This document shows positions 1 to 63,538 of a stretch of 63,538 nucleotides of DNA, in pieces; positions within the stretch are counted from its first letter, which is position 1; each line of letters begins with the position of its first letter. The notes below the pieces were generated by a model that saw only the letters and a list, made by a program, of their open reading frames with translations, had not been told where the DNA came from and ran no database searches. Made by a program: the position numbers and the translations under genes. Source of the stretch: Treponema sp. (GTDB lineage: Bacteria; Spirochaetota; Spirochaetia; Treponematales; Treponemataceae); NCBI GenBank assembly GCA_041670585.1, contig JBAXYY010000001.1, forward strand, positions 1-63,538. The letters are read 5' to 3'.

Positions 1-174
1 AGCATCTGCATAACTCCATATCTCTACATAATCATTGGAAAACTAGCCCTCACTGTCTTAGCCTCGTCTCTTTTACGCCCAGCAGCCGCAAAAATCATGT
101 ACCCTCCAGAAGATGATGAAGCGATATTTGAAGAACTCAAACGAAAATCTAACCTTAAAGCAAATAAAAAATAG
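1..174 (+). CDS. Partial (3' end) hypothetical membrane protein
   Basis: Frame 1 is open from the window edge to TAG at 172-174 (SICITPYLYIIIGKLALTVLASSLLRP...NKK*); hydrophobic stretch. Confidence 0.55.
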   Translation, partial: SICITPYLYIIIGKLALTVLASSLLRPAAAKIMYPPEDDEAIFEELKRKSNLKANKK

Positions 175-260
175 CATTTTCCTTCAAACACAAAGCAAAC
201 TCCAAGCTAAACAAAAAATAGCATTGATGTAAAACTTCGTTAAATTCCAATTTTTATCTC

Positions 261-324
261 TTGCCCTATTACATTTAGTGGTGTATTATTATCCATAGTG
301 TTCGAAAAACGCTATATATGGACT
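261..324 (+). promoter_or_regulatory. Putative sigma70 promoter of nrdR-nrdD with NrdR box(es)
   Basis: TTGCCC(261)-N17-TATTAT(284); ACGCTATATATGGACT at 309-324 matches the NrdR consensus acaCwAtATaTwGtgt at 12/16; weaker box at 266-281. Confidence 0.55.
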
Positions 325-363
325 GATAAAGTCAATGTTTACAAGAGGTTTTAATAAAAAAGT

Positions 364-831
364 ATGCGCTGCCCTTACTGCGGAAGTCTTGACGACAAAG
401 TAATTGAATCACGAACAATGGCAAACGGAGAAAGCATCCGCCGAAGACGCGAGTGCATTAGCTGCGGCTATCGTTTCACAAGCTACGAGCATATTGAAGA
501 AAAGCCTTTCATGGTTGTAAAAAGGGACGGAAGACGCGAGCCTTTTGACAGGACAAAGCTTGAAAAGGGAATACAGCGCGCTCTTGAAAAACGCCCGGTC
601 TCAACTTCAATGGTTGACCAAATTGTAAATGAAATAGAGGACGAAGCTTACACCAAAGGCAAGGCCACAAGGGAAATCTCAACCACGGAATTAGGAGAGC
701 TTGTGCTGCAGAGGCTTCATGCAGTTGATAAAGTTGCATATATAAGATTCGCAAGTGTTTATAAGCATTTCAACAATCTTGATGAATTCATAAATGAGGT
801 AAATAAGTTGGGAGGGGAAAAAAGTGAGTGA
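364..831 (+). CDS. nrdR: Transcriptional repressor NrdR
   Basis: MRCPYC...RRRRECxxCxxRFTSYE zinc ribbon, ATP cone, VAYIRFASVY. Confidence 0.97.
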   Translation: MRCPYCGSLDDKVIESRTMANGESIRRRRECISCGYRFTSYEHIEEKPFMVVKRDGRREPFDRTKLEKGIQRALEKRPVSTSMVDQIVNEIEDEAYTKGKATREISTTELGELVLQRLHAVDKVAYIRFASVYKHFNNLDEFINEVNKLGGEKSE

Positions 832-2947
832 ACAGTCTGTGTTCCCTGAGTGGAAAAGCTTCCTAGGGACAAACAAAGATGCAGAAACTGCGCATTTTTT
901 AACTAAAGTTGTAAAAAGGTCAGGCGAAATTGCAAACTATGACCGCAGCAAAATTGAAAGCGCTATTGGCAAGGCAATTACAGCCGTTGAAAAGCGTGCA
1001 AACCCGGACAAGGCGCAAATGCTCACTGACCAGGTGGAAGAGCATTTAAGAGTGCTTCTTGCGGGGCGGCGAGCACATTCAATTCCAGCAATTGAAGAGA
1101 TTCAGGACACTGTGGAAACAGTTCTCATTGAATGCAAGGAAGTCGAAGTCGCAAAGGCCTACATTCTTTACCGCGCAAAGCATGACGCTATGAGGGACGC
1201 AAAAAGCCTCATGGTTGACATCTCTAAGACAATGGACGGCTACCTTTCACAGAGCGACTGGCGTGTCAATGAAAACGCGAACGTCAACTTCTCATTGGGC
1301 GGCCTTATTCTCCACAACTCAGGAACTGTAACAGCGAACTACTGGCTTAAAAACATATACACACCTGAAATTGCAAACGCACATGAAACTTGCGCATTCC
1401 ATATACACGACCTTTCCATGTTCTCTGGATACTGCGCCGGCTGGTCATTAAGGCAGCTTATACAGGAAGGTCTTGGCGGAGTTCCAGACAAAATCACTTC
1501 TACCCCTGCCACACACCTTTCCACCCTTGTTAACCAGATTGTCAACTTTTTAGGCATTATGCAGAACGAATGGGCGGGCGCTCAGGCTTTCTCTTCTTTC
1601 GACACATACCTTGCTCCTTTTGTTAAAAAAGACAACCTTACAGAAAAACAGGTGCGCCAGTGCATACAAAGCTACATCTACGGAGTGAACACGCCAAGCA
1701 GATGGGGCTCACAGGCACCTTTCACAAACATAACTCTTGACTGGGTCTGCCCTAACGACTTAAAGAACCAGAAGGCTATTGTTGGCGGCAAGGAGCAGGA
1801 CTTCACATACGGCGACTGTCAGAAGGAAATGGACTTGATCAACAAGCAGTTCATCAAGTTGATGCTGGAAGGAGATGCCGCGGGCAGAGGATTCGGCTAC
1901 CCTATTCCTACATACAATATCACAAAGGACTTCGACTGGGACAGCGAGAACGCACAGCTTCTTTTTGAAATGACAGCCCAGTACGGCACCCCTTACTTCC
2001 AGAACTTTGTGAACTCAGACTTAAACCCAAGCGACGTACGCTCAATGTGCTGCCGCCTTAGGCTTGACAAACGCGAGCTTCGTAAAAGAGGCGGCGGACT
2101 GTTCGGCTCCGACGAATTCACAGGCTCACTTGGAGTTGTTACAATCAACCTGCCGCAGATTGGCTATCTTGCAAAAAATGAAAAGGAATTCTACGCGCGT
2201 CTAGACTATCTTATGGACCTTGCGCGTGACAGCCTTTCTATAAAAAGAAAAGTCATACAAAAGCTTTTTGACGGCGGGCTCTACCCTTACACAAGGCGCT
2301 ACCTTAAAAACTTCAACAACCACTTCAACACAATTGGATTATGCGGCATGAACGAATGCTGCCTTAACTTCCTTGGAGTGAACATTGCAGATGAAAAAGG
2401 CAAGCAGTTCGCGTGCGATGTCCTGGACCACATGAGAAACAGGCTGCAGGACTATCAGGAAAAGACAGGAGAGCTCTTTAACCTAGAGGCCACCCCTGCG
2501 GAAAGCACAAGCTACCGTTTGGCACGCCACGACAAGCAGAACTTCCCTGACATAATCACAAGCGGAACAGACGACCCGTTCTACACAAACAGCACACAGC
2601 TACCTGTAGACTACACTTCAGACATTTTTGAAGCGCTTGACCATCAGGAGGCACTGCAGACAAAGTACACAGGCGGAACTGTATTCCACACATTCATGGG
2701 CGAGCAGATAAAGGACTGGAAGGCTTGCCGTGACTTGGTGCGCACAATAATGAGCAACTACCGCATACCTTATGTGACAATAAGCCCAACCTACTCAATC
2801 TGCAAAATCCACGGCTATCTTAACGGACAGCAGTTCGAATGCCCAAAATGCAAGGCGGAAAAGGAGCAGGCGTTAAAGGCAAAGCTTGCGTCGCTTGAAG
2901 CAGAGCGTGATCAGGTTGAAGCTTCGCAGAGCAACGTAAACGCTTAA
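824..2947 (+). CDS. nrdD: Class III (anaerobic) ribonucleoside-triphosphate reductase, large catalytic subunit lacking the glycyl-radical loop
   Basis: N-terminal ATP cone, HIHDL, GYCAGW, SMCCRL finger loop, NLEATPAES, YTGGTVFH, CxxH...CPxC zinc site; no RIVGYY motif before the stop; GTG start overlaps the nrdR 3' end. Confidence 0.95.
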   Translation: MSEQSVFPEWKSFLGTNKDAETAHFLTKVVKRSGEIANYDRSKIESAIGKAITAVEKRANPDKAQMLTDQVEEHLRVLLAGRRAHSIPAIEEIQDTVETVLIECKEVEVAKAYILYRAKHDAMRDAKSLMVDISKTMDGYLSQSDWRVNENANVNFSLGGLILHNSGTVTANYWLKNIYTPEIANAHETCAFHIHDLSMFSGYCAGWSLRQLIQEGLGGVPDKITSTPATHLSTLVNQIVNFLGIMQNEWAGAQAFSSFDTYLAPFVKKDNLTEKQVRQCIQSYIYGVNTPSRWGSQAPFTNITLDWVCPNDLKNQKAIVGGKEQDFTYGDCQKEMDLINKQFIKLMLEGDAAGRGFGYPIPTYNITKDFDWDSENAQLLFEMTAQYGTPYFQNFVNSDLNPSDVRSMCCRLRLDKRELRKRGGGLFGSDEFTGSLGVVTINLPQIGYLAKNEKEFYARLDYLMDLARDSLSIKRKVIQKLFDGGLYPYTRRYLKNFNNHFNTIGLCGMNECCLNFLGVNIADEKGKQFACDVLDHMRNRLQDYQEKTGELFNLEATPAESTSYRLARHDKQNFPDIITSGTDDPFYTNSTQLPVDYTSDIFEALDHQEALQTKYTGGTVFHTFMGEQIKDWKACRDLVRTIMSNYRIPYVTISPTYSICKIHGYLNGQQFECPKCKAEKEQALKAKLASLEAERDQVEASQSNVNA

Positions 2948-2963
2948 AAATGATTAAATAAAA

Positions 2964-2998
2964 GGCATAAAGCTATAAAGTATTAACGGCTTTATGTC
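2964..2998 (+). terminator. Hairpin after nrdD (possible terminator or processing stem)
   Basis: GGCATAAAGCT...GGCTTTATGTC inverted repeat; weak U-tract. Confidence 0.45.
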
Positions 2999-3052
2999 GA
3001 AATATAGTGTAGTTTGCTTTACAAAAGAGTAAAACTACGCTATATTTAGTGT
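2995..3052 (+). promoter_or_regulatory. Tandem NrdR boxes and sigma70 promoter for the glycyl-radical subunit gene
   Basis: TGTCGAAATATAGTGT (2995-3010, 11/16) and ACGCTATATTTAGTGT (3037-3052, 14/16), 42 bp apart; TTTACA(3018)-N17-TATATT(3041) overlaps the second box. Confidence 0.75.
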
Positions 3053-3175
3053 ACTTAAAGGCTGTTAAAGGCCCGCACTAAAATATATAAAAAACGTAAT
3101 GTCATTACGTGCAAAGTTTTGAATTATGCCCTGTAAAGCCAGGGAAGTAAAGTAATTCTCGGGAGGATATTACTT

Positions 3176-3754
3176 ATGGAAACAGCAAAAAGAACATTGG
3201 CACAAATCGATGCCGAAATCGCAGAGACAAAGGACGAGCTAAAGAACGTCCATGGAACAGAAACAGAAGTCTACGCAAGAATCGTAGGCTACTACCGTGC
3301 TGTACGCAACTGGAACAAAGGCAAGCGTGATGAATTTGACCACCGCAAGATGTTCTCAATTGAAGACAGCAAGGAATATAATATTACAGAAGCAGACGGC
3401 GCTGATTGTGGCTGCAAAATGGAAAATGTAACAAAAGCAGCAAAATCTTCAACAGCCGCAACAGTGGCTTCAAATTTAGTGTCAGGAGAAACAGCCGCAA
3501 GCTACGAGATGTTTGTTAGACAAACATGCCCTAACTGCCCTCCTGTAAAACAGTACATGGCAAATGTAAGCATTGCAGGAAAATCAATTGATGTTGACAC
3601 AGACGCAGGCCTCCAGCTAGCAGCCGCAAAAGGAGTGTTTGCAACTCCAACAGTAATAATCTACAGCCAGACAGGCGCGGAAATTGGAAGAGCGCATACA
3701 ACTTCAGAGCTTGACGACATTCTTGTCACAGCAAAAGAAGCAGTTCTAGCTTAA
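3176..3754 (+). CDS. Stand-alone NrdD glycyl-radical domain fused to a C-terminal glutaredoxin/thioredoxin-like domain
   Basis: RBS GGGAGGA; TEVYARIVGYYRAVRNWNKGKRDEFDHR is the NrdD C-terminal Gly-radical motif; C-terminal CPNCPPVK...IDVD...GVFATPTVII redoxin-like fold. Confidence 0.88.
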   Translation: METAKRTLAQIDAEIAETKDELKNVHGTETEVYARIVGYYRAVRNWNKGKRDEFDHRKMFSIEDSKEYNITEADGADCGCKMENVTKAAKSSTAATVASNLVSGETAASYEMFVRQTCPNCPPVKQYMANVSIAGKSIDVDTDAGLQLAAAKGVFATPTVIIYSQTGAEIGRAHTTSELDDILVTAKEAVLA

Positions 3755-3777
3755 TCAATCAGACTAATTCTTTATAA

Positions 3778-3821
3778 AACCACAGGACACCGCTAAAACG
3801 GAACGCCTGTGGTTATTTTTT
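3778..3821 (+). terminator. Rho-independent terminator
   Basis: AACCACAGG...CCTGTGGTT followed by ATTTTTT. Confidence 0.65.
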
Positions 3822-3910
3822 GCATCAAGTTTCATCAACCAAAATGGAAGAATCTATAAACATAAGCTTTCAAAAAAGTCAAATATATTCAAAACGTGGG
3901 AAGAAGTAAA

Positions 3911-4699
3911 ATGTCAGACAATCTTTTAGACACACCAGCAGGCTCTTTAATAAAAACAACACTTGTTGACTTTCCAAGCAGGGTCGCAAGCACAATATTC
4001 TTGGAAGGATGCAACCTACGCTGCCCCTACTGCTACAACACAAGCCTTGTCCTGGGCACTCAAAAATCAAATGAAGCGCCTGCAAAAGAAAACAACTTCA
4101 ACAGGGACTACAAATGCTCAACGTTACGAGAGGCCATAGATCACCTTGAAAAACGCCGCAATGTTCTTACAGGCCTTGTAATTTCAGGCGGGGAGCCTCT
4201 TTTGAACCCACGAACGCCTGTTTTAATAAAGGAAGCAAAAAAACTTGGATATAAAATAAAGCTAGACACAAACGGCACTCTTCCAGACAGGCTTCAGTCG
4301 TTCATAGAGGACGACGAGCTAAAGCCAGACTACATTGCAATGGACATAAAGACTTCACCTTCAAGATCATATCTTCTTGCAAGCGAGTCATCTAAAAAAG
4401 ATGCCGATGTAAAAGACGAGCTTGAGCATTCAATAGAACGCTCTGTAAAAATAATATCGCAGTTCCCAAAAGACTGCCGTGAATGGCGAACAGTTCTTGT
4501 GCCGCCGCTTGTAAAAGAAGAAGACATAAAAGAAATAGCCGCTGTTCTTCCAAAAGATGCACGTTGGTACTTTGCCCAGTTCAGAAATGAAAACTGCATA
4601 GACCCTTCATACAACAAGATCGACCCTTACTTGGACAGGGACTTAAAGCGCCTAGTAGAATACGCCAAATCGCTAATAGAAGGCGCCGAATTCCGCTAA
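3911..4699 (+). CDS. nrdG: Anaerobic RNR activating enzyme (radical SAM)
   Basis: TLVDFP, GCNLRCPYC (CxxxCxxC), SGGEP, KLDTNG, AMDIKT; ATG 3911 preferred over GTG 3896. Confidence 0.92.
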   Translation: MSDNLLDTPAGSLIKTTLVDFPSRVASTIFLEGCNLRCPYCYNTSLVLGTQKSNEAPAKENNFNRDYKCSTLREAIDHLEKRRNVLTGLVISGGEPLLNPRTPVLIKEAKKLGYKIKLDTNGTLPDRLQSFIEDDELKPDYIAMDIKTSPSRSYLLASESSKKDADVKDELEHSIERSVKIISQFPKDCREWRTVLVPPLVKEEDIKEIAAVLPKDARWYFAQFRNENCIDPSYNKIDPYLDRDLKRLVEYAKSLIEGAEFR

Positions 4700-4716
4700 T
4701 AAAGCGCTGTTCCACC

Positions 4717-4746
4717 TTGACAAAGAAGTTTGTTTTCTGATATATT
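4717..4746 (+). promoter_or_regulatory. Sigma70 promoter for tRNA-Met
   Basis: TTGACA-N18-TATATT with TG extension. Confidence 0.6.
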
Positions 4747-4758
4747 CTCAACATTCGT

Positions 4759-4831
4759 GGTGGCATAGTTCAGTTGGTAGAACAACGGACTCATATTCCG
4801 TATGTCAGAGGTTCGATCCCTCTTGCCACTA
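4759..4831 (+). tRNA. tRNA with CAT anticodon (probably elongator Met; Ile2 not excluded)
   Basis: GGTGGCA/TGCCACT acceptor stem, ACGGA-CTCATAT-TCCGT anticodon arm, GGTTCGATCC T arm. Confidence 0.9.
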
Positions 4832-4837
4832 AACATA

Positions 4838-4871
4838 AGGACCATTTTCTTATAGAGAATGGTCTTTTTTT
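4838..4871 (+). terminator. Terminator after tRNA-Met
   Basis: AGGACCATTTTC...GAGAATGGTCTT followed by T-tract. Confidence 0.65.
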
Positions 4872-4889
4872 ATTTACAAGGAGTATTTT

Positions 4890-5843
4890 ATGAAAGCAGA
4901 AAATTTCAAAAGTCCATACAAGGGACGCTCGCTTTTAAACTGGATTGACTGGACTCCTGAAGAAATCACACAGATTTTAAACTGGGCCGTTCAGGTAAAA
5001 AAAGAGGCGCACAAAGGAGAAGTCCACCAGCGATTTTTAGGAAAGACAATAGCCCTTATATTTGAAAAACGCTCCACACGCACACGCTCCTCTTTTGAGA
5101 CAGCATTTGGCGAAGAAGGCGGCCACCCAGTTTTCATGTCAACACAAGACATACAGCTTGGCGGAAAGGAATCAGTGCAGGACACAGCCCGTGTGCTAGG
5201 CAGAATGTTCAGCGCAATAGAGTTCCGCGGCTATAAGCAGGAGCATGTTGAGCAGCTTGCAAAATACTCAGGCGTACCTGTAATAAACGGCCTTACTGAC
5301 ACATACCACCCAACACAGGCGCTTGCCGACGTAATGACGCTTTACGAGCAGTTCGGTCACTTAAAAGGACTGACATGGTGCTTCTGCGGTGACGGACGCA
5401 ACAATGTGGCACGTTCCCTTATGCTTATTTCAGCAAAGCTTGGAATCAACTTTTCAATATTCAGCCCAAAGGAGCTTTTCCCAGGCCAGGATATTATAGA
5501 CATCTGCAAGCCATTTGCTGAACAGTCAGGCGCAAAAATCACAATTTCTGATGAAAATTCAGTTGTCAAAGGAGCTGATTGCCTTTATACTGATGTGTGG
5601 GTTTCCATGGGTGAAGAAGCGCTCAAGGAAGAACGCACAAAGTTGCTAAGACCGTTTCAGGTGAACAAGGTCCTGATTGATGCGACCGGCAAGCAAAACA
5701 CAATATTCATGCACTGTCTGCCCGCAATAAAGGAACAGGAAGTTACAGAAGAAGTGTTTGAAAGTCCACAAAGCAAAGTTTGGGACGAAGCAGAAAACCG
5801 TAAGCATACGATTAAAGCAATAATGCTTGCACTTATAAAATAA
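4890..5843 (+). CDS. argF: Ornithine carbamoyltransferase
   Basis: FEKRSTRTR, HPTQ, GDGRNN, YTDVWVSMG, HCLP motifs. Confidence 0.93.
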   Translation: MKAENFKSPYKGRSLLNWIDWTPEEITQILNWAVQVKKEAHKGEVHQRFLGKTIALIFEKRSTRTRSSFETAFGEEGGHPVFMSTQDIQLGGKESVQDTARVLGRMFSAIEFRGYKQEHVEQLAKYSGVPVINGLTDTYHPTQALADVMTLYEQFGHLKGLTWCFCGDGRNNVARSLMLISAKLGINFSIFSPKELFPGQDIIDICKPFAEQSGAKITISDENSVVKGADCLYTDVWVSMGEEALKEERTKLLRPFQVNKVLIDATGKQNTIFMHCLPAIKEQEVTEEVFESPQSKVWDEAENRKHTIKAIMLALIK

Positions 5844-5863
5844 GGAAACCAAGGAAGGCTTTT

Positions 5864-6304
5864 ATGAAAAAGATTTTAACAGCTTTAATATTAGCAATGT
5901 GCTTAGTGCTCCCTCTATTTGCAGAAGGCACATCAAATGAAGAAAAAACAAAACCTGTATGGGACCACGGCGACAATGTTTCAAACATGACATATCAGAA
6001 TGTCAGAATCTACAAAATTCTTGACCAGAAGGACTCATACGTTATTCTTTATGCAAAGAAAGGAATGGAAATTGGACAAGCTGTAGTTCCAAAAAAATGG
6101 GCTAAAGAATTTCCAAGAAAACTTGCCTTCCGTAAAACACCAAAAGGACTAAATTCCTATATGACAGTAATCAAAAAGGAAGACGAATTCTACAAAGTAT
6201 GGCTTACAATTCCTGTCAGCAGAAACAACTCTATTTGGGGAATAATTGAAAGCGGCACAAACGTAGACGGAACAGATGCCGATACATTGGAAATTGAATA
6301 TTAA
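5864..6304 (+). CDS. Exported hypothetical protein
   Basis: Signal peptide MKKILTALILAMCLVLPLFA; RBS present. Confidence 0.75.
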   Translation: MKKILTALILAMCLVLPLFAEGTSNEEKTKPVWDHGDNVSNMTYQNVRIYKILDQKDSYVILYAKKGMEIGQAVVPKKWAKEFPRKLAFRKTPKGLNSYMTVIKKEDEFYKVWLTIPVSRNNSIWGIIESGTNVDGTDADTLEIEY

Positions 6305-6409
6305 AATTTTGTGATGCGCCTTAAACATCATATTTGATTTCTTAAGAAAGGCTGGAATAAAATATTCCCGCCTTTTTTTATATACAACACAGCAACATAA
6401 AAAAATAAA

Positions 6410-6442
6410 GGTCATCTCAGAAATCAACTTTTCAGAGATCAC
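6410..6442. repeat. Degenerate copy of ~35-bp palindromic intergenic repeat
   Basis: GGTCATCTCAGAAATCAACTTTTCAGAGATCAC. Confidence 0.55.
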
Positions 6443-6462
6443 AACAATTCAAGGAAAATTAA

Positions 6463-7446
6463 ATGCTAATTTTATCAACTGAACAAATCGCCTCATTCAA
6501 ATCATTTATAACATCACATGAAACTTTTATAATCACAGGGCACAAGGAGCCAGACGGAGACTGTATTTCAAGCTGCATTGGCATTTCTTACATCATTAAA
6601 AAGATCAACAAGCCTTACACAATGCTTAACGCAGGTCCATTTAAGCGTACTGAAATAAAGAAAAATGCTGAATTTTTCAAAAACGAACTGCCCTTCATGA
6701 CACAGGAAGAGCGCGACAAATGTGGAATAATAATTGTTGACTGTTCAGAGCTTTCTAGACTTGGAGAAATAGACGGAGATTTAAAAGGCTTTGACACATT
6801 CATAATAGACCACCACAAGACAGCCGACTCTTCTTTAAAAAATGCAATAATAGACCCGTCTTCACCAGCCGCAAGTTGCCTTGTTCAGCAATTGTATGAA
6901 GCTATTGTAGGCAAACCCGATGCCGAAGCGGCAAACACGCTGTTCTTTGGACTTTCTACAGACACAGGTTTCTTTAGGTTTCTTTCAACAGACAGCGCAG
7001 AAGTTTTCAAAGCGGCGGCGCGTCTTGTTGAGGCAGGAGCAAATCCAAGAAAAATTTACGATGAAATGACAAGCGGGAAACCGTGGAACACAAGAAAGCT
7101 TTTAGGGCTAATGCTCACAAGGGCAGAAAAAAAATTCAACGGCAAGCTTATTGTAACATACGAAACCATGGATGACACTCACAAGTACGGCACAGAAGGA
7201 AGGGACAGCGATGCCCTCTACCAAATGCTTTTGGCAGTAGATGGAGTAGAGGCTGTTCTTTTTGTAAGACAGGAAGCAGAAAACAGTTGCACTTTAGGCT
7301 TCAGATCAAGGGATGATGTTGATGTAAGCGTAATTGCAGCTAAATTTGGAGGCGGCGGCCACAAAAATGCTTCTGGCGGAAGTGCTGAAGGAAAAATTGA
7401 GACTCTTATTCCTGCCATCTGCAAAGAATTTTCAAAAGTCATATAA
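6463..7446 (+). CDS. nrnA: DHH/DHHA1 oligoribonuclease / pAp phosphatase (NrnA-like)
   Basis: HKEPDGDC, IDHH, TDTGFF, FGGGGHKNASG. Confidence 0.88.
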   Translation: MLILSTEQIASFKSFITSHETFIITGHKEPDGDCISSCIGISYIIKKINKPYTMLNAGPFKRTEIKKNAEFFKNELPFMTQEERDKCGIIIVDCSELSRLGEIDGDLKGFDTFIIDHHKTADSSLKNAIIDPSSPAASCLVQQLYEAIVGKPDAEAANTLFFGLSTDTGFFRFLSTDSAEVFKAAARLVEAGANPRKIYDEMTSGKPWNTRKLLGLMLTRAEKKFNGKLIVTYETMDDTHKYGTEGRDSDALYQMLLAVDGVEAVLFVRQEAENSCTLGFRSRDDVDVSVIAAKFGGGGHKNASGGSAEGKIETLIPAICKEFSKVI

Positions 7447-7530
7447 AATCTAGTCAAATGAAAAGAATCTAGTCAAAAATAGTCACAATCTTATTGGAAA
7501 AATAATATTTAAACTAGATTTGACTAGAAT
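7447..7530. repeat. Direct and inverted AATCTAGTCAAA repeats (candidate protein-binding array)
   Basis: Perfect copies at 7447-7458 and 7466-7477; inverted copy TTTGACTAGAAT at 7519-7530; partial copies at 7480 and 7511. Confidence 0.7.
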
Positions 7531-7593
7531 AAATTATTTTAATAATTTAAAATTATATTTTCAGTTAATTTTTATCTATTTTCAATAATATTT

Positions 7594-7620
7594 TAAATAA
7601 AAAACTCCTTTTTCCGATAT
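7594..7620 (+). promoter_or_regulatory. Possible sigma28 promoter
   Basis: TAAA-N15-TCCGATAT, same shape as the flaB and flgN promoters, but in very AT-rich DNA. Confidence 0.4.
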
Positions 7621-7728
7621 TGTTATTTCCACCTAAAAAAAGTATTTAATTTTTAACTTCTTATAATTTAAGCAATTATCATTACAACAGTAATATTTTC
7701 ATCAAAAATCTATTCAAAAAAAACAAAG

Positions 7729-7745
7729 TTGGCACAATTTCTGCA
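7729..7745 (+). promoter_or_regulatory. Sigma54 (-24/-12) promoter
   Basis: TTGGCACAATTTCTGCA versus consensus YTGGCACGNNNNTTGCW; exact GG-N10-GC spacing. Confidence 0.65.
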
Positions 7746-7810
7746 CATTGTTAAATATACGATCATTTCTAAGCCGCTGTAACAGCACAACTTAGAACAT
7801 CGTATTTTCA

Positions 7811-7845
7811 GAGTTGCCTTTAAAAGCTTATGTTTTTGAGGCTCC
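7811..7845. repeat. Degenerate copy of ~35-bp palindromic repeat
   Basis: GAGTTGCCTTTAAAAGCTTATGTTTTTGAGGCTCC. Confidence 0.55.
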
Positions 7846-7878
7846 AATATTTATTTTAATTTTAAAAAAGGAGTTTTT

Positions 7879-8871
7879 ATGGAAAAATTCAATCTCGAGA
7901 AGCTTGCTCAAAGCTATGCTGACGGCACTATGTCGCCAAAAGAGTGTTCGTTGAAACTTATGGAATACGTTTTCCTTCACAAGTCGCTTTTTGGATTAAG
8001 AAGTTTAGACGAAGATGATTTTCTAGACTTCTTACTTTACGAGATGCCTAAATTCGACAGGATTTTTATTCTTTATGATAAAAAAATAGGCACATTCTTT
8101 TCATTCCTACAGTTTACATTAAGGAAAGCTGTAAATGTTTGGAAAAAAATTGAAATAAGAAGCAAAGTTCTAGATGATGAAATTACGACTTCTCAGAAGA
8201 TTCAGATAGAGGAAGATTCTGAAACATATGAGCTTGAGGCAGAAGGCATAGAGTTTATTAAGCAGGAAGATAATTCTAAAATAGAACTTAGCGTGCAGTC
8301 CCCGTTTCAATTTGATAATGACATGACTTATAGATTAGACAAATATAAAGAAGACGATGTAAAGAAAAATAAAATTGCAAATATTCAGAAGGAAATTGTA
8401 TTGATTTTAGCATTAAAATCAATCTTTTATATTGATGATGAATTGATCGACAAAGTTTGCGCCTATACTGGCGTTGATAAAGAAACATTTTTATCTATGC
8501 AGAAGACCCTGAACGCAGAACTTAAGACAAAAATAAAGAGAAGAGAGTCTTGTGTAAAATGCAGGAACAACTCTTATTATTTTCATAGAAAATACTTGCA
8601 GGAATTGCAATATCTTTCTCCACACACTTCATGGTGCAGGCTTATTCAGGAAAAATACGAAAAGCATACTCAAAGTTGGATAAATAAAAACACCCGTTTG
8701 AAAAGAAAAGACTATTATGTTTCAGCCTCTAATCGCGCTGTTGGAAAAGTGCTCAATCTTGACCCTCGCCATGTAAAATATATTCTTGACAAGGCTAACA
8801 ATGTGGACTTATTCAAGCCAAAACAGTATCATATTTCACATGAAAATATATCTTGCAACAGGCAATCTTAA
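7879..8871 (+). CDS. Hypothetical protein, divergent sigma70-family-like
   Basis: RBS AAGGAG; YDKKIGTFFSFLQFTLRKAV resembles sigma region 2.3-2.4; SNRAVGKVLNLDPRHVKYILDKA resembles the region 4.2 HTH. Confidence 0.55.
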   Translation: MEKFNLEKLAQSYADGTMSPKECSLKLMEYVFLHKSLFGLRSLDEDDFLDFLLYEMPKFDRIFILYDKKIGTFFSFLQFTLRKAVNVWKKIEIRSKVLDDEITTSQKIQIEEDSETYELEAEGIEFIKQEDNSKIELSVQSPFQFDNDMTYRLDKYKEDDVKKNKIANIQKEIVLILALKSIFYIDDELIDKVCAYTGVDKETFLSMQKTLNAELKTKIKRRESCVKCRNNSYYFHRKYLQELQYLSPHTSWCRLIQEKYEKHTQSWINKNTRLKRKDYYVSASNRAVGKVLNLDPRHVKYILDKANNVDLFKPKQYHISHENISCNRQS

Positions 8872-9508
8872 TAAAAAAAGGGAAATGCAGGAAATCTTTC
8901 CCGACCATACAATTGTTATTCCAAAAGATGAAGGAATTGAATTCAATCCTAACGAGACAGGCACAACGTTCTATGAAAACAGCATGATAAAGTCTAAGGC
9001 TTTGTGGGACATGGTGCACTGCCCCGTTATCTCTGACGACAGCGGAATTTGCGCAGATGCATTAGACGGCGCTCCAGGAGTCTATTCTTCAAGATACGCT
9101 GGACCTTGTTTTATGAAAGGAAGGCCCGACGGCAAGAAGATTTCACAGTCAGAGCAGAACAAATTTCTTATTGAGCAGGTGAATAAAAGCATTGCAGGCG
9201 GAATTGACACATCTTTATCTGCAAACACGGGTCTTTTTCCAAACGGACCTAGAAGCTGCCGTTATGTGTGCGCAATGGTTCTTTACCTTGGTCCTTCAAG
9301 GTTTTATATTGCCCAGGAAACAATGGAAGGCACTCTTGTTGATTCAATTGAAGATGCTGCTGGAACTGGCGGTTTTGGATACGACCCTCTTGTTTTTCTT
9401 CCTCAGTATGGAAAGACGGCCGCACAAATTTCATCTGAAGAAAAGAACGCTATAAGCCATAGGGGCAAGGCAGCCCGCGCAATAAAGCAAATACTACTTT
9501 CTTTGTAA
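8840..9508 (+). CDS. rdgB: Non-canonical purine NTP pyrophosphatase (RdgB/HAM1)
   Basis: MKIYLATGNLNK, SDDSG, GAPGVYSSRY, GFGYDP, KNAISHRGKA; ATG at 8840. Confidence 0.92.
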   Translation: MKIYLATGNLNKKREMQEIFPDHTIVIPKDEGIEFNPNETGTTFYENSMIKSKALWDMVHCPVISDDSGICADALDGAPGVYSSRYAGPCFMKGRPDGKKISQSEQNKFLIEQVNKSIAGGIDTSLSANTGLFPNGPRSCRYVCAMVLYLGPSRFYIAQETMEGTLVDSIEDAAGTGGFGYDPLVFLPQYGKTAAQISSEEKNAISHRGKAARAIKQILLSL

Positions 9509-9533
9509 ATTAAAAATATTTTCTATTTTTTAT

Positions 9534-9561
9534 TAAAGTTTTAATCATATTCCTCCGATAA
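9534..9561 (+). promoter_or_regulatory. Sigma28 (FliA) promoter of flagellin gene
   Basis: TAAA-N16-TCCGATAA upstream of flaB. Confidence 0.8.
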
Positions 9562-9669
9562 GATACATGAAGAACCATGGCTGCTCAACTTCGTAGAAGA
9601 AAACGGTCAGGAACTTCATGTAAAAGATTGCAGATGTAGCCTTGTAATGCAGATGTAATCTTTTACAAA

Positions 9670-9711
9670 CAGGCAGAAAGGATTCTGTCTGGTACATAAT
9701 TCCATGGAGGA
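9670..9711 (+). promoter_or_regulatory. Putative CsrA-binding sites in flaB leader
   Basis: Hairpin CAGGCAGAA-AGGA-TTCTGTCTG with GGA in the loop, plus ATGGAGGA overlapping the SD; csrA/fliW lie in the window. Confidence 0.6.
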
Positions 9712-9718
9712 AAAAAAT

Positions 9719-10579
9719 ATGGTCATCAACCACAACATGTCCGCAATGTTTTCTAATCGTTCTTTAGGAGTAACTAATCTTAACCTTCAGAAAGATATGG
9801 AAAAACTCTCATCTGGAGAAAAAATCAACCGCGCTGGCGACGATGCTTCAGGACTTGCAGTTTCTGAAAAAATGCGTGCTCAAATTCGCGGTTTGAATCA
9901 GGCTTCTAAGAATGCACAGAATGGTATTAGCTTCATACAGACAACAGAAGGTTATCTGCAGGAAACAACTGATATTATGCAGCGTATTCGTGAGCTTGCT
10001 GTCCAGAGTTCCAACGGTATCTACAGCGATGAAGACCGTATGCAGATTCAGGTCGAAGTAAGCCAGTTAGTAGCTGAAGTTGACCGTGTTGCAAGCCAGG
10101 CTCAGTTCAACGGCATGAATATGCTCACAGGACGCTTTGCCCAGGCAACTGGTGAAAACACACCAACAGGTTCTATGTGGCTCCACATTGGCGCAAACAT
10201 GGATCAGCGTATGAGCGTTTTCATTGGTACAATGACTTCTGCATCACTCGGAATTCGCGAAATTGGAACAGAAGCAGTTATGACAATTGCGGCTCCGGAC
10301 GATGCCAACCGCGCTATAGGCACAATCGATATTGCTCTTAAAAAGATCAATAAACAGCGTGCAGATCTTGGTGCTTACCAGAACCGTCTTGACTATTCTG
10401 TAAAGGGACTGAACATTGCATCTGAAAATACTCAGGCTGCAGAATCAACAATCCGCGATACAGACATGGCCTCACAGATGGTAAACTTTACTAAGAACCA
10501 GATTCTTACACAGGCAGGAACAGCAATGCTTGCACAGGCTAACAGCCAGTCACAAACAGTATTGTCTTTGCTTAAATAG
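9719..10579 (+). CDS. flaB: Flagellar filament core flagellin (FlaB1-like)
   Basis: [17 protein letters not shown]...[27 protein letters not shown]. Confidence 0.97.
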
Positions 10580-10591
10580 TGTAGTATAATT

Positions 10592-10630
10592 GTTAGTGGA
10601 AGAAGTGGAGAAATCTACTCTTCCGCTAAC
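10592..10630 (+). terminator. Hairpin after first flaB
   Basis: GTTAGTGGAAG-AAGTGGA-GAAA-TCTACT-CTTCCGCTAAC. Confidence 0.55.
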
Positions 10631-10924
10631 TGTGCGGTGTGATTTTACCTCTTAATTCTTCTTCTTTTACAATCAAATCAAACCGTTTTAACAGTGAGCA
10701 TTTGCCCTTTTATTTGGAAAGGGTTTGTTCTTTGAAAATGCTCTTCATGTATACTGTGAACAGTGTGAACAGTTATTTTTTATTGTACAAGGCATTAAAA
10801 TAAAATAACAGTTCCTGCTGTATAGGTCTAAATCAACCGACGGGGGCGCAAAAACCGTCAGCTGCCTGCACAGTAAAGGCGTAAAGCATGATGCTTTATG
10901 TACTGTCACATGGAGGACAAAATT

Positions 10925-11779
10925 ATGGTAATTAATCACAACATGAGTTCAATGTTTGCTAACCGTACACTGGGCGTTTCTGACCAGCAGTTGATGGGCA
11001 ATATTGAAAAGCTTAGCTCTGGAGAAAAAATCAACAGGGCCGGTGATGATGCTTCAGGACTTGCTGTATCTGAAAAGATGCGCAGCCAGATTCGCGGATT
11101 AAACCAGGCTAATAAGAATATCCAGAACGGTGTTTCTTTTATCCAGGCAACAGAGGGATATCTTCAGGAAACTCAAGACATTCTTCAGCGTGTCCGTGAA
11201 CTTTCAGTTCAGTCTGCCAACGGAATTTATTCCGATGAAGACAGAATGCAGATTCAGGTTGAAGTTTCCCAGTTGGTAGCTGAGGTTGACCGTGTAGCGA
11301 GCCAGGCCCAGTTCAACGGTATGAATACACTGACAGGAAGTTTTGCACAAAACTCTGTTTCAGGACGTGTCATGCAGTTCCAAATTGGAGCAAACGTAGA
11401 TCAGAATGCACGTGTCTACATTGGCACAATGACTGCTCAAGCTCTTGGTCTTAGAGGAACACAAGGTTCCAACGAGATGTTAAGCATTTCTACACCAGAC
11501 GTTGCAAATATGGCTATTGCTACAATTGATAGCGCGCTGCAATCTGTTTCTCGCCAGAGAGCTGACTTGGGTGCTTATCAGAATCGTTTCACAATGGCTT
11601 CCAACGGTGTTGCAGTTGCAGCAGAAAACCTTCAGAGCGCGGAATCTGTAATCCGTGATACTGACATGGCTTCTGAAATGGTAAACTACACAAAGAATTC
11701 AATTCTTACACAGTCTGGAACAGCAATGCTTGCACAGGCAAACAGCCAGTCTCAGAACGTTCTTGCATTATTGAAGTAA
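10925..11779 (+). CDS. flaB: Second flagellin (FlaB3-like)
   Basis: Flagellin N- and C-terminal motifs; ATG after ATGGAGGA. Confidence 0.96.
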
Positions 11780-11900
11780 AGTAAAAATCATGCTTAGAGT
11801 TTAAGAGAGACCTGGATGTCATCTTTTAACAAAAAGCATGTAGGAGTAAGGAGGGGTGCGCCCCCTTCCCTCTCTTGCATTTTCAGGAGGAAACAAGTCC

Positions 11901-12287
11901 ATGAATACAATAAGTAGTAATGGACAGACGATGGCAATGGATGGCCGCACGCTTAATACCTCCGCAGTAGCATCTCAAGTAAAAAAGAGTTCGGTAGATT
12001 TACCTAAAACAAGTACTCTACCTTCAAGTTCTGCGGAAGTTGCACAGAATATTGCCAATAATCTGGCTAATGTAAAAGAAGATGTCGCCCAGCTGCAAAA
12101 GCTGTCCGATATAGCTATGGGTCACAAGCTTCAGTTCAATGTGAATGAAGACCTTGGTGAAGTAATTATCAAAGTTGTTGATCCTAAGACAAATCAAACA
12201 ATAAGAGAAATTCCATCTGCTGATGTACAAAAAATGCAAATGAGAATTAGCAAAGTAATAGGATTGATATTTGATGAAATGATCTAA
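11901..12287 (+). CDS. flaG: Flagellar protein FlaG
   Basis: LQFNVNEDLGEVIIKVVDPKTNQTIREIPS...GLIFDE; between flaB and fliD; RBS AGGAGG. Confidence 0.88.
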   Translation: MNTISSNGQTMAMDGRTLNTSAVASQVKKSSVDLPKTSTLPSSSAEVAQNIANNLANVKEDVAQLQKLSDIAMGHKLQFNVNEDLGEVIIKVVDPKTNQTIREIPSADVQKMQMRISKVIGLIFDEMI

Positions 12288-12389
12288 GGCTTTAACGCTG
12301 TTACAAGGCAGCGTTGGTCTTATTTCAATTTATTAAGCATTCAGTTTTGTACTGCATGAAAAGATTCATAAATAGGAAGCAGAAAATCT

Positions 12390-14468
12390 ATGGCCGACAG
12401 TATTAGCATTCCTGGAGTTTCAGACAAGTATAATACAAGCGACCTTATAGAAAAGCTAATGGCTGTTGAAAAAAAGCCATTGAATAGAGAAAAAGAATCT
12501 CTAGAAAAATATAAAACACAGCAAACTGCTTGGCGCGACTTAAATCAGAAAATGTCTGATTTGCGTACAAGTGTAAAAGACTTATATTCATTTGAAAATC
12601 CTTTTAACAATAAGTTAGCCTCTTCAACAGATGAAAATGCTATAACAGCAGAAGCTAGCCGTGAAGCAGAATATGGCACTTTTAAAATTGATGTTCTAAA
12701 TCCAGCAACAGCAGACAGGTTTTTAAGTGGTAACATTGACAAGAACATGGAAGTACCAGCAGGTGTCTATGACTATACAGTTGGCGACAAGACTGTGCAT
12801 TTTAATTGGAAAGGCGGCAAACTAAGCGACTGGGTCTCTGGACTAAACAAAAGAGGAAATCAAACTGTAAAGGCAAGCCTTATTGGTGTTTCAAAAGACA
12901 AGCAGACACTTTTAATTGAAAGCCTTAAAACAGGACAAGAGAACAAACTGCAGTTCAAGGAAGAGGCACTTAACTTTGCAAAATCAACAGATATGCTTAA
13001 AGATGTTAAATCAGAAACATCAACTTTCAGCTCTTCTGTTTCATCATATAAAACGCCATCCACTACAGATGATGTTGTTCAAAAAAACATGCCATCAATT
13101 TCAAAGGACAATGTTACTTCTGACGGCAAAAATTTAAAGATTCCTGCTAGAGGCGGTGTGGAAATTGAAATACCCCAGTCAACAAAATCCAACCTTAACA
13201 ACAAAATTGAATTTACTTATTCAGAAAAATCAACAGAAGATATTACAACCTCTATAAACAACAAGGCTTCAGGGCCTTCAATTCCATTATCTGGTGGAAT
13301 AGAATTCAAAGGCGTAAGTGTAGACAACAATCAGAGCGAAACAACACTTTCTCAAATTTCAGAAGAAGAAAAAACTCCTGTTGTTCCAATTTCAAACGGC
13401 AGCACTGTTTTTTTTAAAAATGCAGACGGCACAGAAGAAGAAGTAAACACTTCGAACTTTCAAACAGACGGTGAAACTGGCAAAAAGACAATTTCCATTG
13501 CAATGAAGGATTATCCAAACGCAGAAAGCATTGTTATAAGAAACAGCAGCACAGGAAAAGAAATATCTGTTTCTGTTCCTGAATCATTTGACTCTTCAAA
13601 AGACTTGGGCTATGCGCCGTCACATGCAATTACAACAGCGGATGACGCAAAATTTAAATACGAAGGAATAACTCTCACTCGTTCTACAAATGATGTTGAT
13701 GATGTTGTTCCTAATGTCACCCTTCACATTCATGAGACAACAGACAAAACTGCAACAATAAAAATTTCACCTGACAAAGACAGCGCAAAAAACGCTTTGA
13801 TTACTTTTGTAGGAAAATACAATCAGACTATTGCAGAAATGAATATTCTTTCTCAAGACAAGCCTGAGCTAATTTCAGAGCTTGACTACCTTACTGACGA
13901 TGAGAAAGAGTCAGAAGAAAAAAAACTTGGCATGTTCCAGGGAGATTCCATTCTTTCAAACGGAAAGACTTCTCTTCAAAGAATTGTCTCCGCAAGCTAC
14001 AAATACTCTGACGAAGACACTTTGACTATGCTGGGGCAGATTGGCATTTCAACAAACGCAAGCTCTTCTGGCGGCGGTTACAATGCTACAAAGCTTCGTG
14101 GTTACCTTGAAGTAGATGAAAAGAAACTTGACACTTCACTGGAAACTGACCTTGAGCAAATAAAGCAGATCTTTGGATTTGACAGCGACGGAGACTTAGT
14201 TATTGACAACGGCATTGGCTACAAGCTAGATAAGCAGCTTACTGCATGGGTTCAGTCCGGTGGAATAATTGCTACAAAAAATTCCACCCTAGACAAGACA
14301 ATTAAGAATTCTAATGAAAAAATAGCAAAACTAGAAACTCAAATGGAAGATAAGGAATCTGAATTAAAATCAAAATACGCTTCAATGGAAGGCTCTATAA
14401 ACAGCCTTGAGTCACAATCAAGTACAATAAGCAATTTCTCTAAACAGAATAGCGGTAACAGCAATTAG
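12390..14468 (+). CDS. fliD: Flagellar filament cap protein FliD
   Basis: N-terminal IEKLMAVE, TRSTNDVDDVVPNVTL, C-terminal KYASME...LESQ; gene context. Confidence 0.93.
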   Translation: MADSISIPGVSDKYNTSDLIEKLMAVEKKPLNREKESLEKYKTQQTAWRDLNQKMSDLRTSVKDLYSFENPFNNKLASSTDENAITAEASREAEYGTFKIDVLNPATADRFLSGNIDKNMEVPAGVYDYTVGDKTVHFNWKGGKLSDWVSGLNKRGNQTVKASLIGVSKDKQTLLIESLKTGQENKLQFKEEALNFAKSTDMLKDVKSETSTFSSSVSSYKTPSTTDDVVQKNMPSISKDNVTSDGKNLKIPARGGVEIEIPQSTKSNLNNKIEFTYSEKSTEDITTSINNKASGPSIPLSGGIEFKGVSVDNNQSETTLSQISEEEKTPVVPISNGSTVFFKNADGTEEEVNTSNFQTDGETGKKTISIAMKDYPNAESIVIRNSSTGKEISVSVPESFDSSKDLGYAPSHAITTADDAKFKYEGITLTRSTNDVDDVVPNVTLHIHETTDKTATIKISPDKDSAKNALITFVGKYNQTIAEMNILSQDKPELISELDYLTDDEKESEEKKLGMFQGDSILSNGKTSLQRIVSASYKYSDEDTLTMLGQIGISTNASSSGGGYNATKLRGYLEVDEKKLDTSLETDLEQIKQIFGFDSDGDLVIDNGIGYKLDKQLTAWVQSGGIIATKNSTLDKTIKNSNEKIAKLETQMEDKESELKSKYASMEGSINSLESQSSTISNFSKQNSGNSN

Positions 14469-14477
14469 GAGTAAATT

Positions 14478-15077
14478 ATGACATTAAAAGTAAACGGAAA
14501 GCAAGTTGATATTACTTTGGAGAATGAAAAAACAGTGGGCGAAGTGCTAAAAGCATTTGAGAGCGAAGCGTCAAAAAACGAGGCTACTACAGTCAGCATA
14601 GTTCTTAATGGAAAACCAATTGCCGCAAAAGAATTTGATGAAGCTATAAAAGCACCTATTTCAGACGACACGGTTTTGGAACTTACTGTAGTTTCAAAAA
14701 TTGACATTGAAGATTCTTTTAAAATTTCTTGTAAAGAATTTTCTTCTCTTTCAAAAGAGCTTTTAGACATACCTGTAATGCTTCAAAGTGGAAAAGACAA
14801 AGATGCAAATTTAATTATAACAAAACTTGCTTCTGAAATTGACAGGTTTTGCCATGCAGCAACATTAAGCGCATTGTTTCCTAAATATTATGGAAAATTA
14901 TTGATAGATGGAAAAGAAATAGGCACATTCTTCTCTGAATTTGCTCCAATTCTTTCAGACTTTGAAAAGGCCTTAGAAACTAAGGACACAGTTACTGTTG
15001 GTGATTTAGCAGAATATGAAATCAGCCCAAGACTTAAAAACATTTCGGCTGCTATAAAATCAATAAACAAGGAATAA
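14478..15077 (+). CDS. Conserved hypothetical protein (flagellar cluster)
   Basis: RBS AGGAG; C-terminal DTVTVGDLAEYEISP motif. Confidence 0.75.
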   Translation: MTLKVNGKQVDITLENEKTVGEVLKAFESEASKNEATTVSIVLNGKPIAAKEFDEAIKAPISDDTVLELTVVSKIDIEDSFKISCKEFSSLSKELLDIPVMLQSGKDKDANLIITKLASEIDRFCHAATLSALFPKYYGKLLIDGKEIGTFFSEFAPILSDFEKALETKDTVTVGDLAEYEISPRLKNISAAIKSINKE

Positions 15078-15080
15078 AAT

Positions 15081-16166
15081 ATGGGTTCAGAAAGCGGCTC
15101 ACCTCTTTTAGCAAGACAAAATTCCGGCAACTACACAATTGTTTTTATTGCAATTATTTTTATTGCAATACTGCTTGTGATTTATTTACTTATCAAATGG
15201 ATTAATAAAATTCATTCATCGCCACAATGGGTTGAGTCGCACAAAAATCTTCCTACAACTTTAAAAAACATTAACCATGTTTCAAAAACTTCCAATCTTG
15301 ATAAAAATGAAAAGCTTTTGCTAATAGAGATTTGCTCTAGATACAAACCTTTGAATTTAGAATTTCTTATTAAAAATGAAAAATTAATTGATGATTTATT
15401 TAAGCAGGAATTTCAATTTCTGAATAAAGAAAACGACACTGACAAAATCACAATTTTATTTTTGCTACGATATAAATTAGAAAAAACATATAAAAATTCT
15501 TTGATAATAACTTCATCAAAAAGCATTATTGCCGGTCAGCAGCTTATCTACACAGACAGAAGAGGAACTCTTTGGACTCTTTCTGTTTATGAAAACAACA
15601 ACCAAGGGCTTTTTATTTCACTGCCTCAATCTTTTGCATCTAGTAACATAAAGCCAGAGCAGCTTTCTAAATTGAATATAACATTTACTTCAAACACAGG
15701 AATTGCTTATATTATGATAGCAAGAGTTGTTAGATATGAACAGGGAAAAGACGGAGCAACTCTTATGCTTTTAGCTCACACTAACAGCTTAAGGGCCTTG
15801 CAAAGACGTAATTCAAAACGAATGACACTTAATACAAAATGCACATTTTCAGCAGTTGATGTTTCCAAAAATAGTGATGATGAAAAAAATACAACTTACA
15901 CGCCTAAACAGAATAAATACGAAGGTACAATTCAAGACATCTCATCAAATGGATGTAGAGTTAATTGCACACTTCCTATTCATCAAGGTCAATTTATTTC
16001 TGTAAACTTTAGCATTGACGGAACAAAAACTGATAATGCCATAGGTCTAATTGTCAGCACGACTGCTACATCTGACAACACTCATTATATTTTGCATATT
16101 CAGTTTGTTAAAATAACTAAATCTGTACGTAACAGAATTTACGCACTTATTTACAATTATTTATAA
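15081..16166 (+). CDS. Membrane-anchored PilZ-domain c-di-GMP receptor (YcgR-like)
   Basis: N-terminal TM helix; QRRNSKR (RxxxR) and DISSNG (DxSxxG). Confidence 0.85.
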   Translation: MGSESGSPLLARQNSGNYTIVFIAIIFIAILLVIYLLIKWINKIHSSPQWVESHKNLPTTLKNINHVSKTSNLDKNEKLLLIEICSRYKPLNLEFLIKNEKLIDDLFKQEFQFLNKENDTDKITILFLLRYKLEKTYKNSLIITSSKSIIAGQQLIYTDRRGTLWTLSVYENNNQGLFISLPQSFASSNIKPEQLSKLNITFTSNTGIAYIMIARVVRYEQGKDGATLMLLAHTNSLRALQRRNSKRMTLNTKCTFSAVDVSKNSDDEKNTTYTPKQNKYEGTIQDISSNGCRVNCTLPIHQGQFISVNFSIDGTKTDNAIGLIVSTTATSDNTHYILHIQFVKITKSVRNRIYALIYNYL

Positions 16167-16232
16167 TACATGCAATTACATACACATATTGCATATTGTA
16201 ATAATTATAAATTTAAGATATTGTGGAGAGTT

Positions 16233-16496
16233 ATGAAAGTTTTGGAGTTAAAATCTATTTCAAAAAAAGAAGACGGCATTTATTATCTTCAAAGGTATAA
16301 AGCCACAGCAGTTCTTGAAATGCCTCATAATACCTTGGAGTTTCCTTTTTCTTTTTCAATTGAAACAGGTCCTCTTGGAAATAAAACAATAGAGCTTGAC
16401 GAGCTGCCAAACGATTTTAATTATCCAGTCTTTCCAATTATTAAATCATTAAAAGAATTTATAATAGACTTAATCAAAAAAGGAAAATTATCGTGA
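16233..16496 (+). CDS. Small hypothetical protein
   Basis: ATG after GGAGAG; overlaps tsaE start. Confidence 0.65.
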   Translation: MKVLELKSISKKEDGIYYLQRYKATAVLEMPHNTLEFPFSFSIETGPLGNKTIELDELPNDFNYPVFPIIKSLKEFIIDLIKKGKLS

Positions 16497-16978
16497 TTTC
16501 TTTTACAACACATTCATCAGAAGAGACAATTTCTCTTGGAGAAAAAATCGGTTCGCTTTTAAAGCCTGGGGATATTATTGCAATGACGGGTACACTTGCC
16601 GCAGGAAAAACAACAATTACTAAAGGCATTGCAAAAGCGCTTGGCGTTAAGGACACAATCACAAGCCCTACATTCTGCTTAATAAGCGAGTATGCAGGGG
16701 ACAAAATGCCTCTTTACCACATGGACGTGTACCGCCTTGATGGTGTTGAAGACTTTATAAACCTTGGTGTAGACGACATGCTTTTTGGCGAAGGCGTGTG
16801 CATTATTGAATGGAGCGAAAAAGTTGAGTCTGAGCTTCCAAAGAACACAATTTGGATGACAATTGTTCCAGGAAACGACGGCTCTAGAAAAATCACGCTT
16901 GAAAACTGGAGCAACGGAGATATTGAAGGGAGCGATGAAAGCAAAAACATAAATATGAAAACAAGAGGACTAATTTAA
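16493..16978 (+). CDS. tsaE: tRNA t6A biosynthesis ATPase TsaE
   Basis: GTLAAGKT, ITSPTF, HMDVYRL, IIEW. Confidence 0.95.
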   Translation: MISFTTHSSEETISLGEKIGSLLKPGDIIAMTGTLAAGKTTITKGIAKALGVKDTITSPTFCLISEYAGDKMPLYHMDVYRLDGVEDFINLGVDDMLFGEGVCIIEWSEKVESELPKNTIWMTIVPGNDGSRKITLENWSNGDIEGSDESKNINMKTRGLI

Positions 16979-17655
16979 TGAAAGCACTTGCTATAGATTG
17001 CGCGGTTTCTAGAATTACAGTTGCCGCTAAGAATGAATCTCACATTGTAAAACTTTCACTTGATGTTGGAATGAAGCAGTCTGAAAAACTTCTTCCAGCA
17101 ATTGACTATGTTTTGAAAGAAGCTGAGCTTACTTCTAAAGAACTTGATTATACAACATTAACTTTGGGACCAGGAACATTCACAGGCTTACGCTTAGGAA
17201 TTAGCGCTCTAAAGGCAATGCAGCTTGCTAACGGCACTCCAATTTACGGCATACCTTCTTTAGACGCTTACGCCTACCCTTACAAGTCAGCAGTGGAAAC
17301 TGTTCTTGCTGTAATAGATGGCAAACGCGATATGTTCTACAATTCATTTTACTGCCGTGGAGAAAAACTTTTCGGTCCTGACGACATGAAGATTGCTGAC
17401 ATCATCAAACAGATTGATCCAGAGACAGAAGTTCTAGTTTGCGGGCCAGATGCTAAGCTTTTTGTAGACATGGTAAATGAACAGACCCCTCTTTATTCAA
17501 TTCATTGCTTTACGCCTTCAATGGATTCAACAGAGAGTCTTTTTTATATTTCAGAGCAGATGATTGCAGAAAAAAAACCGGCCCTTGCAGAATATGAAGG
17601 ACCGTTGTATGTAAGAAAAAGCGAAGCTGAAGTTTTGCACGACGCACAGAATTAA
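16978..17655 (+). CDS. tsaB: tRNA t6A biosynthesis protein TsaB
   Basis: ALAID, GPGTFTGLRLG, PLYVR. Confidence 0.93.
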   Translation: MKALAIDCAVSRITVAAKNESHIVKLSLDVGMKQSEKLLPAIDYVLKEAELTSKELDYTTLTLGPGTFTGLRLGISALKAMQLANGTPIYGIPSLDAYAYPYKSAVETVLAVIDGKRDMFYNSFYCRGEKLFGPDDMKIADIIKQIDPETEVLVCGPDAKLFVDMVNEQTPLYSIHCFTPSMDSTESLFYISEQMIAEKKPALAEYEGPLYVRKSEAEVLHDAQN

Positions 17656-17691
17656 GGGAGTCTCTAAAAACTTCAGCTTTTAGAGATGCCT
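17656..17691. repeat. ~35-bp palindromic repeat filling the whole tsaB/csrA convergent gap
   Basis: TAA|GGGAGTCTCTAAAAACTTCAGCTTTTAGAGATGCCT|TTA. Confidence 0.85.
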
Positions 17692-17916
17692 TTAATTTTT
17701 GTCGAAAAGTTTGTTTAATTCCTCAACAGACGGTTGAGCTGCAGCTGCTTTGTTTTCATTTTGTATAGCTTCAAAAACTTCTTGTCTGAACACTTTTACA
17801 TTTTTTGGAGCCTCTACGCCAATTTTAACTTGGTCGCCACGAACTTCAATAATTGTAAGGGTTATGTCATTTCCAATTTTTATCTTCTGGTCAACTTTGC
17901 GTGAAAGGATTAGCAT
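17692..17916 (-). CDS. csrA: Carbon storage regulator CsrA
   Basis: MLILSRK...[18 protein letters not shown]. Confidence 0.97.
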
Positions 17917-18359
17917 TTTTTAACACCTCTCTTACGCAAGGCTTCAATGATGTTATGCTTTGTTGTCCATTTTGAATCATTTACAATTGCCTGCATACAT
18001 TTTTTATTTGTACGGTTTATAATAAGAGGACCTTGCAAATTAGCAGTTACAGCACTTCCGTCTGTAGGAACTGTTACAATTGCAAATACAATAACATCAG
18101 AAGGATCTTTTATTCCAATCTTAGAAAGCTCCTTGTCATCTATGTCAAGTTCATAGTCGCTGCAAATTATAAACGGATCTATAAGCAAAAACGCTAGATT
18201 AGAATCTTGCAGCGACTGAAGCCAAATTAACGGCTGGTACTCGCTGTCAATAAGCGCGAAATCAGTATACTCTTCAAATCCGAACAAACCTAATGGAATT
18301 GTAATAATATGTTCATTTGCAACTTCCACAGTTCCCATTGTCTTTGTTTTTACTTGCAT
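17910..18359 (-). CDS. fliW: Flagellar assembly factor FliW
   Basis: [25 protein letters not shown]. Confidence 0.95.
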
Positions 18360-18375
18360 TTATTCCACCTGTTTT

Positions 18376-18410
18376 AGTTGCCCTAAAAACTTATATTTTT
18401 AAAGGCAACT
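18376..18410. repeat. ~35-bp palindromic repeat
   Basis: AGTTGCCCTAAAAACTTATATTTTTAAAGGCAACT abutting the flgL stop. Confidence 0.7.
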
Positions 18411-19654
18411 TATTTTATATAGTTGAGCAATGTGCTTGAGTACATTTGTCCTGCGTTGCTCAAAGTTGCTTGGTTAACATATTCAAGCATTTTCAAATCT
18501 GTTACAGCAGTTGTTAAATCTATGTCGCCTTCCCTGCTTACAAGATTTGTAACATTTAGGTTATTTGTCTTGCTTCTTTCAACATTGTTTTTTGCCCTTT
18601 CAAAGCTGCTTCCAACTTCTGCCAAACGTGTTGTCAAAGTATTCATACCAGAGTCAATTGAACCTAAAACTCTTCCGCCAATAGTTTCCGTGTCACCCTT
18701 TAACATTGAATCCCTTAATGAAATTACAGTGTCAAATAGTGAGCCGCCAGAAACTCTTGCGCCGTTGCCAATATTGTAAGGAGGCTTTTGGCTTGAGTCT
18801 TTTATAACGCCCAATTCGTTAAGTGTTGTGCCGCTTTTATCTTCTAGCCACAATTGACGGGCATCTGTTGTTTCAAAGTTTAAACCATTTGTAATTGGGT
18901 CTATGGTTGCCTTCACAGCCGCTCCGCTGTCATTTATTTTTGCCGCAACTGCATAAACGTTGTCTCCTGATTTAATATTTATTTCCTTGCCGTCAACAGA
19001 AATTACGCTGTCTTCTTTTGACTGCCATGAGCTTGCGTCTGTTGAAGAAATAAGCTGCTGTTTTTCCGCCCAGAATGTTTTTGAACCGCTGTTGTCTAAA
19101 GTTAAAAATGCGTTCTCGTCAACTTCAAGCTTGTTTGTTCCATTGTTACCGTTGTACCGTACTTCTTCAATAAGAGGCTCTGTTGAACCAGGAAGACTTC
19201 CAAGAGAAACATCGAAAGCTGTTGTTTTTGTCTGTGTTCCAGAAAATAAAGAGTTGCCGTCAGGTCCAATTGCGTTTGCGTTTTGAATCATTTCCTTAAG
19301 AAGCTCGTTCACTTCTGAAGCCATGTTTGTAAGATCTTCTTTTGTGTTAATTCCGTTTGCACCATTAACAGCAAGCTCCCTTACCCTCTGCATTATCTGC
19401 AAGTTCTGATTTACATAGCCTTCTCTTACTTGAAACTGATCTGCCAAAGTCTGTGCGTTTTTTTCAAACTGGTTCACACGTGTAAGATATGACTTGTAGC
19501 GAACTAGATGTCCGGCCGCTATAGGGTCGTCTCGTAAGGAAGTAATTTTGCTTTGTGTGCCAATCTGGTTTTGCACTTTAGCCTTGCGGGCTTCCTGCGA
19601 CCTTAGATTGTATTGTGTATTATTGTTATTTAGCTGTGAACTTATTCTTTGCAT
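18410..19654 (-). CDS. flgL: Flagellar hook-associated protein 3 FlgL
   Basis: Flagellin-like N-terminus with DDPIAA, LFSG, C-terminal TLLNYI; downstream of flgK. Confidence 0.93.
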   Translation of the reverse strand: MQRISSQLNNNNTQYNLRSQEARKAKVQNQIGTQSKITSLRDDPIAAGHLVRYKSYLTRVNQFEKNAQTLADQFQVREGYVNQNLQIMQRVRELAVNGANGINTKEDLTNMASEVNELLKEMIQNANAIGPDGNSLFSGTQTKTTAFDVSLGSLPGSTEPLIEEVRYNGNNGTNKLEVDENAFLTLDNSGSKTFWAEKQQLISSTDASSWQSKEDSVISVDGKEINIKSGDNVYAVAAKINDSGAAVKATIDPITNGLNFETTDARQLWLEDKSGTTLNELGVIKDSSQKPPYNIGNGARVSGGSLFDTVISLRDSMLKGDTETIGGRVLGSIDSGMNTLTTRLAEVGSSFERAKNNVERSKTNNLNVTNLVSREGDIDLTTAVTDLKMLEYVNQATLSNAGQMYSSTLLNYIK

Positions 19655-19688
19655 TTTATTACTCCTTAATTATCAATTTGATTCAATA

Positions 19689-21560
19689 TTAAATACCAAG
19701 CTTGTTGATTATTGTGTCAAGCATTTCATCCTGCACATTTATGAATTTTGCAGCCGCATTGTAGCCATGCTGGAACTTAATTATATCTGCCAGCTCCTCG
19801 TCAATATTTACACCGCTCAAGTTGTCACGCAAATCTGTCAAGTTGTCCATAATTTTGTTTTTGCTTGCGAGCATGTTTTGTGCCTGCTCACCTTTTAAGC
19901 CAACCTCTGTAACTGTGTCAGCAAAGTAGTCGTCAAATGTTCTTTCTGTTCCAATCATTACTTTGGTGTTTCTTATTGAAGCAATTTCTACAGCAGCCCT
20001 TGCGTCACCGTTGTCTGCAAAGCCCTGGCTGTTTGGATAAGCCGCCGCAACACTAGAAACATCAGCATGAATTTTGTCATTCACTTGAACATAAGCCGCT
20101 GGATTTAAAACAGGTGACACTGAATATTGAGCATCAGCCAAAGCGTTAACTGCATCAGAATGAGCATAGTCATAAGCGCCGTCCGCACCGCTTGCCTGAA
20201 GAATTCCTGAGTAGCCCGTTAAGAACATGCCGCTGTCTTCCACATGGCGAATAACAAAATCCTGGTTGTCCATAGACTTTGAAGTTGTCGCTTTTAACAC
20301 AAGAGAATTGTTTCTGTCAAGGTAAGCCTTTACTTCTCCATTGCTGTCATTTATTCGATTTATAACAGTTTCAACAGTGTCTGTCGCGTGATATGGCACC
20401 TGGACAGTTCCATCGCCGCTGTTAAAAGTCATTGTTCCTTCAAGCCCAACCTGCTGCTGCAAATCAAGTTTTGTTGTTCCAGTAAATCTAAAAATGTATG
20501 ATGTGTCTAAAGTGCCGTCTCCGTTTCTGTCAAAGTTGCCGTTTGTATTTTCAACAAATGAATGTTGAGTAAAGAAATCAAGTCCTGTCACATTGTTTTT
20601 GCCAACAGCATTTCTATGTACATCATTTACCAAGTCAGAGAAGTTCATTGTCATTGTGTTTAAGCTTTGAATTTCGTTTCTAATATCAACATCTCTTAAC
20701 TCAACCAATGCGCCTAAAGAGCCGCCTTTGAAATAAGCGTCGTTTTTTGTGTCTGACCACTGAAGTTTGCTAAAGCCGTTGTTGTTCACTTCTGCAACTG
20801 ACTCAATTTTACGAGCATAGCTTCCTTGAACAATAATTTGACCGTCTGTGTGGACCATATACTCATCAGGATCTTCTTGAGTCACAGTTACATTTATTAA
20901 GCTGGAAAGTTTTTCTACAAGAGTGTCTCGCTTGTCCATTAGATCATTTGGATTGTCTCCCATAGCCTTGCTTCTTACAATTTCATGGTTCAAGTTAGCA
21001 ATTTGCCGTGTGTAGTCGTTCACTTGTTTTACAGTTGATTCAATATCGCTGTTGATTTGGACTGCAATTCCATTAAGGCTTTTATACTGCTGCTGAATTG
21101 AATTTGTTAAACTGTCGCCTCTTGTTACAACAGCTTGACGGGCCGCGTCGCTTTCTGGATAAGTTGAAAGTTCCTGCCAGCTTTCCCAAAATTTATCAAG
21201 GTTGCTTCTTACAGAAATATCATCTGGCTCATTATAAATTTGCTCAATCTGAGTGTAATAATTGTCGCGTGTAGACCAGTAGGAATTGTCGCTTGACTGA
21301 GCAACTATTCTAGAGTCAAGAGTTTCATCTCTTACACGAGTTATGCTTTCTACAGTTGTGCCCTGTCCTATTTGACCTGCAACTTCTGCTCTTTCCAAAT
21401 CTGGACGATAAAGTGGCTCAAAAGCAGAGACATTCACTTTTTGACGGCTGTAGCCTTCAACATCAGCATTTGAAATATTGTGGCCTGCTGTTGATATTTG
21501 AGTTGTATGCGCCATAAGGCTTCTTTTTCCAATTTCTATTCCTGCAAAAGAATTTGCCAT
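19689..21560 (-). CDS. flgK: Flagellar hook-associated protein 1 FlgK
   Basis: GHNISNADVEGYSRQ, SGVNIDEELADIIKFQHGYNAAAK. Confidence 0.96.
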   Translation of the reverse strand: MANSFAGIEIGKRSLMAHTTQISTAGHNISNADVEGYSRQKVNVSAFEPLYRPDLERAEVAGQIGQGTTVESITRVRDETLDSRIVAQSSDNSYWSTRDNYYTQIEQIYNEPDDISVRSNLDKFWESWQELSTYPESDAARQAVVTRGDSLTNSIQQQYKSLNGIAVQINSDIESTVKQVNDYTRQIANLNHEIVRSKAMGDNPNDLMDKRDTLVEKLSSLINVTVTQEDPDEYMVHTDGQIIVQGSYARKIESVAEVNNNGFSKLQWSDTKNDAYFKGGSLGALVELRDVDIRNEIQSLNTMTMNFSDLVNDVHRNAVGKNNVTGLDFFTQHSFVENTNGNFDRNGDGTLDTSYIFRFTGTTKLDLQQQVGLEGTMTFNSGDGTVQVPYHATDTVETVINRINDSNGEVKAYLDRNNSLVLKATTSKSMDNQDFVIRHVEDSGMFLTGYSGILQASGADGAYDYAHSDAVNALADAQYSVSPVLNPAAYVQVNDKIHADVSSVAAAYPNSQGFADNGDARAAVEIASIRNTKVMIGTERTFDDYFADTVTEVGLKGEQAQNMLASKNKIMDNLTDLRDNLSGVNIDEELADIIKFQHGYNAAAKFINVQDEMLDTIINKLGI

Positions 21561-21600
21561 TTTATCCTCCAAATAAAAAAATAAACTTCAAAAACAAAAA

Positions 21601-22053
21601 TTAAAAAAGTTTATTGATTACAATACTCTGCATAACAGGTTTTTGAATTTGACCTTTGCTTGTATAAAGGGTGTTTCTTTGCTGAGGAACACATTTATCA
21701 AGAACATTCGCCAACAGACTTTGAGCTGTGTTTACGTATGTAGAAAGCGCCATGTTTTCAATTTTGCTCTGAGTAAGTTTTGACCTAACGCTTGTAAAAA
21801 GAGGTTCAACTTTTGAAGCAAAATAAATAGTTCTGTCATTGCCAATTAATTTTTCTCTTTCATCATCTAAAGAAACAAAACCGTTGCTGTATGCTTCCAT
21901 TTCAGAAAAATTATCTTGAAGCTCGTTCCAGTTTCTGCTTATGACATCATCATGAATTTTCCCCTGCGTTTTAAGAATACAGTCAAGAAGTTCATCTTGA
22001 GATTTTAGAATTTCAATCAGTTTCTCTTCTCTAGTAATATTTACTTTGTTCAT
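21601..22053 (-). CDS. flgN: FlgN-like export chaperone
   Basis: Helical ~150 aa protein upstream of flgK with C-terminal YTSKG; RBS GAGGAG. Confidence 0.65.
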   Translation of the reverse strand: MNKVNITREEKLIEILKSQDELLDCILKTQGKIHDDVISRNWNELQDNFSEMEAYSNGFVSLDDEREKLIGNDRTIYFASKVEPLFTSVRSKLTQSKIENMALSTYVNTAQSLLANVLDKCVPQQRNTLYTSKGQIQKPVMQSIVINKLF

Positions 22054-22072
22054 TACAAAACTCCTCATCTAA

Positions 22073-22099
22073 TTATCGGATAATACTTTTTCAACTTTA
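22073..22099 (-). promoter_or_regulatory. Sigma28 promoter of the flgN-flgK-flgL-fliW-csrA operon
   Basis: Minus strand TAAA-N15-TCCGATAA. Confidence 0.75.
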
Positions 22100-22189
22100 G
22101 TTATTTTACATTTATGTGATATTGTTTTTTTCTTTGAAGAATTTTTATAAAAAAAAGTCATTTTATTGAAAGAAACGTTCTTTTTGTAC

Positions 22190-22219
22190 TTGACTAAGAC
22201 TAAGTTTTTTTGATATTAT
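22190..22219 (+). promoter_or_regulatory. Sigma70 promoter for tRNA cluster
   Basis: TTGACT-N18-TATTAT with TG extension. Confidence 0.55.
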
Positions 22220-22237
22220 CTCGCTTGTCAGTTACAT

Positions 22238-22310
22238 GGTGCCTGTAGTTCAGCGGTAGAATCCCAGATTGTGGATCTGGTTGTCGTGGGTTCGATACCC
22301 ACTAGGCACC
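22238..22310 (+). tRNA. tRNA-His(GTG)
   Basis: G-1 plus GTGCCTG/TAGGCAC acceptor; CCAGA-TTGTGGA-TCTGG. Confidence 0.95.
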
Positions 22311-22343
22311 CTAAGCCGAACCTCAGGGAACGGTTGCCGAGAC

Positions 22344-22417
22344 GCGTTCGTAGCTCAACTGGATAGAGCAATGGACTTCGAATCCGTAGGTTGCACGTTC
22401 GAACCGTGTCGGACGCA
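22344..22417 (+). tRNA. tRNA-Arg(TCG)
   Basis: ATGGA-CTTCGAA-TCCGT anticodon arm; cloverleaf. Confidence 0.93.
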
Positions 22418-22464
22418 AAAATGTAATTGAAGTTCCAGTTAATACGGAATTGCAATACGATTTC

Positions 22465-22537
22465 GGGCGATTAGCTCAGTTGGTAGAGCAACAGACTCTT
22501 AATCTGTGGGTCGGGAGTTCGAGCCTCCCATCGCTCA
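22465..22537 (+). tRNA. tRNA-Lys(CTT)
   Basis: ACAGA-CTCTTAA-TCTGT. Confidence 0.95.
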
Positions 22538-22595
22538 AATGTTTTGGGTTTGATTCTAATTCTGTGTAATGCTGGTCAGATACCATTGCATTAAT

Positions 22596-22676
22596 GCGAG
22601 AGTGGTGGAATTGGCAGACACGCCAGACTTAGGATCTGGTGCCCTAGGCATGAGGGTTCAAGTCCCTTCCCTCGCA
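22596..22676 (+). tRNA. tRNA-Leu(TAG)
   Basis: CCAGA-CTTAGGA-TCTGG; extended variable arm. Confidence 0.95.
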
Positions 22677-22697
22677 TAGCTTTTGAAACTTATTTTT

Positions 22698-22769
22698 GCG
22701 GGAATAGCTCAGTAGTAGAGCGCAACCTTGCCAAGGTTGATGTCGCGGGTCCGATTCCCGTTTCCCGCT
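22698..22769 (+). tRNA. tRNA-Gly(GCC), copy 1 (A18, C55 variant)
   Basis: GCGGGAA/TTCCCGC acceptor, CAACC-TTGCCAA-GGTTG. Confidence 0.93.
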
Positions 22770-22841
22770 CTATTGCTTTACAGCAAAGATTATTTGACAT
22801 TTATGAAGTAATTTTTGCACGGACACTCCGTAGCAATTTTT

Positions 22842-22913
22842 GCGGGAATAGCTCAGTAGTAGAGCGCAACCTTGCCAAGGTTGATGTCGCGGGTCCGATT
22901 CCCGTTTCCCGCT
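22842..22913 (+). tRNA. tRNA-Gly(GCC), copy 2 (identical to copy 1)
   Basis: Exact duplicate of 22698-22769. Confidence 0.93.
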
Positions 22914-22922
22914 CTAAACAGA

Positions 22923-22956
22923 AGGCGATTTGGAGTAAATCTGAATCGCTTTTTTT
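22923..22956 (+). terminator. Terminator after tRNA cluster
   Basis: AGGCGATTTGGA...TCTGAATCGCTT followed by T-tract. Confidence 0.7.
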
Positions 22957-22982
22957 ATATCTTTTATTAAGGGGATACTCAA

Positions 22983-24350
22983 GTGAATATTACCAAAGAA
23001 ATCACCAAGATTGAAAAATCAGCAGTAAAAGTTACTGTAACAATCGCAAAAGAAGATGTGGCTGCAAATTACAATGAATCTATTGCAAAATACGCAAAGA
23101 ACATTCAGCTGCCTGGCTTTAGAAAAGGACATGTGCCAGTTGCAACACTCGAACAGAAATATGGTGAATCATTAAGAGCGGAAATCTGCGGTGACTTGAT
23201 TGACAAATCACTTAATGAAATTCTAGATGCGGAAGATGCAAAAGACATTTGCCCGCTTCCATACGCACAGCCAAAACTTGAGTCAGTGCCATCTCTTGAT
23301 GTTGCAAAAGACTTAACATACACAGTTACTTTTGATGTTTTTCCAAAAGTTGAAGTGAAGAATTTCAGTGGCATTACAATAAAAGAGCCACAGGTTGAAA
23401 TTGGACAGAAAGAGCTTGATGAAGAGCTAAAGGCAATTCAGGAAAGAAATGCTGTTGTAATTGACAAGAAGGACGAGGACAAGGTTGAAAAAGACAACAT
23501 TGTAACAATCAACTACAAAGAGCTTGATGACAGCGGAAAAACTGTAGAAAAATCAGAAAGACAAGACTTTGTTTTCACAGTTGGTTCTGGTGAAGATATC
23601 TACAAAATTGACGACGACATTATTGGAATGAAAAAAGGTGAATCAAAAGAAATCACCAAAACATACAAAGCTGATGACGCAGACAAAGACTTGGCTGGCA
23701 AAACAAAGAAAATCAGCGTAACAGTAACTGCTATAAAAGTAAGAAACATTCCAGCGCTTGACGACGACTTGGCGCAGGATGTTAATGAAAAATACAAGAC
23801 ACTTGACGACCTAAAGAAAGACATTACTCTTAACATGGAGACTGCTAAGAATAAGAAAATTGAAGAAATCAAGAGCCAGAGCCTTCTCTCTCAGCTTGTA
23901 GAGAAAAATCCTTTTGACTTGCCAGAATCAATGCTTAAAGCAGAACTTGACAGCCGTTGGCAGATGATGGCGCAGCAGTTCCAGACAACACCAGAGCAGC
24001 TTGACAGAATGATTGCAGCAAGCGGTCAGAAGAAAGAGGACATGCTCAAACAGTGGACTGGCGACAGTGAAAAAATGCTCAAAAGCCGTATTATTGTCGA
24101 CGAGCTTATCCGCGAGAAAAACATTGCTGTTACTCCAGAAGAAATTGAAGAAGAATATAAAAAAATGGCAGAAGGCAGCGGAGTTACAGTCGATGAAGTT
24201 AAAAAGCACTATGCAGATGCACGTTCAAAAGAATATCTTATTGACGATACAAAAGAGCAGAAGCTTTACAACGAATTGTACAAACAGGTAAAAATTGCAA
24301 AAGGCGACAAAGTTGCTTTCTCTGATTTATTCAAAAATGAGAATAACTAA
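22983..24350 (+). CDS. tig: Trigger factor
   Basis: LPGFRKGHVP signature; upstream of clpP-clpX. Confidence 0.95.
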   Translation: MNITKEITKIEKSAVKVTVTIAKEDVAANYNESIAKYAKNIQLPGFRKGHVPVATLEQKYGESLRAEICGDLIDKSLNEILDAEDAKDICPLPYAQPKLESVPSLDVAKDLTYTVTFDVFPKVEVKNFSGITIKEPQVEIGQKELDEELKAIQERNAVVIDKKDEDKVEKDNIVTINYKELDDSGKTVEKSERQDFVFTVGSGEDIYKIDDDIIGMKKGESKEITKTYKADDADKDLAGKTKKISVTVTAIKVRNIPALDDDLAQDVNEKYKTLDDLKKDITLNMETAKNKKIEEIKSQSLLSQLVEKNPFDLPESMLKAELDSRWQMMAQQFQTTPEQLDRMIAASGQKKEDMLKQWTGDSEKMLKSRIIVDELIREKNIAVTPEEIEEEYKKMAEGSGVTVDEVKKHYADARSKEYLIDDTKEQKLYNELYKQVKIAKGDKVAFSDLFKNENN

Positions 24351-24374
24351 CAGCAATTTGTTCTAAAATAAAAC

Positions 24375-24415
24375 AACGGAGTGCTGGCATTATTGTAGCC
24401 ACATTCCGTTTTTTT
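24375..24415 (+). terminator. Terminator after tig
   Basis: AACGGAGTG...CACATTCCGTT followed by T-tract. Confidence 0.55.
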
Positions 24416-24468
24416 GTTTATATTAAATATGTATATAAAATAAAAGAATATTTCAGGGGGATTTCTTT

Positions 24469-25083
24469 ATGAATGAAAATATGAATTCAATAGTTCCTAC
24501 AGTTGTTGAAAGAAGTGGAAATGTTGAACGCTCTTATGATATTTTTTCACGTCTTTTAAAAGACAGAATTATATTTGTTGACGGCGAGATTCGCGATGAA
24601 AACGCCGATATGGTTGTAGCGCAGCTTTTGTTCTTGGAAAGCGAAAATCCAGACAAAGACATCAGCATGTATATAAATTCACCAGGCGGAAGCGTAACAG
24701 CGGGTCTTGCTATTTATGACACTATGCAGTACGTAAAATGCGACATTCAGACTATCTGCATGGGACAAGCAGCCAGCATGGGCGCTATTCTTCTTGCGGG
24801 CGGCACACAGGGCAAACGTTACGCGCTTCCTTCAAGCCGTGTAATGATTCACCAGCCTTGGGGCGGAGCAGAAGGTCAGGAAAGCGACATTGCAATTCAA
24901 GCAAAAGAAATTGTACGTCTTAAGAAGCTTTCTATTAAATATTTTGCTCAGAAAACAAACAAAGCAGAAGATGTTGTTGCAAAAGACATGGAAAGAGACT
25001 TCTACATGTCAGCGCAAGAAGCTCAGAATTATGGTATAATAGACCACATAATGGAATCTGAACACAAAGGGGAAAACAAATAA
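24469..25083 (+). CDS. clpP: ATP-dependent Clp protease proteolytic subunit
   Basis: [33 protein letters not shown]. Confidence 0.97.
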
Positions 25084-26345
25084 TGCGTGGATTTGGAAAA
25101 AACGACCAACAGGTTTGCTCTTTTTGCGGCAAGCCAGCTGGTGAAGACCGACATTTAGTAGCGGCTCCTAACGGAAATATATTCATCTGTGATCAATGTA
25201 TAGAAATTTGCAAAGGCATTCTAAATGAAGAAGAGCATGGAATTACACCTATAGACATGGGCGAAGTTCCGTATCCTAAGGAATTTAAAGAATATCTTGA
25301 CCAGTACGTTATTGGACAGGACTATGCAAAGAAGGCGTTGTCAGTAGCAGTTTACAATCACTACAAGCAGCTTTCAGCACCTAGCGAGCTTCAGAAGAAA
25401 AATGATATAAAGATTGAAAAGTCCAACATTCTTCTTATTGGACCTACAGGAAGCGGTAAAACACTTCTTGCAAAGACACTTGCGCAGAAGTTAAAGGTTC
25501 CATTTGCAATTGCAGATGCCACTACCCTTACAGAAGCCGGCTATGTTGGTGAAGATGTAGAAAATGTTCTTCTAAAACTTATAAATGCTGCTGATGGAAA
25601 TGTACAGGCTGCGGAAAGAGGTATTGTCTTTATAGATGAAATTGACAAGATTAGCCGTAAGAGCGAAAACACTTCAATTACACGCGATGTAAGCGGTGAA
25701 GGCGTTCAGCAGGCTCTTTTAAAGATTATTGAAGGTACACATGCTTCTGTTCCACCACAGGGCGGCAGAAAGCATCCTAACCAGGAAATGATCGACATTG
25801 ACACGACAAATATTCTTTTCATTTGCGGAGGAGCATTTGTTGGACTTGAAAAAATAATAGAGCAGCGTCTTTCTTCAGCATCTATTGGCTTTGGCGCAAA
25901 AGGAACAAGACGTTCTGAAGAAGAAAGAATGAACTTGTTGAACCAAGTTACATCTGACGACCTTGTTAAGTTTGGAATTATACCAGAGCTTATTGGAAGG
26001 CTTCCAATCACTGTGGCACTTAAGGAGCTTAACCTTGAGGATTTAAAGAAAATTCTTACAGAGCCAAAAAATGCAATCACTAAGCAATTTGAAGCAAGTT
26101 TTGCTATAGACGATGTTGATTTAACTTTCTCTGACGACGCAATTGACGAGATAGCTAATATTGCAATACAGCATAAGACTGGAGCGCGCGGACTTCGTTC
26201 AATAGTAGAGAAGATTCTTCTTGATATTATGTATGAAGTGCCAAGTGTAAAAGGTAAAAAGAAACTCGTTATTACTAAGGATATTGTAACTCAGAAAGTG
26301 ATTCCTACAATTGAGTCCATGCTCATTGAGCAGAAGACAGCTTAA
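25083..26345 (+). CDS. clpX: Clp protease ATP-binding subunit ClpX
   Basis: CSFC zinc finger, [23 protein letters not shown]. Confidence 0.97.
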
Positions 26346-26359
26346 TTATATAACTAAAA

Positions 26360-26396
26360 GGGCACATCTAAGAACATAAGTTTTTTAGATATGCCC
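26360..26396. repeat. ~35-bp palindromic repeat
   Basis: GGGCACATCTAAGAACATAAGTTTTTTAGATATGCCC. Confidence 0.75.
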
Positions 26397-26423
26397 TATT
26401 TTATTTATATTTTCTTATGACAC

Positions 26424-26459
26424 AAAGCGCTGCAATTTTTTAATTGCAGCGCTTTTTTT
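26424..26459. terminator. Bidirectional terminator between clpX and GT4 gene
   Basis: AAAGCGCTGCAATT...AATTGCAGCGCTTT followed by T-tract. Confidence 0.75.
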
Positions 26460-27579
26460 ATTTTTTTTCAGAAATTTTCTTCAATAAAGCAAGTGTCTCT
26501 TCTGCTGTCTTTTCCCAAGAGAATCTTTTTGTCCATTCAAGACCGCCTAAAACAAGACGTTCCCTAAGTTTCTTATCATCAACTATTTTTTCCATGCACT
26601 GCTCTATGTCTTCAACGCTGTCGCTGTTAAAATAAAGAGCGTTTTCTCCAGCAATTTCTGGCAACGCTCCGGCTTTTGCACAAGCAACAGGAAGACCGGT
26701 AGCCATAGCCTCTATTACAGGAAGCCCTACTCCTTCATTAACCGACGGAAAAATACATGCTTCGGCACCTCTGTACAATTCAGGAAAACTTTCATGCGGA
26801 AAATATCCTGTTAGAAATATTTCACTAGCCGCGCTTGACTGAAATGCCGCCTTGTGAACTTCATCACTATAAGGGCCGTCTGCTCCTGCTAAGACAAGCC
26901 TATGTGGAAGATGAGTTTTTTCTTTAAACAAAGTAAACGCTTTTATAAGCTCTATATGTTTTTTTTCAGAGCTTGCCATGCGGCTGGCATATATAAAATA
27001 AGGGCGTTTTATTGCAAAAGGCTTAATGTCAACTGTTTCATCATTTTCTATAGCACGAGGAAAGAACAAGCTGTGGTCTATTCCATTATGCACAATCTGT
27101 ATGTTGTTATTCTTAACACCGCTTCTTTCAAGGTCTTTTTTTACAAACTGGCTTGCGGCAATAATACAATCTACATTTGAAAGTCCCTTTTTTATTTGAC
27201 TACAGATAAGCTTTTCATTTGACTTTTCAAAATTTGTGCTGAATATTGCATTTACAATAGCGACGCTTGGAATTTTAAACTTTAGCGGAAGCATCCTTGT
27301 TGCAGCTGTATAAATCACAATGTCATAATTATTTTTCTTGCAAAATTTATTAACATTAAAAACATGCCATAGTCTTTCTGCAGAAAGGCTGTCTGGGACA
27401 TTTGCGCTTGTGTAATTTATTTCTTTATCACTTGTATATGTATAACGGTCAATTTCAGGGCCGAATAAATCATATTTTACATCAGCTGAAGAAGAAAGGC
27501 TTTTCACTAAGGACAAAAGGTAAGAGCCTATGCCAGAACGTCCGTGGTCGCAGCCGAATGTATCAATTCCAACTTTCAT
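26458..27579 (-). CDS. Glycosyltransferase family 4
   Basis: HNGID, FPSVNEGVGLPVIEAMATGLPV, FSWEKTA. Confidence 0.9.
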   Translation of the reverse strand: MKVGIDTFGCDHGRSGIGSYLLSLVKSLSSSADVKYDLFGPEIDRYTYTSDKEINYTSANVPDSLSAERLWHVFNVNKFCKKNNYDIVIYTAATRMLPLKFKIPSVAIVNAIFSTNFEKSNEKLICSQIKKGLSNVDCIIAASQFVKKDLERSGVKNNNIQIVHNGIDHSLFFPRAIENDETVDIKPFAIKRPYFIYASRMASSEKKHIELIKAFTLFKEKTHLPHRLVLAGADGPYSDEVHKAAFQSSAASEIFLTGYFPHESFPELYRGAEACIFPSVNEGVGLPVIEAMATGLPVACAKAGALPEIAGENALYFNSDSVEDIEQCMEKIVDDKKLRERLVLGGLEWTKRFSWEKTAEETLALLKKISEKK

Positions 27580-27628
27580 AAGGACATATTATAGCACAGA
27601 AATTGAAAAATATGCTATAGTTTGAGTT

Positions 27629-28906
27629 ATGAAAGAAAACAATGAAAATACTGACGCAAGAAATGAAACATCTACAGAAAATGAAATCAAAAAACCAACA
27701 TTTGATTCACTCAATGTAAGCAAAAACTTAATTGATAAACTTAATTTAAAGAATATAACTGTTCCAACTTCTGTCCAGGCAAAAGTGATTCCGCTTGTTG
27801 CTGAAGGAAAAAACATAATGTTCCAAAGCGAAACAGGAACTGGAAAAACATTTGCATATCTTCTGCCTTTGGTGCAAAAACTTGAGTCTGAGGAAAATCC
27901 AAAACATGCTGTTAAAGTTTTAATTGCCGCCCCTACTTACGAGCTTGCTTCTCAAATAAAAGTGCAGGTCCAGCTAATCACTGAATTAAAAAGCGCACTT
28001 TGCATTGGAGGCACTCCTCTTACGCGCCAAATTGAGCTTCTTAAGGAAAAGCCTGTTATTATAATAGGAGGACCGGCGCGCCTTCTTGAGCTAATTCACC
28101 TGAAAAAGCTAAAGGCTGACGATGTTGAGACATTGGTACTTGACGAAGCAGACAGGCTTTTAAGCCCAGAGCTTAGGGACGAAACAGAAGGTCTTTTGGA
28201 AAGGCTTCCGCAAAAAGTGCAGCTTATTGGCTGCTCCGCCACAGTCAGCGACTACACACGGAAAATCTTGCAAAAAGCAAGGGACGGACTTGTTGAAAAT
28301 CAAAATGAAAATGACGCAGAAAGCAATGCAATTCTTCTTGTTACAATGCCTGAAAACAATGTTCTTGCAAATTCAATTACACACTGGGCTTTGTTCGCAG
28401 AGCGCCGTGATAAAATCGACACATTAAGAAGCTTTATAAATGCAGTAAAACCTAAAAAACTTATTGTTTTTACAAGCAGAACTGACCAAATTCAAAACAT
28501 AGTTTCTAAGCTTCAGTATAAAAAAATCAACTGCGCGGGACTTTGCGCTAAAACTGATAAAAAAGAAAGGAAGGCTGCAATTGACAGGTTCAGAAGCGGT
28601 AAATGCCCTATTTTAATTACAACTGACCTTGCTTCTAGAGGTTTGGATATTGAAGGCATTACACATGTTGTCCAGATGGACTTGCCGGAAGATGCTGATT
28701 TCTTCATCCACAGGTCTGGAAGAACAGCGCGCGCCGGGCAAAAAGGCATTAACTGTGTTATTGGCGATGAAATGGAAATGAGAAACTACGCCATTCTTGA
28801 AAAAAAACTAAAGATAAAAGTGTACCCAAAGGAGCTTTTTAACGGAAAAATAGCTTCTCCAGAGGAACTTGAGCAGAATAATTCAAGCGGCGGTAAAAAA
28901 GAATGA
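27629..28906 (+). CDS. DEAD-box RNA helicase
   Basis: TGTGKT, PTYELA, DEAD, SAT, RGLD, HRSGRTAR. Confidence 0.93.
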   Translation: MKENNENTDARNETSTENEIKKPTFDSLNVSKNLIDKLNLKNITVPTSVQAKVIPLVAEGKNIMFQSETGTGKTFAYLLPLVQKLESEENPKHAVKVLIAAPTYELASQIKVQVQLITELKSALCIGGTPLTRQIELLKEKPVIIIGGPARLLELIHLKKLKADDVETLVLDEADRLLSPELRDETEGLLERLPQKVQLIGCSATVSDYTRKILQKARDGLVENQNENDAESNAILLVTMPENNVLANSITHWALFAERRDKIDTLRSFINAVKPKKLIVFTSRTDQIQNIVSKLQYKKINCAGLCAKTDKKERKAAIDRFRSGKCPILITTDLASRGLDIEGITHVVQMDLPEDADFFIHRSGRTARAGQKGINCVIGDEMEMRNYAILEKKLKIKVYPKELFNGKIASPEELEQNNSSGGKKE

Positions 28907-29373
28907 TGGACTTTATTACAGGACACCCGCTTTACATAACTTGCATAATTTTCTTGGCTTTTTCTGTTCCAATAATTGTTTCTGATATAAAGACAAAAAT
29001 AATTCCTGATTTTGCGGTGTACTTGGGCGTTGTAACTATGCTTTGCTATAGGTTTGCCTGTACGCGAGACGACCTTATTATTTACATTGCGGCATGTGTT
29101 CTTTCTGTGCTGCTTTTTGTTGCTGTTAGGTACTCTTCTAAAAGAGGCATGGGCTGGGGAGATGTTAAGTATTCGGCACTGTGCGGTATTTACGCGGGTC
29201 CTGTTGCAGTTTTTGCGGGGTACATAATTGCGGCGGCGTTGTGCGGCATTTGGTATTCTATAATGAAAAAGAAAGGCAAAATCTCAAAAAGCGACCCAAT
29301 TCCTTTTGCACCGTTCATGGCAATAGGCACTTTTGCCATAGCATTAGTTCCAATAATCAAGTCATTTTTTTAA
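28903..29373 (+). CDS. Prepilin peptidase (A24 family)
   Basis: SDIKTKIIPD, GMGWGDVK, IPFAPF; multiple TM helices. Confidence 0.88.
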   Translation: MMDFITGHPLYITCIIFLAFSVPIIVSDIKTKIIPDFAVYLGVVTMLCYRFACTRDDLIIYIAACVLSVLLFVAVRYSSKRGMGWGDVKYSALCGIYAGPVAVFAGYIIAAALCGIWYSIMKKKGKISKSDPIPFAPFMAIGTFAIALVPIIKSFF

Positions 29374-29488
29374 CAGCATTGTAGAAAATGTCAATATGCA
29401 ATATGTACTGAGTATTATTGCTAAACGCTTTTTTTATCGTTATACTATTTGAAGTTTATAAAAGAATTTTTTATTTGAGGGGATTTCC

Positions 29489-32400
29489 GTGTTTTTAAAA
29501 AGTCTTGAGATTTATGGCTTTAAGTCATTTGCAGATAGAACAAAAATAAATTTCGCTGATGGAATTACAGCATTGCTAGGGCCAAACGGCTGTGGAAAGA
29601 GCAACGTTGTTGACGCTATAAAATGGGTTCTTGCAGAAAACAAATCTAAAAACCTGCGCGCCGAAACTATGGAAGATGTTATTTTTAACGGAACAGAAAC
29701 CCGCCCTGCATTAAGCGTTGCAGAAGTCACCCTTACAATTGTAAACGACAAGGGCCTTTTGCCTTTGGAAGCGGAAGAAATTGCTATAAAAAGAAGATTG
29801 TACCGCTCTGGTGAAAATGAATACTTTATTAACGGCAGACAGGTTGGAGCAACGGACATACGTAAGCTCTTTATGGACACTGGTGTTGGAAAGGCCGCAT
29901 ACTCTGTAATGGAACAGGGCAAGATTGACCAGATACTTTCCAGCAAGCCAGAAGACCGCCGCTACCTTTTTGAAGAGGCAGCAGGAATTAGCCGCAGCAA
30001 AGCGGAAGTCGCAGAAGCCGAGCGTGAGCTAGAGAAGGCAAAGGCAAACCTAGCTCAAATAGACTTGGGGCTTGCAGAATCAAAGCGAACTTATGAAACA
30101 TTAAAAGTGCAGTCTGATAAAACAGCAAAATACAGAAAGCTTAACGAAGAAAAATTCAACTGCGAGCTAGACATTCAGCTTTTGCGCTTAAAGGATTTCA
30201 CAGAAAACAAGGCGCGCCACGAGCAGAGCAGAAAGGACGCCGAGACAAAAAGAGACGCAGCTTCAAAAGAAATTGAAGAGATATACAACACTCTTAACGA
30301 AAACACTGACAAAATAAAATCCTTGCAGGAAGAAGTGAATTCAAAACAGCAGGAAGTTATAAAAATAAGCGCTGAGCAGAGCGGCAAAAAGGCAATGCAA
30401 AAGCAGCTTGTCGCCCACCAGAGCGAGGCTAAGGAAAAGATTGGCCAAATTGAGAACAGAATAAAAAATGTACAGGAAAGAATTGATGAATTCAATGAAG
30501 AAATAGACAGCCAGAATTCAGAGCTTCATGACAAGAAAAAGCAGATTGAAGACATAAACAGAAACATTCAGGGCTTTGTTGCGAACATTCAGCAGGCTTC
30601 AGGCCAGATAAATGACAACGACAAGCAGATTGGCATAAATTCAGGAAAAATTCACAACTTGGACGCAGAACGCGCTGACTTGCAAAAACAGCTTGAGGCA
30701 ATTACAGAAAACATTGTTACAGAGCTTGACGCAAAGTTAAAGGACGCAGGCTACTCTTCCGCTTCTTGCAAAAAGGCAAAAGAAGAGCTTGAGCTTACAC
30801 TTAGCAAAATAAAAATCTTTGTAAACGGCAGGGCGAACATATTTAAAGACTTCGCTGCCCTCTCTTCACACAAGGAGCAGGATTCAGCGCGCTTTGGAAC
30901 AGACGCAGTGCAGGCTTTTACAGACTTAGGCGCAATGCTAACTTCACTTTCTGAAAACATAGAGAACTACACAAAGACAACGCCTCAGTTCATTGACGAC
31001 TTCCTTTCTCCAGAAGGAATTATCACTAAGAAAAGAAATATTGACCATTCAATTCAAGACAACATTTCTCAAATTGATTTATACCAAAAGGAAATTGACG
31101 ACTTAAGAAAAACAAATGACAGCCTTAACGTAAAAATTGACGAGTACAAAGACACGTTAAACAAGCTTCGTGTGAACCAGGCTGAAATGACACAGCAGAT
31201 TTTCTCTTGCGAGCAGCAGATTTCAACTTTGAAAAAATCACTCACAACAGAAGAGACAACTCTTACTGACCAGCAGAACGAGCTGTTTGAGGAAAACAAA
31301 CGTAAAGAAGAAACTGACGAGCAAATAGAAGAGCTTGACGAAGCAATTGCAGAGCTGCAGCAGAAAGGTGAATCTATCACTAAAATTTTACAAGATTTGG
31401 ACAAGCAGATTTCCGACTGCAACAGCAAAGTCTCTGGCAAGCAGAACGCCCTTCAGAGAAAGCAGGAAGAGAAAAACAAGTTCCAGGCGCAGCTGGAAAA
31501 ACTAAGCGTTGACCTTGTTCAGAGCGACACAGAAATACGCAATGTTAAGCAGAATTTCCAGGACAACTACTCGCGCGACCTTATGGAGTTTGAAGAAAGA
31601 ATGTACACAATCACAACTCCTAGCGCAAAACTTAAAGACAGCCTTGCGGAAGTAAAGCAGAAGATTACAGATTTGGGCCAAGTTAACCTTATGGCAGTTG
31701 AGCAGTTCGCAGAAGAAAAAGAGCGCTATGAGCGACAGCAGGCAAACTACAACGACACTCAGAAGTCTGTTGAAAACCTTGTGCGTGTAAGTGAAGAAAT
31801 CAGAACTAAATCATCTGAGCTGTTCCTTGACACATACAATAAGATTCGCAAGAATTTCCACAATATGTTCAGAAGGCTTTTAAATGGCGGTAAAGGCGAG
31901 CTTCGACTTTGCGACCCAACAAATGTTTTGACTACAGGTATTGATATTTACGCCCAGCCTCCGGGAAAGAAACTGCAGAACATTTCGCTTTTGTCTGGCG
32001 GAGAAAAGACAATGACAGCAGTGGCTCTTTTGTTTGCAACTTACCAGGTGCGCCCTAGCCCATTCTGTTTGCTAGATGAAATTGACGCGGCCCTTGACGA
32101 CAAAAATGTTGTAAGCTTTGTACAGACATTGCGCTCTTTTGCAAATGTAAGCCAGTACATTGTAATTACTCATAACAAAAAAACAGTTATGGGAGCAAGC
32201 AGTATGCTTGGTGTTACAATGGAAGAAAGCGGCATTACTAAAGTTGTGCAAATTAAACTTGACGACGACACAATAAACGGCCGTGTTAAATACGACCCAC
32301 AGGAAGACTTTGTTGATGAAGACGTGCCTCCAGAAGAAGGCATTGTTATTCCACAGCGTCCTCCTAGACGCGAGCATAATCCAGACGGCTCTTTGAAAGT

Positions 32401-32638
32401 TCCAGAAGAATCTGTAGAAGTAAAAGAAGAAAAGCATAACGAGCAAGATGCAGAAGTTTCTGAAAATGAAGATAAAACTTTAGAAGTTCAAGAAGCATCT
32501 GTTGAAAATAAAGATTCGCAAGAAGTTGTTATAAATGAAGAAGATGTGTCAAATGAAAAGAAGGCAAATTCTCCAGAGAAAGATGACGGGCTTCAAGCTG
32601 ATAATAAAAATGGAGCTGATAAAAGTCAGCCAACATAA
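29489..32638 (+). CDS. smc: Chromosome segregation protein SMC (short spirochaetal type) with acidic C-terminal tail
   Basis: GFKSF, GPNGCGKSN, LSGGEK, LLDEIDAALD, long coiled coils. Confidence 0.92.
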   Translation: MFLKSLEIYGFKSFADRTKINFADGITALLGPNGCGKSNVVDAIKWVLAENKSKNLRAETMEDVIFNGTETRPALSVAEVTLTIVNDKGLLPLEAEEIAIKRRLYRSGENEYFINGRQVGATDIRKLFMDTGVGKAAYSVMEQGKIDQILSSKPEDRRYLFEEAAGISRSKAEVAEAERELEKAKANLAQIDLGLAESKRTYETLKVQSDKTAKYRKLNEEKFNCELDIQLLRLKDFTENKARHEQSRKDAETKRDAASKEIEEIYNTLNENTDKIKSLQEEVNSKQQEVIKISAEQSGKKAMQKQLVAHQSEAKEKIGQIENRIKNVQERIDEFNEEIDSQNSELHDKKKQIEDINRNIQGFVANIQQASGQINDNDKQIGINSGKIHNLDAERADLQKQLEAITENIVTELDAKLKDAGYSSASCKKAKEELELTLSKIKIFVNGRANIFKDFAALSSHKEQDSARFGTDAVQAFTDLGAMLTSLSENIENYTKTTPQFIDDFLSPEGIITKKRNIDHSIQDNISQIDLYQKEIDDLRKTNDSLNVKIDEYKDTLNKLRVNQAEMTQQIFSCEQQISTLKKSLTTEETTLTDQQNELFEENKRKEETDEQIEELDEAIAELQQKGESITKILQDLDKQISDCNSKVSGKQNALQRKQEEKNKFQAQLEKLSVDLVQSDTEIRNVKQNFQDNYSRDLMEFEERMYTITTPSAKLKDSLAEVKQKITDLGQVNLMAVEQFAEEKERYERQQANYNDTQKSVENLVRVSEEIRTKSSELFLDTYNKIRKNFHNMFRRLLNGGKGELRLCDPTNVLTTGIDIYAQPPGKKLQNISLLSGGEKTMTAVALLFATYQVRPSPFCLLDEIDAALDDKNVVSFVQTLRSFANVSQYIVITHNKKTVMGASSMLGVTMEESGITKVVQIKLDDDTINGRVKYDPQEDFVDEDVPPEEGIVIPQRPPRREHNPDGSLKVPEESVEVKEEKHNEQDAEVSENEDKTLEVQEASVENKDSQEVVINEEDVSNEKKANSPEKDDGLQADNKNGADKSQPT

Positions 32639-32655
32639 GGACTTGTATAAATATA

Positions 32656-33030
32656 ATGGGAAAAATAAAAAATGCTGTTGAATCAGTAAAAAAATTTGTC
32701 GCAGAAAAAGGCAAATTTCCTTTTATTTTAGCCGCTATTTTGGTTTTTCTTTTTATAGGGGCAGTTGTCGCTTCCATAATTCAATGCGCATCTAAGCCTA
32801 AAAAGATCACGCCTTTTGAAACAACAGAGCCTTATATTTCCACAAAAGATCTTGTTCCGCCAAATTCAGAATTTGGTTCAATCGATTATTATTTTTCAAG
32901 AATTCCAAGTGACAAATGGTCAGAGAAAGAAGTTGACAGATGGTTTACAGAGCCTACTCAAAAAGAAATAGATGAACTTGGAAATGCAAACGATGCAATT
33001 ATTTCAGAAATTACAGGAGCTGCTCCATGA
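32656..33030 (+). CDS. Hypothetical single-TM protein
   Basis: One hydrophobic helix; overlaps next start. Confidence 0.7.
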   Translation: MGKIKNAVESVKKFVAEKGKFPFILAAILVFLFIGAVVASIIQCASKPKKITPFETTEPYISTKDLVPPNSEFGSIDYYFSRIPSDKWSEKEVDRWFTEPTQKEIDELGNANDAIISEITGAAP

Positions 33031-34700
33031 AAAAGTTTTTGTTCCTTACAATTTTATCCGCCTCTGTTTTGTGCTTTTCAATAAGCTGCGCATCTTCTTC
33101 AAAATTAGAAAAAGAAACGCAAAAGGAAGAAGTGCCTGCTAAAGAGTCAACAGAAAATGATGACTCGAATGTTGTTGCTTCTAATGAATACAAACTTCCA
33201 GAAGAACCAAAAGTATTTGATGAAGTTGCTGCATCAAAAGAAGATGTTAAGCAACAAAATGAGCAAACTGAAAAAAAGGAAACAGAAGAAATCCCCTTAG
33301 AAAAAGTCACTGCTGATAAAGGCGAATTTCTAGAAGAGATTCCTAAAGAAGAAAAACCAAAAGATGATGAAACTGTAGATATAATTTCTGACACAGAAGA
33401 CATACCTCTTCTTGCAGAAGACACAACTGAAAATGCTGTTGCTCCTGTAAAACCAGCTGAAGCTACATCTGATTCTGTAAAGCCAACTGCAACAACTTCA
33501 ACTACAGAAAAAAAACAAAATGAAAGAACAAACACAGAAACTTCTAGTAAAAACAACACGCAAACTACATCTCCAAAAGCAATTACTATAACAGATGGTT
33601 CAACAACTGTTACAAATAAATTAAATTCTGAAGCTACGACTTCTAATGCTGACTCACCTAAAAAATCAACAGAAATATCTTCAGAACAAACAGAAGGCAA
33701 TTCTTCTACAGACAACACAAAGAAGCGAGAAGAAAAAACACAAGATAAAGAGATTGTCCCTTCTCGTTCTGTTGAAATGTACAACAGCCAATATCTAGAT
33801 GTTGTATATCCTGGAACAGGATGGGTTTATTTAGGAGAAACTGGCGAAAATAAGATAATGCGCTATTTTGGAAGAAAAATTGGAACTGGCGACACTTCAT
33901 TTACACTGCGTTCAAGCAAGGCTGGAAGCACAACACTTCACTTTTATAAAAATGACATTCTTACAGGCGAATATATTGACGACTATCTAAATGTAAAAGT
34001 AAAAGATGAAAAATCAAAAACAGCAGACCACGCAACAGCTCCTTCTTATGAAGAGTATGTTCCTCCAAGACTTTCTTCTGAAAAGAAAAACGCTGCTTCA
34101 AATACATCAAATAATACAGAAAACTCAAATGGAGCAGATGTAAAATCAGAAGTTGAATCTTCATCAAATAAAGAAAAATCAGAGTCTTCTGCAAAATCAA
34201 ACAGCACTTCTAAAACAACGCAAAATGTACAAACACTAGATGTTACTCCAGAAGATGAAAGCAATGTGCAGACTTTAATTCAAACTACAGAATCAACACC
34301 ATCAGCTTCAGAAAAAGCTGCTGCTTCAAAAACAGCCGCTGCCACAAGCTCTACAAAAAAATCAAGCGATAATGCAAAAGAAAACAGCAGCAATTTGGAA
34401 GACACAACAACAATGTCTGAAAATGATATACTTTCTCTTGCGCAGAAATCATTTGACAATAAAAATTATTCAGACACTCTTTCATACTTGGACGATTTCT
34501 TTGACAAAGCTGTTTCAAGAGTTGACGAAGGGCTCTACTTGCAAGGGCAGACTTACGAATCTAACTCAGAAGTGAAGAATATAAAGAAGGCTCTAGAAAC
34601 TTACCAAACGCTAATTGATAATTATCCGAACAGCATTGACTGGGACAAGGCTAACGAAAGAATAACTTATTTAAAAAGGTTTTATTTTAACATACGCTAA
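33027..34700 (+). CDS. Lipoprotein with Ser/Thr/Glu-rich disordered linkers and C-terminal TPR
   Basis: Lipobox ISC; low-complexity tracts; ALETYQTLIDNYPNS TPR-like end. Confidence 0.8.
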   Translation: MKKFLFLTILSASVLCFSISCASSSKLEKETQKEEVPAKESTENDDSNVVASNEYKLPEEPKVFDEVAASKEDVKQQNEQTEKKETEEIPLEKVTADKGEFLEEIPKEEKPKDDETVDIISDTEDIPLLAEDTTENAVAPVKPAEATSDSVKPTATTSTTEKKQNERTNTETSSKNNTQTTSPKAITITDGSTTVTNKLNSEATTSNADSPKKSTEISSEQTEGNSSTDNTKKREEKTQDKEIVPSRSVEMYNSQYLDVVYPGTGWVYLGETGENKIMRYFGRKIGTGDTSFTLRSSKAGSTTLHFYKNDILTGEYIDDYLNVKVKDEKSKTADHATAPSYEEYVPPRLSSEKKNAASNTSNNTENSNGADVKSEVESSSNKEKSESSAKSNSTSKTTQNVQTLDVTPEDESNVQTLIQTTESTPSASEKAAASKTAAATSSTKKSSDNAKENSSNLEDTTTMSENDILSLAQKSFDNKNYSDTLSYLDDFFDKAVSRVDEGLYLQGQTYESNSEVKNIKKALETYQTLIDNYPNSIDWDKANERITYLKRFYFNIR

Positions 34701-34821
34701 GGTATGAAATGTTTTATGTAACTAAAAAGTGTTGTGCTTTATTTATTAAGCATAACTTAATATAGTGGTAAAAGAGCTTTTGCTTTTATAAGCCACAAAA
34801 AAAATATGAAAGGAGTATTTT

Positions 34822-35535
34822 ATGAAAAAGATTTTTAAAATTTCAATTGCAGCAGTTTTTATTTTATCAACTGCTATGTTTTCTTCTTGCACTGTTAAGC
34901 AGCAGGAGAATTTATCACGGACAGTTACTGTAACAGGCAGCGGACAGGTAGAAATTGAAAGCGACCAGGCTACAATTATTCTTTCTGTAATTACAAGAAA
35001 CTACGATGTAACAAAAGCTGTTCAGGAAAATGCAGATAAAATGACAAAAGTTCAGGAATCACTTATTGCAAGCGGTTTGAATAAGCAGGACATTACTACA
35101 AACAACTATTCTATTTACCAAGAGTCTTCTTACTCTGGTGGAAGAAGCATTCCGGGGCAGTATAATGTTTCTAACAATGTGCAGATTATTGTACGCGACA
35201 TTTCAAAAGCAGGCGCTGTAATTGACACAGCAGTAAAGGCCGGAGCAAACAGCCTTTCTTCATTAACATTCGACGCAACAAAGCAGGAAGATGCTGTAAA
35301 GCAGGCACGTATTCTTGCAATAAAACAGGCTGAAGAAACAGCTTCACTTCTTGCTTCAACAAGCGGAGCTACACTTGGAAAGATTGTCACAATTGAAGAG
35401 CAGTCTGGCAGCAGCTACCCACGCGCAAGCCTTATGAAGACTTCTGCTGTATTAAATGACGCGGCCCCTACTCCAATTTCTGCTGACAAGACAACAGTTT
35501 CTATAACTGTAAATTGCACTTATGAATTGCAGTAA
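34822..35535 (+). CDS. SIMPL (BP26/YggE) domain lipoprotein
   Basis: FSSC lipobox; TVTVTGSG, AVKAGAN, ARILAIKQA...GATLGKI. Confidence 0.88.
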   Translation: MKKIFKISIAAVFILSTAMFSSCTVKQQENLSRTVTVTGSGQVEIESDQATIILSVITRNYDVTKAVQENADKMTKVQESLIASGLNKQDITTNNYSIYQESSYSGGRSIPGQYNVSNNVQIIVRDISKAGAVIDTAVKAGANSLSSLTFDATKQEDAVKQARILAIKQAEETASLLASTSGATLGKIVTIEEQSGSSYPRASLMKTSAVLNDAAPTPISADKTTVSITVNCTYELQ

Positions 35536-35585
35536 ACTTTAATTTACGATAGAATAATCTAATTTTTATTTAGAGGATTAAAGAA

Positions 35586-36902
35586 ATGCTTGACTACAAA
35601 TTTATTAAAGACAACCTTGAGGCTGTAAAAGAAAATATTAAAAACCGCAACATGGTTGCTGACGCTGATGTTGTTGTAAAACTTTACGATGAAAGAACAT
35701 CTCTAACAACAAAGCTGCAGAACCTTCAGCAGAAAAGAAACCAGAATGCTGCTTCTATGAAACAGAAGCTAGACGATGAAACACGCCAGAAATATATTGC
35801 TGACGGAAAATCTATAAAAGACGACATTGCAGAGACAGAAAAAGAGCTTGCAGAAACAGAGACAGCTCTTGATGCTGCCGCTAGAAAAATTCCAAACATG
35901 GCAAACCCAGCAGCGCCTGTTGGAAAAGTTGACACAGAGAATCTTGAAGTAAAGAAAGTTGGAACTCCACGCACATTCGACTTTAAAGCAAAAGACCATG
36001 TGGAGCTTGGAGAAAGCCTTGATATAATTGACTTTGACCGTGGAACAAAAGTAAGCGGACCAAAATTCTACTACTTAAAAAATGAAGCGGTGTTCCTTGA
36101 GCAGGCTCTTATTATGTACGCGCTTAACATTTTACGCAAACACGGCTTCACTCCATTTATTACACCAGATGTTGCTAAACAGGAAATTCTTCAGGGCATT
36201 GGATTCAACCCACGTGGAAATGAGTCAAATGTTTACTGCGTTGAAGACGAGGGAACTTGTCTTGTTGCAACAGCAGAAATTACTTTGGGCGGCTACCATT
36301 CAGGAGAAATCTTGGACAAGTCAAAGCTTCCGCTTTTCTACTGCGGACTTTCACACTGCTTTAGACGCGAGGCAGGAGCTGCGGGACACTTTAGCAAGGG
36401 TCTTTACAGAGTCCACCAGTTTGACAAGATTGAAATGTTTGTATACTGCCTTCCTGAACAGAGCAATGAATTGCATGAAAAGCTGCGCCTTATTGAAGAG
36501 GAAATCTTCACTGGCTTAGGATTGCCATTCCGTGTTGTAGACACATGCACTGGCGACTTAGGAGCACCTGCTTACAGAAAGTGGGACTTGGAAGCATGGA
36601 TGCCAGGACGCACTGACGAAAAGCACCCTAATGGAGACTATGGCGAAGTAACATCAACTTCTAACTGCACAGACTATCAGGCAAGAAGACTTAATGTAAA
36701 ATACCGTGATGATGATGGAAAAAACAAATATGTCCACATGCTTAACGGAACAGCAATTGCTGTAGGAAGAGCTATGCTTGCTATTATTGAGAACTATCAG
36801 AATGCTGACGGCTCAATTACAATTCCTGCGGCACTTGTTCCAATATGCGGCTTTGACAAAATTGGACCAAAAGCAAAAGTTGATTCGCCTGACGCAAAAT
36901 AA
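35586..36902 (+). CDS. serS: Serine--tRNA ligase
   Basis: ATAEI, FRREAG, GLYRVHQF, SNCTDYQARRL, HMLNGT. Confidence 0.97.
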   Translation: MLDYKFIKDNLEAVKENIKNRNMVADADVVVKLYDERTSLTTKLQNLQQKRNQNAASMKQKLDDETRQKYIADGKSIKDDIAETEKELAETETALDAAARKIPNMANPAAPVGKVDTENLEVKKVGTPRTFDFKAKDHVELGESLDIIDFDRGTKVSGPKFYYLKNEAVFLEQALIMYALNILRKHGFTPFITPDVAKQEILQGIGFNPRGNESNVYCVEDEGTCLVATAEITLGGYHSGEILDKSKLPLFYCGLSHCFRREAGAAGHFSKGLYRVHQFDKIEMFVYCLPEQSNELHEKLRLIEEEIFTGLGLPFRVVDTCTGDLGAPAYRKWDLEAWMPGRTDEKHPNGDYGEVTSTSNCTDYQARRLNVKYRDDDGKNKYVHMLNGTAIAVGRAMLAIIENYQNADGSITIPAALVPICGFDKIGPKAKVDSPDAK

Positions 36903-36920
36903 ATAAAAGGAAAAACAATT

Positions 36921-38057
36921 ATGGAAAAACAGACAAACTATGCGCGTTCAATATTTTTGCTTCTTCTGTTTGTCTGCATAATTGTTGCATGTGTTCTTCT
37001 TAAAGTTCTTTCTTCTGTATTCATTCCTATAACAATTTCTTGCCTTCTTTCATTTGTTTTTTATCCGCTGCTTAAGACTATGAATAAAAAACTTCATATT
37101 CCGTGGGTTTTAGGAATTATTATAATTTTAGCAATTGCTTTTGTTGCTTTTTTCGCTGTAGCTAACCTTTTAATTTCAAGCACAAAAACAATTATCAGCG
37201 TATACCCTAAATACGAATCAAGATTCACTTCTCTTTATGAGCTTTTCTGCAATACATTCAAGATTCCGTTTGACAAAGAATCTTCGTTGTTCACAAACTT
37301 GTGGAATTCTTTGAACGTAAGAAACGCTGTCCAGAACTTTGCAATTTCATTCAGCAACTACCTTCTTTCATTCAGCAAAAATCTAATTATGATTTTGCTT
37401 TTCATAGTTTTTCTTCTTATTGAAATAAAGTCTATGAAGCAGAAAGTTGAAATAGCATTTGAAGGGACATTTCATGGCAAGCTGCAGAATATTTTTTCAA
37501 ACACTATAAACGATGTAACAAGGTATATTTCTATTAAATTTATTATTTCACTTTTAACAGGCATTGTTGTTTTCTTAGGATGCCTTGCTTTAAAACTTGA
37601 CTTTCCAATTATTTGGGGATTTCTTTCTTTTATTCTAAACTTCATCCCTAATTTTGGCTCTATAATTTCTTCCGTAATGACAATTGTTTTTGCAATTCTT
37701 CAATTCTACCCTTCATGGTGGCAGGTTGTTGCCACAGCTTTGCTAATGCTTAGTTCTAATATGATTTTAGGAAGCTTCATAGAGCCGCGCTGGGAAGGAA
37801 CAGACTTGGGGCTTTCTCCATTTATTATACTAGTAAGCCTTTCTTTGTGGGGCTGGATGTGGGGATTTTTGGGAATGATTTTGGCAGTTCCAATTATGGT
37901 TATTGTAAAAATTATATGCGAAAATATTTCATATTTAGCACCAGTCGCAGTTCTTCTTGGAAACGGTTCGAAAAGTTCTTTTCGTAAAGAAAAAGACAAC
38001 GAGACATCAGATCCGGCCAATGAAAATAAAGCGGAAGATGATTCTGTAAATAAGTAA
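36921..38057 (+). CDS. AI-2E (PerM/YhhT) family transporter
   Basis: LNFIPNFGS, IEPR...GLSP, WGWMWGFLGMILAVP. Confidence 0.9.
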   Translation: MEKQTNYARSIFLLLLFVCIIVACVLLKVLSSVFIPITISCLLSFVFYPLLKTMNKKLHIPWVLGIIIILAIAFVAFFAVANLLISSTKTIISVYPKYESRFTSLYELFCNTFKIPFDKESSLFTNLWNSLNVRNAVQNFAISFSNYLLSFSKNLIMILLFIVFLLIEIKSMKQKVEIAFEGTFHGKLQNIFSNTINDVTRYISIKFIISLLTGIVVFLGCLALKLDFPIIWGFLSFILNFIPNFGSIISSVMTIVFAILQFYPSWWQVVATALLMLSSNMILGSFIEPRWEGTDLGLSPFIILVSLSLWGWMWGFLGMILAVPIMVIVKIICENISYLAPVAVLLGNGSKSSFRKEKDNETSDPANENKAEDDSVNK

Positions 38058-38062
38058 AAAAA

Positions 38063-39046
38063 CTAGTCCAACTTCTTGCCGTAAAACCTTTCATACAAAA
38101 ATCTTGTGTCTTCTTCTTTTATGTCTGTATATTTGCAAACAAAGCATCTTGCATTGTTATCGCCATTTGCGGAGTATTCATTTTCGACAGAGCAAGAAAT
38201 ATTGACCCTTCTTTTAAAATTATGATTTGCTTCAAGCGTAAAATTTAGATTAAGTTTATAGTCAGCCTCCAGCTGCAAAAGCTCTTTTTCTTCCCTGCTT
38301 CCAAGCACTATTTTTTTATCATCAACATAAAGAATATCAAGCGGTTTATACAGGCCAACAACTGCAACTGGTGAGTCATCAATTATAGAATCATCTGTCA
38401 AGTATTTGCACACTGGAAAAAGATGGACACCGTTTCCAATTGAAGCGCCCTGCCCTTTTTTAGACTCATCAACAAATTTCTCTAAATAAAATTTTGCGTC
38501 TTTTTGCTTAGAAAGATCTATGTCTCCCCATTTTGGAGTTACAAAAAGTTTATACATTTCAGAGGGTACACAATTTAATTTAATAACAGATTTATCTTCA
38601 GAGACAAAAGAAAGTTCTGCTTCAAGCGAATACTCATTTTTTTTAGCAACATCTACAATTCGCTTTATGCTTGAAGGAACAACAAGTGCCAGCCCTGCGG
38701 AACATTCCTTCATTGTTGTAATAAAATACAAGCCGACTCTGTTAAAGTAAAATTGAACACGTACATTTTTGCCAAGAAATTTATCAACAGTTCGCTTGTC
38801 ATTTTTTAAAAGAATTATGCCTTGGTCTAGAACTGTCATTTGCTGCGCTTTTATTGCAACAGGGAAAACTTCACTTAACGGCACCCTGTCTTTTTCTAAA
38901 GTGACATTTACTTTTTCATCTTTAACTTCAGTTTCAACAGGCTTTGGCTTGTCTTCAAGAGTAACAGTTACAGGAACATTATCGTCCCTTAGATATTGAA
39001 GAACAAGCTCTCTTTCAATTCCTGTCAATTCTTTTTCTTCTGCCAT
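38063..39046 (-). CDS. Hypothetical protein, possibly degenerate PilZN/PilZ-like
   Basis: Long ORF with RBS; C-terminal YTDIKEEDTRFLYERFYG resembles PilZ tail; no RxxxR/DxSxxG. Confidence 0.6.
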   Translation of the reverse strand: MAEEKELTGIERELVLQYLRDDNVPVTVTLEDKPKPVETEVKDEKVNVTLEKDRVPLSEVFPVAIKAQQMTVLDQGIILLKNDKRTVDKFLGKNVRVQFYFNRVGLYFITTMKECSAGLALVVPSSIKRIVDVAKKNEYSLEAELSFVSEDKSVIKLNCVPSEMYKLFVTPKWGDIDLSKQKDAKFYLEKFVDESKKGQGASIGNGVHLFPVCKYLTDDSIIDDSPVAVVGLYKPLDILYVDDKKIVLGSREEKELLQLEADYKLNLNFTLEANHNFKRRVNISCSVENEYSANGDNNARCFVCKYTDIKEEDTRFLYERFYGKKLD

Positions 39047-39077
39047 AACAAGCTCCGCCTTTTACGTATTGAATTAA

Positions 39078-39110
39078 GCTCATCTCTAAAATTTTTTTTA
39101 GAGGTTACCC
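39078..39110. repeat. Palindromic repeat copy that supplies the stop codon of the upstream lipoprotein
   Basis: TAA|GCTCATCTCTAAAATTTTTTTTAGAGGTTACCC|TTA. Confidence 0.75.
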
Positions 39111-39823
39111 TTATAAGAAATCTGATTTATTTTCCAAGTGCTTTCTTCTTTTATCAAATAAAGATTAACGTCCAATGAATTATCATAAGCTGAACCTTTT
39201 ATTTTTTCAACAGGCTCTGTTTTTTGCTCATTGTCCGCAGCAGGCGCAGTTTTAAGTATTTCTTTGTTGTAGTAAAAACGCGCAGGACACTCAATTGTTT
39301 CATCATCACTAATAAAAGGCTTTCCTAAAACATAGCTTGAAAACAAAGGCTTTTCTTCACTTTTAAAATCATATAAAAAAAGCACAAGCGTATAAAGCTG
39401 ATCTTTTGCAATAAAAGAATCTGCGTCTTTATTATTAGTTATTGAGTTGCAAAAGCCATCAAGTGTTGATAAAGCCCCTGAATCTAACGCTGATGTGTCT
39501 AAAATGGCGAAGTCTGTTATTTCAGGATAAACAGGGCTGTATGAAGATTCATTTCCTGACATGAAAATATTTTGAGGAGAAGCTGACAATGACGATTCAA
39601 TGCCATCTGCGGCAGGAATTTTTGCCGTTAGCTTTTCACCTTCAATTTCCGTAGTCCACTCTGTTTTTTTTGAATATGATTCCGCTGTTGAACGAAGATT
39701 CAATTCTGTTGATTCAGTATCTGCCGTATTGGGATTTTTGCATGACATAAAATTTACAATAATTGATATTGAAATAACTTTGAGAAATAAACTTGATAAC
39801 TTCTTACAATCCTTAGAATTCAT
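39098..39823 (-). CDS. Hypothetical lipoprotein
   Basis: Lipobox FMSC. Confidence 0.7.
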   Translation of the reverse strand: MNSKDCKKLSSLFLKVISISIIVNFMSCKNPNTADTESTELNLRSTAESYSKKTEWTTEIEGEKLTAKIPAADGIESSLSASPQNIFMSGNESSYSPVYPEITDFAILDTSALDSGALSTLDGFCNSITNNKDADSFIAKDQLYTLVLFLYDFKSEEKPLFSSYVLGKPFISDDETIECPARFYYNKEILKTAPAADNEQKTEPVEKIKGSAYDNSLDVNLYLIKEESTWKINQISYKGNL

Positions 39824-40150
39824 TGCTTAAAATATACCATAATTTATTTTTTATGTAAAACGCTTTCATGTTAATAGTTATTGGTAATTTACAAACAAGT
39901 TCTTATTTTAATCAAGAATGCCTTCCGCAGTGTCTTCGTCTCGAAAAAGGCTTGCTTGAAACTTCGTTGCAGTGTTACCACGCTTCGCTTGTGCAAAATT
40001 TTTTCGTGCCAAAGACCCTGCTCCGGCAATCTATGGTTTATATAATTCTTCTTATTAAATTAACAAAAACTATAACAATGCGTTCCCTTGTAAAAAAGAG
40101 TGTAAATAGATAAAATACATCATATTATTTATTTTAAATTGAGGATTGTT

Positions 40151-42178
40151 ATGGCATTAACATTAGCGGAAAAAATTATTCAAAAGCATGTTGTTTCTTC
40201 TGAAAAACCTTTTGCAAAAGGCGAGCAAATTGAACGGGGAACAGACATCGCTATTAAAATAGACCAGACTCTTACACAGGACGCGACAGGCACAATGGCC
40301 TACTTGCAGTTTGAAACAATAGGCATACCACGAGTAAAAACAGAAGTAAGCGTAAGCTATGTTGACCATAACACTTTGCAGACAGACTTTAAGAATCAGG
40401 ACGACCACAGGTACTTGCAGTCAATTGCCGCAAAATACGGGCTTTATTTTTCACGTCCAGGAAACGGCATTTGCCACCAGGTACACTTGGAGCATTTTGG
40501 AAAGCCAGGAAAAACTCTTCTTGGTTCAGACAGCCATACTCCAACAGGCGGCGGAATTGGCATGATTGCAATTGGAGCAGGCGGCCTTGATGTTGCAGTT
40601 GCAATGGGCGGAGGAGCATTCCATCTTGCAATGCCAAAAGTTTTTGGTGTAAAGCTAACTGGAAAATTGCAGAAAGGAATAGGCGCAAAAGATATAATTC
40701 TTGAAGTGCTAAGACGTGAAACCGTAAAAGGCGGAGTTGGCGCTGTTTACGAATACTTTGGCGAAGGCGTGGAAAGCCTTACTGTTCCACAAAGGGCTAC
40801 AGTTACAAACATGGGGGCGGAGCTTGGTGCAACTTGCTCAATCTTCCCTTCTGATGCCACAACAAAAAAATTCTTAGAAAGCATGGGGCGCGCTTCTGAC
40901 TGGACAGAAGAAAAGGCTGACGCAGGCGCTGTTTACGACAAAGTAATTGAAATTGACCTTTCATCTCTTGGCGCTATGGCGGCATGTCCTAATTCCCCAG
41001 ACGCTGTAAAATCAATTTCTGAACTAAAAGGCATAAAGGTTACACAAGTTGCCATTGGAAGCTGCACAAACAGCTCTCTTGACGACCTGGAGGCAGTTGC
41101 GGCAATTGTAAAAGGAAAGCACATAGCTCCAGGCGTTGAAGCAGGAATTGCCCCTGGAAGCAGAACAACACTTCTAATGGCAGACAAAGCCGGAATTTTG
41201 GGAGACTTAATCAGAGCAGGATTCCGTATTCTAGAAAGCGCTTGCGGCCCTTGCATTGGCATGGGATTTGCGCCTAACTCACAGGGTGTTTCCTTAAGAA
41301 CTTTCAACCGCAACTTCAAAGGCCGCTCTGGAACTGCGGACGCGGGAATCTACCTTGTAAGCCCTGAAACCGCAGCTGCAAGCGCTATCACTGGAACAAT
41401 AACAGACGCTTCTGCGCTTGACTACACAGACCCAGCTTACACTTCTGCCGGACGCGTTTCTCTTCTAGACGGCAAAGACAAAAGGCTTTCACTTGATGAA
41501 ATAAAAAATGACGCTTCTGACACAGGCATGTTGATTCCTCCACTAGATGAAAAAGAAGCTTCACAAGTTGAAATATTGCGCGGACCTAACATTAAGCCAT
41601 GCCCTCCTTGCGCAAAACCTGCCGACAGTTTAAAGCTGCCAGTTTTGCTAAAAGCCGGAAACAATGTTTCTACAGACGACATAATGCCAGCCGGAACAAA
41701 AGTACTTCCTTTTAGAAGCAACATTCCAGAAATAAGCAAATTCGCTTATGAAAGACTTGACGCAGACTTCTACAAAAAAGCGGAAGCAATTAAATTCAGC
41801 GGGTGCTTTGTTGTAGGAGGCGAAAACTTTGGACAAGGCTCCAGCCGTGAGCACGCAGCGCTTGGACCAATGTACTTAGGCGTAAGGGCTGTAATTGTAA
41901 AAAGCTTTGCAAGAATACACAAGGCGAACCTTATAAACTACGGCATACTTCCAATTGTTCTTAAAAACGCAGACGACTATGACAAAATTGAAAACGGCGA
42001 CACTTTGGAAATAACAAACATCTTTGACAGCCTTAAAAATGAAAAGCCATTCAACATTACTTGTCACGGCAAAAACGGAGAAGTAAAAATTGAAGGCGTA
42101 AACGACTTGGCGGAACGAAGCAGAAAGATTTTGCTTGAAGGCGGACTTGCCTCTTACACAAGGAACGGCGGACAATAA
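40151..42178 (+). CDS. Aconitate hydratase (short, ~675 aa type)
   Basis: TQDATG, GICHQ, SDSHT, IGSCTN, CGPCIG, FNRNF, GQGSSREHAA. Confidence 0.9.
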   Translation: MALTLAEKIIQKHVVSSEKPFAKGEQIERGTDIAIKIDQTLTQDATGTMAYLQFETIGIPRVKTEVSVSYVDHNTLQTDFKNQDDHRYLQSIAAKYGLYFSRPGNGICHQVHLEHFGKPGKTLLGSDSHTPTGGGIGMIAIGAGGLDVAVAMGGGAFHLAMPKVFGVKLTGKLQKGIGAKDIILEVLRRETVKGGVGAVYEYFGEGVESLTVPQRATVTNMGAELGATCSIFPSDATTKKFLESMGRASDWTEEKADAGAVYDKVIEIDLSSLGAMAACPNSPDAVKSISELKGIKVTQVAIGSCTNSSLDDLEAVAAIVKGKHIAPGVEAGIAPGSRTTLLMADKAGILGDLIRAGFRILESACGPCIGMGFAPNSQGVSLRTFNRNFKGRSGTADAGIYLVSPETAAASAITGTITDASALDYTDPAYTSAGRVSLLDGKDKRLSLDEIKNDASDTGMLIPPLDEKEASQVEILRGPNIKPCPPCAKPADSLKLPVLLKAGNNVSTDDIMPAGTKVLPFRSNIPEISKFAYERLDADFYKKAEAIKFSGCFVVGGENFGQGSSREHAALGPMYLGVRAVIVKSFARIHKANLINYGILPIVLKNADDYDKIENGDTLEITNIFDSLKNEKPFNITCHGKNGEVKIEGVNDLAERSRKILLEGGLASYTRNGGQ

Positions 42179-42248
42179 TAATATTTGCTAAATAAAAGCA
42201 TACGTTATATAATTAAAGCAATGTTTTAAAAGGAAAAGGAGTTTTAAA

Positions 42249-42965
42249 ATGAGTCAAGTGCACAACTTAATGGAAGAGCTAGTTTTTGCAAGGGTAAATG
42301 AGCTCTATGATCAAGTCAAAGAAATGAACACTACATGGCTTACTTGCGACTGCGAAAACTGTAGAATTGACACTGTTAATTATGTTCTAAACAGAATTCA
42401 ACCTAAATATGTTGTAAGCGGCCGTGGTGTTACTCATAATTTAAATCTTATAAACGACACTCAGTTAAAAGCTGATATTGACTCGCTGGCAATTGAGGGA
42501 ATGAGGCTTGTAAGTTCAGCAAAACGGCCTTATCACAACGCAGCAAATATTAAAAAAATTTCTTTACCAAAAGGACCTGTGTTTAATTTTCCAACATTTG
42601 GTGGAAGCATATTTGACGGCTCAACCTTTGAACCTTTAAAAGACGCAAAAATTCTTTTAAAACTAGACAACAACATTGCAGAAATGATGGATATAACTTG
42701 GGCCAATCCTGCGCAAACTTTCTCTGCCACAAAAGGAAACTACACTTTTTGGGTAAGGCAAATATCTTGCGAAAAAGAAAAAGAAAGCAGAATCTTTAAT
42801 TTTTCATTAGAAATTAAAGCACAAGGATATTCACCTGTAACTTATTCTTTTGAAGTTCCTTTAGTAAGTGAAAATATAAATAGAAATGAAGTTAATTCCA
42901 CATACAGCTTGAAAATTCAGGACTTGTTCCTTTTCAGAAAAGCTGTTGAAAACCCAATGGAATAA
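42249..42965 (+). CDS. ComFB-family protein with C-terminal beta domain
   Basis: VHNLMEELV...CDCENCRIDTVNYVLNRIQPKYVVS...RPYH. Confidence 0.85.
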   Translation: MSQVHNLMEELVFARVNELYDQVKEMNTTWLTCDCENCRIDTVNYVLNRIQPKYVVSGRGVTHNLNLINDTQLKADIDSLAIEGMRLVSSAKRPYHNAANIKKISLPKGPVFNFPTFGGSIFDGSTFEPLKDAKILLKLDNNIAEMMDITWANPAQTFSATKGNYTFWVRQISCEKEKESRIFNFSLEIKAQGYSPVTYSFEVPLVSENINRNEVNSTYSLKIQDLFLFRKAVENPME

Positions 42966-43000
42966 GGGCATCTCTAAAAGCCAATGTTTTTAGAGGCTCA
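42966..43000. repeat. ~35-bp palindromic repeat directly after TAA
   Basis: TAA|GGGCATCTCTAAAAGCCAATGTTTTTAGAGGCTCA. Confidence 0.8.
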
Positions 43001-43031
43001 ATAATATACAAAATATATTGGAGTAAAAAAA

Positions 43032-43748
43032 ATGGCAGAAAAATCATTACCACGTGGAAGGTCTGCAGAAAACGAAAAGCAAAAATTTTTAGGACGAACA
43101 TACGGCTGGATGGCGCTGGCCTTATTTATAAGCGGTGTGAGCGCTTACCTAGGAGCTTCATACACTCCCCTTATGAATTTTATTTGGAGAAACCATGCAG
43201 TAGGATTTATTGTGCTTTCTATCACAGAACTTGTTCTTGTAATAGTTTTTTCAGCGACAATGAAAAAGATGCCAGTTGGAACAGCGGTTGTTTGCTTCAT
43301 AGCATACTCTATAATTAACGGGCTGACACTTTCTTCAATATTTTGGGCATACAGCATTTCTTCAATTTCATACTGCTTTATTTCTTGCTCAGCAATGTTT
43401 TTAGTAATGTGCATTTACGGAATGAAGACAAAAACAAACCTTGCGCCTTTTGCAAAATACTTAATTATGGGGCTGCTTGGTTTAATAATAGTTTCCGCGG
43501 CCAATGTTTTAGTAAGCCTTATTACAAAAACACAATCAACTGCAATAGACTGGATTATTTCTTTAGTTTCTGTTGTGCTTTTCACAGGTCTTACTGCTTA
43601 TGATTCACAGAAAATTTTAAAAGCTGCATTTTACGCAGACAATTCTGATTCTTTTAAAAAACTCGCAATTTATGGAGCGCTTGAGCTTTACTTGGATTTT
43701 ATCAATTTATTTCTTTCACTTTTAAGATTCTTTGGCAAAAAGGAATAA
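43032..43748 (+). CDS. Bax inhibitor-1/YccA family membrane protein
   Basis: TYGWMALAL, GLTAYDSQKI, GALELYLDFINLFLSLLRFFG. Confidence 0.92.
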   Translation: MAEKSLPRGRSAENEKQKFLGRTYGWMALALFISGVSAYLGASYTPLMNFIWRNHAVGFIVLSITELVLVIVFSATMKKMPVGTAVVCFIAYSIINGLTLSSIFWAYSISSISYCFISCSAMFLVMCIYGMKTKTNLAPFAKYLIMGLLGLIIVSAANVLVSLITKTQSTAIDWIISLVSVVLFTGLTAYDSQKILKAAFYADNSDSFKKLAIYGALELYLDFINLFLSLLRFFGKKE

Positions 43749-43756
43749 TTTTTAAA

Positions 43757-44947
43757 ATGATTAATGCGTATATTGGCACATTTTTTTATTATGAACTGAA
43801 TATTGTATGTATGCTTATTTTATTTTGGATTTTTATTTCAATAATTAAATCGAATGATAAGCAGACTACATATTATACTCTTTTAAAATTAGTGATTTAT
43901 ACATTTTTTATTTTTATATTTGATATGCTTGGAATGATTTTCAAAGAGCGCACGGGTAAACTGTCATTTTACATTCCTCTTATTTCAAACACAATTTTCT
44001 TTATTTTATCAGGAATTATAGGAATGTACTGGTTCCTTTTTATTCACTACTATTGTTCAACCGATGTTTCCACTGAATTTAATAATAATTTTTCAAATAC
44101 AAAAATTAGTTTTTATTGCTTAATTCCAGTAATATTGCTTACAATATGCTGCCTTGTTTCTATAAAAACAAAATGGATTTTCTATATAGATCCGTCTGAC
44201 AATTCCTACCATAGAGGCTCTTTGTTTATAATTCAGCAGGTGATTGTTTATTCATTTTTTACAATGTCAATAATAAAGGCGCTACATTTTCTAATAACTA
44301 ACAAGAATTCTTCAAAAAGATACACGTTCATGGCTCTGCTCTTTTTTGTATTCTTGCCTATTATTTCTGGCATAATTTCTTTATTTATTGTTGGAGTGAA
44401 CGTAATATGGGTTTCATTGACTCTTGCACTTCTTTTCATTTACACAAACATGAAGTTTTCACAAATTTCAATAGACGAGCTTACAAAATTAAATAATAGA
44501 AAACAGTTTAATGATTTTATTGTAAAGATTTTATCTCAAAAGACGCACTCTTTAGATATTTATCTATATATGAGGGATGTAAATTCCTTTAAGAAAATAA
44601 ACGATTCTTTTGGGCATCTTGAAGGGGACAACGCCTTAATAAATGCAGCTAACATTTTACGTGCTTCCTGCCATAATGAAAATGTTTTTTTAGCAAGATA
44701 CGGCGGTGATGAGTTTGTAGCAGTATATCAATGTGAAAATAAAAAACAAGCTGAATCTCTAAAGCTTAAAATACAAACAGCTTTTTCTGATTATAATAAA
44801 TCAAGTCATAAGACATACAATATTTCCATTAGTATAGGATATGCAAAATACACTTCAACAAATGGACAATTTATTTCATGCTTTATTAAGGATGCGGACA
44901 ATTCCCTTTACCAAGAAAAACATAAGTTTTATTCTGGTAATAAGTAA
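43757..44947 (+). CDS. Membrane-bound diguanylate cyclase (GGDEF)
   Basis: About 7 TM helices; DELTKLNNR, FKKINDSFGHLEGD, ARYGGDEF, ADNSLY. Confidence 0.92.
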   Translation: MINAYIGTFFYYELNIVCMLILFWIFISIIKSNDKQTTYYTLLKLVIYTFFIFIFDMLGMIFKERTGKLSFYIPLISNTIFFILSGIIGMYWFLFIHYYCSTDVSTEFNNNFSNTKISFYCLIPVILLTICCLVSIKTKWIFYIDPSDNSYHRGSLFIIQQVIVYSFFTMSIIKALHFLITNKNSSKRYTFMALLFFVFLPIISGIISLFIVGVNVIWVSLTLALLFIYTNMKFSQISIDELTKLNNRKQFNDFIVKILSQKTHSLDIYLYMRDVNSFKKINDSFGHLEGDNALINAANILRASCHNENVFLARYGGDEFVAVYQCENKKQAESLKLKIQTAFSDYNKSSHKTYNISISIGYAKYTSTNGQFISCFIKDADNSLYQEKHKFYSGNK

Positions 44948-44981
44948 GTTCATCTCTAAAAACTGAAGTTATAGAGGCTTC
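44948..44981. repeat. ~35-bp palindromic repeat directly after TAA
   Basis: TAA|GTTCATCTCTAAAAACTGAAGTTATAGAGGCTTC. Confidence 0.75.
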
Positions 44982-44986
44982 AATAA

Positions 44987-45910
44987 CTACAGAGTGTTTA
45001 TTCCAATATAAGCTGACTGTTTTTTGTAAGATGAAGGTGTTCTTCCAGTAGTGTTTTTGAACTCTTCATAGAACTGTCTTTTTGAACCAAAGCCACACTG
45101 CTCCGCAATAGCTTCTATGCTGTCATTTTTTTCTCTAAGCCTTGTGCAAGCGAGCGCAATACGTTTTTTTCTAATATATTGGCCTACAGAGACTTTCATT
45201 ATTTGCTTAAAACACCGACCAAGGTAGTCTTGATTTACTTTTAGAATATTTGCAAAATATTTTACAGAAGCGTTTTTATTTGAAAGTTCAGACTCTATTA
45301 GGACAAGAACTTTTCTTACCAAAGCTGAAGTAGCATCATCTTCTAGTGAGATATTATTTTGAAGAGACTTTATATATTCATTTGAAAGTTCAAGAAGTAA
45401 CTTCTGAATTAAAACATTGTACATTAAAAATGATAAAGTCGGTTTTACGTATTCATGCAATATTTCGGTACACAGGTCATTTATTTTATCTTTTTCTTCT
45501 ATATCTAAAATTTGAGGAAGTATTATATTGTTTTCTAATTCATTTGTTTTATTTCTATTTTCAATAAATTCTTTAGCTTCTTCTTCTGAAATTTCTTTTG
45601 GCAAGTAATATATTTGCTCGTCTTCCAAGTCCTGACGTTGAAAAAAGTGGAACCAGTAATAAGAAACAGGCTTTGTTATATCTTCATGTCCTACATGCAA
45701 ATGACATGTCGGCAAAAGAACCATTCTATTTTTTTTTACTTCTAAAGTTTCACAGTCAACATCAATAAGAGTTGTGTTTTTTCTGCCTATAATTAAGACG
45801 CTTTCACTTTCAAGTTTGCGCTTCATATGCCTCCAACCGGGGTTTAGCATGGCGCAGCCGCAAACTGTTGATTTTGTCTGGTCAACATTTCGCAATAAAA
45901 AATACTTCAT
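44987..45910 (-). CDS. AraC-family transcriptional regulator
   Basis: N-terminal cupin (WRHMKR...YYWFHF); YLGRCFK, IAEQCGF...FYEEFKNTTGRTPSSYK. Confidence 0.92.
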   Translation of the reverse strand: MKYFLLRNVDQTKSTVCGCAMLNPGWRHMKRKLESESVLIIGRKNTTLIDVDCETLEVKKNRMVLLPTCHLHVGHEDITKPVSYYWFHFFQRQDLEDEQIYYLPKEISEEEAKEFIENRNKTNELENNIILPQILDIEEKDKINDLCTEILHEYVKPTLSFLMYNVLIQKLLLELSNEYIKSLQNNISLEDDATSALVRKVLVLIESELSNKNASVKYFANILKVNQDYLGRCFKQIMKVSVGQYIRKKRIALACTRLREKNDSIEAIAEQCGFGSKRQFYEEFKNTTGRTPSSYKKQSAYIGINTL

Positions 45911-46001
45911 TGGTTAACTCCTGTAAATAATATCGGAATACTGCACTACTTGTATATTTTATGAATCTTTCATTTTTAGTTCAAGGTGCTAAACTTTATT
46001 T

Positions 46002-48254
46002 ATGAAAAGATTTATTTTATTATCATCATTATTTTTATTTGGAGCAGTTACTATGTTTGCACAAAAGACACAACTTACAGAAAACACAATGTTCTCTAAT
46101 TCTCAAAAGACAGGTCTTGATTATGTTCTAAGCTTGGATCAAGACAGGCTGCTTTCTCCATGCTACACAGCTTTAGGGAAAACGCCTAAAGCTCCAACTT
46201 ATGGTGGATGGGAAAGCATGCAGATTCAAGGGCACAGCTTGGGCCACTACATTTCTGCCCTTTCTGGCTTCTACTTTCAAACAGGCAGCATAGAGGCTAA
46301 GAAAAAACTTGACTACACAGTAGAATGCTTGAAGTCAATTCAAAGAAGCGACGGCTATATAGGCGGCATACCTTCAACGCCTTTTGACACAGCCTTCACC
46401 GGCAACTTCAATGTTGAGCTTTTTAATTTAGCAGGCTACTGGGTGCCTTGGTATTCTGTGCATAAGATTTACGCAGGACTTATAGACGCATACATTTACG
46501 GCGGAAACAAAGACGCTCTTGAAATTGTTAAGAGAATGGCTGACTGGGCAATAAACGGCTCAAAAAATATGACAGAAGCTCAATTTCAAAAGATGCTTAT
46601 TTGCGAACACGGAGGAATGTGCAAAGTTTACGCTGACTTGTATGGAATAACAAAAGATGAAAAATACTTAACAATGGCAGAAAGGTTTATAGACAAATCA
46701 GTTATAGTCCCTGCAATGAAGCAAAATGACATTTTAAAAGGGCTTCATGCAAACGCCCAGATGCCAAAATTTATTGGCATTGCCAGATTGTATGAGCTTA
46801 CAGGAAAGTCGGAATACCGCACTGCTGCTGAATTCTATTTTAACAATGTTTATAAAACAAGAAGCTATTCTATAGGCGGTGTTTCTGTAGGTGAGCATTT
46901 TACGTCTCAATACGATGAAAAGCTTACACGCGACACTTGCGAAACTTGCGACGCTTACAATATGCTTGAACTTGCGGAGCACATCTTTTCATGGAACAAA
47001 GATTCCTCTGTTGCGGACTACTATGAAACTGCTTTGTACAATGACATTTTTGCGTCTCAAGACCCGGACACTGGTTGCAAAGCGTATTTTATTGGAATGA
47101 TTCCCGGCTACTTTAAAATTTATGGATCTAAGGAAAACGCGTTCTGGTGCTGCACTGGCACAGGCATGGAAAATCCAGAAAGGTACAACCGCTTTATTGC
47201 AAAAGACTTTGGAGACACAATCTACATAAACTTATTTATTTCTTCCACAATAACAACAGATGACGGCTGGAAAATTAAAATAGAAACAGAATTTCCTTAC
47301 AAACAAAATGCAAAAGTCACTGTCCTTGAGTCTGGTAAAAACCCACGCTCCTTAAAAATAAGAATACCTTCATGGCTGGAATCAAGTAAAAAAGAAAATG
47401 ACGGTTACTGGACAGCTTCTAAAAATATTTCTAAAAGCGACTCCTTCAGTTTTGATTTGCCAATGAAGCTCAACATAAGGCGCACTCGCGACAGAACTGG
47501 AAACTTTAGCATATTGTACGGTCCTATTGTTCTAGCCGCTGACCTTGGAAATAAAAACATGCCGCAGGACATTGTTGACAATCAGTCTATTTACTTAACA
47601 GCGCCAGTAAAAAAAATCTCTGCAATCACCGCTGACTTAAACAAGCCAGAAAGCTGGATTACAGAAACAGACACTTCAAAACTAACTTTCATTACTTCTG
47701 TCCAAAGCGCCTTGCAAAATATTTCGTACACATTAAAGCCTTTTTTTGACATAGCGCACACGCGTTATGCAGTATATTTTAATTCAGAAGACAATAAGGA
47801 AAATGAAAGGGACGCTAAATATGAAAAGACAACATTTGATTTAGTTGAGCCAGGACGGCAGCAAAGCGAAGTTGACCATCATGGAAAAAACAAAGGAACA
47901 GAAATGGGCTATGTTGAAAGTGTAGACAGAAACTGCCGCTCAATTTCTGAAAAGGACGGAGTTTTTTTATACAGATTAAAATTTGACAACACAAAGAAGA
48001 ACAGCATTGTAGCGACATTCTGGGGAAAAGACAGCGGCTCTATAAAAGTGCTTCTTGACGACAAGGAGATTGAAACAATCACTTTGAAATCCGACAAGGG
48101 TGACTCTTTAGTTGACATTGTTATTCCTGTTTCTGAAGATTTGGTCAAGGAAAAAGGCAAGACAAACAGAACTGCAAGAATGATTGTCTCTTTTAAGTGC
48201 GAAGATGAAAAATCATTAAAGCTGCTTGAGCTTAGGATTATAAACGAGCAGTAA
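46002..48254 (+). CDS. Beta-L-arabinofuranosidase-like glycoside hydrolase (GH127/GH146), exported
   Basis: Signal peptide; YGGWE, GHSLGHY, EHGGM, HANAQMPK, ETCDAYNML, WCCTGTGMENP. Confidence 0.88.
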   Translation: MKRFILLSSLFLFGAVTMFAQKTQLTENTMFSNSQKTGLDYVLSLDQDRLLSPCYTALGKTPKAPTYGGWESMQIQGHSLGHYISALSGFYFQTGSIEAKKKLDYTVECLKSIQRSDGYIGGIPSTPFDTAFTGNFNVELFNLAGYWVPWYSVHKIYAGLIDAYIYGGNKDALEIVKRMADWAINGSKNMTEAQFQKMLICEHGGMCKVYADLYGITKDEKYLTMAERFIDKSVIVPAMKQNDILKGLHANAQMPKFIGIARLYELTGKSEYRTAAEFYFNNVYKTRSYSIGGVSVGEHFTSQYDEKLTRDTCETCDAYNMLELAEHIFSWNKDSSVADYYETALYNDIFASQDPDTGCKAYFIGMIPGYFKIYGSKENAFWCCTGTGMENPERYNRFIAKDFGDTIYINLFISSTITTDDGWKIKIETEFPYKQNAKVTVLESGKNPRSLKIRIPSWLESSKKENDGYWTASKNISKSDSFSFDLPMKLNIRRTRDRTGNFSILYGPIVLAADLGNKNMPQDIVDNQSIYLTAPVKKISAITADLNKPESWITETDTSKLTFITSVQSALQNISYTLKPFFDIAHTRYAVYFNSEDNKENERDAKYEKTTFDLVEPGRQQSEVDHHGKNKGTEMGYVESVDRNCRSISEKDGVFLYRLKFDNTKKNSIVATFWGKDSGSIKVLLDDKEIETITLKSDKGDSLVDIVIPVSEDLVKEKGKTNRTARMIVSFKCEDEKSLKLLELRIINEQ

Positions 48255-48289
48255 ATTAAATTTCTTATAGCAAACTTTATAGCAAAAAA

Positions 48290-48324
48290 AAGAGGATATT
48301 CTTTAAGGAATGCCCTCTTTTTTT
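48290..48324 (+). terminator. Terminator after GH127/146 gene
   Basis: AAGAGGATATTC...GAATGCCCTCTT followed by T-tract. Confidence 0.65.
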
Positions 48325-48532
48325 ATTGAACATTTAAATATTCTTTAATATTTTGAGTTAAAAAAAACTAAATTTTATAGGTAATACCTCTTATTTAAAA
48401 AAAATTTTATGGATGTATGATTATAAAGTCAGGAAAAGTAAAATATTCACTGTTTGAGAGTTAATACATTTTTTGTTCACTTCAAAATCAACACGAAAAA
48501 TATTATTCCTGATAAATTTTTAGGAGGATTCT

Positions 48533-50200
48533 ATGAAAAAAGGAGTTCTTTATTTAGCCATTACATCATTGCTTTTATTAAGCACAATTGGCTGTAAAGG
48601 AAAAGAAGAAAAAGCTAGTGGTAATTCGTCAGTTGGTTTTGACAATTCAAAGCCTTTGACAATCTCAGTTTTTACAATTCAGCAAAAACAGCAGCCGCCA
48701 GCGGACAACAAAATCTACAAATGGATTAAGGAAAAATACAATGTAGATTTTACATGGGACATTCTAGTTGGCGACAAAGACCAAAAGATTGGCGTTTTAA
48801 TTGCGTCGGGCGACTATCCAGATTTGGTTGAAGTTGACAGCACAAAGTTTCAGGATGCAGGCGCACTTATTCCGCTTGAAGAACTTATTGAAAAATATGG
48901 TCCTAATATTAAAAAACATTACGCTTCTTGCTGGAAGAAAATCACAGAGGACGATGGTCATATTTACTGTCTTCCAAACTGGGGTGTTATTGACGGAAGG
49001 GACCAGAGCACATACTACGGCGATTCAGCTCTTTGGATTCAGAAAGATGTTCTTAAGGAATTTGGATATCCAAAAGTAACTACTATTGACGAATACTTTG
49101 ACATAATTGAAAAATACATGAAAAAATATCCTACAACAGACGGAATGCCAACTATTCCATTTACAATTCTTACTTACGACTGGCATGACTTCTGTCTTAT
49201 CAACCCGCCGAACTTCTGCGCAGGCTACCCTAACGACGGCAACGGAACTGTAGACATGGTTAACGGAAAACTTACTTACCGGGATTTCTTGAATCAGGAC
49301 ATTTCTAAAAAATGGTTCAAAAAACTTTGCGAAATGAACGCCAAAGGGCTTATTGACAAGTCATGCTTTGTTGACAACTACGACCAGTACATTGCAAAAC
49401 TTTCTTCTGGACGTGTTCTTGGTATGCATGATCAAAGATGGCAGTTCAACGACGCAATGAACGCTCTTGATGTTTCAGGAAAGTACAACAAGACAATGGC
49501 TCCACTTCCAATTGTATTTGACAATTCAATCACACCTCGTTACCGCAACAAACCTCTACCAAATATTCGCCGTGGCTTTGGAATTACAACAAAATGCAAG
49601 GATCCTATAAAAGTAATTCAATTCATTAACGCACAGCTTGATGAAGAGACACAAAGAGTGTTCCACTGGGGCATTGAAGGTGAAGATTGGCAGTACAATG
49701 AAAACCACGAGCCTTATAGAACAGAAAAACAAAGAATGGATCAGAAGGATGCAACTTGGATTCTTCGGAACAAGGCAGATCTATGGTATTCAACAGCTCC
49801 AAAAATGGAAGGCTCATTTAGCGACGGCTATGCTTGCGACATGAACTATATTCCTTCAGAGTATTTGGCTTCACAAAAACCAGAAGATGTTGAGCTTTGG
49901 AAAGCATACGGTGTTTCCAGCGACGCAGAGCTTATGGACAAGAATCCGCCAGACAACAGTACATGGTTCCCTATGTGGCAGGAAACTCCACCAGATGGTT
50001 CAGAAGCACAGCTTGCGCTTAACAAATGCCAACAGGCCTATAGAAAATATCTTCCAAAAATCATTATGGGAAAACCTGCTGATTTTGAAGCTAACTGGTC
50101 TGAATATATGAAAGCGCTTGACGATGCTAACATCAACAAGTACAACGAATTTATGCAGAGCAAACTTGACGCGCGCCTTGTAAAATATGGCACAAAATAA
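48533..50200 (+). CDS. Oligosaccharide ABC transporter substrate-binding lipoprotein (LplA-like)
   Basis: Lipobox IGC; LIASGDYPD, DGHIYCLP, WGIEGEDW. Confidence 0.9.
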   Translation: MKKGVLYLAITSLLLLSTIGCKGKEEKASGNSSVGFDNSKPLTISVFTIQQKQQPPADNKIYKWIKEKYNVDFTWDILVGDKDQKIGVLIASGDYPDLVEVDSTKFQDAGALIPLEELIEKYGPNIKKHYASCWKKITEDDGHIYCLPNWGVIDGRDQSTYYGDSALWIQKDVLKEFGYPKVTTIDEYFDIIEKYMKKYPTTDGMPTIPFTILTYDWHDFCLINPPNFCAGYPNDGNGTVDMVNGKLTYRDFLNQDISKKWFKKLCEMNAKGLIDKSCFVDNYDQYIAKLSSGRVLGMHDQRWQFNDAMNALDVSGKYNKTMAPLPIVFDNSITPRYRNKPLPNIRRGFGITTKCKDPIKVIQFINAQLDEETQRVFHWGIEGEDWQYNENHEPYRTEKQRMDQKDATWILRNKADLWYSTAPKMEGSFSDGYACDMNYIPSEYLASQKPEDVELWKAYGVSSDAELMDKNPPDNSTWFPMWQETPPDGSEAQLALNKCQQAYRKYLPKIIMGKPADFEANWSEYMKALDDANINKYNEFMQSKLDARLVKYGTK

Positions 50201-50249
50201 AATTATAATTTAAATATTTTACGGTTGTCAGAGATGACTGCCGTTTTAT

Positions 50250-50283
50250 GGCACCTCTAAAAACTTAAGCTTTTAGAGGTGCC
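50250..50283. repeat. Near-perfect palindromic repeat copy
   Basis: GGCACCTCTAAAAACTTAAGCTTTTAGAGGTGCC. Confidence 0.85.
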
Positions 50284-50314
50284 GTTTATTTAATCAATTT
50301 TTTCAGAGGACAAA

Positions 50315-51283
50315 ATGAAAAATAATCAGCTTAAAAAAGATTCTGAAATTTCCCCTGTCTATATCAATAAGAAAAAAACTTTTTGGCAGCTTCTTTTTAC
50401 ACAAAGGCAACTGGTTCTTATGTCTTTACCTCTTGTTATCTATGTGTTTATTTTTAAGTACGTTCCGTTGTGGGGATGGACAATGGCGTTCCAGGACTAC
50501 AAGCCAGCGAAGTCTTTTTTTGAGCAGCATTGGGTTGGTCTTAAGTGGTTCGCGTTTCTTTTTAAAGACAAGGAGTTTTTGCTTACTCTTCGCAACACTG
50601 TCTGCATGAGCATAATAAGCACAGTACTTGGATATATAACAGCAATTTTAATTGCAGTTTTGCTTAACGAAGTGAAACACATTGCTATAAAAAGATTTAT
50701 TCAAACTGTTTCATATTTGCCGCACTTTCTTTCATGGGTAATTGTAACAGGGCTTGTTTCTACAATGTTTTCTGTTGAAGACGGAACAATCAACAATATC
50801 TTAATGTCTCTTGGTTTGCTAAAGGAGCCTATACTTTGGCTTTCAGAGCCTAATTACTTCTGGTCAATAATTGGATGGACTTATGTTTGGAAGGAAGTTG
50901 GGTGGAACACAATAGTCTATCTTGGAGCTATTACTGCAATAGACCCTTCTTTGTATGAAGCCGCAGAAATTGATGGCGCTGGAAGAATGGGAAAAATATT
51001 TCATGTAACACTTCCGGGCATTAGGTCAACAATAATTATTATGATGATAATGAGCGCAGGACATATTCTTGACGCGAACTTTGAAATGCCTTTCTTCCTG
51101 CAGAACGGAATGATACAGGACGTTGCGCAGACAATAGACTTGTACGTACTTAGATATGGCTTTTCTAGTTTTAACTATGCGCTTGCTACAGCAGCAGGTA
51201 TTTTTAAAAATGTTGTAAACATTGCGCTTCTTTTACTGGCGAACCAAATTGCTAAAAAGAGCGGAGAGGAGCGTCTTATATGA
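50315..51283 (+). CDS. Sugar ABC transporter permease (LplB-like)
   Basis: QTVSYLPHFLSWV, LYEAAEIDGA. Confidence 0.92.
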   Translation: MKNNQLKKDSEISPVYINKKKTFWQLLFTQRQLVLMSLPLVIYVFIFKYVPLWGWTMAFQDYKPAKSFFEQHWVGLKWFAFLFKDKEFLLTLRNTVCMSIISTVLGYITAILIAVLLNEVKHIAIKRFIQTVSYLPHFLSWVIVTGLVSTMFSVEDGTINNILMSLGLLKEPILWLSEPNYFWSIIGWTYVWKEVGWNTIVYLGAITAIDPSLYEAAEIDGAGRMGKIFHVTLPGIRSTIIIMMIMSAGHILDANFEMPFFLQNGMIQDVAQTIDLYVLRYGFSSFNYALATAAGIFKNVVNIALLLLANQIAKKSGEERLI

Positions 51284-52239
51284 CAAAAACATTTTCAATA
51301 AATAAATCAACAAAAGAAGAATATGAAAAGGCAAAAAGAAAAACATTTGCAGAGAATGTAATTTTTAACGTTTTGAATTTTATTATTCTTTCATTTCTTG
51401 TTGTAATAACACTTTATCCATTCTGGAACACCATTGCAATTTCTTTTAACGAAGGTCTTGATTCATTAAGAGGCGGAATTAAATTCTTTCCACGTGTTTT
51501 CACTTGGCAAAACTACAAGGCTGTTTTTGCAACAGGAGCTATTTTTAACGCGTTCAAAGTTTCTGTTGTGCGCACTGTTCTTCAAACTGCGCTTAGTGTT
51601 TTTTTAACATGCATGCTTGCTTACGCTTTGAGCAGAAAAGACTTTGTTCTTAGAAAGCCGCTTACTGCAGTTCTTGTTGTTTCAATGTATGTTAGCGCAG
51701 GCCTAATTCCTGGCTACTTTTTAACGCGTCAGCTTGGGCTTTTAAATAAATTCGCAGTCTATATTGTGCCAAACTTAATTGATGTCTTTAACTTTATTCT
51801 TGTAAGAACTTATATAAATGGATTGCCAGACAGCTTTGTTGAGTCAGCGCGTATTGACGGTGCTGGTGAATTTAGAATTTTTCTACAGATAATAATGCCG
51901 CTTATTGTTCCTACAATCGCTATGATTGCTTTGTTTGTTGCAGTTGGAGCTTGGAACAGCTGGTTTGACACTTACCTTTACGCTTCTGGAAAAGTGAACT
52001 TGCATTCTTTGCAATATGTTCTTATGGAATTTTTGCAGTCCAGCCAGAACCAAAGCAACAGCGCCGCAGATGTTGGAGCATTGGCAATGGCGGGCGCAGG
52101 TTCAGCAAGCGCAATGGTTACCCCTGTAAGCATAAGGACCGCAATTACAGTTGTGGCAACAGTTCCTATTCTTTTAGTTTACCCTTTCATGCAGAAATAT
52201 TTTATTGTTGGTATTTCAATTGGAGGAGTAAAAGAATAA
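51280..52239 (+). CDS. Sugar ABC transporter permease (LplC-like)
   Basis: ESARIDGAGE, WNSWFD, YPFMQKYF...GGVKE. Confidence 0.92.
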   Translation: MTKTFSINKSTKEEYEKAKRKTFAENVIFNVLNFIILSFLVVITLYPFWNTIAISFNEGLDSLRGGIKFFPRVFTWQNYKAVFATGAIFNAFKVSVVRTVLQTALSVFLTCMLAYALSRKDFVLRKPLTAVLVVSMYVSAGLIPGYFLTRQLGLLNKFAVYIVPNLIDVFNFILVRTYINGLPDSFVESARIDGAGEFRIFLQIIMPLIVPTIAMIALFVAVGAWNSWFDTYLYASGKVNLHSLQYVLMEFLQSSQNQSNSAADVGALAMAGAGSASAMVTPVSIRTAITVVATVPILLVYPFMQKYFIVGISIGGVKE

Positions 52240-52245
52240 CCACAC

Positions 52246-52278
52246 AGATCTCTAGAGATTGCTGTTTTTAGAGATTCT
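52246..52278. repeat. Degenerate palindromic repeat copy
   Basis: AGATCTCTAGAGATTGCTGTTTTTAGAGATTCT. Confidence 0.6.
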
Positions 52279-52301
52279 CAAATTATTTACTTCCTGTAGC
52301 T

Positions 52302-52336
52302 TCCCGTATCTTTTATTAAGATGCGGGATTTTTTTT
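52302..52336. terminator. Terminator between convergent operons
   Basis: TCCCGTATCTT...AAGATGCGGGA followed by T-tract. Confidence 0.7.
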
Positions 52337-53243
52337 ATTTCAAAAACGGCCAGCCTTCTTTCCATTGTATTTCTTCTATCTGCAACTTTGACTTTCCTTC
52401 ATCTTCCCTGTCGTAAGCATGGTACACTATAAAAGTTTTTCCATTGTCATCTGTGAATACAGAATTGTGCCCAGGGCCTGCCCATCTTTTATAGCTAAAG
52501 CCGTCGCGTAAAGTTGTTCCACCGCCGTTTTTCATATCAACTCCAAACTGGTCAAAATAAGGCCCGCTTATTTTTTCAGAGCGGCCAACTACAATGTGGT
52601 AAGAGCTTGCCGTTCCCCTGCAGCAAAAGTCATGTGACGCAAAAAGATAAAAGAAATTTTCATGATAAAATATAAAGCCGCCTTCAATTGGTTTAGGCTG
52701 AGTTTGCCTAGAGGCTATATTTAAAATAGCTGAATCTTCTTTTATAAATCCATTTTCATTTAATGGCACAAGCTGCAGACCGCTCCAAAAAGAACCGAAT
52801 AAAAGGAAGTCATCTCCTTGCTCGTTTGCGCAAACCGCCGCGTCAATTGCGTTGTAATTTCTTGTTGGAGTTGAATCTATAACAATGCCTAAATCTTGCC
52901 ACTTGTATTCCTTTGACGAATGGTCCAAGGTTTTATTTTGCGCAAGTCCAATTGCAGACCTGTTGTTGCCGAATGTAGAAACAGAATAATAAATTCTCCA
53001 CATGCCGTTTCTTTTAACCACTTCAGGAGCCCAGAAATCAAGCTTTCTACATTTTGGAACTTTGTCCTTTATCCATTTTGGGCTTATTGAAAAAACACTT
53101 CTTCCTGTAAAAGACCATGAATGCAAGTCTTTTGAAGTGCATATAGGAATGCCAAAGCCTGTGCAGAATTTATAGTAAGTGTCTTTTTCCTTAACAATTG
53201 TTGGGTCATGCGCAAATGTGAATCCGCTTAATTCTAATAACAT
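52335..53243 (-). CDS. GH43 endo-1,5-alpha-L-arabinanase-like, cytoplasmic
   Basis: HDP, WAPE, NAID, FGSFWSG, IEG, CCRG, GPGHNS; no signal peptide. Confidence 0.9.
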   Translation of the reverse strand: MLLELSGFTFAHDPTIVKEKDTYYKFCTGFGIPICTSKDLHSWSFTGRSVFSISPKWIKDKVPKCRKLDFWAPEVVKRNGMWRIYYSVSTFGNNRSAIGLAQNKTLDHSSKEYKWQDLGIVIDSTPTRNYNAIDAAVCANEQGDDFLLFGSFWSGLQLVPLNENGFIKEDSAILNIASRQTQPKPIEGGFIFYHENFFYLFASHDFCCRGTASSYHIVVGRSEKISGPYFDQFGVDMKNGGGTTLRDGFSYKRWAGPGHNSVFTDDNGKTFIVYHAYDREDEGKSKLQIEEIQWKEGWPFLK

Positions 53244-53335
53244 TTTAACTACCTTTTATAAAACGATAATCACTATAAAAAAAATGGACTGCACTTGCTT
53301 AGAATGCAATCCATAAAAATTAGTAGATATTTTTT

Positions 53336-54214
53336 TTATTTCAAACCTGTCATTGCAACAGAAGCAATAATCTGCTTTTGGAAAATCATGAAGATAATCA
53401 ATACAGGCAGCATAGCTAACACTGAAGCTGTAAGAAGCAACGGGTAGTCAGTTTGAATTGCGTACATTGCGTTCAACTGGCTGATCATAACTTGAATTGT
53501 AAGCTTGTTAGGATCGTTCAAATAAATACTTGGTGCAAAGTAGTCGTTCCAAGCGCCCATGAACCAAAGAATTGCCTGTGCCGCAATAGCAGGCTTTGCG
53601 TTAGGAAGAATAATTGACCAGTAAATCTTAAAGTAGCCGGCACCGTCTATACGCGCAGATTCAATCATAGAGGTAGGAAGGCCTGACATGTATTGCTTTA
53701 AGAAAAATATCATTGAAACATTGCCCAGCATTCCTGGAATAATCAAAGGCGCCCATGTGTTAAGCCAGCCGATTCTTGCATAGATAATGAACTGTGGAAT
53801 CATGATGATAGAAAAAGGAATCATCATTGTGGCAAGTTCCGCCAAGAAGAACTTCTGTTTTCCAGGAAAGCGCAACTTGGCGTAGGCAAAAGCCGCAAGA
53901 GAAGAAACAAATGTTCCAACAATAATTGTGCTGAACGAAATGATTATAGAGTTTAAAATACCTCGCTGTAGTTTTGGATCCATTTCCCAAACACGTTTTG
54001 TGTAGTTTCCCCACTGAGGATTGCTTGGCATTTTTAAAGAAAGCTGTGTTGTTAAAAACTGCCCAGGAGTTTTAAGAGAAGAGAAGAACATCCATATAAG
54101 AGGAATGACCATTATCAAAGCGCCTAAAGTTAGAAAAAGATATATAAAAAAGTTACCTAAAGTCTTGTTTCTTTTTTGGGAGCCATATCTTGCTAATTCA
54201 TTTGCATTACTCAT
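53336..54214 (-). CDS. Carbohydrate ABC transporter permease
   Basis: ESARIDGAG, WNDYF; ATG 54214 after AAGGAG. Confidence 0.9.
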   Translation of the reverse strand: MSNANELARYGSQKRNKTLGNFFIYLFLTLGALIMVIPLIWMFFSSLKTPGQFLTTQLSLKMPSNPQWGNYTKRVWEMDPKLQRGILNSIIISFSTIIVGTFVSSLAAFAYAKLRFPGKQKFFLAELATMMIPFSIIMIPQFIIYARIGWLNTWAPLIIPGMLGNVSMIFFLKQYMSGLPTSMIESARIDGAGYFKIYWSIILPNAKPAIAAQAILWFMGAWNDYFAPSIYLNDPNKLTIQVMISQLNAMYAIQTDYPLLLTASVLAMLPVLIIFMIFQKQIIASVAMTGLK

Positions 54215-54224
54215 TTTATACTCC

Positions 54225-55172
54225 TTACTCAAGATAGTTGTCGCTAGAAGGACTTATTTTGAACTGAATTGCAGTTACAACAAAGATAATAATTGCAAGA
54301 ACCCATGCCGCAGCGCAAGCGTAACCCTTTGCGTCAGCAGAGCCAAAAGCCTTTTGCCAAATGTAGAACACTATTGTTGCAGAACTGTAGTCCGGTCCGC
54401 CTGAAGGTGTCATTATCTGAGGCTCTACAATCATCTGCGCTCCACCAATAATTCCAGTGATTATAATGAAGAAAGAAATTGGCTGCATTAAAGGCCATGT
54501 TATTTTTCTAAAAATTGTCCAGCCATTTGCGCCGTCAATAACAGCCGCTTCGTAGTATGACTGTGGAAGATTCTGCAGTCCGCCCAAGTAGAGCAGCGCT
54601 GTGTTGCCAACTCCACGCCACACGCACATAATCATAATGGCAGGTTTTACAGTGTAAGCATTGTCAAGCCAGTTTGGACCTTTTACTCCAAAAGCCCATT
54701 CTATGAACTGATTTAAAAGACCGTAGTCTCCGTTGTAGAGCCATTTCCACAAAAGCGAAACTGCAACTATTGAAGAGACTACAGGAATATAATAAATAAC
54801 GCGATAAACTTTAACGCCAGGTAATTTCTTGTTAAATGAAAGGGCAAGACCAAAAGCCCAAACCATGCCGATTGGAATACCAATCATATAAATCAAAGTG
54901 TTCCACAAAGAGCGCCAAAAATCTCCGTCGGAAAACAGCTCTTTGTAATTGTCAAATCCAATGTAAAAAAACTCGCGGTCAATTTCATCCATCTTGAACA
55001 GACCGGTTAAATCTGTCATTGAGTCCCAGCTTGTGAAACTTGCAAATATTGAAAAAAGAAACGGACCTGCAGTGAAAAGTAAAAATCCAATTATTGGAGG
55101 AAGAATAAAAAGCAAGCCAGCTTTTGCTTCATCGTCCAATTTTCTCTTTTTATTTATAATTTTATTTTTCAT
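54225..55172 (-). CDS. Carbohydrate ABC transporter permease
   Basis: YYIPVVSS, YEAAVIDGA, ITWPL. Confidence 0.92.
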   Translation of the reverse strand: MKNKIINKKRKLDDEAKAGLLFILPPIIGFLLFTAGPFLFSIFASFTSWDSMTDLTGLFKMDEIDREFFYIGFDNYKELFSDGDFWRSLWNTLIYMIGIPIGMVWAFGLALSFNKKLPGVKVYRVIYYIPVVSSIVAVSLLWKWLYNGDYGLLNQFIEWAFGVKGPNWLDNAYTVKPAIMIMCVWRGVGNTALLYLGGLQNLPQSYYEAAVIDGANGWTIFRKITWPLMQPISFFIIITGIIGGAQMIVEPQIMTPSGGPDYSSATIVFYIWQKAFGSADAKGYACAAAWVLAIIIFVVTAIQFKISPSSDNYLE

Positions 55173-55191
55173 AAAAAGCTCCTGTCAAACG

Positions 55192-55217
55192 AAGGGGCCG
55201 TTTTAAAGCAGCCCCTT
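55192..55217 (-). terminator. Intercistronic hairpin after SBP gene
   Basis: AAGGGGCCG...CAGCCCCTT. Confidence 0.45.
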
Positions 55218-55239
55218 ATTTTATTTGTTACAACTAATT

Positions 55240-56580
55240 TTATCTTGCTGAGTTCTTACGTGCTTTAAGAAGAGCTTTATCCAAATCACGCTGCATCTTA
55301 GGCTGAACTTTTTCGCAATAATCTTTTGCAGACATTTTGCCATCAAGAACTTTTTGAATTCCAATATAGAAGTCATCGTACCAGACGCTGTTGTAAGTGT
55401 AGTCTGCAGGCCATGCGCGTCCTGTCTTCTGAATAATATTAATATACTCCTGACGGTTAGCAGGATTGCCAGGCTTGCTTGTGTAGCGGGAAGCAAGAGA
55501 CTTCAAGTTAGGAATTTGCAAATCTTGGTCAGAATACATTGTGTTTGCTTCTTTATCAGCAGAAAGGTAAAGTGCAAGTTCAGCGGCTTCTTTAGGAATC
55601 TTTGTGTTTGCAGCAACGGCATACCCTACACCGCCACGGTATGTTGCAGTCTGGTTTGCAGAAGTGTGTACTGGCCATGGAATTAAGTCATAGTCAAAGT
55701 TAAGAACTTCCGGGTCGTTGAATTTAGCCAAGTCCCAAGGGCCAGCTGGGAAGAATCCAAGCTCGCCTTTAATCCACCTTTGGTAAGTGTCTAGCGACTG
55801 TGCCTGCGTTGAAGTTGGTGTTACAGGATTGAACTTGTAGCCGTCAACTGTTCCGCCTAAAGTCATGTCTGCCCAGAACTGAAGCGCCTCTACAAATTTT
55901 GGATCTGTAATTGCAACCTTTGTTTTTGAAGAGTCAATAAAGTCGGCTCCATTTCCCCAAACAAATTGTATGAACGCCCAGTGGACATTCAAGCCTGTGC
56001 CAAAAGTGTCATTCTGTCCGTTATGATTTGTGTCCTGCGTAAGCTTTTCACAAACCTGAATAAATTCCTTCCATGTGTAAGGCTTGTCTTTGCTAGGAAG
56101 AGGAATGCCATATTTTTGGAAAAGAGATTTGTTATACGCAAGAGCAAAAGGTCCAAAGTCCTTAGGCAATGCCCAAATTGAATCACCCTTGCCCAATAGC
56201 TTTCCGTCATAACGGTAGCAGTCAACCGCGCTTTCATACAAATCATTAAAATCAACGCCCTTTACATTCTTAACATAGGGAGCAAGGTCTAGAACTTTGC
56301 CGTTGTCAACGTACTGACGAACAGCGCCCGGTCCTAAATAAAAAACATCAGGAAGAGCATTAGCAGCAAGCTGAGCCTGAATTTTCGCATCATATTCATC
56401 TTGTGTTGATGAAATCATTTTTACAGTTGTGCCTTTATGAGTTTTCTCAAACCTAGCGACAACCTGATCAAGAATAGCCTTCTCCTGTGGCTGAGCATAA
56501 ATCATCAGTGTAATTTCCTCACTGAAAGCCGCCGCAGAGAACAAAAGACATGCTAGTAAAGCAGTTATAGTCTTTTTCAT
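55240..56580 (-). CDS. Sugar ABC transporter substrate-binding protein
   Basis: Signal peptide MKKTITALLACLLFSAAAFS after GGAGG; PDVF, YNKSLF, GPW. Confidence 0.9.
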   Translation of the reverse strand: MKKTITALLACLLFSAAAFSEEITLMIYAQPQEKAILDQVVARFEKTHKGTTVKMISSTQDEYDAKIQAQLAANALPDVFYLGPGAVRQYVDNGKVLDLAPYVKNVKGVDFNDLYESAVDCYRYDGKLLGKGDSIWALPKDFGPFALAYNKSLFQKYGIPLPSKDKPYTWKEFIQVCEKLTQDTNHNGQNDTFGTGLNVHWAFIQFVWGNGADFIDSSKTKVAITDPKFVEALQFWADMTLGGTVDGYKFNPVTPTSTQAQSLDTYQRWIKGELGFFPAGPWDLAKFNDPEVLNFDYDLIPWPVHTSANQTATYRGGVGYAVAANTKIPKEAAELALYLSADKEANTMYSDQDLQIPNLKSLASRYTSKPGNPANRQEYINIIQKTGRAWPADYTYNSVWYDDFYIGIQKVLDGKMSAKDYCEKVQPKMQRDLDKALLKARKNSAR

Positions 56581-56620
56581 GCAAGTACCTCCTTCTAAGT
56601 ACATTTCTTTAATTGTTTTT

Positions 56621-56649
56621 ATTGTAAACCCACTTTTTCTATCTGTCAA
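56621..56649 (-). promoter_or_regulatory. Sigma70 promoter of second ABC operon
   Basis: TTGACA-N17-TACAAT on the minus strand. Confidence 0.75.
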
Positions 56650-56751
56650 CTTATTTTGATATAAATCTTCTTTTTATGTTATTTATCATAAAATACACGT
56701 GTTTTTTATAATAAACAGTATTTATTTGCAAAACTGTATCAATTATTACAG

Positions 56752-58554
56752 TTACTTATTGTTAATTATCTTGTTTCCCCAGAAGTATTCGCCTGTTTTT
56801 TCACCGTCAAATGTTGTAAAGGTGACTGTTTTTCTTGCTGCAGGTGTTTTCAAAGCCCAGTCAACTGCTTTTAATACATATCCGTTGAATGTTCCAATTG
56901 ACTTTCCCTTTGCTGTTTTCAAATCAACTTTTATTGAATAGCCGTCGCTAGCTAAAGTCCAAGCGCCGCTGTAGTTTTTGCCGCCAACAGTGCCGTCTTT
57001 ATTTAAAAGAAGCTCTTTTGAGTCAGTGGGAACTGCGTCTTCGTAATGAACTTCTGCAGGCATTGTAGCGCCGTAAGGTGTGTAGTTTTTTACAGTGTTT
57101 CCTCTTACTGTAAGAATTGCATTGTAAGCGCCGGCAACATCTTCTGCTGTCAATGGAGCAAGTTCTTCCTTGAAGTTTTCATCAGCGTAGTATTCGTTGT
57201 GGTTCAAAACAGGCCAGCCTTCTTTTGTAAAGAACATCTGCCTTACTTCCAAAAAGAAGAAGTATCCTGGTAAAAAAGAAGTGCGTGAATGGCATGCAAA
57301 AACAACTTTACCGTCTTTTGTGCGAAGGATGCTTTCTCCGCCCGGACACCTCCAGCCGTAGTCGCCCTTTAGCTGTTCGCCGCCCATTATCTTGCTGCCA
57401 ATTTCGTGGTAGTCGCTTGCAACCATTGGCTCAAGCTTCATGTTTCTTCCAGAGCCGTCCAAATAAGGGCCGTAAACTTCTTTTGAGCGTCCCACTCCCA
57501 CTCTGTACTCGTTGTCAAGATTGCCCATTGAAACAAAAACATAGTACCAGCCGTTTTCTGAATTGTAGATAAGCTGGGCACCTTCGTAAGCCGCGCCAAA
57601 CCCTCCCGCAACTAATTTTCCAAAAGCGCCAGACTCTGAATCTGCGGGTGCGTCCATTTCTTTTCCTTCTGAATTGACAGGCTTTAATGAAACTTTATCA
57701 ACATACATAAGTGCAATGCCGCCCTTCCAAGAGCCGTATGTTATTCCATAGCATTTTCTGCCGGAAACTGTGAACTCGACATTTTTTCCTGTTGAAACAT
57801 CAATTACAAATTCTGGGTCTATGCAGCCAAAGCCGTAAGACATGCTGTTTATGTCAGCGTCCATTTCGTTGTAAGTGTCGTATGTTCCTGTGTTGTTCAT
57901 AGGAAATTCAGTAATGCTTTCGTCAGCGTCAAAGTCAAAGCTTCTGTCGTAATATCCGTAGCGGACAAGCATTGACTGTGTGTAAGTTATGTTTAGACTT
58001 TCCAGCACTGATTTTATTTTTTCATCTTTTGAGACAGCGGTTGCAGCCGGGTAGAAAGGCCCTGTTGCAGATGAGGAAATTGCCATTGTTATTGCAGCGT
58101 CAGGGTAGCCTGGGCTTCTTGAGTCTGTGATTATTCCGTGGAACATGTAGTAGAGGCCGTTCTGCTTAAATACAGTTGGCGCCCATGTTGAAGCGTTTGA
58201 CATGTTGAAGTTCACCCATTTAAGCCAGCTCTTGTCCCATTTATGCTGAATTGCTGACTGAGCAAGGCTTGTCCAGTGAACTAAGTCAGTGGAGCTTCTT
58301 ATTTGCACACCCTTCTGCCCTGCTCCTCCAACAGCCGCATCTGTGGAATAGACATAGTAAGTGCCGTCGTCATCTTGGAAGATTTTTGGGTCGTGGCAGT
58401 TAATTGCGCCCCAGTCAGATTGCGCGCCGCTTTGAGCATTTGCGTATTTTGTGTACACGTATTTGTCAACATCGCGTTTTGCGGCATATAAAAAAGTGCA
58501 TGATAAAATTGCAGCTGATGATATTGCAAATAGTTTTCTAATGAATTTCTGCAT
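56752..58554 (-). CDS. GH43 arabinanase-like hydrolase with C-terminal beta domain, exported
   Basis: Signal peptide; CHDP, WAP, CIDP, YGSW, YEG catalytic motifs. Confidence 0.88.
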   Translation of the reverse strand: MQKFIRKLFAISSAAILSCTFLYAAKRDVDKYVYTKYANAQSGAQSDWGAINCHDPKIFQDDDGTYYVYSTDAAVGGAGQKGVQIRSSTDLVHWTSLAQSAIQHKWDKSWLKWVNFNMSNASTWAPTVFKQNGLYYMFHGIITDSRSPGYPDAAITMAISSSATGPFYPAATAVSKDEKIKSVLESLNITYTQSMLVRYGYYDRSFDFDADESITEFPMNNTGTYDTYNEMDADINSMSYGFGCIDPEFVIDVSTGKNVEFTVSGRKCYGITYGSWKGGIALMYVDKVSLKPVNSEGKEMDAPADSESGAFGKLVAGGFGAAYEGAQLIYNSENGWYYVFVSMGNLDNEYRVGVGRSKEVYGPYLDGSGRNMKLEPMVASDYHEIGSKIMGGEQLKGDYGWRCPGGESILRTKDGKVVFACHSRTSFLPGYFFFLEVRQMFFTKEGWPVLNHNEYYADENFKEELAPLTAEDVAGAYNAILTVRGNTVKNYTPYGATMPAEVHYEDAVPTDSKELLLNKDGTVGGKNYSGAWTLASDGYSIKVDLKTAKGKSIGTFNGYVLKAVDWALKTPAARKTVTFTTFDGEKTGEYFWGNKIINNK

Positions 58555-58759
58555 AGAAGTTACCTCTATAATTCTTGATATGTTATTATGTTTCTTGATA
58601 TACTATAACATAGTTTATACAGGAAAGATAGTAAATTCTTACAAAAAATGTCTATTTACATAAATAAAGTGAATTTAATACGACAATGTAACATCATGAA
58701 GTGCACGTTGTTTATTATTCAAAATTGATATATAACATATTTATCAGAAGAGGCCTTTT

Positions 58760-59505
58760 ATGAAGAAAACATACGCAATTTTTATTTCAACAATAGCCGC
58801 GGGGGCTTTAATTTTATCATCATGCCGGTCAACAAAAGTGAAATTGACACCTACAAGCCTGCCGCAATAATTACAGTCTACGGCAACACGACTGTTCCTT
58901 TATACGACGGCTCCACGAGCACTGCGGAAAATTACAAAGTGCAGCAGACAGACGATGGCATAATCACAGGCTTAATAAACAGGGCAATTGATAAAGACAA
59001 CGTTGAGCAAACAACAGCTAATGAAAGAATAAATTACGCCGCTGCTTTATTTGAAAAAACACTTTTAGATAAAAACATAGAAATCATTTCTGCGGAAAAA
59101 ATACAAAAGTCATCCGGCTACGCAAACACTGTTAAAAATTTCATCAACGCATTAAGCAACACAAAGGCGGCGCAAAACTACAGCATAGTGCCTGAGTCAA
59201 ACTCTATTACAAACAAAAGAATCGCACGTGAGGCAGGCGCAAAAAGCCTTTACTACGTTCACTTTAAATTTCAAAAGGAAAATGTAAAAGACGGAGTGCA
59301 TGTTGTTGGAGTAAGAGCACGCACTGCAATGACAGTCTACGCTTGTGACAGCAAAAGCAAAACCTTAATTGCAAATGACTACTCTTCCTCCTCTGAAAAA
59401 TACACGCTTTATTCAAACAGCAAATACGACAAGGAAGAGCTTTGTTCTTTTTTTGAAACCACAATTGACAATGTTATAAATGAATTCGCTTCTGACTGTT
59501 TTTAG
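58760..59505 (+). pseudogene. Frameshifted lipoprotein gene (or sequencing indel)
   Basis: ATG 58760 encodes MKKTYAIFISTIAAGALILSSC lipobox but stops at 58870; the body continues in the -1 frame (ORF 58822-59505). Confidence 0.7.
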
Positions 59506-59520
59506 TTAGAAGCGAATATT

Positions 59521-61548
59521 TTAATCAGCCTGCTTGTTGCCCCAGAAATATTCGCCAGCTTCTGTTGCTGCTGTGTTGCTGCACAAAGTTGTGAATGTAA
59601 TTGTCCTGCGGTCAACACTGCCCTTTCTTGCCCAGTCAACTGCGTTAAGAACGTAACCTTTGAATGTGCCAAGAGCAGCCCCGCTAGAGTCCTTTAAGTT
59701 GATTGTAATTGTATAGCCGTCGCTTGCTAAAGTCCAAGTGCCGCTGTAGTTGTCGCCGCTTACTGTTCCGTTTTCTGAAATGACCATTGTCTTAGAGGCG
59801 GTTGGAGTTGAGTCGCAAGTGTTGTATTCAGCAGTAAGAGTTTCTCCAAAAATTGCAGGAACACTTGTTTCTGCTCCACGCACAGTAAGAATTGTGTCGT
59901 ATGTGCCCGCAATATCGCTTTTAGAAAGAGCAGAAAGCTCTTCTGTTCCGTCAGTTGTTATATCAGTGTAATCGTTGTAATATTCATTCTGATTCAATAC
60001 AGGCCAGAGCTCTTCATTAAAGAACATCTGCCTGCACTGCAAATAAAAGTAGTAGCCCATTTGGAAATTAGTTCTAGAGTGGCACGCAATAATAATCTGC
60101 CCGTCTGAATTGCGGAAGATAGATTCTCCGCCTGGACACCGCCAGCTGTACTCTCCATTAAGCTCTACTGCTCCAAGAATTTTCCCGCCAATTGCATGGT
60201 AGTTGTTTTTATAATTTTCATCAGTTGATGTGTTTGAAAGAAGCATACTCTTGCCGCTTGGGTCTAAGTAAGCTCCGTCTATTGTTTTGCACCGTCCAAC
60301 ACCCACCCTGTATTCATAAGACAAGTCGCCCATAGAAACAAAGATGTAATAGTAGCCTGTGTTTGAATTGTAAATAAGCTGAGCGCCTTCGTAGCCCGCG
60401 CTGTAGCCGCCTGCGATTCGTGTTCCTATTAAATGGTAAGCGCTTGTGCTTGTTGGGTAAGCGTAATAGTTTGCTTCGTCAAGAGACATTTCAAGTTCGT
60501 CTCCTGTTGAAATTGAGTTGTTATTACCGTCAGTAAAATCTTCTGTTGCAACAGGCTTTAGCGAATCTGAATCAACATAAACTACGCTTATGCCGTTCAT
60601 CCATGAGCCGTAAATCATGGCATAGCAAGTGTTGCTTCCAATTGTGTATGTCATAAGATTTCCGTCTGACATGTCATAGACAAACTCTGGGTCAATGCAG
60701 CCAAAGCGATTGTTGTTTGTTTTTGAATAGTCAGGAGAAGCAACAGCCGCACCGTCTATTGTTGGAGTAACAGAAGTTGTTGTTGCAGTTCCTGAACCGC
60801 CGCCCGCTGCATAGCGAACAAGAAAACTTTGAGCATACGAAATATTTAAATTTTCAAGAATGTCTTGAATTGAAACAATGTCACTTTCATTTTTATCAGT
60901 GTCAGAATCTGCATTGTATGATGAAATAAATTCTGCGGGATAGAATGGTCCTTTTGCAGAAGATGCAATTGCTAATGTAATTGATGAAGTCCATCTTGAA
61001 GTTGTGCTTCCGCTTTTTACAGCGTTAGTCGCGTTTACTCCGTGGTACATGTAGTACAAGCCGTTCTGCTTTATAACGGTAGGCGCCCAAGTGTACGCTG
61101 TGTACGAACTGTTGTTCTGCTTAACTTCGCTTGATGAAGCTGTGTAATCTTCCCACGCAATAAAGCTTTTGTCCCAGTAGCCTGCAATGGCGGAAGACGA
61201 ACTTCCTTTCCAGTTGATTAAGTCTGTTGAATATCTTACATGAAGTCCAACGTTGCCAATGTTGCCGCAGCTTGCGTCTGTCGCATAAACGTAGTAAGTG
61301 CCGTCTGTGTCCTGAAAAAGCTTTGGGTCGTGGCAGTTAACGGCGTTCCACTTTGTCTGAGTGTAGCCTGCCAATGTTGTTCCGTTTGAGTACTTTGAGT
61401 AAACATAGCTGTTTAAATTTTCATCTGATGTATTTGTTGTTTCAGAATTGCCTGTTGTTCCATTTGTGTTTGTGTTTTCAAATTTGCAAGAAAAAATCAC
61501 GGAGGATAATAGCACTCCACATAAAATTGATTTTATTGTTATTTTCAT
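59521..61548 (-). CDS. GH43 arabinanase-like lipoprotein, paralog of 56752-58554
   Basis: Lipobox IFSC after AGGAG; CHDP, WAP, CIDP, YEG; shared WRCPGGESI and GEYFWGNK. Confidence 0.88.
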   Translation of the reverse strand: MKITIKSILCGVLLSSVIFSCKFENTNTNGTTGNSETTNTSDENLNSYVYSKYSNGTTLAGYTQTKWNAVNCHDPKLFQDTDGTYYVYATDASCGNIGNVGLHVRYSTDLINWKGSSSSAIAGYWDKSFIAWEDYTASSSEVKQNNSSYTAYTWAPTVIKQNGLYYMYHGVNATNAVKSGSTTSRWTSSITLAIASSAKGPFYPAEFISSYNADSDTDKNESDIVSIQDILENLNISYAQSFLVRYAAGGGSGTATTTSVTPTIDGAAVASPDYSKTNNNRFGCIDPEFVYDMSDGNLMTYTIGSNTCYAMIYGSWMNGISVVYVDSDSLKPVATEDFTDGNNNSISTGDELEMSLDEANYYAYPTSTSAYHLIGTRIAGGYSAGYEGAQLIYNSNTGYYYIFVSMGDLSYEYRVGVGRCKTIDGAYLDPSGKSMLLSNTSTDENYKNNYHAIGGKILGAVELNGEYSWRCPGGESIFRNSDGQIIIACHSRTNFQMGYYFYLQCRQMFFNEELWPVLNQNEYYNDYTDITTDGTEELSALSKSDIAGTYDTILTVRGAETSVPAIFGETLTAEYNTCDSTPTASKTMVISENGTVSGDNYSGTWTLASDGYTITINLKDSSGAALGTFKGYVLNAVDWARKGSVDRRTITFTTLCSNTAATEAGEYFWGNKQAD

Positions 61549-61589
61549 TTTAGTTCTCCTATGAGGGGCTAATGCTCCGTGTTGATGTA

Positions 61590-61638
61590 AAAAGCCGGTT
61601 GCGCCTGTTGTGAAGAACAAGCGTAGAACCGGTTTTTT
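61590..61638 (-). terminator. Hairpin between Ig-repeat gene and GH43 gene
   Basis: AAAAGCCGGTT...AACCGGTTTTT. Confidence 0.55.
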
Positions 61639-61671
61639 ATTACTTTTTTAGATTTGATGTGTTATTCAAAG

Positions 61672-63538
61672 TTAGTTTTTGTCATAAACAACTAATGTTA
61701 CAACATTGCCACTACGTGAAACTGTTGCTTTATATCTATTTCCTGCTGTCTGTGCCCAAGCAGCCTTTGTTAAATTAAACGTAACAGTTGCGCCATATCC
61801 CCATGCATTACCATCGTAGCTGTTGTAATCAAGATATTGTGCTGATGTGGTATTAGAATCATGCCCTTCAAGAACAAGAGTGTTAACATCTGTTGGAACA
61901 ATAAACATATTTACAGAACTGCCGTCAGCTAAGGTATAATTTGTATATTTATTATCAGCATTCCACCAGGCACTACCGGTTTTTGTTTCTGATGTTCCAT
62001 TAACTGTTACTTTATATGTACCATATTGAACATAAGCATAAACAACAAAATCATCTGTAATTCCTGCTGTATAATCAAAAGAAATATTTGCAACTTCTGT
62101 TCCTGTAACAATGTCAACATTAAAAGTTGTTGTCTTTTCACCATAAGTTACGGTTATATTTTGACCTGTTGCAACTGCACTTGAATCAAATCCAGAGAAT
62201 GTAAATGATGATGAATCATTGTCATAAGCAATGTCTGAAGTTGTACTATCAGAATATGTAGCTGTAATAACTAAACCTGCGGCATTGATATTATCATTTA
62301 AATAATAAGTTGAATCTTTTGGCGCAGTTTTTACCGCAATAGAAGAAAGAGTTGCAGCATTTACTGTAACACTGTAAGTTTTAGAAGCATTGCTACCAAC
62401 TTTAACTGTAACATCGTATGTTCCTGCGGCACTCATAGTAACTGCAGAAGAATCAACTGTATAGTCAGCGCTGTTTACTATGAAAGAGAATCCAGAAGCT
62501 GTTGTTGCTGTAACAACAATTCCACTTAAACTAAATGTAGAATCTTTTGCAAAAGTAGTTGTTGCGGCATCTGTATTTATAGATATAGATGAAACAGTAT
62601 TAAGCGCCGCTGTATACAAACTTACAGCACTAGTAGCGTCCACAGATGAATTGACATACGCGTCATACATTGTCACTGTTACATCTGCAGTTTCCGCTGT
62701 CGATTCATCAGGATTCAATGTAAAGCCACTTTTTGCTAAATCTGAAATAACTGCAGAACATAAATTAGAAATTGCACAACTTGTATCATCATTGCCAGTT
62801 GTTGTTGATGCGTATGTAAAAAGAAGGACTCCGTTTTTATAGAATGTAATAGTATTGTCTGTATTAAAGCTTACTGTTACATAACTTGCAGCATTGAAAT
62901 AGCTTTTATATGCTCCACCATTGCTTGATGTTGCAGCACTTTCAAACCAGTTTGTTTTCCATGTTCCGTCAGGATAATATCCAAGTGTTGAAAGCTGTAT
63001 TGATCCCTGCACTGTTTTAATTACTGTTGTCCAGTCAGAAGCTAAATCTGTTCCAAGCCAGAAGCTAACAGAAGCGCCTGTTGTGGAAGTAACAGCCACT
63101 GGTTTTACTTCAGTAGAAGCAGAGATTGCGCCAGACACTGAATAAGGAATTGCGTTTACAACTAAAATACTATATGTAGCTGTAAGTGTATTGTAAGTCG
63201 CTGTAACAGTTTGAGTGCCTGCAGTTGCCATATCATAGCCAGAAAATACACAGCTTGAAGTTACATCTGAAGTAGCATTGTTTGTATCTGTATAAGTTAC
63301 AGCAATACCTGTTGAATCAAAAGTATCTCCTACAGTGAAAGAAGTTTTTGTTGCAGGTGTAGTAATTGCTATAGATTCTGTATTTGCACTTTGAACAGTA
63401 ATGTCATAAGTCGCTGTCAATTCTGAATAAGCTACAGTCACAGTCTGTGTGCCTGCTGTAGCCATGTCGTAACCTGTAAATGTACATTCGCTGTTTGCAA
63501 TTGTTCCAGTTGTGCTGTCTGAATAAGTTGCAGTTACA
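61672..63538 (-). CDS. Partial large surface protein with bacterial Ig-like (Big_3-type) repeats and lectin-like domains
   Basis: Frame open to window edge; repeated SI-x-TK-x-F-x-GD-x-G-x-V...GYDMATAGTQTVT units; Thr/Ser/Ala/Val-rich; LamG-like YVTVSF...ITFYKNG segment. Confidence 0.8.
   Translation of the reverse strand, partial: VTATYSDSTTGTIANSECTFTGYDMATAGTQTVTVAYSELTATYDITVQSANTESIAITTPATKTSFTVGDTFDSTGIAVTYTDTNNATSDVTSSCVFSGYDMATAGTQTVTATYNTLTATYSILVVNAIPYSVSGAISASTEVKPVAVTSTTGASVSFWLGTDLASDWTTVIKTVQGSIQLSTLGYYPDGTWKTNWFESAATSSNGGAYKSYFNAASYVTVSFNTDNTITFYKNGVLLFTYASTTTGNDDTSCAISNLCSAVISDLAKSGFTLNPDESTAETADVTVTMYDAYVNSSVDATSAVSLYTAALNTVSSISINTDAATTTFAKDSTFSLSGIVVTATTASGFSFIVNSADYTVDSSAVTMSAAGTYDVTVKVGSNASKTYSVTVNAATLSSIAVKTAPKDSTYYLNDNINAAGLVITATYSDSTTSDIAYDNDSSSFTFSGFDSSAVATGQNITVTYGEKTTTFNVDIVTGTEVANISFDYTAGITDDFVVYAYVQYGTYKVTVNGTSETKTGSAWWNADNKYTNYTLADGSSVNMFIVPTDVNTLVLEGHDSNTTSAQYLDYNSYDGNAWGYGATVTFNLTKAAWAQTAGNRYKATVSRSGNVVTLVVYDKN

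What the first reader, a model, noticed from the sequence alone, without database searches (positions are those of the whole stretch)
824..3754. Split class III ribonucleotide reductase: glycyl-radical loop on a separate, separately regulated gene
Seen: NrdD (707 aa) has the ATP cone, barrel, finger loop and CxxH/CxxC zinc site, then ends in an amphipathic helix (KEQALKAKLASLEAERDQVEA) with no Gly-radical motif. The missing motif (TEVYARIVGYYRAVRNWNKGKRDEF) is in the next gene, 228 bp downstream. That gene has its own RBS, promoter and NrdR boxes, and begins with a second amphipathic helix (KRTLAQIDAEIAETKDELKNV), so this is not a simple frameshift. Established: in canonical NrdD this loop is the C-terminus of the same chain. 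O2 cleaves glycyl-radical enzymes at the radical Gly, and pyruvate formate-lyase is repaired by the stand-alone spare part GrcA/YfiD. Inference: the two helices form a docking coiled-coil, making the O2-labile radical carrier a small replaceable subunit of a two-chain RNR.
Basis: partly seen in the sequence, partly recalled or inferred. Interest (0 to 1): 0.9.

Follow-up and report, generated by a model that had tools for sequence, protein, structure and literature searches.

The report
Two-chain anaerobic ribonucleotide reductase, helix-docked
The oxygen-sensitive enzyme that makes DNA building blocks is encoded here as two proteins, a large catalytic body and a small protein carrying the likely radical glycine plus a thioredoxin-like domain, predicted to clip together through two matching helices; the layout is conserved in many spirochaetes and I found no paper describing it.

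Summary
Observation confirmed. NrdD (824-2947) stops after its zinc site.

It is not an error or decay. Seven in-frame stops separate the genes, and contigs of two public runs carry the stop. 36 further loci share the layout, in all three frames. In five genomes of one genus the small gene lies far from nrdD. In 11 of 30 genomes it is the only RNR found.

Helix docking is supported but not shown: conserved hydrophobic stripes, charge anticorrelation after phylogenetic correction, a complex score of 0.87 against 0.00 for the best control, a natural one-chain form with both helices, and re-fused forms that lose both.

Separate NrdR boxes are real here but occur in only 8 of 37 loci. The spare-part role is untested, and frequent re-fusion argues against a strong advantage.

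Ten literature searches found no description. This scan found the same layout before on other DNA, and some earlier claims about split NrdD were marked 'in doubt'. Verdict: new variant of class III RNR.

The parts
266..324 (+). NrdR box pair upstream of nrdR (266-281 weak, 309-324), 27-bp linker
   Evidence: key positions and linker lengths from PMC13584703
364..831 (+). nrdR repressor, overlapping the nrdD start
   Evidence: TIGR00244 188 bits
824..2947 (+). Large catalytic chain of class III RNR (707 aa; ATP cone, barrel, zinc site; no glycyl-radical loop)
2042..2056 (+). Finger loop SMCCR (C409, C410), double-cysteine type
   Evidence: invariant in 37 of 37
2486..2488 (+). E555, aligned with T. 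maritima NrdD E495 (its role as active-site proton source is recalled)
   Evidence: alignment; invariant in 37 of 37
2801..2851 (+). Zinc site C660-x2-H663 ... C673-x2-C676
2852..2929 (+). C-terminal amphipathic docking helix (L684, L688, L691, V698)
2964..2998 (+). 11-bp hairpin after the nrdD stop, no U run on this strand; possible transcript end
   Evidence: z -3.14, 4 of 200 shuffles as good
2995..3010 (+). NrdR box 1 of the internal promoter
3018..3046 (+). sigma70-like promoter TTTACA-17-TATATT
   Evidence: consensus match only
3037..3052 (+). NrdR box 2, overlapping the -10 element
3161..3166 (+). Shine-Dalgarno GGGAGG
3176..3754 (+). Small chain (192 aa): docking helix, glycyl-radical loop, variable linker, thioredoxin-fold domain
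3188..3253 (+). N-terminal amphipathic docking helix (L8, I11, I15, L22, V25)
3260..3361 (+). Glycyl-radical loop TEVYARIVGYY...WNKGK; G38 at 3287-3289 is the inferred radical site
   Evidence: PF13597 532-562; R35-I36-V37-G38-Y39 invariant in 37 of 37
3494..3745 (+). Thioredoxin/glutaredoxin-fold domain, CPNC at 3527-3538, TP motif at P158
3778..3821 (+). Terminator-like hairpin plus U run between the small gene and nrdG
   Evidence: z -3.65, 0 of 200 shuffles as good
3911..4699 (+). nrdG radical-SAM activase (NrdG2 type)
   Evidence: TIGR02495 140 bits, cut-off 131

Best explanation
This is a class III ribonucleotide reductase encoded as two separate chains, in which the small chain is predicted to clip onto the large one through a helix pair and likely supplies the radical glycine that the large chain lacks. 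Shown by sequence: the two genes, the split point between the zinc site and the radical loop, the conserved helices and the CPNC domain. Predicted (about 0.85): the large chain's last helix and the small chain's first helix form an antiparallel pair, and the small chain's TEVY strand completes the zinc-finger sheet, restoring the geometry of a one-chain NrdD. Inferred from homology (about 0.9): NrdG installs the radical on G38, which is relayed to a finger-loop cysteine. Inferred (about 0.55): the C204/finger-loop disulfide formed in turnover is reduced by the tethered thioredoxin-like domain, which the genome's thioredoxin reductase would recycle. In this lineage an internal NrdR-controlled promoter would let the small chain and NrdG be made independently of the large chain.
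For: Conservation: of 85 loci classified, 37 have the large-chain helix plus a small chain with helix, loop and CxxC domain (I chose these loci, so this is not a frequency). Gaps run from -4 to 240 nt in all three frames, each with an SD-like site. 1337 near-length homologues were found; 120 of 120 listed keep loop, helix register and CxxC. Function in trans: in 5 of 5 g15 genomes (4 single-contig) the small gene sits with nrdG away from nrdR-nrdD, about 95-600 kb in the closed genomes. Need: in 11 of 30 genomes picked for having only the split PF13597 pair, no class I/II RNR was found (completeness 76-100%). Docking: large-hydrophobic fractions are 0.97, 1.00, 0.97, 0.81 at large 684/688/691/698 and 0.81, 0.95, 1.00, 1.00, 0.97 at small 8/11/15/22/25. 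Helix net charges anticorrelate: contrasts r -0.51, p 0.015, 23 of 29 opposite; three control pairs were not significant. The complex scored 0.87 against best control 0.00 (mark reached by 116 of 157 solved and 2 of 215 mismatched pairs); runs agree in at least 92% of contacts, partner pLDDT at least 83, and both helix stripes are in the interface. One-chain P0123/P0178 carry both helices joined by a short loop, modelled as H675-694 and H701-716 at pLDDT 82-95. One-chain P0181 lacks both helices while split proteins 94-95% identical to it keep the large-chain helix. Reductant: C118 and C121 are invariant in 37 of 37; the enzyme is double-cysteine type with E555; a TrxR passes TIGR01292; a Grx fused to NrdB works as reductant (PMC6187632).
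Against: No biochemistry exists for this pair. The complex pass may partly reflect likeness to solved one-chain NrdD. C409/C410 are not among the confident interface residues, and the finger-loop region has low pLDDT (51-70) in the one-chain model. The CxxC domain is missing in g15, so it is dispensable there, and the MCCR methionine would also allow formate as reductant. This genome also has an intact MGCR-type NrdD with its own NrdG on C20, so the split enzyme is not shown to be essential here. An averaged hydrophobic-moment scan peaked at 142 and 153 degrees, not near 100. The 37 loci are related and include near-duplicates. P0123 and P0178 are near-identical, so they count as one case.
Confidence: 0.82

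Rival explanations
1. Spare part by design: the split was selected because O2 cleaves only the small chain, which is then swapped and re-made from its own promoter together with NrdG, sparing the 707-aa chain. This adds to the best explanation rather than replacing it.
For: The internal promoter and NrdR boxes drive the two O2-labile parts, small chain and NrdG. In g15 these two moved away together. A terminator-like hairpin follows the small gene. Splits at about this point arose in separate clades: helix type, short-peptide type and MGCR type. Some genomes with the short-peptide type hold extra unlinked copies. YfiD/Y06I is a precedent for PFL (PMC8683613).
Against: Boxes are found in only 8 of 37 linked loci. 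NrdR senses nucleotides, not oxygen (PMC9110341). G000 has one small gene. One-chain forms are nested repeatedly in the split clade: 10 changes, at least 5 forced by starred branches, including at 94-95% identity. After cleavage at G38, residues 1-37 (helix and strand) would likely stay bound and block exchange (inference).
Confidence: 0.3
2. The large chain carries its own radical glycine (the HGY glycine, G664), and the small protein is accessory. I recall that Siedow et al. 1999 proposed G650 in C. necator H16 from a G650A phenotype; I could not read that paper.
For: G664-Y665 is invariant in 37 of 37 large chains. A C. necator plasmid NrdD is 676 aa with G650 in CPTHGYL and no canonical loop. 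nrdDG is reported essential for full denitrification in H16 (PMC2864759).
Against: That glycine directly follows a zinc ligand and is equally present in 53 of 53 one-chain relatives that have the canonical loop, which points to a structural role. C. necator has a 66-aa loop-bearing gene between nrdD and nrdG. The canonical loop is invariant in the small chains.
Confidence: 0.04
3. Recoding (frameshift, read-through or splicing) joins the two ORFs into one chain.
For: A few relatives have short in-frame gaps, for example L044 with 3 nt.
Against: 7 in-frame stops here. Gaps of -4 to 240 nt in all frames, each with an SD-like site. The genes are unlinked in g15. No joint from the nrdD end to the small-gene start appears in four RNA-run assemblies (contigs show presence, not absence).
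Confidence: 0.03
4. Assembly error or strain-specific decay of a redundant gene.
For: The genome is an 83%-complete assembly with a second intact nrdD.
Against: The stop is reproduced in runs X2 and X4. The same split is in 12 of 24 other genomes of the genus (sequences read). Catalytic residues are invariant. It is the only RNR found in 11 of 30 genomes.
Confidence: 0.01

Closest known systems
One-chain double-cysteine class III RNR (T. maritima NrdD, PDB 4COI/4U3E; N. bacilliformis NrdD; NCBIfam PRK08270)
   Same: Barrel, double-cysteine finger loop, glutamate aligned with Tm E495, zinc site, loop motif, NrdG activase
   Different: The radical loop is on a second gene; a helix is added on each side of the split; a CxxC thioredoxin-fold domain follows the loop; there is an ATP cone and the MCCR methionine
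GrcA/YfiD of E. coli and Y06I of phage T4 (autonomous glycyl-radical cofactors of pyruvate formate-lyase)
   Same: A small stand-alone protein bearing a glycyl-radical loop that completes a large enzyme (PMC8683613)
   Different: YfiD duplicates a part that intact PFL has and acts after damage; here the large chain never has the loop, so the small chain would be obligatory. A 2026 review says formate lyases are the only GRE class with identified spare parts (PMC13450708)
Split class II RNR NrdJa/NrdJb of Pseudomonas aeruginosa
   Same: An RNR split near the C-terminus into two needed chains, the small one serving disulfide exchange (PMC4520616)
   Different: Different class; NrdJb holds no radical site. 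That 2015 paper calls it the only split RNR found in a non-viral organism
Glutaredoxin-RNR fusions (Facklamia ignava Grx-NrdB; one grx::nrdD in Lachnospiraceae TWA4)
   Same: A redoxin fused to an RNR component, shown to be a working reductant for NrdB (PMC6187632)
   Different: Here the redoxin is C-terminal to a class III radical loop, on a detached chain; the arrangement is common in spirochaetes and also occurs in one-chain NrdD-redoxin forms
Short-peptide split NrdD (C. necator plasmid WP_011154155.1 + WP_011154154.1; other spirochaete families)
   Same: Split at the same point, small gene before nrdG; NCBI labels the small protein nrdD without noting a split
   Different: About 40-66 aa peptides with no long docking helix and no redoxin; the spirochaete short type is a separate clade of large chains

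Membership tests
Class III RNR (NrdD/NrdG) | RNR/GRE ten-stranded barrel with finger-loop cysteine | tested here: met
   PF13597 5e-178, TIGR02487 491 bits over cut-off; the fold of one-chain relative P0123 matches 9D3X, 8P23, 4U3E
Class III RNR (NrdD/NrdG) | Zinc site before the radical loop | tested here: met
   C660, H663, C673, C676 invariant in 37 of 37
Class III RNR (NrdD/NrdG) | Glycyl-radical loop at the C-terminus of the same chain | tested here: not met
   The loop is on a separate gene; 7 in-frame stops
Class III RNR (NrdD/NrdG) | Dedicated radical-SAM activase NrdG nearby | tested here: met
   TIGR02495 over cut-off at 3911-4699
Class III RNR (NrdD/NrdG) | Glycyl radical by EPR and NTP reduction | not testable with these tools
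   Needs anaerobic biochemistry
Thioredoxin-dependent class III RNR | Double-cysteine finger loop plus beta-A cysteine plus active-site glutamate | tested here: met
   C409/C410, C204, E555; that Tm E495 is the relevant glutamate is recalled
Thioredoxin-dependent class III RNR | No finger-loop methionine (thioredoxin-only subclades) | tested here: not met
   SMCCR keeps M408, so formate use is not excluded
[quoted passage not shown] | PFL-type Gly-radical domain | tested here: not met
   The small chain hits PF13597 and redoxin families only at E<=0.1
[quoted passage not shown] | The partner enzyme has its own loop, replaced after O2 damage | tested here: not met
   The large chain lacks the loop
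[quoted passage not shown] | Restores activity after O2 cleavage | not testable with these tools
   Needs a rescue assay
Thioredoxin/glutaredoxin fold (NrdH-like) | Trx fold with CxxC and a TP motif | tested here: met
   CPNC and P158 invariant; pLDDT 94-98; Foldseek and HMM hits to Trx, Grx, NrdH; PF00462 21 bits, just under the 22.9 cut-off
Intron- or intein-split RNR | Intervening self-splicing element that rejoins the halves | tested here: inconclusive
   No Rfam search was run; but gaps of -4 to 240 nt and unlinked genes leave no room for a shared element

The most novel reading that the evidence does not exclude
The small chain is an obligate, exchangeable radical-and-redox cartridge: it carries both the O2-labile glycyl radical and the disulfide reductant, docks by a lineage-specific coiled coil, and is re-made with NrdG from its own promoter after oxygen damage. 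That would be a built-in spare-part system for a ribonucleotide reductase, one of several independent splits at the same point, and it would reassign the radical site of the C. necator enzyme.
Probability: 0.25. Interest if true: 0.9.

Novelty: new variant of a known kind. Interest (0 to 1): 0.7.

Why it matters
The papers I read describe class III RNR as one chain that oxygen destroys, name only class II as split in cells (2015), and know spare parts only for formate lyases (2026). A conserved two-chain form, apparently the only RNR of many spirochaetes, changes how these genes should be annotated: large chains look truncated and small chains are labelled hypothetical. It gives a small, separable NrdG substrate for studying radical installation and transfer. 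It makes the open question of spare parts beyond PFL directly testable, with natural one-chain and two-chain pairs at 95% identity as controls.

Tried and rejected
Hydrophobic-moment scan of the averaged helices: best angles 142 and 153 degrees, uninformative; the column counts were used instead.

RNA evidence: four RNA-run assemblies cover both genes, and summed contig depth is higher over the small gene in X14 and X16 (one study). The tool states that contig depth cannot rank genes, so I did not use it; no start site could be mapped.

In-frame one-chain candidates: several genomes showed long 'open frames' (G159, G184, G107, G137 and others). On reading the DNA they were split by a stop. Only five f31 loci are truly one-chain with a long linker. 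P0121 looks like a frameshifted join lacking the second CxxC and was left out of the tree.

Loci dropped before the count: L002-L004 (duplicates or the C20 gene) and five that my pattern missed. L040, L049 and L091 are short-peptide splits; L054 and L055 are unlinked.

Promoter scan alone is near chance. The NrdR pattern at 3 mismatches gave 16 hits against 10.4 expected; only rank, pairing and position are informative. My scoring used a recalled consensus, later checked.

Literature: 10 searches found no split class III RNR of this kind. Phage split nrdD cases in PMC3653736 are introns, inteins or one unexplained fragmentation. Siedow 1999 and Wei 2014 are not held. No supplements were opened; Table S1 of PMC6187632 and the Wei 2014 supplement could bear on novelty. 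Most subscription papers are outside the library. No Rfam search and no representative-library search were run.
Full report
Observation. The locus is nrdR (364-831), a 707-aa NrdD (824-2947), a 192-aa ORF (3176-3754) and nrdG (3911-4699). The large chain covers PF13597 positions 1-532 and the small ORF covers 532-562. The two are in one frame, 228 nt apart, with 7 stops between them. Contigs from runs X2 and X4 span the stop without differences; X2 may be the source sample. The small chain also has a thioredoxin-fold domain with CPNC after a variable linker: pLDDT 94-98, with hits to thioredoxins, glutaredoxins and NrdH.

Conservation. Among 40 relatives, 12 of 24 same-genus genomes and members of four other families show this split (sequences). 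In an even draw of 150 phylum genomes plus G000, 83 have PF13597. By my hand count 68 of these have a large match ending at position 525-539; five that I fetched proved one-chain with long linkers. Of 90 loci parsed, 85 were classified: 37 helix-plus-redoxin splits, one more with an N gap, 18 short-peptide splits, 3 MGCR-type splits and 26 one-chain genes. I picked these loci, so the counts are not frequencies. Gaps in the 37 run from -4 to 240 nt in all three frames. A protein search gave 1337 near-length homologues, and 120 of 120 listed keep loop, helix register and CxxC. In five g15 genomes the small gene (about 95 aa, no redoxin) sits with nrdG far from nrdR-nrdD, which excludes recoding there.

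Function. In 11 of 30 genomes chosen for having only the split pair, no class I/II RNR was found with PF02867 or PF17975 (not closed genomes, completeness 76-100%); 19 of 30 have one. G000 has a second, intact MGCR-type nrdD with its own nrdG and no class I/II hit. A C. necator plasmid enzyme is also split, and nrdDG is reported essential for full denitrification in H16 (PMC2864759, passages).

Docking. Both helices keep hydrophobic stripes at 3-4 residue spacing, although an averaged moment scan was uninformative. Their net charges anticorrelate (rho -0.64). This survives independent contrasts (r -0.51, p 0.015; 23 of 29), and three control pairs do not. The predicted complex of large residues 121-707, small residues 1-66 and zinc scored 0.87 against 0.00 for the best of three controls. 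That mark was reached by 116 of 157 solved and 2 of 215 mismatched pairs; runs agree in at least 92% of contacts, and partner pLDDT is at least 83. The interface includes stripes on large 677-702 and small 6-25, the TEVY strand against large 656-660, N155 of the NxN flap and E560. It does not list C409/C410. The loop part may pass by likeness to solved NrdD; no solved NrdD hit aligned over the helix region. In double-cysteine enzymes the finger loop is known to take two conformations (PMC9669993, section 2.5 read whole).

Natural one-chain forms add to this. In most, CxxH lies 25 residues before the loop motif, so an insert there must return to its starting point. P0123 has both helices joined by a short loop, which implies an antiparallel hairpin (inference). 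P0181 lacks both helices yet is 94-95% identical to split proteins.

Evolution. On a 106-row tree of the barrel core (quick method, SH-aLRT only, midpoint root), all helix-type splits fall in one 99-supported group of 54 rows. One-chain NrdD-redoxin forms lie outside it and several one-chain forms are nested within it; the label needs 10 changes, at least 5 forced. Short-peptide splits lie on another branch. The simplest reading (inference; the root is not established) is a redoxin fusion first, then one split with gain of helices, then repeated re-fusion.

Regulation. Two NrdR boxes (2995-3010, 3037-3052) have all six key bases and a 26-bp linker, a length that NrdR binds (PMC13584703, passages); the second overlaps the -10 element. 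Strong boxes occur in all 8 loci with gaps of 117 nt or more, in none of 29 with gaps up to 97 nt, and in 4 of 4 g15 loci scored. Hairpins flank the small gene. RNA contigs could not test expression.

Mechanism. Most likely (0.82) this is an obligate two-chain enzyme: helix pair and strand dock the loop, and NrdG makes the G38 radical, which is relayed to a finger-loop cysteine. The tethered redoxin is the likely reductant (about 0.55), given C204, C409/C410, E555, a thioredoxin reductase in the genome and the Grx-NrdB precedent (PMC6187632, passages). M408 leaves formate open, and g15 lacks the domain. The spare-part reading (0.3) fits the shared control of small chain and NrdG. It is weakened by re-fusion, by the single copy and by a remnant that would stay bound. 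The recalled G650 proposal maps to the glycine after a zinc ligand, which 53 of 53 one-chain relatives also have.

Novelty. Ten searches found no description. I saw passages only of PMC11226230, PMC9531940, PMC13450708, PMC13759103, PMC3019208, PMC2795772, PMC9110341, PMC3653736, PMC4520616, PMC12288474 and PMC8683613. Siedow 1999 and Wei 2014 were not available, and no supplements were read. Databases label small chains nrdD or hypothetical. This scan noted split NrdD 119 times, several marked 'in doubt' without a stated reason, and this same redoxin layout twice; these notes are not independent support. Verdict: real, a new variant of class III RNR, interest 0.7.

Noticed in passing
G000:C20:8243-11275 (L002): Second, intact MGCR (formate-type) nrdD with its own nrdG and the genome's best-scoring NrdR box; the genome carries both class III types.
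   Followed up: partly
L024, L025, L048: An MGCR-type NrdD also split between zinc site and radical loop (54-64 aa peptides), apparently an independent split.
   Followed up: partly
L108-L112, L114-L116: Unlinked stand-alone short glycyl-loop genes in G157, G170, G068, G096, G187 and G152, mostly extra to a linked copy; some neighbours look mobile or phage-like (not tested). L113 was missed by my pattern.
   Followed up: partly
L112, L117: Short glycyl-loop gene adjacent to a radical-SAM gene that does not look like the usual NrdG2, away from nrdD.
   Followed up: no
L042, L043, L046, L047, L050: One-chain NrdD with long, variable linkers between zinc region and radical loop, nested among short-peptide splits: likely re-fusion.
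   Followed up: partly
P0122-P0158, P0164: About 30 one-chain NrdD proteins with a C-terminal CxxC redoxin-like domain; the paper I read lists only one grx::nrdD fusion.
   Followed up: partly
L107:2189-4562: C. necator plasmid nrdD is split; its G650 sits in the zinc finger, and a 66-aa loop-bearing gene lies before nrdG.
   Followed up: partly
G000:C9:7479: Strong NrdR-like box just after a gyrase/topoisomerase A-like gene, with no RNR gene nearby.
   Followed up: no
window 4758-4832: tRNA-Met with its own promoter-like site directly after nrdG, followed by an ornithine carbamoyltransferase gene.
   Followed up: no
G056:C1:268525-270375; G016:C43; G051:C1: nrdD matches with an internal stop, not examined.
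   Followed up: no

What the first reader, a model, noticed from the sequence alone, without database searches (positions are those of the whole stretch)
3480..3754. Redoxin domain (CPNC) fused to the glycyl-radical carrier: built-in reductant for a thiol-dependent NrdD
Seen: after an Ala/Ser/Thr-rich linker (with an extra CGC), the small subunit ends in YEMFVRQTCPNCPPVK...IDVD...GVFATPTVII, a glutaredoxin/NrdH-like fold with CxxC and the TP cis-Pro motif. The large subunit has SMCCRL, DWVCP and GMNE. From my recollection of the family, these residues characterise thioredoxin-dependent (non-formate, NrdD2-type) class III RNRs. Inference: one small protein delivers both the radical and the reducing equivalents, an architecture I do not recognise as characterised.
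Basis: partly seen in the sequence, partly recalled or inferred. Interest (0 to 1): 0.8.

Follow-up and report, generated by a model that had tools for sequence, protein, structure and literature searches.

The report
Two-chain anaerobic reductase with built-in thioredoxin
This spirochaete encodes its oxygen-sensitive DNA-precursor enzyme as two proteins, and the small one joins the predicted radical-carrying glycine loop to a predicted thioredoxin-fold domain that likely supplies the electrons needed after each turnover, a widespread layout for which I found no experimental study.

Summary
ORF 3176-3754 (192 aa) is the missing C-terminal piece of a split class III ribonucleotide reductase: helix, glycyl-radical loop (G38), variable linker and a thioredoxin-fold CPNC domain. 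The large chain (824-2947) has the NrdD2 signature (C204, MCCR, E555). The diagnostic Glu lies in NLEATP, not GMNE; DWVCP is not diagnostic; the retained Met leaves formate use open.

The domain is likely the enzyme's reductant (0.72). CxxC is kept in 149 of 150 diverse homologues. Single-chain NrdD-CPNC relatives have a thioredoxin-reductase-like gene directly downstream in 53 of 73 loci. Against necessity, one genus lost the domain but kept the catalytic signature.

The split is real (78 of 78 loci; halves 500-600 kb apart in two complete genomes). The halves are predicted to rejoin through a coiled coil. Fourteen virus records carry only the small chain, hinting at a replaceable radical module.

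Precedents are a characterised Grx-NrdB fusion and one listed, untested Grx:NrdD. Nine literature searches found no study of this layout. The scan reported it three times before on other genomes; one report was later marked in doubt. Verdict: new variant of a known kind, interest 0.62.

The parts
364..831 (+). nrdR, transcriptional repressor of RNR genes
   Evidence: TIGR00244 188 bits, over cut-off
824..2947 (+). Large chain of the split class III RNR (707 aa): ATP-cone, catalytic barrel, zinc ribbon, C-terminal helix; no glycyl-radical loop
   Evidence: PRK08270 1102 bits; PF13597 positions 1-532 of 562 only; none of five RxxGY variants present and stops in all three frames between the ORFs
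1433..1435 (+). C204, the betaA cysteine (T. maritima C125)
   Evidence: phmmer alignment to 4coi; position
2045..2056 (+). Finger-loop motif M408-C409-C410-R411 (double Cys, Met retained)
   Evidence: meaning from Burnim 2022
2486..2488 (+). E555 in NLEATP, the NrdD2 active-site glutamate (T. maritima E495)
   Evidence: alignment; present in 78 of 78 loci holding the large gene
2801..2851 (+). Zinc ribbon ligands C660, H663, C673, C676, just before the split point
   Evidence: sequence; invariant in alignment A2
2852..2929 (+). C-terminal amphipathic heptad helix of the large chain (residues ~677-702), predicted coiled-coil partner
   Evidence: hydrophobic residues at tail positions 8, 12, 15 in 97-98 of 98 pairs and at 22 in 88%; heptad-spaced contacts in the complex model
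3037..3052 (+). NrdR-box-like site overlapping a predicted -10 element (3018-3046): likely a separate NrdR-controlled promoter for the small gene and nrdG
   Evidence: 2 mismatches to a recalled consensus; promoter-like match 10 of 12; 45 of 75 related intergenic regions have 3 or fewer mismatches vs 0.7% of shuffles
3176..3754 (+). Small chain (192 aa): helix, glycyl-radical loop, linker, thioredoxin-fold domain; GGAGG ribosome site at 3162-3166
3194..3250 (+). N-terminal heptad helix of the small chain (residues ~7-25), predicted coiled-coil partner
   Evidence: AF2 helix 8-23; hydrophobic at head positions 3, 6, 10, 17, 20 in 94-100% of 98 pairs; contacts
3260..3355 (+). Glycyl-radical loop TEVYARIVGYYR...F; predicted radical G38 at 3287-3289
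   Evidence: PF13597 positions 532-562, 30.8 bits, over cut-off; invariant
3356..3487 (+). Low-confidence, variable linker with the non-conserved CGC (3407-3415)
   Evidence: pLDDT under 50 for 65-67 and 82-105; Gly-to-CxxC spacing 40-233 aa, median 72, in 143 homologues
3488..3739 (+). Thioredoxin-fold redoxin domain (residues ~105-188): C118-P-N-C121 at 3527-3538, T157-P158 at 3644-3649
   Evidence: CxxC in 149 of 150 homologues
3896..4699 (+). nrdG (NrdG2-type radical SAM activase)
   Evidence: TIGR02495 139.9 bits, over cut-off 131.15

Best explanation
The 192-aa protein is the detached C-terminal piece of a two-chain NrdD2-type class III ribonucleotide reductase, predicted to dock on the 707-aa catalytic chain through a coiled coil and its glycine loop, and its CPNC thioredoxin-fold domain likely re-reduces the active-site disulfide after each turnover, with electrons likely coming from NADPH through thioredoxin reductase. 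Shown by sequence and tools: the split, the domain order, the fold and the C204/C409/C410/E555 set. Inferred from characterised NrdD2 enzymes: NrdG places a radical on G38; it passes to a finger-loop Cys; reduction of the substrate leaves a disulfide between C204 and a finger-loop Cys. Inferred: the flexibly tethered C118/C121 pair reduces that disulfide, directly or after it moves onto the mobile CC loop, and is itself recycled by the TrxR encoded on contig C106. The domain is likely a convenient rather than an obligatory reductant, since free thioredoxin can probably stand in for it, and formate use through M408 is not excluded.
For: Fold and CxxC. CxxC in 80 of 80 best genome loci and 149 of 150 profile hits at the 50% level; both sets were selected by a query that includes the domain. 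The catalytic chain has the third Cys plus Glu that define NrdD2, the class listed as thioredoxin-reduced. Every redoxin-bearing NrdD whose motifs I could read is SMCCR + NLEATP: 75 of 75 and 78 of 78 readable Treponema loci; 66 and 73 of 76 single-chain loci, not readable in the rest. The six single-Cys NrdDs I looked at, intact or split, carry no redoxin. Single-chain relatives with the same CPNC domain (31% identical to the small chain over 143 aa) have a TrxR-like gene within 300 nt downstream in 53 of 73 loci, and somewhere in the locus in 58 of 73 (26 of 34 de-replicated groups). The own genome has TrxR over cut-off and no glutamate-cysteine ligase or ferredoxin:thioredoxin reductase was found (83% complete). 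Four of five relatives tested that carry this enzyme have no PFL-like gene but all five have TrxR. Complex model of the two chains: ipSAE 0.84, best of 3 controls 0.00; the mark was reached by 116 of 157 solved and 2 of 215 mismatched pairs; runs agree in at least 66% of contacts; partner pLDDT at least 68. Halves of a split gene can pass by likeness to solved NrdD, but the heptad-spaced helix contacts (677-702 with 7-25) are absent from the single-chain relatives. Precedent: the fused Grx of F. ignava NrdB is an efficient RNR reductant.
Against: No activity data. In genus g15 (9 of 9 genomes matched only the helix and loop) and in G351 the redoxin is gone, while the four large chains read still have MCCR and E, so it is not obligatory. 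M408 is retained (formate possible) and the own genome has a PFL-like gene. No TrxR-like gene lies in any of 89 spirochaete loci, so the TrxR link for this copy is by extension. The TrxR-like gene of L214 scores 297 bits, under the TIGR01292 cut-off of 343. Four of the five PFL-tested genomes also hold a class I/II RNR, which weakens the argument from missing PFL. How any redoxin reaches the buried NrdD2 disulfide is itself unsettled.
Confidence: 0.72

Rival explanations
1. The domain is a maintenance reductant: it keeps cysteines reduced so that NrdG can install the radical, or repairs oxidised thiols after oxygen exposure, while formate (through M408) supplies turnover electrons.
For: Thioredoxin has an activating role in the formate-using E. 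coli class III RNR (Lundin 2015 passage). Met is retained. The genome has a PFL-like gene. The domain sits on the same chain as the NrdG substrate, and small gene and nrdG stay together when separated from the large gene.
Against: The domain was seen only with double-Cys + Glu enzymes, never on the six single-Cys NrdDs examined, which need activation too. The same genome keeps a separate single-Cys NrdD without it. Relatives without a PFL-like gene keep this enzyme.
Confidence: 0.14
2. The domain is redox-active but largely redundant: free TrxA does the physiological reduction and the fusion is a tolerated passenger.
For: Lost in genus g15 and in G351 with the catalytic signature intact. The genome has a free thioredoxin.
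Against: CxxC is kept in 149 of 150 homologues clustered at 50% identity and in both Spirochaetota and Bacillota forms; the Cys pair is absent or partner-less only in two decayed remnants (L022, L024) from genomes holding another intact NrdD.
Confidence: 0.09
3. The CPNC (with the linker CGC) binds a metal or Fe-S cluster and acts as a structural or redox-sensing switch rather than as an electron shuttle.
For: Extra linker cysteines occur in 87 of 120 close homologues with exactly two and in some single-chain relatives.
Against: Linker cysteines are absent in 98 of 143 diverse homologues. CxxC plus the conserved Pro is the standard oxidoreductase arrangement. TrxR-like neighbours point to electron transfer.
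Confidence: 0.04
4. The split is an assembly error or a decaying pseudogene, and the redoxin is an unrelated neighbour read in frame by chance.
For: The window comes from an 83% complete assembly that also has a second intact NrdD.
Against: Same split point in 78 of 78 loci; complementary helices; own ribosome site and NrdR-box-like site; halves far apart in complete genomes.
Confidence: 0.01

Closest known systems
NrdD2 thioredoxin-dependent class III RNR (Neisseria bacilliformis; Thermotoga maritima, PDB 4COI/4U3E)
   Same: betaA Cys, double-Cys finger loop, active-site Glu, zinc ribbon, glycyl-radical loop, NrdG activase
   Different: Those are single chains with SCCR (no Met) reduced by a free protein. 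Here the radical loop is on a second gene, Met is retained and the redoxin is tethered.
Facklamia ignava Grx::ATP-cone::NrdB (class I RNR; Rozman Grinberg 2018, PMC6187632)
   Same: Redoxin fused to the radical-bearing subunit and shown there to reduce the holoenzyme: the closest functional precedent
   Different: Class I, N-terminal, CPWC, in an organism encoding gshF, and acts on a class I NrdA. Here class III, C-terminal, CPNC, no glutathione-site motif, likely TrxR-dependent.
Single-chain NrdD with C-terminal redoxin in Bacillota (e.g. Clostridium sp. CAG:349 CDD09262.1; the Grx:NrdD entry of Lachnospiraceae bacterium TWA4, subclass NrdDd, may be of this kind)
   Same: Same PRK08270 family, SMCCR, NLEATP and CPNC domain; grouped with the spirochaete forms on one side of a 100-support branch
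   Different: One chain, no coiled-coil helices, usually followed by a TrxR-like gene. Only a table entry in print; I did not see the TWA4 sequence, so its domain order is unchecked.
NrdH-redoxin (class Ib; and the NrdD3-associated NrdH listed in PMC9176816 Table 1)
   Same: Small Grx-sized dithiol reduced by TrxR-type systems and dedicated to an RNR; structural match to 1h75, Z 8.2
   Different: Free protein in its own gene; no NrdH family model was listed; NrdD3 lacks the Glu that is present here.
Split class II RNR NrdJa/NrdJb (Pseudomonas aeruginosa)
   Same: Catalytic barrel and the C-terminal electron-shuttling part on separate chains
   Different: B12 enzyme; the small chain carries a zinc finger with a Cys pair, not a radical glycine or a thioredoxin fold.
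GrcA/YfiD and phage T4 Y06I spare-part glycyl radical proteins
   Same: Small separate protein bearing the radical glycine, also found in phage
   Different: They repair an enzyme (PFL) that has its own loop; here the large chain has none, so the small chain is obligatory. [quoted passage not shown]

Membership tests
Thioredoxin-fold dithiol oxidoreductases | Four-stranded sheet with flanking helices (thioredoxin fold) | tested here: met
   AF2 elements E107-114 H121-130 E134-139 H143-151 E159-164 E169-173 H176-191; Z 11.6, rmsd 1.8, 82 aligned to 6mos
Thioredoxin-fold dithiol oxidoreductases | CxxC between first strand and helix; conserved Pro before the third strand | tested here: met
   C118, C121, P158 invariant in 27 rows; cis geometry itself not checked
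Thioredoxin-fold dithiol oxidoreductases | Disulfide reductase activity | not testable with these tools
   needs an assay
Glutathione-dependent glutaredoxin | Glutathione-site GG-D motif after the Pro, and host glutathione synthesis (motif recalled) | tested here: not met
   GG-D pattern in 0 of 150 homologues; PF00462 under cut-off; no PF04262 found in the 83% complete genome
NrdH-redoxin | Free-standing redoxin gene beside class Ib nrdE/F/I (RNRdb criterion) | tested here: not met
   fused domain in a class III locus; no class I/II large subunit found in the genome. It may still work like NrdH.
Class III RNR (NrdD) | NRDD barrel, zinc ribbon, glycyl-radical loop, adjacent NrdG | tested here: met
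   PF13597 1-532 on the large chain plus 532-562 on the small; TIGR02495 over cut-off
Class III RNR (NrdD) | Radical glycine on the C-terminus of the catalytic chain itself | tested here: not met
   on a separate gene here and in 78 of 78 loci; hence a variant
NrdD2 (Wei subtype) | Third Cys in the finger loop plus active-site Glu (definition as quoted in PMC4493059) | tested here: met
   C409/C410 and E555 = T. maritima E495
NrdD2 (Wei subtype) | Turnover with a thioredoxin system | not testable with these tools
   context only
Thioredoxin-only NrdD subclades (Burnim 2022) | Glu present and finger-loop Met absent | tested here: not met
   M408 present; SMCCR in 75 of 75 readable loci
NrdD1 formate-dependent | Single-Cys MGCR loop, no Glu | tested here: not met
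   met instead by the genome's second NrdD on contig C20 (MGCR, YYTPAE)
GrcA/YfiD spare-part proteins | PFL-type Gly radical domain duplicating the C-terminus of an intact enzyme | tested here: not met
   no PFL-type Gly radical family listed; the partner chain has no loop of its own

The most novel reading that the evidence does not exclude
The small chain is an exchangeable radical-plus-reductant cartridge. Oxygen cleavage at G38 would destroy only a 21-kDa, separately regulated protein that clips onto the 80-kDa catalytic chain by a coiled coil. Phages of spirochaetes carry their own cartridges (helix + glycine loop, one with the redoxin, no catalytic chain) to restore or commandeer the host enzyme. 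This would be the first built-in spare-part system for a class III RNR.
Probability: 0.3. Interest if true: 0.85.

Novelty: new variant of a known kind. Interest (0 to 1): 0.62.

Why it matters
How a protein reductant reaches the buried disulfide of redoxin-dependent class III RNRs is unresolved. A tethered redoxin on a separately expressed chain makes it directly testable: the small chain can be swapped or mutated without touching the barrel. The redoxin-fused NrdD2 group looks common in gut Treponema and Bacillota, yet the 2018 RefSeq survey listed a single Grx:NrdD and no spirochaete, and several small chains are annotated as hypothetical proteins. If the small chain is exchangeable, it extends the spare-part principle beyond pyruvate formate-lyase and gives a function to tiny phage genes now unexplained.

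Tried and rejected
(1) Complex model: no residue of the redoxin (105-192), and neither C409 nor C410, is among the confident contacts. This says nothing for or against docking of the redoxin.

(2) RNA runs (4 of 18 listed runs laid, all contigs, of related strains rather than this one): summed contig depth was higher over about 3026-3650 than over the large gene in X3 and X4. The tool states contig depth cannot rank genes, so I do not use it.

(3) The search for longer proteins with the redoxin region found none among 294 candidates. This was a false negative: such proteins exist.

(4) The breadth search with the single-chain protein was filled with near-identical copies, so it gave no range.

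(5) Order of events (fusion first or split first) is not resolved. Both trees are quick searches with midpoint roots. Single-chain spirochaete forms need 3 changes; one origin of the helix-type split is not rejected (AU p 0.168) but not shown. Only 5 redoxin-less rows served as outside group.

(6) GMNE and DWVCP as NrdD2 determinants, and the linker CGC as a conserved shuttle pair: rejected.

(7) In the window alone two NrdR-consensus matches at 3 or fewer mismatches are within chance (33 of 100 shuffles); the case rests on the cross-locus count.

(8) Wei 2014 (PNAS) and Wei 2015 (Biochemistry) are not held; their text and supplements could mention redoxin-fused or split NrdD. File 1 of the PMC6187632 supplement could not be searched.

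Full report
Locus. The window carries nrdR (364-831), a 707-aa NrdD lacking its last 30 profile positions (824-2947), a 192-aa ORF (3176-3754) and nrdG (3896-4699), all on the + strand. The named close relatives are almost all Treponema or other spirochaete records. The large ORF ends after the zinc ribbon in a helix. All three frames between the ORFs hold stops and the small ORF has its own ribosome site.

The domain. HMM scores are marginal (Glutaredoxin 21 bits, cut-off 22.9). The AlphaFold2 model is confident over 111-180 and matches thioredoxins: Z 11.6, rmsd 1.8 over 82 residues to 6mos; Z 9.3 to cGrx1 7c10; Z 8.2 to NrdH 1h75. C118, C121 and P158 are invariant in 27 aligned homologues. 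CxxC is present in 80 of 80 best genome loci and in 149 of the best 150 profile hits among 50%-identity representatives; both sets were picked by a query that includes the domain. None of the 150 has a GG-D glutathione-site pattern (motif recalled). The linker varies from 40 to 233 residues between Gly and CxxC and has no Cys in 98 of 143.

The catalytic chain. Alignment to T. maritima NrdD puts C204 on C125 and E555 (NLEATP) on E495, the residue Burnim 2022 uses as the proton-donor Glu. GMNE falls on E445 and has equivalents in other solved NrdDs and in this genome's single-Cys NrdD, so it is not diagnostic. The third Cys plus Glu defines NrdD2. MCCR keeps the Met, which Burnim reads as components for either formate or thioredoxin.

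Context for the electron path. The genome (83% complete) has TrxR, TrxA and a PFL-like gene. No class I/II RNR, glutamate-cysteine ligase or ferredoxin:thioredoxin reductase was found. It also has a second, intact single-Cys NrdD with its own nrdG. A public scaffold labelled phage (L214) holds a single-chain 802-aa NrdD ending in a homologous CPNC domain, flanked by nrdG and a TrxR-like gene that scores under the family cut-off. Among 80 metagenome loci of this kind, 76 could be parsed: all were single-chain and 74 had CPNC. Of the 73 with at least 600 nt downstream, 53 had a TrxR-like gene within 300 nt and 58 somewhere in the locus (26 of 34 de-replicated groups). None of 89 spirochaete loci had one. 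Atlas clusters with ATP-cone + NRDD + Glutaredoxin are mostly Bacillota where phylum is known, and the small-chain clusters mostly Spirochaetota. Four of five relatives tested lack a PFL-like gene and all five have TrxR, but four also hold a class I/II RNR.

The split. All 78 of 80 loci that include the large gene are split at the same place. In 98 pairs both new ends show a 3-4 hydrophobic repeat, and single-chain relatives lack both helices. The complex model scored 0.84 against 0.00 for the best of 3 controls (mark reached by 116 of 157 solved and 2 of 215 mismatched pairs; at least 66% contact agreement; partner pLDDT at least 68). It shows heptad-spaced contacts between large 677-702 and small 7-25, and the glycine loop packing on the barrel. 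Likeness to solved NrdD can explain the pass as a whole. In complete genomes G055 and G237 the halves lie about 600 and 500 kb apart, and in G376 about 130 kb; small gene and nrdG stay together. An NrdR-box-like site precedes the small gene here (3037-3052) and in 45 of 75 related intergenic regions (0.7% of shuffles; 45 of 62 regions of 60 nt or more, 0 of 13 shorter). The consensus is recalled; it finds a 1-mismatch site before the second nrdD.

Range and variants. Of 301 Spirochaetota genomes, 152 matched the profile; by my count of the listed rows at least 43 have the split redoxin form and 3 a single-chain redoxin form, and 79 matches were not listed. Genus g15 (9 of 9) and G351 have the helix and loop without the redoxin, with MCCR and Glu kept in the four large chains read. 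Other lineages split without helices, and three single-Cys NrdDs are split as well. In quick trees all redoxin-bearing forms, Bacillota and spirochaete, fall on one side of a fully supported branch against few outside rows; the order of fusion and split is unresolved.

Viruses. Of 39 viral loci, I picked the 14 with a helix-bearing small chain and no large chain within 4 kb. In all 14 whole records the only NRDD match was the glycine loop, including 4 of 4 records at least 90% complete. Terminase, head, primase or helicase genes lie nearby in five of the seven loci scanned. L221 carries the redoxin too.

Literature. Read as passages: PMC9531940, PMC9176816, PMC4390871, PMC5704485, PMC11226230, PMC2795772, PMC3019208, PMC9110341, PMC13450708, PMC8683613. 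Read as passages plus sections: PMC9669993 (parts 4-5 of section 3) and PMC4493059 (sections 13, 15). PMC6187632: passages plus supplementary file 2 whole. Wei 2014 and 2015 were seen only through these. A Grx fused to class I NrdB is a proven reductant, and the same paper lists one Grx:NrdD with no experiment and no spirochaete. Searches gave no listing that describes a split class III RNR or tests a redoxin-fused one; most subscription papers are outside the library.

Verdict. A real, conserved architecture. It works like a thioredoxin-dependent NrdD2 with an F. ignava-style tethered reductant (0.72), and it is a variant rather than a plain member because the radical loop is on a second chain. 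This scan reported the layout three times before on other genomes; I saw those notes after forming the reading, and tested the split, fold and helix claims here. Interest 0.62.

Noticed in passing
G000:C20:8287-11272 (L030, L031): A second, intact 808-aa single-Cys NrdD (MGCR, YYTPAE, likely formate type) with its own nrdG and a 1-mismatch NrdR-box-like site at 8243: the genome holds two class III RNRs with likely different reductants.
   Followed up: partly
L215-L224, L227, L230, L232, L233 (viral records G420-G433): Virus records carry only the small chain (helix + glycine loop; L221 with the CPNC redoxin) and no catalytic chain; possible spare part or decoy for the host enzyme.
   Followed up: partly
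L174 3860-4015, L175 3645-3806, L179 3919-4173, L173 3480-3650 (positions on the gene's strand): Lone 52-85 aa glycine-loop peptides without a helix and with no nrdD in the 7-kb stretch; three look prophage-like to me (not tested), one precedes a radical-SAM-like gene.
   Followed up: no
L199-L201 (G349, G092, G112): Single-Cys (MGCR) NrdDs are also split, with a 54-58 aa RIRRITGYL peptide before nrdG, so detaching the glycine loop has happened more than once.
   Followed up: partly
L172, L176-L178, L180-L184: A second split type in other Spirochaetota: MCCR large chain ending without the heptad helix, and a 50-67 aa glycine peptide without helix or redoxin.
   Followed up: partly
L022 (G014), L024 (G012): Decayed remnants behind nrdR: a 269-aa frame of nrdD debris fused to a redoxin lacking the first Cys, and a lone 90-aa redoxin frame; both genomes hold an intact single-Cys NrdD elsewhere.
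   Followed up: partly
L165-L166 (G055, G237): Redoxin-less small chains end in a CDCPP-containing tail that may be a relic of the lost linker and domain.
   Followed up: no
L214 (MT835493.1 43473-51859): A record labelled bacteriophage holds nrdG, single-chain nrdD-redoxin and a TrxR-like gene next to an integrase-like ORF; probably host DNA flanking a prophage.
   Followed up: partly
P0258 (320 aa): A database protein reads glycine loop + redoxin + NrdG in one chain; real fusion or read-through error not checked.
   Followed up: no
window 4758-4832: tRNA-Met directly after nrdG; six more tRNAs at 22239-22914.
   Followed up: no
window 9704-14468: Two tandem flagellin-like ORFs followed by FlaG-like and FliD-like ORFs, judged from the translations only.
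   Followed up: no
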